From Eledone cirrhosa (lineage: Eukaryota), in NCBI GenBank assembly GCA_964016885.1, contig OZ024743.1, forward strand, positions 58,838,001 to 58,902,000: a DNA stretch of 64,000 bases, in the 5' to 3' direction. Numbering within the stretch: position 1 is the stretch's first letter; each line of letters begins with the position of its first letter. Positions 1 to 64,000 of the stretch are shown piece by piece. The position numbers and the translations under genes were made by a program. The notes beneath the pieces were generated by a model that worked only from the letters and a program-made list of their open reading frames with translations, searched no databases and was not told the DNA's origin.

Positions 1-14066: not shown

Positions 14067-14127
14067 ATTTTATCTGATGAAAGTGTACCAATGTTTCTTG
14101 GTACCCTTGAAATATATATAATAGAAT
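14067..14127 (+). ncRNA. Minimal type I hammerhead ribozyme (inverted copy of 12328-12388)
   Basis: ATTTTAT-CTGATGA-AAGTGTACCAA...TTGGTACCCTT-GAAA-TATATATA-ATAGAAT. Confidence 0.75.
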
Positions 14128-14157
14128 TAATATAGTTTCCCTTTATTTAATATCATC

Positions 14158-14301
<144 letters not shown>

Positions 14302-14755
14302 TTATATATATATATATGAGAAGAACCACAGACCCTCCATCTCAACTCACCTTTTGAAAAGCAGAAGAACTGCGAAACCGGTAAAGGAACCAAATAAATA
14401 TATATATTTAAAAAAAAAATAAGACTTCAGTTGCATTTTCGATTTCATCTCTTTTTCTTTATACTTTCATTCGTGTAGGACACCTCGGTTATTTTTCATT
14501 TTGTAAAAAAAACCTCACTTTCTAATATAGATATATATATTTATATATATATATATATATATTATTTGATGAAAGTGTACCAATGTATATTGGTACACTT
14601 GAAATATATATAATAGAATAAATATGGTTTTATGGATATAGTTTCCATTTATTTAATATCATCGAATATTTACTCCAGTAAACCTTTGAAAGCTCTAAAT
14701 TAGTTATAAACATTTATATTTTCAGACTTCCATCAAATTAAATAGACCTTCTACT

Positions 14756-14789
<34 letters not shown>

Positions 14790-14821
14790 TATATAAATAT
14801 ATAAATAAATATATATAAATG

Positions 14822-14855
<34 letters not shown>

Positions 14856-14950
14856 AATAAATATATATATATATAAATAAATAAATATAGATATATATAT
14901 AAAATAGAACAGCTTTCACCGTATTTTGAATAAAAAATGTTAGTCTGAAA

Positions 14951-15022
14951 TTATCCAGACCACTGTGCTACCATTACACCAACACATGTGTTGGTGTAAT
15001 GGTAGCACAGTGGTCTGGATAA
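14951..15022. repeat. Perfect 72-bp palindrome overlapping a tRNA-like (A/B box) SINE head
   Basis: ttatccagaccactgtgctaccattacaccaacaca|tgtgttggtgtaatggtagcacagtggtctggataa, followed by ggttcgactccc. Confidence 0.9.
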
Positions 15023-15190
15023 CCAAAGATGTCGGTTCGACTCCCATGTTCGTCAATACTCATCTTTTTCCATTCATCTGAGGGTTCTAAACCCCAATAT
15101 CAGTCTAAAATTTCTTTAGTCAAAATACGGTGAAAGCTATTCTATTTTCTAATTTCAAACCTGCTCACTGTTTCAAAACATACTTACTTG

Positions 15191-15229
<39 letters not shown>

Positions 15230-15246
15230 TATATATATATATATAT

Positions 15247-15500
15247 CACACTGACCGACCAGTCTGTCGGGCGCCAGTCGGCGCCGCTGGTCACAGCAGG
15301 TCGTGCTGTTTTAGCCATAAGATAACACCATCACACTGGCTGGGCGGACAGGCTGGTACTCATTTCTACAGCTGAGTAAACTGGAGCAATGTGAAATAAA
15401 GTGTCTTGCTCAAGGAAAAAACACATCACCCGGTCCGAGAATTGAACTCACAACCTTTCGATTGCAAGCCCTATGCTCTAACCACTAAGCCATGCGCCTT

Positions 15501-15503
<3 letters not shown>
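15247..15503 (-). mobile_element. Second tRNA-derived SINE family
   Basis: Minus strand begins gaaggcgcatggcttagtggttagagc...gtgagttcaattc (A/B boxes), followed by ccttgagcaagacact core; a decayed copy lies near 17460-17590. Confidence 0.8.
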
Positions 15504-15539
<36 letters not shown>

Positions 15540-15598
15540 GTAGAGGTTGCATTTTTCAGGGTATGTCAATAATTATTTATAAAACTAATCTATATTAT

Positions 15599-15662
15599 AT
15601 TTTATCTGATGAAAGCGCACCAAAATCTACCTTGGTGGCCCTTGAAATATGTATAATGAACT
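15599..15662 (+). ncRNA. Minimal hammerhead ribozyme variant
   Basis: CTGATGA-AAGCGCACCAA...TTGGTGGCCCTT-GAAA-TATGTATA; stem II differs from the 14067 copy at paired positions. Confidence 0.6.
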
Positions 15663-15915
15663 AAATATGGTTTTATAAATATAGTTTCCATTTGTTAATA
15701 TTTTGTATATATATATATATATGTATGTATGTATGCATGCATGCATATTATATATATATATGACATATACACATATATCTGCAATTTTATTTCTCACTCG
15801 AAGAATCTAATACCATGAAATTAGTCACAGTAACAGTAGACAGACACACAGACACACAATGGTGTTAAATATAAATTTAAGTTTGTTTTATACATTTAAG
15901 AAACTGACCACTTAC

Positions 15916-16042
15916 CACCACACTTGTACATAAGGTTAACAATTTTGAGATCGTAGAAACTGGGATTCGTCATTTTCCCAATTATATGCTGGAACGCCGG
16001 ATCTTTAGTTTCAACAACATTTTCACCATTACGTGAGAACAT
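15916..16042 (-). CDS. Astacin-like gene, end of catalytic domain (MFSRNGENVVETKDPAFQHIIGKMTNPSFYDLKIVNLMYKCG)
   Basis: FSRNG...IG....SFYD...N.MY.C is the astacin C-terminal pattern; ttttag acceptor and gtaagt donor; phase 0 to 1. Confidence 0.92.
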
Positions 16043-18443
16043 CTAAAATATATATTATAAACTCTGTATATTTTCATCAGCATATATAATGTGTTTCGTC
16101 TAGGCCCTGCTGACAAACTGAAAAGGCATGTTTGTTGGGTATCATTCAATATTTGTAATACAATGGACTATAACTGTGTAGCTTTGTTTTGAAAATAAAT
16201 ATAAATGGCTGAGCATTCAACGGTCACGTGTACCCTTAAAGTAATTGTCGGTGAGATTTTATGCGATAGGGTGAGACGTGTTTGCGCTTGAACTACAGGA
16301 ACATTATTGCGATCGGCTTCCAAATAGTTTCCATCTATCTAATATCACTTGCAAGTCATGGGTCAAACTAAGACTATTGTAAATGACATTTGGTCAAGTT
16401 TCTATCTAGTGGGATCGAATGCGAGACCTATTGATTGCGACGTGAATCCCTTAATAATTCATTAATTTTACTCTCACTGTAATGCAGTAGGTGTGTGTTC
16501 ATTGACGCTTCATCTTCCCAAAGATTGCACAGATTTACAGCTATGAGTACGGGCCGTAACATAACGATGTATCAACACCTAGTAACTATATACAGATTTA
16601 TAGGTGACTGATTCAAAGAAAGCTTAGCGACTTGATTTCTGTGTTTGTATCATTACAGGATTTTTGGTTTCAAAGCTAGTAACATACACACTCTAAAAAC
16701 GTATAACTCGAAGAAGCCTACAGTTTGTATGTGTATTACATGAGAAGCTATAGCTACTTTTGAAGAGGTCAGTGAATTCTATAGATCAGGGGACCATTTA
16801 GACATATTCACATTCGATATTAATATTTAGTTGAATCCCACAATTGTTTATTCTTATAGAAGTCCCTACTAACAGAACTGCATGTAACCAACGATGCAGT
16901 TGACCAATTATTTTGTTGAGTTACAAAACAAAACAAAAAAAAAAAATCTGAAATCTGAAATCTTGAAATCAGACGACAATTGGCAAAATAATTCAATGAA
17001 TTAAGATTATATTCACGAGGGAAAGAGCAAAAGGGTGAATTCATAAGACAGACATTCGCGGAAATAAATTACTAAAGTCAAAACTCTTCTCACATGGCAG
17101 AATTGGTGAAAGGATGAACATTAGAAGAAAGAAGAGCTACTGAATTAGCAAAGGAAATACTTTATGCGAAAAGGAAATACTTTAAAGGAAATACTTTACG
17201 GGAAAACAAATATAAAAATATTTATAGAAAAAAGATGAAGTAATGAGAGAGTTGTTGACGTTTATCTGCTAAAACAGAACCCCTTGTTATTGTTACACGG
17301 AGCTTTTATTGAGTCGACAGGTGTTCCAACTGTCCTGAACCAAAACAATGCCTTCATGTAAAATTGACGTGCAAGTTTCTGCGTACTCTATAGTCAAGTG
17401 GTTTTGGGTGACATTCGGGTGCAGTGTGTCTCAAGTTTAAGAAATATAGGTATAATTTCTATTTTCTAGCTGAATGGATAGGAGCAACGTAACATAAAGT
17501 GTTCGGCTCCAGGACACAATACGCCGTCGGGAACTGAGCTTACACTTATTGTCATAAGCTAAACACCGAAAACACAAAAGCAAATGCATTGACAATTATC
17601 AGTTGTAAGGAGGAGACAACAGCACAAAAAAGAAACAAAATAAAACATGTAAATTTAACTATTTCTATAGAATGGACTTGAAAAAAGTTTACTGTAAACA
17701 AACGCTTCATTTTATTGAATATAATTTAGAAAGACATCTTATGCAATATTACCATATGGGCATTACTTTTTTCCTATTTACTGACAAATTGAATATTTTT
17801 TATAATCTGACCATTCACTGAAATACTAAATTCGAAAATATTTTAGAAAGAGCGTCTGTTCAATACCATTATTTCACCTATTTATTCTATCGAAAGATTG
17901 CTCAATATTGGTCAAGTGATCTTCATGTAGCAGGCCGTTCGTTTTGCTTTTACCTAGCGAGGGTATAAAGGAATTTGATAACATAATTTTAAATATAATT
18001 GTTTCTTTTATCGTTACACAAATCTCCCAAATGGAGATACAAAATGTAGTGTGATGATCATGGCCTTCCAGTGCGTTATCTGTTTTCTAGCAATACCCTA
18101 AATCCGATATAACTTTCACCTTATAGGATACTTTCTAGTACCAGAATGGGGTTTGATAATGTAGCGGGCATATTTTATAAAATGTTTAAAAGGTTAAAAG
18201 ACAGAAACGGGGATGTCAAAATTCAATCGAATCTGCAATGTGATCCCGCAAGTTACCAAGGCATTCCCTTAAATCATATGCTACATGCCATAAACATGCA
18301 CAAAAATAACCTTAATAAAATTTGAACAAAATATTATAAATGGCGTAATTATTTAAAATCGTGTTATGTAATTTTATTTGCTATAATTGAATTTTGAAAT
18401 ATAAATGAATACATGCAGACATGGTTTACATAAATCTACTTAC

Positions 18444-18647
18444 CGTGGATGAATAATGCATGATACTATAGTAGTCATACGGCGTATTGAATGTTTCTAC
18501 CTGACGATTCGTCAATTTATTGAAATCCGATATGAAGTTGGGAATGATATTGTCTATAATTACTCGTATATAATTATCCCTATCTGGACGTACATGCTGT
18601 TTCACTAACCCTATAACATGGCCAAGTTCGTGTAGTATTGAATTCAT
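18444..18647 (-). CDS. Astacin-like gene, zinc-binding and Met-turn exon (MNSILHELGHVIGLVKQHVRPDRDNYI...PYDYYSIMHYSST)
   Basis: HExxHxxG, RPDRD and YDY.SIMHY motifs; cag acceptor and gtaagt donor; 204 nt, phase 0 to 0. Confidence 0.95.
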
Positions 18648-19271
18648 CTGTGAAATAGAGATCAAACAACAAAAAACAGAAATTTAAACACAAATTAACC
18701 TTTATGTTTGTATTAAATATAAACATAATTCTCAAAGTCAATTGAAAAATCCTGAAAACGTTTGAATATATACAATTGTGTTCAAAAGATTATCTGGTGA
18801 TCTTTGAACTATACTGGTTACATAACTACATATTAATCTTGTAAATAGGTTACTTTGAGGATGCGAGCTACACAAGTTATCCGATTGTTGTTGTGATCCA
18901 CATTATATCGAGTGTTCTCTTCACAATGCAATGACAGATCTGGCCATACAAATAAAAATTACCAATCTATGATCGAATAGGCATGTATATTACTTAGTAA
19001 TCGGACTAATTAATTGTGGAATATTTTGTAACAAGATTTGATAGCTTCCTTGCAAGTATTTAATTATTAGCAATAAAATATATACGACTGAAAGTTTGGA
19101 AATATCCTAAAATAATCTTAATTATATGAACATTCTAAGGTATCTCTGGTAACATAGCGTCGGAAAACGTGTCCAAAGTCTGAAGAATTTCTGTTAAACT
19201 TCATATTTCGAAACAAAAAAAACTATATATAGAATTAGTAAAAATGGAATGTTAACGCTCCAGAATAATAA

Positions 19272-19537
19272 TTGTTTCTACTTTTGGCACAAAGCCAGCA
19301 AATACCCAGTACATTACTGGTACTTTATTTTATCGACCACGTAAATAATAATTGTTTCTACGTTAGGCACAAGGACAGCAATTCACCAGTGTATTACTGG
19401 TACTTTATTTTATCGACCCCGTAAGGATGAAAGGCAAAGTCAACCTCGGCGGGACTTGAACTCAGATCGTAAAGGGACGTAACTCTGCTGGAAAGCATGG
19501 CGTCCGACCCTCTACCGATACTGCCAATCCACCGCCT
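19272..19537 (-). mobile_element. SINE: truncated copy plus full copy in tandem
   Basis: Same family core. An opposite-strand diverged copy follows at about 19672-19880. Confidence 0.85.
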
Positions 19538-22118
19538 TATAATAATGACATACTGTGTTTGTTCATGAAGAAGCTGCTGAACAGCAACAAAATTAGATAC
19601 CATAATAAATTTTTTTTCAGTTATGAGTAAATGTAGCTTAATTATACATGGTATTATTATATTACGTTATAAGGGCGGTGGATTGGCAAAATAGTTAGAG
19701 CGTCGGACAACTTGCTTTGCGGCATATAGTTACGTTTTGAGTTCAAATCCTGCCGCAGTTTACTTTGCCTTTCACCATTAAGGTGTCGTCAAAATAAAGC
19801 ACGAGAAATACACTGAGGTCGATTAAATCGATTTTCCCTACCCCTTAAATGTGTTGGCTTTTTGTCTAAATCAGAAACCATTATTATGTTACGTTGTATC
19901 CCAATGTATGTATTCATTGCTTTCGAAATTTGATTAAGACCTTTTAATAGGGTGAAATTGTTGTAATTAAGTAGTTTTAGCAAATCTGTTTGGCTTGAGT
20001 GCGTGGTGGTTAGAATGTATTATATAAAACATCCTCATACCAGTAAAATACAAATAAACACAATGTTTATTTGTATTTAATCCCAATTATTCAGGAGTGA
20101 AAGTATTAAAAAATGATTAAATGATAAATCATAAAATAGATAGAAAGTGGGAACATAGACTGTGTGGGTATGTGTGTATATATGTTTTTATGTGTGAGAA
20201 GGGGTAAATAATGAAAAAATAAAGGAACAGAGGAGAGAGAGACGAAATTCTACATCCTTGTCAGGGCGTTATATATCAATTACATCCCGCAGACAAGATA
20301 GCAAAAATATTGGTTTCTGATTAAATAACAAGGGCAACAATATAAATCGATAAAATCGACCCAAGTGCATTACAGGTACTTTATATTAACCACCCCATTA
20401 AATATGGAAAGCTAAGATAACCTCGACAGGATTTAAAGCGGAATAAATCTATGCCATAAAACATGTTGCCCGGCGCTCTACCGATATTGCCAATCCACCG
20501 CCTTCATATAGCCAAAAATATTGCCTTTGAAAATAGTCAGAAAAACCAATAGCATTAGTTATTTCGTCTCGCAGGGCTCCTTCCTCGGGCAGAATGTGCA
20601 CCTCACGATTCTGAGGAGGAATATGGCAGTCTGGAGACCCTACCTGTGCAATATATATTAATACACCTATGTTGCATAGCTATGATGACGAATGTCTAAA
20701 TTAGTATATTCTACTGACGTTAGAATGTTGATAACGGACATATATGTCTGAGGAAAATTAGTGATATCTAATTACAAAAATATAGATGCACTGTACTTAC
20801 TACATTCATATATTTTGTAGTATTTTTCCAAAAGCATTCAATATTTTAACACAAAATATAATAGTTTAGAAAAATTCTATTAATACTGATAGTTATACTC
20901 ATATAACACATTGTTTATTTTCTCTTGGATATTATGTTTCTGCCCAGTACAGTCTAATACGAAGGAGAAGTACCAAGAAAGAAAATAGAACTGATATAAA
21001 ACACATATATATGCATCTATTAGTGTATCTATATGTAACACGTTTGTTGGATAACATTCGGTTCCAACGCCAAGTCATCTAGTAATTGAAAAAATGGACA
21101 GCCTGTTTGTGAAATTAATGTGCGAGTAATTAGAAACTCCATCGACATGTGCAAAAAACATATTTCTCAGGTAGATTCACGTGACATTGTGTTACAAGGC
21201 AACCACTTAGAATCTCACGTAAAATTCATTTGCGGGGGAAGAAGCAACACTCCTGTATGTAGTGACAGATTGATAATACAATTCGCTCGACTGAGATGTT
21301 CTATAAGCAAAAATAATTTTCTGGATTCGACCATCCGTCAAATTACTGGCAATAGATAATTTCTCGAATGTAAATTCTGACACAAGAAGAAAAGGTAAAG
21401 GGCTGCTAATTGTTGGGGCAATAATAGGGGTGGCGTCATGAATTACATCGTGTCTTGATTATTTTAAACATTTAGGAGCGTATCCCATGACAGGTCAGAG
21501 CACAGCCGATTTTTTCCAGGTAGAGAGTCAGCAAAAAACGAAGAACCGACCCAGTCCTTGACTGGTAATATTTTCATCGACGCCAAAATGACGAAAGGCA
21601 AACATGTCCTCGGTGAGATATTAACTCAGATCGCATAAGCCGGAACAAATACCGATACCCTAATGGTTTTACACATTCGCCGCCATTTAAATGGTTTTCT
21701 CTATTGTTATTGTAATAAACTTAACATCATTCCATTTCACGTTAAAATCCATCCATAAGACATTTTAAACTTTCAAAACTGTTTTTTTTTTTGTTTCATG
21801 TAATGTCTTTTAATTTGAAAAAAATAAAGAATAATATGTGCATCTATGTGCATTTCGTTTTGTAAAGTAGTCACATGGGTGGAAAAGCAAATTTAAATTT
21901 GATGGATACAAACACAGTGTGCTCTAAGCCGAAAAACACACAGTAAAACGTATTGTTTAACGTTTTAACGATACCATTAATTTTTCGCTTCATATACAAG
22001 TTAGTGAGTCAAATAATAGTATTTTTGATTAACAATATTTAAATTGATATATAATATTTGGTTTGATGGGTTAAATATTTGCTTATAAATCAATTAATTG
22101 TGAAATATTTTCGTTTAC

Positions 22119-22185
22119 CGAATGACAACAAGGTGCGATATTAAGAGATTGTGACCCTTTGCACATACCAATCCCTGCATGGGAC
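22119..22185 (-). CDS. Astacin-like gene, catalytic-domain exon (LSHAGIGMCKGSQSLNIAPCCHS)
   Basis: Aligns to the astacin xCxSxVG..GG.Q.L.L..GC segment; polypyrimidine tract plus cag acceptor, gtaaac donor; phase 2 to 0. Confidence 0.85.
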
Positions 22186-22674
22186 CTGAGGAAAGGAAGA
22201 AAAGAGAAAGAATATATTTTATAAATATATATAAATAAAGGAAAAAGGTGGGAGAAACCTGGTTCATGGCTGTCTCATCGGAGCTTGCGATTCTTAGTCA
22301 AACGTGACTGAAGAGACGTTGTCTGCTCTGGGGATCGCGGATGATGCGTTTAGGAGGCTCCTGTGCCGTCGGATGATGCTGTCGACGCTAGAGATGCTAG
22401 AGTGAGTGCTGGCGGGTTCTGGCGTGTCAGTTCGAGCGCGGTATGGGGGTCTCTGGGCTTGACCGCGCGTCCCCCCACCGTGGGTGCCTATCATCTAATC
22501 CCCTTTCTTCTGTATGAACCCTTGCTGGGTCCGAGGGATGATTGCCTCAGTTTTTTTTTTTGACGCGTTAGGGCTTAGAAAGTCTCTTCCTATTTTTTTC
22601 TAAATTTCGTATTAATTATAATTAATTATATATATATATATATACATACATACACGCACACACACACACACACG

Positions 22675-22730
<56 letters not shown>

Positions 22731-22823
22731 CATATATGTGTGTGTCCGTGTATGTATGTATATATATATTTATAAAATATATTCTTTATACATATATATA
22801 TATATATATATACATATATATTC

Positions 22824-22884
<61 letters not shown>

Positions 22885-22885
22885 G

Positions 22886-22916
<31 letters not shown>

Positions 22917-22989
22917 ATATAGAGAGAGAGAGGAGATGAAATTGTAAATAGCACTGAAAATATATTTAAGGGTCTGTTTTTCTTTTCTT

Positions 22990-24103
22990 TTTTCATTTCT
23001 TTTGATTCGTCAAAGTGGTATTATTGAAAAAATTATAATAATGTATATAAAGTATATAGAATATTACTGCTTCGGTATATGAACGCGCTCGCTGGAGTAG
23101 TTTCCATTTGATCGTGAAAGGGGTGTAGTTCTTCTTGAGGTCCCAGATATAGGAGAAGGGTGTTGTCTGATTGGATTTGTCCGGTCTCCTGAACGAGTTG
23201 GTATGGGCATACCACCGAGTCTTAAAATTGTTGGAAGTCATTCCGATATATGTCTTTTTGTTGTCACCAATGCCAAAGACAACATCACATTTATACACCA
23301 TGTAGTTCTTCAGGCATTTGTTTTCAGGTGAACAAGCTTCCATAATTTGGCAGTTGCACAATGCTCCCGTCCAGGGATGGGTTTCGGAGGTAGTAGGCGT
23401 ATTTAATTAGCAGTGTTGAGATCGGCTATATTCCTAGATATGTTAGGTGTTGTGGAGTAGGGGAGTCTTATTTTATTCTTTTTACAGATAGTGTAGTACC
23501 TATGTTGTGTGGGGAAGTGATTGTTCACCAATTTGAAGAAAGTCCTAGATATTAGTGTAGAAACCTCTCGGTTTAAGGGGAGAGGGGTAGTACGAATTAA
23601 TCTGTCTATGCCTATTTCTCCTAGGTTGTCTTGTGTTGGCTTCTAGATTAGTAAACATGTTTTATAGCCACTGCGGGCAAGGACGTCGTTGTAGTAAAGT
23701 GCAGAGGATCTAAAGAAATCTTCATTGGCCGAGAGACCGGAAATTCTGAGTGAAACGCTTTAAACTAAATTATCTGCGATATAGTCGGGGTGGTTAGATC
23801 GAACATCTAGGTATCTAAGGGATTTGTTAGGTTTGTGGTACGAGTAATAGAAGGAAGTATCTAAATAAGTGACATCTAAAATATTGGCCCTAGTCATATT
23901 TGATTGTATAGTTATTCAAAATTCTAGATTACGGAAGAACGATCATATGGTTTTTCCGAAACCCATATGGGTTTTACAATATGCAAAAAAGGCCATCATC
24001 TTGGTATAATCCTCCAGTCAGGCTTGTGAAGAGTTGGTGATGTAAGGTGTACAGGTCCACCAGGTCGCTAACTTCGGCCGAGTCATTTGCTCTCATACTG
24101 ACG
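22990..24103 (-). mobile_element. Degenerate Penelope-like element (RT C-terminal part plus GIY-YIG)
   Basis: ANDSAEVSDLVDLY...GLYQDDGL (RT motifs) and CNCQ...C...MVYKC...TYIGMTSNNFKTRWYAHTNSFR; many stops; starts next to (TA)n. Confidence 0.85.
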
Positions 24104-24169
<66 letters not shown>

Positions 24170-25212
24170 TTGGATAGGGTCATATTGCTGTAATAATATT
24201 GCCAGAAATAATAACAGAACACACTCACAGCTTCGTTTTCACTTCTGTATCTGTTATATCTCCATAGTGAAAACCAGCCAGGCAGTAAATGTGTTCGAGT
24301 TTATGTACGGATGTGTGTATCATCAGAGCCACGTACTCCCATGATGAACGCCAACCAGCGTGAAACAGACGGTCAGCTTCTGCCCCTTCTTTCGCCGAAA
24401 TGAAGTAAGTGACATAGTCACTATTTTAAAACTGATAGCGTATGGTCTTCTAAATGTGTTTAATCAAACAACTGGTATATTGCCAAATATACTATACATA
24501 CATTCATGTATACATCGCTATTTCAGAGCATCAATCATAATACCTAGTTTTTGCTGGACCGACAATCGCCCTGTATAATCAGCTCCTGAATATTACTGGA
24601 ATTCTATAAAAATCGAGCTTCTATAATTGTCGGTGGAAGAGGGGAATAGGTGGCTCTGATGAACACGAACCAGCGTGAAACAGACTGTCAGCTTCTCTCC
24701 TTTCTTTCGCCAATAAGAAGTAAGTGACATAGTCACTACTTTAAAACTGATAGCGTATGGTCTTCTAAATATGTTTAAATAAACATACTGTGTGTGTGTG
24801 TGTATATAAATATATATTTTGTTATATGTTTGAAAGGGTTTGATGTATTTGTGTTAATATCATGCCACGAGAGTAGAAACCTACTACAACTTCCATCTCA
24901 ACAAAAGCATTGTCTCACACTGTGGCTATATTAACAAAGGCTTCTCTTCCACTAAATTGTTACACACTATTTTCACCTATACCAAGCGGATATATCTCCC
25001 AGTTTTCATTTTGGCCCACGTCATGAACATCACGCCGGGTCCTCGTGTTTAGGACGGTACCCAATCGTTTTTACGTAAAACATGAAACAGTGAACTTCTC
25101 TTTCAGCCCAGATCAACCGCATCTAAGGGCCTGCATATTTCATGAACACTGTCTATGCATCTTAATTAAACCCAAAACAAGTATAAATATAAAAAAAAAA
25201 TAGTTAGCTTAC

Positions 25213-25339
25213 AATTTTCCGGAATATGTAATATTAACGAAGTTCCTGTCATGTGAGTCTCTTGGACGAAACATTACACAGCTGTCTCTTTCCCATAAGC
25301 GCATGCCCTTTAACATGTCCTGCTTGAAGTTTTGTGGAA
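25213..25339 (-). CDS. Astacin-like gene, catalytic-domain exon (VPQNFKQDMLKGMRLWERDSCVMFRPRDSHDRNFVNITYSGK)
   Basis: Matches the astacin M..WE..xC..F.PR segment; ttttcag acceptor and gtaagc donor; phase 1 to 2. Confidence 0.9.
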
Positions 25340-25449
25340 CTGAAAATGATAATATAAACAGTAACAATTAAGTATCAATATATATTAGATCATTAGGTAG
25401 CAACGTCGATCAGGGAACAGCAATATATATATATATATATATATATATG

Positions 25450-26610
25450 TGTATATGAATAGGAGAGCAGTGAAGATCCTTGCTGGCACTTCCATAACCA
25501 GCCGAAGTGGAAGACTACTGAGGGGCATCCTGATGGAGGCGAAATTGGTGGCAACCAGCCTAAGATTTAGGAAGAATCCGGAGATGTGGTCTTACATCTC
25601 TGATATGCACCTGTCTAAGTCCCAGATCGATTTAATTCTGGTGACGAAAAAGTGGCGGAATAGTGTTCTGAACACAGAACCTTACAATTATTTCAGTACA
25701 CTGGGCAGTGGCCACGAGTTTGTTATGAGTGAGGTCTGGGTGAGCTTAAGAAAGAGTAAGGCTCATCACCGGAGAGCAATCTATGATTGGGGAGTTTTAA
25801 GGGGAGGTACACAGTAGGAGTGAGGAACAGGTCCAATGCTCTGCGTGGAGAGGCAGAGGAGAGGCAGAGGAGAGAGAGAGATTGGATGGACTGAGGAGAG
25901 TGTAATGAGGAGATACTGGCACTTTACCATTACAGTGGCAGAAGTTAGTGTGACCCTGGTGCCGAGGAGTGAGAAGAAGAGGAAACGCGTCAGTTCTGCA
26001 GACCCAAAAGTGTGTGCGGCCAGGAACACCTGATAACTGCCAAGGACGTATTCTATGCTGATCCTACGGAGGAGTAGAAGGAGAATATGGAGGTGATGAG
26101 GGCAAAACTCAGGACCGCTTACACTGAGGCCAGAGAGGAGGTGCTGATAGAGAAGATCAGAAGTGTCGAGAGAGCAGTTGACAGGACTAGGTGTAAAAGA
26201 GCTGGACGATCGTCAACGACATCACAGGGAGGAAGTGAGGGGCTTCGAGTCAGATCCAAGGAACAGGGCCCGATGTTAGGAAGAGGATTTTAGGACCATA
26301 CTATCAGAATCGCCCTCCACAGCCCAGAACACTGGGGATATCAGGCAGCTGTTTGAGGAACTGGATATTGAGACCTTTTTATTATCGCAGTGGACTATTG
26401 TGTGCGCCTTACGCTGGAGAAACACCAGGACTCTGGCTTTACTTTAATACTGGCTCAGAGCAGGAGAGAAGGAGAGTTAAGGCGAGCTTGACATATATTG
26501 ATCCCCTAAGGACAAACACATGTCTCTTGGAGACGCAGGACATGGCAACAATGATGAGGGACAGAGACGGCTGGAGAGAACTCGTCCATGGATCTCGAGA
26601 ATTTTACCTG
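25450..26610 (+). mobile_element. Degenerate, internally deleted RTE-like LINE
   Basis: End of an AP endonuclease (SQIDLILVTKKWRNSVLN...LGSGH) and the C-terminal M.DRDGWRELV motif. Confidence 0.65.
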
Positions 26611-29600
26611 CCTTAGATAGAAAGATATATTTTTTGTTTTGCCAAATTTGAAGTATTCTTGTGCAGCTGTCTAATACGATTATAACAAGAAACAATATAA
26701 CTATATTTAAGCAGCTTGTTTTAATTACTTATAAGAGTTTAAGAAGGCGGTGCAATCGTTTGAACTTTGAATAACAGGCTTTAAAGTATGTTTTGCGTTT
26801 CTTTACTAGCTGACCTCCAATAACTATACTTTTCATCGTTCCGAGATCGGTAACATAAAATACTAGTAAAATTTGGGTGGTAGAATTGATATAATACCAA
26901 TCAAAATTACTGGTGTTTTCCCTGAATTAAAAGAAATATTATAAGCATATAACTTAGAAGAAAACTAAACAAATCATTTTTCACCGGTATTAGTAAGTAT
27001 AACCAGAAGATGAGTATTCAGTTTGTTCAAGCAAAAGTACACTCTGCTGATTACATCAATGTATAAGTAGCTGAGCGCGCGATAGACTGGTGGACCCTGA
27101 ATGTAATTCTCAAGCAGATTCAGCTTCATACATCTAGTGAAAAGGCTGTCCTTTTGAATCACAGTTACGGTCAATTCGAAGGCCTTCCAACAGTTTCTGT
27201 CAACATAATTTCACTCAAAATGCATAGGTCAACTTGAGGATACGGGGAAGGACACTTCTTCAAGATGCCATGCAATGGCATCGAACACTAGTCTTAATCA
27301 TTGCAAAGCGAACATTTTAGTATTTCGCCATTCTGCGTCGAATCGAATCGTACATCTGTTATACTAAACTAGCCTGTTTTATCATTATTCAAAAGCGTCT
27401 CTATTTACTATTTCTCGCCTTTATTGGAAGGGTTTGTTTTGCTAAAATCAGAGTCTCTGAAAATCAACACGGAATATTGCATATGAACGAATAAAAACTG
27501 TAGAAATAACAAAAGCATTATGCTAAAGATTGACAGAGAAAATAAAGAACATTTGAACGCTACATTACACAATCACAGACCTCAGTAGCTGGAAAATATA
27601 AAACTGCGTTACAAATCTATAGTTTGCCGAACATGACGTAGATCAAAAGATAACGTTTTTGTCAAAAGTGTGTGAGATCAACAAGGAACGACAACACCAT
27701 GTAATACAACACTAGTAATTCTTTTTGAGAAGATGCGAGCATTACTCTCGCATTCTTAGTCTCGGGCCATCCACGGTATATTCATCGATCTTTTTAAAAA
27801 ATGTAGTGGTGCGCATCAGTTCTCACTCCACCTACACATTACATTCCAAGAGGAATTTGAAAAAGTTGATGAGGGCTTGACCGAAGAGGAAAGTTTCTGT
27901 CTTCACTACTTCCAGTCACGAACGCCACGCAACGTCTGTCAACACAGCTGCCAGACAGAGGAAAACTCTGCCCACCTCGACTAAAAGAGCTAGCGAGGTG
28001 ATCTTCACGATGGAATCGGGCGATACTGGATTTGTCCCATACGAGATAATAGCAGCATTGGACGGATGCGAGCAACATGGTTTCATCTCTGCGCCCATCT
28101 CGCACAGCTCCGTCTGACAGTACTTTCGTACCTATAGAGTTTGTTATGAAGCAGTAGTGCCATCCGGTAGTATTGCCTGGCTAGGGATTTCTGAAAATGA
28201 TCTATAGTTCCTGTTCTGAAAGTTCTCCGTATCAGACTGGTTTGTGTGTTCTTATCAACGCCTGGATTTTCCTCGAGAACGTCGTCCCATCACTAGTTCC
28301 TTATTAAACGCTAATGTGGAATATCCACTTAACACATTGCTCGATTGGTAGTAGGCTGTGTACACTAGAAAATATTTCACAGACCAGAAGGACAGACTTT
28401 AGCCTTTGCTTGACCCAAGACTGCAGCTCACTCAAGGAAACGAATTATGTAAAGATGCGCCTGAAAAATGACGACCACAACAGTTTGCTGTTCAGGAATA
28501 ACTGTAGATGCGGGAGCCGTATCGCATGGTTGCGCTTCCCCAGACATGGTATACCTTAGTACCCGATATAAAGGGCGTTTCCAGAAAATGGACACCTGAA
28601 CATTGAAACCTATCCCTTTTGGAAGAAGTAGAAGAGCAGATGCTCTATCTTTGTAAAGCGCAAAAGGAAGCAAGGGGTGTTGGTAGTAGTTGGACCGCTT
28701 GGCAATTCGAAACTAACTATTCTACAAGAAGTGGTGAGCAAACGCTCAGGCCGGGTGAGGCGCAAACTGGAACAAATTCGACGACAAGGCAGTAATATAT
28801 GACGTTGGCAATGGATGTGTTCGTCCCTTATGCTCGACCTTTTAGTAGTAGATACACAAATAGATGGGGGAAAATGAGAATGATATTTCCTATAACATTA
28901 ATAACAATGTTCTGGTAATACTAATTAGTAGATAATGCTCCAGATAAAGTTACTTCCAGAAAACAAAAAGGATACGTGCGAGAGGTCTTTCTGGCCCGGG
29001 GAATAGATGAAGGAACCGTGAAGAATGAAAACATTTCCTTAGTACGTTAGGCAATACTTCTATATGGTCTCAAAACTAAAGTAGGTGGGATACATACTAG
29101 CCTATATCTGGTACATTGCGTGTTACATCTACAGGGCTGAAGGTTATAGAAGAGTGTCTCTGGTTTTTAAGACTCAGAAAAAGTGTTATGTAGTCTTAGC
29201 GTATTATATAACTGCTCAGAGAGACATTGTTAATAAGGTCGTTTGTCGATACTAGGCTCATCGTTAAACTTGAAATAATATAGTGTCAAATGGTGTTTCT
29301 ATTTTCTGATTTAGGCACAAGGTCAACAATTTTGGAGAAGGGAAATTGATGAAATCGACCTTGTGCGATACTGGTACTATATTTTATTTACCTCGTAATT
29401 ATAACAGGCATAGCTAACATCGGCGGGATTTGAAATCAGAATGTAAAGGGATGTAACTCTATGTCTGACACTACCGATACAACCAATCCACCGAGTCGGA
29501 TCTGTTTTCGATGATCAGCTGTTTCAAATGTACTGGAAACATTTCGAAAATTCATCGTTTTCATCACCTTGGTCCTCTATCCCCCTCATTGCCTTCCAAT

Positions 29601-29991
29601 AACAATTCCATTAAACTCACAGCAGTACTCCGTTCTTTATGAGAACCTTGTCTGAAGCAATTCTTCTGAAGTTGACTCCAGTGAATACGTTGGTTGGCCT
29701 TGACCATATTTGGTATGACATTTCCTCGATAAGATGTCTGCCTATTGTCTACATTTCACTCTTCACTATTTCCTTCTCCCCACAACAGTAACAGGATTTC
29801 AGAATTCACTCCCACCTATCAGTTTCCTTTACACAATGAGGGAAGATTAAGAAACTTGAAACAGTTTGATCAGTCTAGAAGCGTTATGGACAATTCTCGT
29901 GATCTTTCATTAACTTGTAATTTTAGTATTTTTAAAATGGAGAGAGAAAACTAGTATGGCTTTAAGAGTAAAAGAGGGCGCATATACTTAC

Positions 29992-30077
29992 CATTAGCAA
30001 TTTCATAAGGTATCACACCATCTGTCCAACGACATATTTCTGGTAGTATAGCAGCTCTTTTACGTCTACCTTCGGGT
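29992..30077 (-). CDS. Astacin-like gene, exon with furin site and mature N-terminus (PEGRRKR|AAILPEICRWTDGVIPYEIAN)
   Basis: RRKR-AA and W..GVIPY are typical of the astacin mature N-terminus; tag acceptor and gtaagt donor. Confidence 0.9.
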
Positions 30078-30559
30078 CTATAATGATAAGTATTAAATCA
30101 GTGTTAAAACCTATAATTAATGGTAAATATATTAAACAGAATAATAAAATCCTTGTTTGGAAGAATTATTAGTTATATTATAGCTTTGATCTACGTTTGA
30201 TAAGAAATCTAATTATTTGGAGAAGAAAGAGCCATATAATATTATGTTGGAGTTCCCTTTAGGGGTAAAACTCTATTTTCTAGCTTTTCCTGTTCTGAGG
30301 CAATAGACTGGCCCAGATACTCTGATTTTAAGAAGTCCAACATACTTTTTCAGGACATCCGTCTGTTCAGATGACGTGCGCCCCAGAAGATTGAACAAGG
30401 GAAAGCATACTCGTTCGTAAAATTATCATGCAAGTATGTTTGATTGTTCGTGTTTATATATATGTATGCATGCATATATGCATGCATCCATGTATGTATG
30501 TATGTATGTATGTATGTATGTATGTATGTATGTATGTATGTATGTATGTATGTATTTAT

Positions 30560-31160
30560 GTCAGGTCACCAGTTGGTGCTACTGGTAACATGTATCCCAG
30601 TACAACCTGTCTCATGGTCGGGTCATTGGCGACTAAACTGGCAACCCCACCAAGGTTTCTTGGTGAGGAAGGTGAATTTGGACATCCTGCAGGACTAAAA
30701 ACAAAACCTGTCAAAGGGCAAAGGAGCTCTTAAGAGTCAATGGCCATCCAAAATCACCGGCAGAGATGACCCCTTAGCTTTTGTCAAGGCAGAATTCTAG
30801 GAGAAGGAAAACTCTGATATAACACCTGCAACCCTGATGGCATCCAATGATGTTGACTTGTTCTTCTTTTTGGTAAATATCTTCTTGGTTAAGAGAGTGA
30901 GACTGGCTTTGTGCAGTGCCTTTGCTCACTATAAAAGCTTCACGGCACAGGCATTGCTTTATATCTGGAAATCTCTCTGCACTTGTCGTCACATGGGCTC
31001 AGCACTATGTGTCAATAATTGTCAAAGGTGTAGTGTTTGTACCAGAGTTTTCAAGTTGCTGGCTGGACTAAAAAGTCACACTCGTTCAGCCCATCGGTAG
31101 GGGTTCTCCTACATGGATATAAAGTAGTGGCCGTACGCGAAAACGAGTTGGCAGCCACCA
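30560..31160 (+). mobile_element. About 600-bp non-autonomous RTE-derived element with (TATG)n tail, copy 1
   Basis: Three near-identical copies. The 3' part encodes a relic C2H2 finger (CSVCTRVFKLLAGLKSHTRSAH) as in RTE C-termini. Flanked by (TATG)n. Confidence 0.8.
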
Positions 31161-31291
31161 TGTATGTATGTATGTATGTATGTATGTATGTATGTATGTA
31201 TGTATGTATGTATGTATGTATGTATGTATGTATGTATGTATGCATGTATGTATATATGTGTGTATGTACGTAGGTATGTATATATATATAT

Positions 31292-31897
31292 GTCAGGTCA
31301 CCAGTTGGTGCTACTGGTAACATGTGTCCCAGTACAACCTGTGTCATGGTCGGGTCGTTGGCGACTAAACTGGCAACCCCACCAATGTTTCTTGGTGAGG
31401 AGGGTGACTTTGGACATCCTGCAGGACTAAAATCAAAACCTGTCAAAGGGCAAATGAGCTCTAAATAGTCAATGGCCTTCCAAAATCACCGGGAGAGATG
31501 ACCCCTTAGCCTTTGTCAAGGCAGAATTCTAGGAGAAGCAAAACTCTGATATAACACCTGCAACCCTGATGGTATCCAATGATGTTGACTTGGTCTTCTT
31601 TTTGGTAAATATCATCTTGGTTAAGAGAGTGGGACTGGCTTTGTGCAGTGCCTTTGCTCACTATAAAAGCTTCACGGCACAGGCATTGCTTTGTATCTGG
31701 AGATCTCTCTGCACTTGTCGTCACATGGTACCATGGGCCCAACATTGTGTCAATAATTGTCACAAGTGAAGTGTTTGTACCAGAGTTTTCAAGTCGCTGG
31801 CTGGACTAAAAAGTCACACTCGTTCAGCGCATCGGTAGGGGTTCTCCTACATGGATATAAAGTAGTGGCCGTACTCGAAAACGAGTTGGCAGCCATC
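31292..31897 (+). mobile_element. About 600-bp non-autonomous RTE-derived element, copy 2 (tandem)
   Basis: Direct repeat of 30560-31160, separated from it by (TATG)n. Confidence 0.8.
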
Positions 31898-31929
<32 letters not shown>

Positions 31930-32888
31930 GTATGTGTGTATGTATGTACGTATGTATATCTGTGTGTATATATGTATGTATACATGGATATATTGATGTA
32001 TGTATGTGTGCGGGTGTGTGTTTGTGTATGTGCGTGTGTATTTGTGTGTGTGTGTTTGTGTGTTTGTTTGTCCAGACCTAGGTATGACAGAATTTGTCAC
32101 GATTACATGATTACGATTGCACCCTTACGCTTCCGCTATGAGTAAATGCCCAAGGATGGAAATACATTCTAGTTGACAATATTGTGATATAAGCTAGAAT
32201 AAAAAATATTTATTTAGAATGAAACACCTGGCCAAACATTACTAAATCCCCATCAAACTTTGATGTAAATTGTAAACAGTCATAGTGTTAAAAACAGTCG
32301 AACATCTTGAAGTGATATTCACCCTATTCATTAATCAGCCAACATCTCATGATTTACATGGTACCTACTGCTGGCGCTATTAATAAGCCACCCAGAGCGA
32401 AGAACATATATGACAGCAATCCTGAGCCTTAAAGAAACAGAATTTTATATAAATTTGTAGAATAAAATACAGTATATAATAGCTTCTTTCGAACAGTAAA
32501 TTAACGACTAAACATCTTGCAGCGTAGAATCCAAATGTGGAGTGTCGTATGTCATTATGATTTGTTACATGAATAGGCATGGCTGAGTGTGGACTGTGTG
32601 ATAGAAAATATTGTCTATGTAATTTCCTTTGTGTAGTCAGAGCAATACACTGATATTCGTTTTTTAATTTTTTTGAAGAAAATGACGCACACCGTAGAGG
32701 TTGCCTAGGGCACTGGATACCGAACCGCCAGGAGTAGGTATGCCATATCAATGTATAAGATTATTTTTACTAACACCAATAAATATGTTGTGTAATTTTT
32801 TCTAATATTTCTATTTCGTTTTAGAAACTTTTTTATTCAGAGAACAATTCCTTTCAACACATTTAAGAATCATTTAAATGTTACTTAC

Positions 32889-32934
32889 TGTTCCGTTTGA
32901 GGAATACCATTTCCAGTTACTTCTACGCTGGGAA
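32889..32934 (-). CDS. Astacin-like gene, 46-nt propeptide exon (VPSVEVTGNGIPQTEQ)
   Basis: ttttattcag acceptor and gtaagt donor; phase 1 to 2 fits both neighbours. Confidence 0.7.
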
Positions 32935-33447
32935 CTGAATAAAATAATAAGCATAGTCTATAATACATGAACTATCAAGAGTGGTAAAATATAATTTACT
33001 TGAACGGAATCAACGTTAAGATATTTCGGAGTCGTCCTTGTATGGTAAGTGACTGGATTCGAGACCGATATTTGAAAGTAAAATAATTGATCCGTGGAAG
33101 AGTGGTTTTAGCGAAAGATGGATATATTGTGGAAGAGACTTGATCTAGGACTATGTGTTGAAAGTAAAACAATTAAAGTGGGGAAATATTCATTTTAGCC
33201 CTTTAGAATACACACAAAACAGTTGGCATTGATTTCTTGTGAGTCGCATTATATTTTCGTCAAATTGTGTGGGCCGTTGTTACAGACAGTGCAACAAAAA
33301 TGTTGACACCAATAAAGACATGATAATTAAAGAATATAATTAACAGTATCTCTACTTTATAACGGGTTAAAGTGACTCTTCCTCCAGGTAAAAGTTAAGA
33401 TGCTGTAGTAAGAAGTCGTTAGTGTTCGGTAACTCTGATATACTCAC

Positions 33448-33481
33448 CTGTGTCAGTTACAACAACCGGTTCTTTAGTAAC
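33448..33481 (-). CDS. Astacin-like gene, 34-nt propeptide exon (VTKEPVVVTDT)
   Basis: tcttttcag acceptor and gtgagt donor; phase 0 to 1. Confidence 0.65.
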
Positions 33482-34775
33482 CTGAAAAGATGCAAAAGAG
33501 ACAATATCTAAGCTTTATGTTTGTAGGTGTGTGTATGTGAAGGCTTGTGCCTTTCTGGTTCGGGTTTTCAGCTCACAACTTTATTGTGTCATGAGTTCAA
33601 ATAGACGTATATGTCCTCAGTTAGTCTTCTAGATCTGGTTTAAGCGAACACCGACAGACAGCTCTTGATAATTGGAATGACGTGAAGCACTAACAATTCT
33701 TTGCCAATCGAGCAGTACGGTCGGGGGAAACGCCACTTTGGCTTTCTATAGGAGCATATTGGCAATTGAAAGGACCGCATGATCCTTATGCACGCCAGAA
33801 GAAGGCTGCTCTTTAACAGAATAATGCTGCTCTTTAACCAACACAAGCGGGCCATTCGACGTGCGCATCTGCTCGTATTATGGAACAGGCGTATGTGATT
33901 TGGGCAGTCTATGGGATATATATCCATCTGTGCGCTTCGGTATATAGACGCTCTTGCAATATCATTACAAATGGACACACACTATATAGATTCAACAATG
34001 AGATTATACAATCTTTCAAATCATTCGGCTTAAAATAGCTAAAGACAATAACCGTACCAGTGCATAATTCCTACATGTAACACTAGAGCTAAATAATAGC
34101 AGTGCAAACCACGTATAACTGACCAAACGAGGTCAGTATTAACTTAATGTTAAACTCCAAAATTATTATAACAATTAAGTCATCATTACCCAACCAAATC
34201 TTATGCTCATATAGGATCGGAAACGCATGTCCTCTGGTGGAGACATGCATGACAGAGGCCGTAGTCTACGAGACAAAGTAAATTTGATTAACCACCAATA
34301 TCATGAATATCATGAGGTACTTCATTGTTATCGAATGATAAGTTAAAGCATAATACAACAATCATTCGGCGTCGTTTCGACAATTTAAAGATTGAACACG
34401 CTTAATCTCTCCAGTCATATATGAAAGCTAAAACAAGACTGTACGGACTACAACATAGGGTGGGAGATACAGGAAAAAGGTTAACATTACATCACTCGTT
34501 GTAAGAATTGCAGGCTCTGCAACTAAGAGAAATGATTTATATGCAGAAATTCGCTGGTCCAAATCTCATGCATCAAATCTTGGCGTGAAATATATAAGCC
34601 ATTTCCACACAGCACTGATTATGAGAAGAGCGCTCAATAAGTATTATATATATATATATATATATATATAGACCAGAAATAGCCGTCGAAAGGGCTTGAT
34701 CTCTGCTGTTGGGCTCATACTTTTTCCTATATATATATATATATTGTGTGTCTACGCCATTTTTATTTTTATTTA

Positions 34776-34912
<137 letters not shown>

Positions 34913-35911
34913 TAATAAATTAAAACAAAAATGGCGTAGACACACAACACAATAGGAGGAGACATAGTACAACTAATGATGTTGCAGATATGCAACGAAA
35001 GAACTTTGATAGACTATATATATATATATTTATATCTGTATTTTTAACCACTGGCCAATCAATGATAAACATTGATTGCCAAATAAATTAACAATGGAGA
35101 TATGAATGATACAGAAGCGAAAACCAACCAAACAGTGAGTGTGTTCTGTTATTATTTCTCAGCGGACAGCAGAGGACACGTACCATTCCTCTCCGACAGA
35201 TAACTACCCCCGGAAACCCCCCTCCAAATTGATGGATGCTTATCAGAAATATAGGCACAATTAAATCTCTCCCAAGGTAACTCTATCTCGTGTTATTATT
35301 TTTATTTGTTACGCTCTTTCCTACGTTCTTCTACACAATATACATCTCATTCTACATTCCCTTACATCTCTCTCTTCACCACCGGATTTTGTTACCCGGA
35401 GATTTACCCATCTGCCTTGTTAAGGCTTCCAAATCGCCCCCAAAAAATAAATCTTATTATTCCACAATGCTTTAAGCAAACTTCAATACTCAATTAAATA
35501 ATCAATTATTCAGAGCATAATAAATTTCCGAGTGGGAAAACAAATAAGATAATAAAGTTACCTAATTTACTTCTAGGTCCCTATTGCAGTTTTTCTGTGT
35601 AAGAAGCACCTCAGGTATTCCAATAATTTAAGTTATCATTCTGTGTGAGATATCTCAACTCATCAAGGGATTTCTCAATCCAAGAAAAAATGTTTCAAGT
35701 GATCGTTACCAGGGATAATTTCGAGTGGAAATGTATCACATGGTAGGTGGTCAACAAAAAGGGTAGCAAAATGTGGACTATTGGCGATTAACGTGATTAC
35801 TAGAAAAATCAGTCCATCTCAGTCTAATTTTTCCTCAACTGTAAAGGATTATACAACAAAATTATTGTAGATACATACATATGTATATATATATATATAT
35901 ATAGTGAAATA

Positions 35912-36098
35912 ATTGTTTCTACTTTAGGCACAAGGCCAGCAATTACCCAGTACATTACTGGTACTTTATTTTATCGACCCCGTAAGGATGAAAGGCAAAG
36001 TCAACCTCGGCGGGATTTGAACTCAGATCGTAAAGGGACGTAACTATGCTGGAAAGCATGGCGTCCGACCCTCTACTGATACTGCCAATCCACTGCCC
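35912..36098 (-). mobile_element. Full-length tRNA-derived SINE with apparent target-site duplication
   Basis: Family consensus-like; flanked on both sides by tatatatagtgaaataat. Confidence 0.88.
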
Positions 36099-36785
36099 TA
36101 TATATAGTGAAATAATGAAGAATAACATGGTCGGCTCTACAACCGACCATGATATTCTTCAATCTTTCACTATTATAACTCATAGTATAACCTGCATAGG
36201 AATTCTCGCGAACTGACTACCTAACTATGGAAATATCTTGTTGAGTCAAACAAAGCCGTACGTTAAAACTATCCACAATACGGAGTACTCCCAACGTCTA
36301 ACTCGATTACCTATAACCATAACTTGTTAGCCTATATATATATATATATATATGTATAGTCATACATATAAAGGTGTCGTTCAGTTAACAGTTTTGCTCA
36401 ATGAGAGAATTAATTAAATAATACAATAGTAAGAGCATTATAAATTTATAAGTTGGAAAAGCTAATAGGATATGAAAAAAGATTCCTTGGCTATATGAGT
36501 GTTTGTGCACACGTGTACGAGCGAGAGAATCTGTGTTAACGTGTGTTCTGATATATACATATATGTATGTATATGGACGCGCATATCTTTATATATGCGT
36601 ATTCATATTTTCATGCGCCACGTGTGCGGCTGCATGTACATGTTTCGCAAAGAATCGTTTTTCATAAGGAGCTATAGCCGCCGATGGAGCTCTAGCTGCC
36701 GATGACAATCTTTTAATTTTGACTGAAAAAAAGAAGCGGCAATAATATCTGCTCTCTTAGGGAATCTTCGAGTAATATATATATG

Positions 36786-36876
<91 letters not shown>

Positions 36877-36925
36877 GTACACACATCCGCGCGAGCAAAC
36901 ATACACATACACACACATACATACG

Positions 36926-36976
<51 letters not shown>

Positions 36977-37559
36977 ACACACACACACATACCCCCCCCC
37001 CCCCCACACATATATATAATAAATAAATAAAAACACTCGAAAGACTCAGATTACATTTATAGTATTCAGCCATGTAGAGTGATATTACTTTTTTTTATAA
37101 TTGAATAGGGCAAAGCCCACCATTAATTGCTCGTATACAGGAAACTGACCAGCCTGTCTGCTAATATGTAAATCAAGCTGATCAGTGGATCTGCTAATAT
37201 GCAGATCTGACTGATCAGCCTGTCCGCTATTATGCAAAGTAGGCTGATCAGTCCCTGTATATTTTAGAAAATATATATTTTCACTAGTACTGACAGTTGG
37301 CAGGTGAACAGTGAACTGCACTGATGAAGGGTGATACACTGAAACATTAGTGTCTGCAGGTCTGTTTATTGTCAACACAAAAGCAACAGTGAGGGGCTTA
37401 TTCTACTGGCATGGCTTTAAAAAATAAAAATGATACTTTTGCATAATTGCAAACGAATCGAATATTATTATTAATATTCGACAAACTCAGATTACACACA
37501 CACACACATATATATATATGTATATATATTACTCTGGTCACTTCCAACCGACCAATTCA

Positions 37560-37910
37560 ACAACAAGAGGTTAAATCCTATGTAGGTATGGTGGAGTGCC
37601 AGTTTAATGAACACTTCCTGAACCATCAGTCGACCTTTAGATATCCGGACAAACAATACTCAACGAAACTCGCATGCCATGTATGGTTCCTTAAAGACTC
37701 AGGCATGACTACTCCATCCAATGGAAAGATATCACTAAATTCAAGCCATACGCAAGGGGAAATACGTCTTGTGGACTGTGTATTGAAGAAAGGGACAATA
37801 TCCTGAGATGTCACGCAATAACGATTGCCTAAATTCAAGGAATGATCTTTTTTCACATTGTCCACACGTCAGAAAACACCTATTACACAACTACAAAGCT
37901 GCAGATTGAA
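37560..37910 (+). mobile_element. Penelope-like GIY-YIG fragment
   Basis: KSYVGM.ECQFNEHFLNHQSTFR...STKLACHVW.LK followed by CGLC..E in a shifted frame. Confidence 0.75.
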
Positions 37911-38153
37911 TAATATCAACGATCCAATATTCTGAACATATCGAACAATTTAGTCCAGATATCCAGGGTTATCTCCCATACATCGATCGACCGTGGGATA
38001 CCTTGTTCAGGAGAAGTGATCGTTTCTGCTCATGAGGATTCGTACGTTTGATTTTCCTTTTCCGTACAACATCATTCAGACCGAGCTGAAGATCCGCATA
38101 AGGTGAAAAGGTTGTTCTCGGCATGGTGAACTAACTGTTGTGGAACTACATCT

Positions 38154-38260
<107 letters not shown>

Positions 38261-38479
38261 TATGGATATGTATAAAACAAAGACGGTGTGGTAAGATACC
38301 AGGTGGACCATAGCGCACCAGAGTACTCACTACTTAGGGTAGTAGAGTGGGCCTTAAGAAAAGAGTGAGGACTCCGACGGCTGAGCACCGGTCGTGTTGA
38401 CAGCTAGATCCGAAGAGCTAGAGTTCGGATCTACTGTCGAAAAGGCCGGAGCCCAGCCGTCGGGGTCCTAACTCTTTTG

Positions 38480-38529
<50 letters not shown>

Positions 38530-38532
<3 letters not shown>

Positions 38533-38880
38533 CTTGGCATAACTGGACAAGTAGGTGAGTGGCTGTATGATGTATTACAAGACAGAAGGCAGACAGTTGC
38601 AGCCAATGGGGCCCTATCAAAGGAAACATCAATAACAAGTGATGTTCCCCAGGGCACAGTCTTTTGATCGCTACTGTTTTATATGACTCTCTCAGACATG
38701 TTCTCTGTAGTACATACAACAGCCCGCACTAGTTATGCTGATGACACAAATGAAGCACAGGCGATCAAGTATCCGGCTGATGCTGCCCTTTTACAAGATC
38801 TGAATGTCATATACAAATAGCCTGAGGACAACACATGCAGTTTAATACTGGAACATTTTAAGTCCTACAATACCAACCTG
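38530..38880 (+). mobile_element. CR1/L2-type LINE reverse-transcriptase fragment
   Basis: LGITGQVGEWLYDVLQDRRQTVAANG...SDVPQGTV and SYADDT. Confidence 0.75.
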
Positions 38881-39427
38881 CAAACACAAATACGGACCCT
38901 AGGTCAGATAAAGTTAACATTTTCTTAGCCCATTGCACTTCAGGAAATATAAGTAATGTATGTGTAAAGTTTGAAAAAAGTCGGTTGGGTAGTTCTCGAG
39001 TTTCAGGGATTTACACAGACAGGCAGACATCCTCTATTTTATATATATATACGTCCAACTCCTGCTAGCAGGGAAAGTGGACATTTAAAACAACAACCTG
39101 CAAAATTTTAAGTAGACTTTAGTCTATTTCCCTGCCAGTATTGATTGAATGTGTTTTCACTGATGAAAGATTAACTAATATTGAAACAACACTGCCTGGC
39201 ATCCTTGCGTGGACTGGCAACTCTGTTATATATTATTACAGGAAAATAGAGACAAATAAATTGCTTTGTTACGAAAAAATAATTTTCTTTGATAGCAAGT
39301 CTACTAAAATGAACATGTTTTCATCTGCACCCCTATAATGCTTAAAAACGTAAGATAGAAATCTGATTTTATTTTATTGCTCTCTCTCTCGCTCGTTTTC
39401 TTGTTCTATCTCTCCTCTCTCTCTTAC

Positions 39428-39589
39428 TTGCTGTCTCTCTCTCCCACTTCTACTCAATGAATTGCTATACAAGGTTCTCTTATTCGATTGTTTACATTCA
39501 ACTACTCCCAGTATGTGAGTGGCCAGAAGTAAATAAAAGTTTGAGAAACTTGTTGAAATTATAAAACGAATGAAATGGTAAAAATGCAT
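39428..39589 (-). CDS. Astacin-like gene, candidate first coding exon (signal-peptide-like region plus start of propeptide)
   Basis: MHFYHFIRFIISTSFSNFYLLLATHILGVVEC|KQSNKRTLYSNSLSRSGRERQQ followed by a GTAAGA donor at phase 0, matching the next exon. There is a hydrophobic stretch ending VEC. The start codon is uncertain. Confidence 0.55.
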
Positions 39590-40105
39590 TACATAATGGA
39601 GTTGTGAAACAAAAACTATATTTTATACGACACTTAAAACATTTTAAACATCAAAATATTAAAACTTCATAAATATATTTTATACTCATGAGTATTTCAA
39701 AACCACACAATCTAAACATGTGTTGATTAGCTACCTCAGCTTATAAACGGGTTTTCGATATTTGCCGTTTTCTCAAGCATAAAATAGGAGTTTAGATTAT
39801 ATTTAGTTCAGTTGATATTTGAGTATACATGGTAATGTAACTGTTAGTCTAATTTAGGGAAAAGAGAAACAAATAGAGAGGATAACAAAATATTATCAAA
39901 TTCTGGCTATCACTACATATGATTACCATATTGCTCTAGATTCAGAAACCCTAGAAAAAAGAAAAAGTTGTACCATTATATTAATGACTTTCTGTTTCTA
40001 TTTCAAATGACATAAACTCATTAAGCTCGAAATTATATATACATATATATACACACACACACACACTCAGACACATACACACACAAACACACACACACAC
40101 ACACG

Positions 40106-40203
<98 letters not shown>

Positions 40204-40419
40204 AAGAAATTAAAAGATGGTTTAAAAAGTTCCGTATATTTTATTATGCGCATTTCGAAAACAACATCATGCTGGGACAAAAATTGTGTTCTCATCAAAT
40301 AAAATAAGGTAACATGATATGAGGCCTAAAAACACTTGTCAACAGAAAAGTTCAAAGTCTACATATGACAGAAATATAAGAGTAAGAAAAAGATAGGAAA
40401 ATAGAAGGAATGGAAAGAA

Positions 40420-40490
<71 letters not shown>

Positions 40491-41104
40491 AGAGAGAGAG
40501 TCTTTCGATCAGGAACGCTGTCAAACTGAAACAGGCTGTAACCAACGGCTAAAAAGTAAATTGATGTGGTTATGTACGAATATTATAGATGGTATTCAAA
40601 TATTCGAGGTCTAAAATATAGAAACTGCGTATATTGTTTTATATTGGGCTTAAATACTAAAAATTGGATTAAAAAGTGTAAAATTGTATTAATAAAAAAA
40701 AAAAAAAATTAAATTAAAATAAGTATAAAAAAGATTTTTATAAAATAAATTAAATTAAAAAATAAAAATAGTCTATCTATGTCAAAATAAAAAAAATTTC
40801 TATTAAAAATCTATATATGAGGGGTGTAATATTTATATTTTATATCAACAAGTAAATAAAGGAAATTGCTAGAATGATTTATAAACGTAGAAAAACATAT
40901 GATGTCATAATTTGTTTACAAAATCTACGAAGGTTTGAACGAAAATCTAAGGCTATAGAAAAATGGTCAAAGGTTTAATATATGCTGAGAAAACTAAATT
41001 AATACATTGTAGAATATATTGAAATATGTGCAAAAAATTAACCCAAAAAATTAACCGTAATTCGTGGAATATGTTATAGGACATTAGCTATATACTTTGT
41101 GAAA

Positions 41105-41157
<53 letters not shown>

Positions 41158-42210
41158 ATATATATATATTAAAATAACAGAATAAAGTTTAAGCAAAGAA
41201 TCATCGCTGTTTAACGGTGAAAGCAGTGATTCGTTGCTTAAACTTTAATCTGTTATTTTTATAAATATTATAGCATCTACTTATTCTGACAAGAATCGAA
41301 ATATCTATTCGTCTGCAAGTGGTGGAAATTTGTTATCGTCTGCGCGTTCCTTAAAAGGGAAATAACTCGTCTCTAATCTCTATTTATATATTTGAACTGA
41401 AAAATCGAAACATTACAAATTCTATTTTTGCATTTCGCGTGGGTTGATTTGAACATTTTTTTGACCGATGTCTCCGTCGGACCTTCATCTATAAGTGTGG
41501 CAAGTTCACCGAAATTTGAGCGTACGGTTTAGCAGGAACTTTGTGCCTACCGTTTTAGTAGACAGACAGACAGACAGACAGACAACCTCAGTTTTATATA
41601 TATATAGATATATTTAAACATTTCGTTACAACGAATTATTTTATATACCCTGTGAATTTCGTTATAACGGAATTTCAATGTATAAATATACACATATATA
41701 CATATAAACACACAAACATATATGTGTGTGTGTGTGTGTGCGTGTATACATACACACACACACATATATATACAAATATATATATATGTACCACAACAAA
41801 TTAAATATAACCTCTACATATACAAATATATGTGTATATATCAATAGGCGGCGAATTCGCAGAGTTGTCAGAACGTCGGATCGAATGCTTTCATTCATCC
41901 GTGGTCGATAAAAAGGTAACAGTCAAGTGGTGGGTCAATTCTTCCTCTATATCGCTTTCCCACTTCCTTTCTCTCATTCTGTCTATCCTTCCCTGGTAGA
42001 TATCTATTGTATTCAGGCCTCGAGAGGTAATTGGCTCCACCAGGTTTTAAAAATGCCCTAAAAACGCCATATGTTAATATATAGTTCCTACTACTCCCTC
42101 GGAAGCTACGGGTCCATACCATAGCATAATAGACACACACATACATGTGTGTATGTATGTATGTATGTATGTATGTATGTATGTATGTATGTATGTATGT
42201 TTGTATGTAT

Positions 42211-44929
42211 GTTTTCTCTTTCTCTTAATTTCGAGTATATTTTTTTGACCGGCCACCTTCCTGGTGGCAAAGTTGTAAAAGAAAAGAAATTGTCATCCCT
42301 TGAATCGCAAGAATGTTTTGCATATTTTGAAGGTGCCAGCTATCGCAGCCATTTGCAGACTATGAATTAGGGAGCTGCGCTTTTTGTCCGCAAATCCAAG
42401 TTCAGTCATACTTTGGTCCAAGCGGGTTGGTATATAACCCGTAGCACCAATAATGATGGGTATAAAGCTAAAGGTGTATCTTGGATACTGGATTTGTAAA
42501 CTCCTCATCAATGGTCCGTAGATGTCCTCCTTCTCCTGTATTTTTCTGACAACGTTTACATCAAGTGGGCAGCTGATCTCCACAACAGAACACGTTTTCA
42601 ATGTGTGGTCCCAAACTACAATATCAGGCCGGTTGTGCTTTAATTTGGTGGCAGTTTTTATTTTCAGGTTCCACCAGTATTCCTTAGTGCCATCTGTCTC
42701 AATATATTCTTCCTCGTTTGTTGTTAATTTTGTTTTCCGAAGTGCGTTCCAGATGGTTCTAGCTATCCCATCGTGTCTCATGGGGAGGTAGTAGCGAGAT
42801 GACATTCTTTCGCAGCTGGCAACAATGTGGCTTACATCCTCGATCTTTGTTTTACATAGCCTACATTTATTGTCAGCTGCTGGCCCTCCTCTTTTGTGCA
42901 GCAGATATTTGGTAGGGAGTTCTTGTTCCTGTATTGCATAGAGATATCCCTCAAGGTGTGATGTCATAAACTTGTCGGAACTCCATGCCAGGCTTTTTGA
43001 GTGGTTTATCCCCTCTATGGTCTGTGTTTTACGCCTCAAGTATCCATGCACAACTTTTTCTGTAAATTGGTCAATTTTCTTATCTTGTTTGAACATTGAA
43101 TAGGATCTTCCGATTTCTCTGGGTGAGAGATTTATATCAGGCTTTATTCCATATCTCTCCTCCAGATCAGTCGCTATTCTAATGATATTTCTTTTTTCAT
43201 GCTCATAAACCTGGGCAAGATGGTTGCCAACCTTTTTCCTCTGTTGAAGGTGTTGCTTCAGTGTTACTATCCGTGTCTCATATGTTGTTAATATTGATTT
43301 TAGACCCCGGCCACCTTCCTTGCGTGAGAAGTATAGCCTATCCACATCACCATTGATGTTAAAGTTGCCAGTAACACTGAGAAGATTTCGAGTTCTAACA
43401 TCCATCTCACTTAGTTCTTACAATGACCAGTTCAGTAGGCCAAATGTTGGCGTTAGAATTGGCACAGCATAAGTATTGTGAGCAATGTATTTGTTGTATG
43501 CTGACAGTTCTGATGACCATATTTTCTTTACTCTTCTGAGGTATTCAGTTCTGGTTCTCTCCTTATTTATGGGTCCATCATATCTGACATTCTCATCCTG
43601 TCCAAGATATCGGTAGTTGTCACCTGACTGCAGAGGTTGTATTGTCAGGCCGTTCATCTCTAGATTTCTAGAGGAGGGCACAGCTCTTCCACGTTTTACT
43701 GCCAAATATGCACACTTGGACTCACCAAATTTCATTTTGATGTCGGTTGAAAATTGTGTAATGAGGTCCAATTGTTTCTTGATGTCATTGATATTTGGCC
43801 CATACAACTTCAGGTCATCAACAAAGAAAAGATGGGAGATACTTCTGGGCCCACTTCTTTGTCCACCTTGTTTCCTGAGTAGGTAAGATAGTGGATTCAG
43901 TGAGAGAACGAAGAGTAGCACTGACAAGCTATCACCCTGAAAGATGCCCTTCTGGTAATGTATCTTATCAGTCTTAACCTGCTCCTTCTCACCTCTAAGG
44001 ATCAAATTGGTGTACCAGTTCTTGGTCAAGCGTTCAACAGCAGCTACCAATGGTTGTGGGACTTTAGCTAACTGTAAAGCTTTAACAATCCACCCATGAG
44101 GTACACTATCAAATGCTTTTTGATAGTCCAGCCACACGACAGTCATGTTTCTGCGATTCTTTGTTGTTTTTTCCTGAATCATTTTGTTAGTTAGTAGGTG
44201 ATCTATGCAACCCCACACCTCCCTCTTTCCACCAGCTTGCTCAGGTGTTATGATGTTGTTGGTAGCACAGTGATCCTGTAAGAACAGGTTAAGGCACCCA
44301 GTATATAATTTATACATGATGTTTTGGCAGGCAATTGGGCGGTAATTTTTAGCAAGGGCGGTTTGGCTATTTTGGGGAACGAGGAGAGTAGTGGCAGTTG
44401 ATAACCATCTGGGCAGTTCTTGTGTGCCCTCAATGGTTTCTGTAAACAGCCGTATGAGATCTTGCCGATAGAAAGTGAAATTCTTCAACCAGTATCCTGT
44501 AATGAGGTCTGGGCCTGGTGATTTCCTATTCGACATTTTCTGTAGAGCTGTTTCCAGTATTGACCCATCTATGTCATATTGTTTTGTCGGAACATGTTGG
44601 TAGTAGTCCTGTTCCAGTTCTTTTAGCCAATTAGCTTGTCTGTTGAATCCGTCATCCGTTTCCCATACATATCTCCAGTAGCTCTCAACCTGTTCTTTTG
44701 AAGGGGTGTCGTTTACATGGATTGAGCTTTTGCCACCGAACCTGTGATAAACTGATTTAGGATCTCTGGCAAACAATCTATTTAGCACTTGTCGTTTATG
44801 TGCTGTTGACTTATATTTTAGTCTTTCTGATGTAGCTGTGAGTTGTTTCAACTGGTGTAATTTGGAGTTCAAAGTTTTAAATTTTGTATCTCCAAATCGT
44901 CTCTCTAACTTTTTCTTTAGGTCTTCCTA
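42211..44929 (-). mobile_element. 5'-truncated Dong/R4-clade non-LTR retrotransposon (RT, CCHC, restriction-like endonuclease) with one in-frame stop
   Basis: KSPGPD, NYRPI, WLDYQKAFDSVPH, GIFQGDSLS, FFVDDLK, CRLC...H...C, RHD, RPDIV...E. ORFs 43418-44872 and 42293-43405 are in the same frame, split by TAA. (TATG)n on both flanks. Confidence 0.92.
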
Positions 44930-45019
44930 ATGTATGTATGTATGTATGTATGTATGTATGTATGTATGTATGTATGTATGTATGTATGTATGTATGTATG
45001 TATGTATGTAGGTATGTAC

Positions 45020-45628
45020 GTCAGGTCACCAGTTGGTGCTACTGGTAACATGTATTCCAGTACAAGCTGTCCCATGGTCGCATCGTTGGCGACTAAACTG
45101 GTAACCCCACCAAGGTTTCTTGGTGAGCAGGGTGACTTTGGACATCCTGCAGAACTAAAAGCAAAACCTGTCAAAGGGTAAAGGATCTCTTATGAGTCAA
45201 TGGCCATCCAAAATCACCGGGAGAGATGACCCCTTACCCTTTGTCAAGGCATAATTCTAGGAGAAGGAAAACTCTGACATAACACCTGCAACCCTGATGG
45301 TATCCAATGATGTTGACTTGTTCTCCTTTTTGGTAAATATCATCTTGGTTAAGAGAGTGGGACTGGCTTTGTGCAGTACCTTTGATCACTATAAAAGCTT
45401 CACGGCACAGGCATTGCTTTATATCTGGAGATCTCTCAGCATTTGTCATCACATGGTACCATGGACCCAGCACTATGTGTCAGAAATTGTCACAAGTGTA
45501 GTGTTTGTACCAGAGTTTTCAAGTCGCTGGCTGGACTAAAAAGTCACACTCGTTCAGCGCATCGGTAGGAGTTCTCCTACATGGATATAAAGTACTGGCC
45601 GTACTCGAAAACGAGTTGGCAGCCACCA
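45020..45628 (+). mobile_element. About 600-bp non-autonomous RTE-derived element, copy 3
   Basis: Matches 30560-31160; (TATG)n on both sides. Confidence 0.8.
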
Positions 45629-45645
45629 TGTATGTATGTATGTAT

Positions 45646-46002
45646 GTTCTTCTTGTTTTACCAATAGAGAGTCGGTTTCTAACATAGACACAAGACTCTC
45701 TCATTGGAATTTACACATCAACTAGACAGATTATGTGTGCATGTCTGAATGCATGCATGTGTAGATATGGATGTTATTGTATGTGTGGATGTGTATGTTT
45801 TGAGTTGTATGTGTGCATGTGCATATGCTTTGTATCTGTACATGTGTATATGCAGTTATTAGATGCACAATTTTTGGAATGTTTTACATATTTTTACTGT
45901 TCCATTAATGGATTGTACTTGTAATTTCCTAACTAGTTGTGTTCTTTCTGTTCCTGTGAAGCCCAGCTTCTCAAGATTTGTATTGAGGCAGTTACTACGT
46001 AC
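45646..46002 (-). mobile_element. Extreme 3' fragment of a second Dong/R4-like element
   Basis: LEKLGF...LVRKLQVQSINGTVKICKTF resembles the C-terminus of the 42293 ORF (ELGF...LQMAAIAGTFKICKTF); (TATG)n on both sides. Confidence 0.75.
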
Positions 46003-46069
46003 ATGTATGTATGTATGTATGTATGTATGTATGTATGTATGTATGTATGTATGTATGTATGTATGTATG

Positions 46070-46101
<32 letters not shown>

Positions 46102-46452
46102 CATGTTTGTATGTATGTATGTGTACGTGAAATGACTCAACGAATAATTAAAAACAAAACACACCTAGATTGTGAGGGTAGAAAAAAAATCAAATTTTGT
46201 GTGCTAAATTATGTTTTACAAATTACATGGAAGTTGGTGAAGATAAATGAAAGGTAGAACTTACATCAGATGAAGACGTAGGAATTTGGTAGGCGAACAA
46301 TATTAGCAGAGCTGCGAGATTCATTCCGGTTGTCACTTGCCACTTCATGGTTGTAGCGATAATGGTGTGGTTTTCAGTAACATTTGCTACTTATATAGAT
46401 AGCGGGACAAAGATAGACCAGTATATCGTCATGCCATTGGCTCCCATAGATA

Positions 46453-46490
<38 letters not shown>

Positions 46491-46696
46491 GAATTGATAT
46501 GAGGGAGACAGAGAGGAGAGCTGAAGAGAGATAAGGATAGAGAATTAGCTGGTACATTTGCCATTGATCAGCAGAAACATACATATACATATTCCCTATG
46601 TCGACGTACATATACGCAACCAGACGGGTACGTCGAACACATATAATCACGCATATATATATATATATACATATATATTGTATGTGTGTGTTTGAC

Positions 46697-46738
<42 letters not shown>

Positions 46739-47073
46739 CGGAAATAATTCATGAACTTTCATTGACCCTTGACTGATCCTCTTTCTAAACATTGACCCTA
46801 AGGCTTCCTCGGATATCTAGTGCTAAAATGATTTGTATTCGATCAGATTTCGCAGGGCTCAATCAACGTTGACTTTATAATCTGAGTCAAAAGAAAATAC
46901 CGTTTACTTGTTTTATAATCGAATTAAAGAAACCCTTGAGGAATTAATGTTGGATTTAGCAGTTAACTACTTTGAAAACATTTCATTTAATAACAATTCA
47001 TAAAATTGATGACTACTGAAATATTTCCGTCACTACCTTAATCTTGTTTATAAGTTCTTCACAATTCAAGGTG

Positions 47074-48144
<1,071 letters not shown>

Positions 48145-49262
48145 CCGAGAGGGTCGTTCTGGAAGATTCCTCAAACACTTTCTTCCAGGAGTACTGTCAG
48201 AAGCAACCGTCTCCAATTGATCCGACTTGAACCCCCAAATGCGACAAGCCAAGCTCGTCGATGTTAACCAACCATCTTGCTTGGGGTCTAAACCTGGGTG
48301 TCCTCCATTTTGATTTTGCTCAATAATTCTACTTCAATTTGTTGCTGGTATATGTTTTCCTGATATGTTTTACTGGAGTCGCATGGCATCTCTGTTAGAG
48401 TGCTAGGCTTATAATCCGAATGTTAAAATTTGATTTTCCGGATCGAGTGTCAGATTGGGACCTTGTTTACAACACTTTATTTCCCGTTGCTGCAGTTTAC
48501 TCAAGCAGAGAATATGATTTGCAACGATCTTCGTTCCGTCTTTCCATTGTTCAACATCGGCGACGTGAAAATGTGAGACGGGCTGCCTGTATGAGTATTT
48601 GTCTTCTCAAAACACTCAGCCTAATCTCATGCATCGCAGGGGCAAATCCATAGAGAGGAAATCCTGCTGTGTATAATACATGGCAAATAGTGACAGATGG
48701 GGGTTCTTCTCTTCCCCTCATGTAGCTTTTCTTTTTACTTTGCTGAACTTGTTTTTCTTAATCATTTAATTTGTAAAACTGCAGTGAGGAAAGCTCTATA
48801 GTGCTCCGGAGTACAAAATGATTTGTATTATGACTTTTACTATTTAATCTTTGGAGGAAGTGATTAGACTGTAGAATCCTTGTAGAGACATTCATGTTCG
48901 TTAGTGCAAATGGATAACTATTCCTATGGGTGTATACACGAGCCAAATATCCACAATGTAGCAGAATACGCTAAACGTTCTCAAAGACCTGAGTAAATTG
49001 GTGTTGAGCGACGGATTAAATCCCTCCAACAAGGGCAGAACCTGTCATCGCGACGGGCTTCAAAATCACGAAGACACTAAAAATTTAGGTCTAGTGCGAA
49101 TTTGTGTGATTATGTATATGTTCGATCGAGGCAGACGTTAGACTAGGTAACAGCAGCAATAACAACGTTAAAAAAGGAATTGATGTTTCTTTATATTCAT
49201 TGTATCGTATGTTTTATCTTTTCTATATGATATTTGTTACTATATTACAAAGATCTTCTGAA

Positions 49263-49567
49263 GATATCGCAACATAACTTCTGACGATATCTCCAAATAT
49301 GTTATCAAGATATCCCACTAACCCTCCTAATGATGTCACAAAATAATTTGCGTAGATATAGCTATATAACTTCTAAAGCTATTAAATATGTTGTCAAGAT
49401 AACCTAATACAACTTCTCAAGTTATCACAGGATAATCCGTGACAGTGTCATAAAATATCTTCTGGTGATATCATAAAATACCTTACCAAGATATAGCAAA
49501 ACACCTTTTGATGATATTAGAGAATAATTTCTGAAGATAAATCAATATATTTTCTGATGATATAACT
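49263..49567. repeat. Degenerate 23-bp minisatellite, about 13 units
   Basis: Units such as gatatcgcaacataacttctgac, gatatctccaaatatgttatcaa and gatatcataaaataccttaccaa. Confidence 0.8.
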
Positions 49568-50697
49568 ATATTTTCATATTGCTTTTTTAAAATTATTATT
49601 TAAGTGTGAATATTAGGTATAATGATTCGGTGAAGTGGATTGGATACAGATGAAATTCAACTTCAATGTTGATGACTCTCCGACAAACATAGGAAGAGAA
49701 CGAATTTCAGAGGTTAAGGGGGCAGGAATGTCTGAAGTGATGGACATATAGTGTGGTGTTGAAATTAAATTATATGAACAGTGTAAGAAAAATCGATGCA
49801 TACTTGAGGCCACTGGCGTGTAGCTTGCTATTGCAATAAAATATAAACGATCGTAGAAGACCTCCTAACCATCTCCTTTCACAAATCACTGTTCTTTTTT
49901 GAGGAGATAAAACTATCACCACTCAACAACGCATCAGGACCAAGATTTGCTATTTTTAGTATTTCTGATACGAGACCGACCTCATTTTGATTAATAACAG
50001 CCATATATATATATATCCACCGAACTTCCGACTATTAAGGTTGATTTCCATGGGTATATCGTTATTTATAAAACACATTTTGTATTTTATCTGATGAAAG
50101 CGCACCAAGATTGGCTTGGTCGCCCTTGACATATATATAATAAAATAAATATGGCTTTATAAAAATAGTTTCCATTTATTAATATCTTTGAATACTTACT
50201 CCAGGAGACTGTTGAGTGCTCTATATCAGTTATAAACATTTATGTTTTTCGGAATTCCAACAAATCAAATACAACTTCTACATATATATGGTGTGGGTTC
50301 TGTATGTGTGTGCGGTTTTTTTTTGTGTAAGTGCTTGTATTTGTATACCTATGGAGAGTGTTTTCGCGTATGCTTGTGTATGTACGTATATGGATGCGTG
50401 TATATATTTATTTCAATTACCTCTGTATTTTATTTACTTTATTCTTAACTCTGAAGCCGAGAATCATTCGGTTTCCCAGTTAGAATTTTAGTCTACGACT
50501 TCAGTTATACCATTTACGTGGTTTTGTCTTTGCGCGCATTTGTTCTCCCCGCTCAATATTATGACGTATTTTCTTCATTTTTTCATTGTCAGAGAACGTC
50601 TCCATGAACCACCTAATAGAATTTTAGTCTGCGACTTCTTTTATACCATAAACGTGGTTTTGTCTTTGCGTGTAATTGTTTTTCACCGCACCAAATA

Positions 50698-50840
50698 ATT
50701 GTTTCTACTTTTGGCACAAGGCCAGCAATCACCCAGTACATCACTGGTACTTTATTTTATTGACCCCGTAAGGATAAAAGGCAAAGTTAACCTCGGCGGG
50801 ATTTGAACTCAGAATGGCAAGGACCGTAACTCTATGCGTA
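50698..50840 (-). mobile_element. Truncated SINE, main family
   Basis: Family core. Confidence 0.8.
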
Positions 50841-51067
50841 ACTCTATGCACTAAATAATGACGTATTATCTTCGTTTTTTCCCGTTCTTTGCCAGGGAAC
50901 GTTTCCACGAACCAAAGTATCGTCTTTCTGTCTTTCTCCTGTTGCAACGTTTTTTCAAATATTAACTTCTGCGTTCCCAGGTTGACTTCTTTAGTTTCAG
51001 AAGATCCTGTTAATAGTGAAAGCAGCGCTTGTTTGCTTAAACCTTAATCTGTTATTTTAATAAATAA

Positions 51068-51116
<49 letters not shown>

Positions 51117-51673
51117 AAATAGGATTTGGCTTCAACCATAGCTTTATACAATATGTATAAATATTTCGTATCTCCAAAGAAATACGGTTTTAGGAAGCCG
51201 TAGCTATGCAAACACCGGGGGGCTAACGCCCTCTGGTGATGTCCAGCAGAAGCAAGGCGCACAACCGTCTATGCATTTCAGGCTTAACTGGCCTTCGTCA
51301 GGATGGTCCCTCCCACCGCTTGCGACTGCTAGACTAGAAGACAGGCGAGAATATATACTTTTTTCCTCTGTGTAAATGAGGCGATTAATCTCATTTGCGT
51401 ATGAAGCTGCATGAGTTGGCTCAACTTATAATGAAAAAGAAATCGGATTTCGCTTCATGCATAGCCTTATACAATTTGTATAAATATTTCGTATCTCCAT
51501 GAAATACGGTTTTAGGAAGCCGTAATTATGCAAACAACGCGAGGCTAACGCCCTCTGGTGATGTCAAGCAGGAGCAAAGGGGACAACCGTCTATGAATTT
51601 CAGGCTTAACTGGCCTTCGTCAGGTCGGTCCCTCTCACCGCTTGCGGTGATGTCCAGCAGAGGCAAGGGGGAC

Positions 51674-51735
<62 letters not shown>

Positions 51736-52567
51736 GTATGTATGTATATATATATGTATATATGCATATATATGTATGTATATATGTATGTAAAAAGTAA
51801 ACAGAAATAACAACACAATCGGTACAGTAAGACGCGTCTGCAAAATTTGCTTAAACATTTTATTTTCGTGAAATCCTCATATATCCTAGCAGAAAAACCA
51901 CCCTTCGGATGGTTTTCTGCTAGCATGTGTAGTGTGTATATTGTTATTATACACCAGTATATATGCATGTAGATATGATACATCAAATAACATCGTAATA
52001 GACAATATACACATAAATTGAACGAAGACTCTGTTACACTCTCGTATGTAATCAGTAACGTAATCCATGATACATTAAAAAAAGACGATATTATATATAA
52101 ACTGCATTAGGAGAAAATTAGTGACAGAAATATATGAATATTTATTTAAACGATCACTAATCGGAAGTGTTGACATTTGAAAATGTTAAGGAAGTGAATC
52201 TTTAAATAAGTAATAAAATATATTTAATGAACAGCCACTAAATTTAATAGATAAATTATATAATATTCATTCATTATTTATTCAAAGTAATCCAACTTAT
52301 TTTACTAAGGGGATTACAAATTATAAACCGTACGCAGTCCCGCGCTTCTTACTTTATTATAGTTTAGATTTCGATGGCCCAGCTCCATCATCAAATTATG
52401 ATGCTAGACAACATGATCTCATCAGGTGACTTCCACAGAATTACTTAATGTGGTTACGTAGAACCCAAACATAATAGAAGGTAGAGAAAAGAGAATAGAA
52501 AATTGAAGATTGAAAATTCGATATGGGGACTGCCTATAAATAAAGCATCGTATTGGTATGAGTCCGA

Positions 52568-52629
<62 letters not shown>

Positions 52630-53288
52630 AATTAATATCTAGTAACATATATATACATACAGATGCATATCAATGCTAGCAAATATATAGGTTTTGTCTT
52701 AGTAACATTGCGGTTCAATGCATGGGGTTGCAGAACAATAATATGAGAGTCGTAAAATAAGAAAATTATAAAATTAACTTACTTACTAAAATATCACTTC
52801 CAACTAATTAGTTTCTGGAATGGAGTAAATATATTTGCTAGCATTGATATGCATCTGTATGTATATATATGTTACTAGATATTAATTCTTTATAATTATC
52901 TCCAAATTATTTGTCGAGCAATATTGGCCATGACTGCTGCTATGGTAGTAGGCAGGCCGCTGTCTTATTAGCAAACCACTTCCCACTGATTGACCTCGAT
53001 GTCACGTGATTGATTCTTTTTGAATTTGCCACAGACGCAGAAGCAGTGATTTTCTCAATGGCTAGGAATTCAGTCCACGCTTTGCTATTTCCTCTCCACT
53101 GAATTATTTTTTAATAAGTTTCCAGAGTCCTCGCTTTGCCTGGAAACTTAGCTGAGAATAGACTTCCCTGACGACGGAATGTTTCTCTGTATCTTCTTCG
53201 GAAAATATATTTACTCCATTCCAGAAACTAATTAGTTGGAAGTGATATTTTAGTAAGTAAGTTAATTTTATAATTTTCTTATTTTACG

Positions 53289-53339
<51 letters not shown>

Positions 53340-53344
53340 CAGAT

Positions 53345-53518
53345 TGCATTCGGATATCGGTAGAGGGTTTTGCAGCAAAGAGTTACGGCCTTTTATGATC
53401 TGATTTCAAATCCCGCCGAGGTTAACTTTGCCTCTCATCCTTACGAGGTCGATAAAATAAAGTAACAGTAATGCAATGGGATAAATGCTGGCCTTGTGCC
53501 AAAAGTAGTAATAATTGT
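53345..53518 (+). mobile_element. SINE, main family, plus strand
   Basis: Reverse complement of the family core. Confidence 0.8.
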
Positions 53519-54879
53519 AATATAGGAAAATATATGCCATATCAACATCGTTGCTGCTGTTTGGTCGTTGATTAATGTAGCTATTACACTTTAGTTCACT
53601 GAGATATTTTCAGAATAAGATAGAAACTGTTAACCTCTCAATATCCTATACCCACAGACACATACGGTGTCTATTTTTCAAGAATGTTTCTCAATAACTT
53701 TGGTTTGGTTTTTGAAACCTGTTCAAATTTAGACTGTATGTTTACAGATATTCAAACGTTTGTCATTTATATCTATTGTGTACTTAGTATTTTTTCTAAT
53801 ATAACTTCTGACTATAATATTTACTAATTTCATCTAATATAACACCAACTTTGAAATATTTTCTTCATGACTAAACATATATATGTTCGAAAATGAATGA
53901 CTAGCCACTAAATTGATTATGTATGTAAACTATATGGAGATTTGCTTTGAATTCAATATTTGTATTCATCACACAAAGAGAAATAATGATATGAAAATAT
54001 TATTATGAAATCGTTTGATAAGTATTTTATTATTATATTTTATAACAGAAAACAAAATAATTGCGCAAATGTTGTTAAGTTCCAGTGTTTTATGAGTATC
54101 AAGTAATTCAAGCAATCATTATAATTTAATTGTGATTAACAGGAGTTACAAGTTGTATAGATACAAGATTGATAGCTGTTCATATTATGGCACACAGTTG
54201 TGCAATTCACACTCCTTTCTTTATGTTGTGAAGCGATACGCTACAATTTCATCGGCTGTTTGGAATTGAGCAATACTTGGTGAGTCTTTAATGAAAGAAG
54301 AAACTAGCCTGTCTGATTCTAACTGAATCAGACCAAAGGTTTAAAAACATCCTTCTTTTGCATTTCAAACATTGTTTAAATATATGTTTATTTATGTGGA
54401 CAAGATAAATGTTTATATTTCATAGTTGAATTATTGTTCTAGCGGCTGTTCCGTGATTTATGTATTTAGTGGTTAGATAGTCTTTGATATGATCTGATTA
54501 ATTGCAGATTTTTATCTTTTATTCCATAGGTCGATTGATATTGTCCATAGTGGCAGTATTTTGTTGTTGTCCTAGTTTGCCTTTGAAATAAGGGCTTTTA
54601 TAAACTTTTATACTAAAGTGCAAGGCTCTTATTCAATGCACAATTCTCCTTGCAGGAACCCGGTCACGTTTTAGTTATATATTTCTTGAACCACCTGAAA
54701 TTTCGTAATGGGTAGTCATTTTCTATGTATCAGTCTCTTTAATTTATTATGTGAAAACAGAATCGAGAGTCTAAAAATCGCAACACTTCATACTGGCCTA
54801 AAAAAATTATAGTTTCTACTATGGAATACGCATTCTTGCATATCATCAATAATGTGCCTATATGTATCTCTCTCTCTCT

Positions 54880-55020
<141 letters not shown>

Positions 55021-56553
55021 CGAGTAGGACCCCGACGGCTGAGCTCAAGCCGTTTCGACTCCTAATTCTGGACTAAATGAACATTTTTATCCTGGTAAAT
55101 GAATAGCCGAGCTTCTCAGGGGGTAATTCCATATATGGTAAAATGATTGTCACAAGGATTGGTCAAAAGTTTGTTGTTGAGACGCATAATACTATCATGG
55201 CATTTTGTGGAAGGAAGGGGTAGCTGAACTTGCCAGTAGAAGAAAGAGGGAGAGGGAGTGGAGGAAACGCAGTCGTGCGTTGAAAGTGACAACCATAGCA
55301 TAATCCTACGGATAAGAGGTCAAGAGAAGTATACTAGAGAAGGGGAGAGGGAGGAAGTCGAAACAATAAGTAAATCTATATGGAGTAAATATATTGAAAA
55401 ATAAGAATGTTAAAAATATTAAAAAAAACTAAACACAATTTCTGGTTACTAATCCCCTACCACAATCATCAAATCTCTCACTGGTATTGCTAAACTATAG
55501 AAAAGTTTAATAGGTGTGACGGAATACTAAATACGAGATTGTATTGAAAAAATTTTATGAGTTAGTAGTAATCGGCCAAATCTATCTTACAGTGACAGGT
55601 CAACAAGTAGGGTGCCAAAATACTAAAAAAAACTAATACGAAATAATAATTCAGAGTCCCGAATCTAATACGAAATATTAATTCAGAATCCTGAAAATGA
55701 ATACTAATACGATATATAAGAGTACCGCTACAATACATAAATTCTAATACAAACTACATAAATGCTCGTACGATATATATGAAAAATTTAATACGAAAAA
55801 TTAATTCGGAATCCCCATCCCACACTCGAAAAAAAATACTGATATACGAGAAACTAAAGCAGAGATACCACTAAGAAATCTAGAAATCACGGAAATGGGG
55901 CACCAATCAGATAAGAAAGCAAGTATCTGGGTCTAGCATATCTGCTATAAAGTGGAGTCGGCTAATTCTGTCATTGAATAGGGGGTGGGGTGGGGGTACT
56001 GAGGCTACAGAGGACCGACGGGCTGCCACGGGGTGGGCGAGAAGGTGAAAAGAGCGACGACAAAGAAGAACAGGAGTGGAAGGACTAGGAAGGGATGGGG
56101 GAAGAAGGAAATATAGAGGAAACGATCAAAAATATATAAGAAAATCTTCCGTCTTCCTTTATAAGCAGGGGTTACCCATTACAAAAAGGCAAGTGGGGTG
56201 TTACAGCCCTTGTGTATGCCCCCCCCCCTCTGCCGGGTCATTATGGGGTTTGAGGGCGAGATAAGTCCTACGCAATATGTGTTTGCATGCTGTTACCAAT
56301 TCGTCTTTCTTGTTTAGGAGTTGGTCCGTCGAAAACAGCATTTGTAATGTTTCCTCCGAGCATAAGTTACACGAACGGCGTCCTCCCGTGTAAGAGTTGG
56401 CTCTTATGACCAATCCTTGTGACAATCACTTTTACCATATATGAAATTATCCCTGAGAAGCTCGGCTATTCATTTACCAGGATAAAGATTTTCATTTAGT
56501 TCAGAATTAGCCGTCGAAACGGCTTGAGCTCAGCCGTCGGGGTCCTAATCGTT
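55021..56553 (-). mobile_element. Penelope-like 3' fragment with inverted pseudo-LTRs
   Basis: RANSYTGGRRSCNLCSEE...LLNKKDELVTACKH at 56201-56425; 55021-55166 is an inverted copy of 56409-56553; flanked by (TA)n. Confidence 0.8.
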
Positions 56554-56634
56554 ACTATTGCTCACTCTACTACCCTAAGTATTGAGAACTTTGGTGCGTT
56601 ACGGTGCATCTGGTTCCTTATCACATTTCCTTCG

Positions 56635-56704
<70 letters not shown>

Positions 56705-56708
56705 GTAT

Positions 56709-56770
<62 letters not shown>

Positions 56771-57011
56771 TTTTCTTTATTAACCACAAGGGTTTACATA
56801 AAGTAGACATTAAGGACAGTACAGGATAATACAGGACGGTACAAATGGGCATTTCTGCGTGTAAAAAAAGCAGAGGTTGAAATAAAATAACAAAGAAAAA
56901 TTCCCCAATAGGGGGGAGATCCGAGGGACATCTGTGGAGAAAGCCCATTAAAAGACCACAGTGGCCCTGACCACCAGGGCAAGTGCCCTCTCCCAGTGTT
57001 CCACCTTTAAT

Positions 57012-60000
57012 TTACAGACACATACTCAGAGAAGGCCCATTCATTCGGGCCATACTTGCTTCTCTCACCCATCTTTCAACAAAATGCTGGGAAGAGAGCA
57101 CTTCCCTCTCTACCCTGATTTTCCTTTTCAAATGAAATTTGAAAAAGTTAATCAGGGCATCACCGAAGAGGTAAGTGCTCGTCTTCAGCCCTTTCAAACG
57201 TGTCCACCATACTATCTCTTTCGCCATGGCCACCAGACAGATAAAAACTGCCTGCCCTTCCCGGCTAAAGGAAGGGGGCGGGGCAATCCTCACGATGGAC
57301 TCAGCTAATAGCCGGATCCGTCCTACACGTGACAGCAGGTGTTCGACATAAACCCACAAGTCAGCAATGCTCGGACACTGGACGAGTGAGTGCAGGACGG
57401 TTTAGTCGCCCTGCGCGCATCTCGGACATGCCCGGCTGACGGCAGCTCCATGCCTGTAGAGTTTATCCCGAAGTGGCAAAGCTCCTCGGTAGCACTGCCA
57501 GGCCAGGGATTTCTGGAAGTTGTCCATAGGCCCCGGCCCGAAAGTCCTTCCGAAGAGATTGGCTAGTTGATTTTCGTCGACGCCTAGAGTTTCTCCAAGT
57601 ACGTCGTCGCTCTTCCGCTCCACTAATCCCCTATAGAACGCCAAGGTGGAGTTTCCACCGACCACATTGCCCGATTCGTTGAGGGCTGTGAGCGCCTGAA
57701 GACGTTCCAGTCTCCAAGCGCTCCCTCTCGGTCTTCGCTTGACCCAGGACTGCAGCTCCGTCAAGGAGACGAGCTGGGGAAAAACGTGTCTAGCAAACGG
57801 CGACCACACCTGATCACCGTCGAGGAAGAGGTGGAGATGTCGTAGCCTGAGCGCGTGTCTGCGCATCATCAGCCACGGCTGGCCCAGCCCTCCACGTAGC
57901 GGGTGTTGACAGCAGATGGACCGCCTGACCATCGGAGCGCGCCCCTTCCACAATAAGCGAAAGAGCAAACGCTCCAGCGCAGTCAGGCGGGGCTTAGGAC
58001 AAGGTACGACGGTCAGGCGGTAGTAGATGACGGATGCGATGTACGCATTCGCGACCTCCGCTCGACCTTTCAGGGATAGCTTCCTCTCGGCCCATTTCTG
58101 GGTGAGGGAAGCCACCCTGCTCGTCACCTCGTCCCAGTTTTTGTCCGTCTGGAGGTCTGGACCGAACCAGACCCCTAGCAATTTAACCGGTCCGTCCGTC
58201 CAGCGGCCGACGACGCTGTTGGACGGCATGGACCTGCCTCTCCAGGTGCTGAGCTGCAGGCCCACTGACTTTTCCTGGTTGATCATTGCTCCTGTCACCG
58301 CTTCGTATTCTCTTAGTGTAGTGCCGATCGCCTCGATGTGTTTGGCGTTCGACACCACTACGGTGACATCGTCGGCATATGCTGACACGGATCTTCCGCA
58401 TCCTAGTTCGCGCGGGACCCCCCTCAACGTCTCCAGTTTGTGCAGTAATGGCTCGAGAGTCAATACGTACAATAGGGACGAGAGGGGACATCCTTGGCGG
58501 ACCGAGCGCATGATGTTGAACGGTTCCGAAAGGTGACCGTTCACTCTCACTACAGAGCAGATGTCGCTGTGCATGGCAGTGATCCAGCCTCTGAAGACGG
58601 GCCCAAAGCCAGCCGCCCTCAGGACTGCCGCTAGGTAACGATGGTCGACCCTATCGAAAGCTTTCGACTGATCTAAATTGATCAAAGACCCACCCGTGCC
58701 AGGTTCCCTAGCTACCCTCTCTACGATGTATCGCATGAGGTGGAGGTTGTCGTGGATGGATCTGTCGGGAATGGCGTATGTCTGTGCCTCTCCCACCAGA
58801 CGACCAACGACAAGCGCCAACCTCTTTGCTAGCACCTTGGCCAAAATTTTGAACTCTGTGTTTAGCAGAGTTATGGGCCTAAAATTATCTATGTTATCCC
58901 TCTTGTTCGGATCCTTTCTCAGAAGCGCCACCGCTCCTCGGCTCACAGAGCTGGGAATTCTCCCGTTCTGTTGCCAGTTGCAGTAGACGTCCGCCAAGAG
59001 GCCTCCGAACAAGTTTGGCATTTGTACGTAAAGTTCATAGAGCAGACCATCCAAACCAGGCGATTTACCCCTTGTGCAACTAGTCATTGCATCCCGTACT
59101 TCAGCGGTTGTTATCGGCTTTTCGCAACACTCCGCCTCAGTGGCCGAAAGCCGCGGCAGTCCGTCGAGGTAGACACTAAAGTCCATCCCTCGATCCGGCC
59201 CGCCACTGCCCCCGAACAGTTGAGCGAAGTGTCGCTGAAAAGCTTCACACATTTGCCCGGGATCGAGTAGCATGCGCCCGTCGTGGTCCACCAAAGACCG
59301 GATCGTAGCTTTGTTGCCACGACGCGCCTCCGCCACTCGGGCCCATTGAACGGCTTTCGTCCCCTCGTGTCAGAGAGCACGCACCCTAGCTCTGACAACG
59401 CAGCCTTCGTGCTTTGCATTGAAGAATTGGTAAAGGGCCAATTTCGCCGCAAGTACGTCGGTCGCGATGCCTTTGCTAAGCGCCTCATCTAATTTTCTAA
59501 CTAATTCTCCCTCTGCTCTATTTTTCTCTATTGCTAAACTCTTACTAAGCCTATGCTAGACCTATCTATTTCCCTACAAAATACTCTATCTAGATATGAT
59601 CTGGATGACCCTATGCGATTTGTCCAAGTCCACATTGGTACATTCGGGAAATCCATTCGGTACCTGTCAGACAGTTCAAAACGTCTGAGCAAGTTGGTGA
59701 GACTCTTGCACCCTCCTTCCCTATCCACTAATCCCACACAATCCCAGCGTGCATCTAAGATCCCGTTCCAGTCGCCCACTAACACTAAAGAGCGGGACAT
59801 TCCAAGAAAGGTCTCCAGACGCCGGAAGAAATCAGGCCGCCCTGCTCCTGTCGGGGCATAGACGGCCACTAACCTGAAAGCTTGCCCGTCTCCGCTGGTC
59901 ACGTCCAGCACCACCAACTTACCTTCTGGGTCCAGGAAGATGGCCCGTATGGCAAGATCCAAACCTCTCCGAAAAAGCACATCAACTCCTCCCCCCGATC

Positions 60001-60193
60001 CCGGACGGCTGGGAGATGCGTACACATCCCAGCCGCCGAAGATCGGTGCGAAAGCCTGTGCTTCGGAGATTCTGGTCTCGCTGATGGCCACTACATCTAT
60101 GTTTAGTGACCTGAGGTCGTTGAGCAGGTGGCCCTGCTTCCATGACGATCCCAAGCCACGCGCATTTATGCTGCCTATTCTGAGTGAGGTCAT
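57012..60193 (-). pseudogene. Tx1-like ORF2 (AP endonuclease plus RT), disrupted
   Basis: SINARGL, ISET, VYAP, GDWN, SYLDR; KSPGLDG, LDQSKAFDRV, VRQGCPLS, AYADD. There is a frameshifting deletion near 59550 (no xDH endonuclease motif seen) and stops near 59370 and at 57402. Confidence 0.88.
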
Positions 60194-60505
60194 GTTGAAA
60201 AGGAGTGGAAAAGATGGGAAAGACCACTTACCTTACTTCTCGTAGGGGAAGGACGGTTTTTCCATCCTTTTCACTGCTTGTGGCCTCCTCAGGAAGGATG
60301 TCCTTATAAATCCTCCTGGAGAGTGCTTGTCGGAAGTCTCCGATGTCTTTGGGGAATTTTTGTTTTAGTGTCATGTACGTTTTCTGTGTGATGCGAGTGA
60401 TTTGTATGTGTGGAGGTGGTGTGAATTTTGGGGTTGTTGTGTAGTCTTTTTCTGTGATGCTGGTGTTGTGTTGGATGTAGTGTAATAATTGCTTGTTGTT
60501 CAAAT

Positions 60506-61675
60506 TTAATGCTGTGTAGTGTGTATCGTTTTGGTTGTTTTGTTTTGTTTGCGTTTGTTGTGGGTTTGTTTCTGTTTCGCATTTTGGTGACTTTGTGGTG
60601 TAGGTGATGGTGGTGTTGGGGTTAATGATGGTGATGGTGTTGGTGTTTGGGTTGATGGGGTTGGTGATGCTGGTGTGGATGGTGGCATATCTGTCCTAAC
60701 TTTTTTGTTTCTTAATTTATTTGTTTCCCTCTGTATTTTGTTTTTGGAGGGGGAAGGAAGAGAATTTTTTCTTTTTTGGTTTCTTTTTTTTTTTCCGGAT
60801 ATCGTTTCCCACTCCTCGTCGTCACAATCTGTCTCCAGTTGTGATAGGCCGGGGAGTGGAAAATCCTCCACAGCCGTTAGTTTTGGTTGTGGCGTGGTGG
60901 ATGGTGTAGGCGCTGGTGCTAGTTCTGAAGCGTTGGGTGGTGGTGGTGTTGGTTTTGCTGGTGGTGGTGGTGGTGTTGGTTTTGCTACTGTTGCTGGGGT
61001 TGTTGCTGTTATAGTTGCTTCTGTTGTTGCTGCTACAGTTGTTGCTGCCATCTCTGCTACTGGTGGTGTTGATGGTTGTGTCACTGGGGTGGGTAGGATA
61101 GGTGGCCTCAACCTTTTAGCCTGAGGGCAGAAAGCCCTTAGGTGGGTTTCTTCACCACAAACGACACACCTAGGTCTTCTACCCTCGACAATTACCGTGA
61201 GGTGGCTGCCGTCAGTGAGGTCTATTACTTCTGAGATCTCCTCAATGCTTTTTTGGTCCGCTTGGATCAGGAGCTCCATCCCAGATCCGGACCAGTTTTC
61301 CTGCTTTTCTTTTGCTATTGCTATTATTTTCGTGTTGGCTTCGATGCCGGGGAGGACGGCCGCTATTAGCCAGGGAATTTCGATGCCGGGTGGCACGTGG
61401 GTCACCCTGATCTTTAGGAGTCTCTGGCCACAATATCTTGGGACGAGTGTGAAGTCGTCACTTTTTAATGGGGCCATGGAGTGTTCTCTAGCCTCCTCTG
61501 GTGTTTCAAAGAACACGTCCACGGTTCCATACTTTTGCCCACGTCTGATGTGGGTTTTTCTTGCCCACACATGTCCCAAAGCTTTTTGGATTTGGGACTC
61601 GGATGCCCGTTCCACTCGGCGCGATTTTACATTTATTGTTCTATACGACACGGTGCATAGGGGCCGATGCTCCAT
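60506..61675 (-). CDS. Tx1-like ORF1 (gag-like, zinc knuckle, Pro/Thr-rich tail)
   Basis: VIVEGRRPRCVVCGEETHLRAFCP (CX2CX4HX4C); lies upstream of ORF2. Confidence 0.8.
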   Translation of the reverse strand: MEHRPLCTVSYRTINVKSRRVERASESQIQKALGHVWARKTHIRRGQKYGTVDVFFETPEEAREHSMAPLKSDDFTLVPRYCGQRLLKIRVTHVPPGIEIPWLIAAVLPGIEANTKIIAIAKEKQENWSGSGMELLIQADQKSIEEISEVIDLTDGSHLTVIVEGRRPRCVVCGEETHLRAFCPQAKRLRPPILPTPVTQPSTPPVAEMAATTVAATTEATITATTPATVAKPTPPPPPAKPTPPPPNASELAPAPTPSTTPQPKLTAVEDFPLPGLSQLETDCDDEEWETISGKKKRNQKRKNSLPSPSKNKIQRETNKLRNKKVRTDMPPSTPASPTPSTQTPTPSPSLTPTPPSPTPQSHQNAKQKQTHNKRKQNKTTKTIHTTQH

Positions 61676-62430
61676 TTTATTAGGTGGGGGGTGAGGCTGA
61701 CCCTGTACCCATCTTTCTTTACCATTTGTTTGGCATTTTCTAAATCTTCTTGAGTTACGGTAAATGCTTCGAATTTTTTTGCTACTCTGGCGAAACTGAG
61801 GGGGGGGGGTTTATAATGTCATTGTTGTTGTTGTTGCTATCGTTATTTGTGTTAATATTAATTTTCGTTTCAGTTGTGGTGGTGGTGACGTCAGTCGTCT
61901 TTGGTGCGGAAGAGTCCATTTTGCTTGATTTCATTTCGACATCACGAGTTAATTTATTTTTTTCTTCTTTTGTTTCTGTTGTCGCGGTGGTGGTGGGGAT
62001 GGTGGTTGTCGCGGTGGTGGTGGTGGTGGAGGCTTTAACACCCGCAGTCATTGGTAATGGCGGGAAATGAATGTCTGCCTGAGACAAATTTAAAATATTG
62101 CTACTGCTTATATTTTTTTTTTGTGTTGGCAAACGTAGTAACATTTACAATGGTGGTGTCGGTGTGAGGTGTTATTTTGTGAGGAAGGCTTTCAGCTGCT
62201 TCGTGCAGAGGGGAATTAGCCATTTTTTTCAAAGAAATTTTTGGATAATAATAGAAGTTAAAATTTTGGGCACAAGGACCCAATCTTTTAGGGTGTCCTT
62301 TTCGGAAAACAATGTATGTGTGCTTATAAACAGTTAACAATAAAATTTTCCATAAATGGCAATTTTTAACAAACGGAAATAACAAACCTTTGCGGAGCTC
62401 ACGATGATACGATTTGCTACGTAGGTCGCC

Positions 62431-62466
<36 letters not shown>

Positions 62467-62467
<1 letters not shown>

Positions 62468-64000
62468 CTGGTTGGACAGCTTGAGGGGAAAGAAAGAGGC
62501 AACGACTTGATCTCTGGGACGGAGCAAACTAAAACATTCTGGAGAGGAATATGGGAGCAGGATGTTAGACATAATGTCCAGGCAGGGTGGATTGAGAGAG
62601 TACAGAGGGAGATCGGTGAGCAGGCACACCAACAAACTCATTTGAGTATCACAGTTGAAACTCTTAAGGGGCAGGCCAAAAAACTAACCAACTGGAAATC
62701 ACCAGGCCCGGATGGTGTGCAGGGGTATTGGATTAAAAGTTTAACATCCCTCCACCCGAAGCTGACGGCCATGTTCAATGACTGCTTGGTGTCGGGTGAG
62801 GTGCCAGAGTGGTTGACAAAAGGTACCACAGTTCTGATAATGAAAGACCGAATCAAGGGTAATGATGTTACCAACTATAGACCTATCACATGTCTGTCCG
62901 TAATGTGGAAACTGTTGACGAGCATTGTGTCTGAGGAAATCTACCATCACCTCCACACAAACAACTTGTTGCCGGACGAACAGAAAGGATGCCGAAAGAA
63001 GTCACGTGGTACAAAGGACCAGTTACTTATTGATAAGATGGTAATGGGGAATTGCAGGAGGAGACACACTGATCTTGCCATGGGATGGATAGACTACAGA
63101 AAGGCATTTGACATGGTGCCTCATTCTTGGATCACCAAAAGCCTGGAGATCTTCAGGGTGGCAGATAACATCAGACAGTTGCTGGGCAGGAGTATGGGGT
63201 CCTGGGAGACAGAGTTGACATCAACTGGAGTATCCTTGGGAAGCGTGAAGATCAATAGAGGTATCTTCCAGGGAGATAGCCTGTCCCCTCTGTTGTTTGT
63301 CCTTGCCCTGATGCTCTTGACCATTATGCTGCGAAAAGTGAGAGCAGGATACAAGTTGGGAAAGGGAGAGCTTACCATCAATCACCTCCTCTTCATGGAC
63401 GATCTTAAGCTCTTCGGGAAAAGTGAGAAGGAGTTGGATGTGCTTGTTGACACTGTCCGTATTTTCAGCAGTGATATATGTATGCAGTTTGGTATTAGTA
63501 AATGTGGAGTCATTGTGATGAGGAGGGGTAGGTTGAGCAGAAGTAACGGGATCCAGATACCAACAGGTGAGATGATAAAGGAAATTGACTCTGAGGAAGG
63601 ATACAAGTATTTGGGCGTTCTGGAGGCTGATGGCATAAAGAACAAAAAAGTGAAGGAATTGTTAAGAACTGAATACATTCGGAGAGTAAGGAGCGTATTG
63701 AAGTCACATCTGAACAGCAGAAATGCCATAAGTGCAGTAAATTCCCGAGCTGTGTCTATTATTAAGTACAGTGCGGGAATTCTGAGATGGAATGTTGCTG
63801 AACAAAAAGAAATGGATAGGAAGACTAGGAAGCTATTGACTATCTACAACATGTTCCACAGGAGGAGTTATGTCGATAGACTCTACCTAAGGAGATCTGA
63901 GGGTGGAAGAGGTCTTATCAGCATAGAGGACTGTGTTCAGATGGAGAAAAACAACCTATACAAATACGTGACCTATAGTAAGAAGCCAATGCTCAGAACC
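62467..64000 (+). mobile_element. 5'-truncated Dong/R4-clade retrotransposon; RT frame runs off the window end
   Basis: Hand translation gives FWRGIWE...NWKSPGPDGVQGYWIK...NYRPITCL...WIDYRKAFDMVPHSW...GIFQGDSLSPLLF...LFMDDLKLF...DRLYLRRSEGGRGL with no stop seen. Begins directly after (AAT)n. Confidence 0.92.

Follow-up and report, generated by a model that had tools for sequence, protein, structure and literature searches.

A tandem-duplicated astacin gene without the third zinc histidine in Eledone cirrhosa

Gene structure and the altered zinc site

The window analysed here is a stretch of 64,000 nucleotides of the Eledone cirrhosa genome, and it carries on its minus strand an astacin-like gene. 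The gene is one of three in tandem (A, B and C) and is referred to below as copy B. Copy B has 12 coding exons, 11 of which lie inside the window, in frame and with intact splice ends. A signal exon opens the chain; two exons then encode the propeptide and five the catalytic domain, followed by a linker with six cysteines, a pair of ShK-like modules with five cysteines each, and exon 12. Its features, together with the location of copy A, are as follows (positions are those of the window unless a contig is given):

46265..46348, minus strand: coding part of exon 1 (28 residues), with the start codon and a predicted signal peptide; GT donor
33448..33481, minus strand: exon 2, propeptide; bounded by AG and GT, phase 0-1; found in all three copies
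32889..32934, minus strand: exon 3, propeptide; in the exon chains of A, B and C
29992..30077, minus strand: exon 4, with the basic maturation site RRKR and the start of the mature protein; Cys8 is new in B and C
25213..25339, minus strand: exon 5, region of the backing helix, with Cys42; matches positions 17-52 of Pfam Astacin (E 0.002)
22119..22185, minus strand: exon 6, strands of the cleft rim (residues ~64-86); changed more than any other exon
18444..18647, minus strand: exon 7, with the active-site helix, the altered zinc motif, RPDRD and the Met-turn; Pfam Astacin E 2e-21
18597..18602, minus strand: AAA CAG, encoding Lys102 and Gln103 in place of the third zinc His and the family Glu
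15916..16042, minus strand: exon 8, C-terminal helix, Cys195; Pfam Astacin E 2e-6
8497..8601, minus strand: exon 9, six-cysteine linker; 50% identity to the linker of the orthologue; missing from copy A
5470..5574, minus strand: exon 10, five-cysteine ShK-like module 1; without Pfam match; atlas lead to ShK at 0.88
3189..3281, minus strand: dead remnant of a four-cysteine exon, whose counterpart is open in copy A
1867..1971, minus strand: exon 11, five-cysteine ShK-like module 2, part of the exon chain of B
G000:C4:58837121 downward, ~880 bases before the window start, minus strand: exon 12, encoding the terminal ShK; carries a frameshift in B and C
G000:C4:58678700-58742008 (L007, L028-L035): copy A; three His and four Cys kept, Gln103, fast-evolving

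Exon 1 is hydrophobic, matches the N-terminal end of the orthologue in O. bimaculoides at 38% and is 99-100% alike across the three copies. No FXGDI latency motif was found anywhere in the propeptide of A, B or C; the motif is already missing in the orthologues of O. bimaculoides and O. vulgaris (P0253, P0275), and its loss is therefore older than the copies. The linker encoded by exon 9, which we take to be EGF-like, gave no match in a Pfam scan. The ShK-like modules in the window have five cysteines, do not follow the six-cysteine ShKT (PF01549) spacing and have no Pfam match; in both (1867-1971 and 5470-5574) the first and last ShK cysteines are missing and one extra cysteine is present. 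The cysteine count of the ShK-like tail of B is odd (11), which possibly leaves a free thiol. Exon 12 encodes in copy A a full six-cysteine ShK domain with ShKT spacing, whereas in B and C a frameshift near its start removes this terminal domain, so that B ends at 371 residues. The C form of the frameshifted exon was also seen in short-read contigs of runs X2 and X3. A first-pass annotation of this DNA had described the gene as devoid of stops and frameshifts, and this holds for the 11 coding exons in the window but not for exon 12.

Among other features, two LINE-type reverse-transcriptase open reading frames (Pfam RVT_1) lie on the minus strand at 42293-44926 and 57402-59369, one in intron 1 and the other upstream of the gene. 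Two intronic open reading frames, also on the minus strand (6884-7588, without Pfam match, and 22993-23406), resemble what we take to be Penelope-type endonuclease remnants. Just upstream of exon 1, all six frames are open in 47013-48333, which is probably a simple tandem repeat.

The minus-strand exon 18647-18444 (204 bases, AG/GT ends) encodes HELGHVIGLVKQHVRPDRD, which ends in SIMHY, and could be aligned without gaps to BMP1 in the PDB and to Pfam Astacin. We numbered residues from the mature start after RRKR, so that the first His carries the number 92 that it has in crayfish astacin. On the minus strand, the His92 codon occupies 18632-18630, RPDRD is in register and SIMHY spans 18467-18453. 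Our analysis confirmed that the catalytic Glu, the first two His, the RxDRD spacing and SIMHY are intact, and that AAA CAG (18602-18597) stands at motif positions 11-12: the third zinc-His position, 102, is Lys (AAA, 18602-18600) and position 103 is Gln (CAG, 18599-18597). His92, the catalytic Glu93, His96, Met149 and Tyr151 are intact in both B and C, despite 42 changed residues. In astacins the zinc ligands include the third His, Glu103 contacts the mature N-terminus, and the SIMHY Tyr is a further, mobile zinc ligand (PMC9848320).

A single sequencing error had already been judged unlikely in the first-pass annotation, and an error of sequencing or assembly at this site is excluded by two observations: the AAA CAG codons recur in a second copy 158 kb away (L011), and short-read contigs from runs X1, X2 and X3, which represent one sample and possibly the source of the assembly, show 0 differences from the window across the zinc site. 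The RAD-seq runs X4 and X5 covered the exons with too few reads to contribute.

When compared with active astacin peptidases, B and C lack the third His, the family Glu103, the C64-C84 disulfide and FXGDI, and keep the catalytic Glu93 and the cysteines of the C42-C198 disulfide. They also keep features that mark an astacin by descent, namely a ~200-residue domain matching PF01400 (196 residues in the mature form), a signal-like exon 1, RRKR, RxDRD, and SIMHY with its Tyr. Metzincin activity is generally abolished when the third His is lost. In a search of the open-access literature we found no paper demonstrating this effect on catalysis, and in titles and abstract starts nothing on this gene or on an astacin without the third His alone.

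Tandem copies and the ancestral zinc site

A search of the genome returned at least 15 zinc-motif loci, of which 12 read HE, one HQ and two KQ. The HQ locus and the two KQ loci are tandem copies on contig C4, with a unit of ~150 kb: A (HQ), B (KQ, in the window) and C (KQ). In copy A, Ser70 replaces a conserved Gly, the linker exon is missing, and the tail has five ShK-type exons with 5, 6, 4, 5 and 6 cysteines. B has two ShK-like modules and C has four, and the canonical ShK exons of A are missing from both. These ShK-like exons of B and C are carried in a tandem unit of ~3.6-3.9 kb (window 621-5726; G000:C4:58987700-59003200), in which C2 equals C3 exactly, including 480 intron bases, and the two resemble a mosaic of C1 and C4. 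Beside exons 2-3 (flanks of window 32889-33481), B and A are more alike than B and C, the opposite of the remaining gene; judging from this pattern, the A-like flanks in B are likely to stem from gene conversion or recombination.

We then looked at the state of the site in relatives. With the 67-residue exon as query, no cephalopod orthologue appeared among the best 120 of 317 matches. A full HMMER scan identified the O. bimaculoides protein XP_014780012.1 (P0253), with a like architecture and an intact zinc site, and a search with this protein retrieved counterparts in O. sinensis and O. vulgaris (P0274, P0275), whose zinc site is also intact. One cluster of this astacin/EGF-like/ShK gene was found per Octopus species. 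Since all three orthologues read HE, the intact state is ancestral, and the idea that KQ might be conserved in orthologues does not stand.

The wider alignment comprised 339 domains from 276 proteins, with four isoform duplicates dropped and a set skewed to top matches. Column 102 is His in 321 of the 327 related domains that cover it and Lys in 0/327. Loss of His102 with HExxH intact was seen in 2/325 relatives, both of them domains of one Necator protein, while Glu103 is replaced in an otherwise intact site in 16/325. On these frequencies, Gln103 is the older, tolerated change and Lys102 the rare event. The three base changes counted in the first-pass annotation are present, but Gln103 is common to A, B and C, including the His-retaining A, and Lys102 to B and C only, so that KQ arose in two separate events. 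That annotation had also pointed to His13 of the motif (His104) as a compensating metal ligand. This residue is the commonest at its position (227/327 relatives) and is present in A and in the orthologues; being ancestral and common, it is not compensatory, and we rejected it as a new ligand. Other predicted astacins with degenerate zinc sites were also noted among the matches (P0150, P0176, P0167 and P0131).

Divergence between the copies

Between A and B, the mature domain shows 57 nonsynonymous differences in 460 sites and 5 synonymous differences in 128 sites (Fisher p=0.0025), corresponding to dN 0.136 and dS 0.040. A pairwise codon model gave a maximum-likelihood omega of 4.3 (p=0.004 against 1). 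The introns flanking the mature exons differ at 109 of 2875 bases (0.039), and the enzyme part has changed at ~3 times the neutral DNA rate. With dN/dS of ~3-4 between copies, the value below 1 previously envisaged for the domain was not observed; as read from these substitution counts, the excess of amino-acid change points to positive and not purifying selection. Two or more base differences affect 15 of 196 codons, compared with 0.8 expected, and these include His102 to Lys, which falls on the B/C line alone. The pre-pro region (dN 0.007) did not serve as a control, since A and B seem to have been homogenised in the 5' part: its A-B introns differ by 1.6-3.8%, compared with 3.7-5.5% between B and C beside exons 2-3.

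The changes are not spread evenly. Conserved columns were spared (5/47 changed, compared with 35/144 of the others, p=0.03), and changes are concentrated at residues 63-85 (12/23 compared with 30/173, p=0.0005), a segment that was picked after seeing the list of changes. This stretch includes strand beta-4, which forms the upper cleft rim, and the C64-C84 disulfide (PMC9848320, section 2.1). Exon 6 alone differs between B and A by 15.5 nonsynonymous and 2.5 synonymous changes; in B and C it has Cys65 replaced by Ser, a residue that is kept as Cys in 223/255 relatives, Gly66 replaced by His, and new cysteines at 72 and 83. With Cys65 lost and Cys8, Cys72 and Cys83 gained, B and C have an even total of six cysteines. 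Import of a diverged tract into exon 6 by gene conversion is disfavoured by the few synonymous changes and by the 5% divergence of the downstream intron. When changes were polarised with the Octopus outgroups, 11 fell on B/C, 11 on A and 20 on no assignable branch. The equal numbers suggest that both daughters were driven and, as the His-retaining A is included, that selection may predate the loss of His102.

Since KQ is common to B and C, divergence between these two reports on the time after His loss. Over all common exons, B and C differ by 21 nonsynonymous changes in 843 sites and 4 synonymous changes in 237 sites (p=0.63), with no signal of purifying selection. The start codon, the splice sites and the 11 common exons have stayed unbroken in both copies since the split, when ~4.3 breaks would be expected at 2.8% divergence (P=0.013); hand-scaled to the 1.6% divergence beside the mature exons, P is ~0.09. 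In addition, the tail exon pair B2-C4 shows 6 amino-acid changes and 0 silent ones, above its intron (p=0.02), although it is one of several pairs tested and B1-C1 shows no excess (2 and 2). The B2-C4 changes postdate the split and thus arose when His was already gone.

All B-C tests presuppose that C is a true locus. It is quite unlikely, in our view, that the assembler created C by placing a haplotype of B a second time, which would leave a single KQ gene; the B-C tests would then be void and the KQ substitution itself would stay. This question is separate from the functional readings discussed below. The spacer before C does repeat the spacer before B at 96-98%, as expected of a false tandem, but B and C differ by 1.6-2.8% and in their number of ShK exons. 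In short-read contigs, the KQ form has ~2x the depth of the HQ form (11 compared with 5.3 in X2, and 15.5 compared with 7 in X3), which supports C only loosely, as this depth is not a copy number.

Possible functions and related systems

The reading we prefer, with about even confidence, is that B and C are recently duplicated His-less astacins with a remodelled cleft, which may be secreted and, shaped by selection, bind a target protein but not cleave it (a pseudo-astacin). A maintained pseudo-protease was also the proposal of the first-pass annotation, on grounds other than ours; its idea of a passive carrier for the C-terminal module fits poorly, since the catalytic domain is itself being remodelled. 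Under this scenario, a single intact gene would have lost Glu103 and then duplicated, and both daughters would have diverged under positive selection. In the B/C line, loss of His102, new disulfide connections and an exchange of ShK modules would have followed, and then a further duplication. Cleavage at RRKR would leave the fold intact, two His and a Tyr would fail to hold the catalytic zinc, and the amine of Lys102 could occupy the emptied metal site beside Glu93. The altered cleft and the ShK-like tail would bind a partner that itself changes fast, either trapping a substrate or acting as a protease-inhibitor decoy, while copy A would stay the cutter. A more specific version, that one daughter was selected to swap the third ligand for a Lys filling the metal site and so became a trap or decoy beside an active sister, is possible but on balance doubtful. 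Several observations count against a binder. Glu93, His92, His96, Met149 and Tyr151 are intact, unlike in the listed ADAM pseudopeptidases, which lose the general base. The frameshift in exon 12, the dead exon remnant, the apparently neutral divergence between B and C and the equal selection on A also speak against it, as far as sequence comparison can tell.

These last points lead to the somewhat unlikely alternative that the B/C ancestor was a fast-evolving active protease that later lost His102 and its last domain, B and C being now drifting young pseudogenes. The frameshift is common to both copies and hit an exon that had diverged from A with its cysteines kept, and neutral-looking divergence after the split and equal selection on A would be expected from such a history. 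On the other hand, the His102 codon was struck twice on one line, 11 exons have remained unbroken in either copy (P about 0.01-0.09), and the cysteine gains offset the loss of Cys65. The five intact residues could instead indicate that B and C are still enzymes, in which zinc or another metal is held by two His and Tyr151 together with water or a newly gained ligand (His66 or one of the rim cysteines), with altered rate or specificity. B and C have indeed gained His66, Cys72 and Cys83 near the cleft. However, Lys is seen in none of the 327 relatives at column 102, His104 is ancestral, and residue 66 presumably points away from the catalytic zinc, so that we regard a retained enzyme as unlikely. 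Finally, A-to-I editing at the first base of AAA would give GAA, a Glu codon, and could supply a carboxylate as third ligand in some tissues. RNA recoding is widespread in cephalopods, and in some metzincins the third ligand is acidic. Yet the predicted folding of the exon with its upstream intron was not better than that of shuffled sequences (z 0.29), no complementary stretch of more than 10 bases occurs within the gene, and the first A of AAA follows a G, a disfavoured editing neighbour; we therefore consider an editing-gated enzyme very improbable.

The closest known systems are the Octopus nas-8-like astacin-ShKT proteins (XP_014780012.1 and counterparts), which have in common with the Eledone copies a signal peptide, a short propeptide without FXGDI, an astacin domain, a six-cysteine linker and a ShK tail. 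The O. bimaculoides protein has 58% identity over the catalytic exon, and its best matches in the Eledone cirrhosa genome are A, B and C. In contrast, the Octopus proteins have an intact HExxHxxGxxHE, Cys65, four canonical ShK domains and one cluster per species, whereas Eledone has three copies with HQ or KQ and five-cysteine ShK-like modules. With the astacin family M12A (crayfish astacin, BMP1, meprins) the gene shares PF01400 on three exons, HExxHxxG, RxDRD, SIMHY and Cys42-Cys195; the third His, the family Glu, the Cys64 equivalent and the aspartate-switch motif are missing here. The salivary M12-ShK proteins of the vampire snail Cumia reticulata are likewise molluscan astacins with a variable number of ShK domains and frequent gene and domain duplication, but their zinc site is conserved (HEXGHXXGLXHEH; PMC6409789). 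By descent, B and C are astacins of the molluscan M12-ShK type which, from their residues, would not be classed as active members.

Pseudo-metallopeptidases are already known. The ADAM pseudopeptidases (ADAM2, 7, 11, 22, 23 and unc-71) have a metzincin fold in which the Met-turn is kept and zinc ligands are lost, and they act as binders (PMC11266112); B and C would work in a similar way. The ADAM pseudopeptidases, however, form an old and conserved group in another branch of M12, and each of the nine listed has lost the catalytic Glu (PMC11266112, Table 2); in B and C the third ligand alone was lost, in a recent event and in a domain under positive selection. In the parts of that review covered here, no astacin pseudopeptidase is named and astacin is mentioned once (PMC11266112). 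Loss of the third His alone is rare (2/325 relatives): in Necator americanus ETN68291.1 (P0150), HExxH is intact and positions 11-12 are changed to QQ in both domains, but this is a predicted protein of an unrelated lineage, with Gln and not Lys.

Known pseudo-metallopeptidases are mostly old and conserved, so that their origin cannot be read from sequence. Here, a three-His copy and two-His copies adjoin at ~4% neutral divergence, with intact orthologues as outgroup, which allows a direct test of whether selection drove the loss of catalysis. If one daughter was indeed selected to give up its third ligand, the copies would form a natural and nearly matched pair, with 42 shared differences in 196 residues, for weighing selection against drift in the origin of pseudoenzymes. 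Whichever reading holds, the locus is, from its rate of change, likely an arms-race gene of an octopod, engaged in interactions with prey, microbes or mates.
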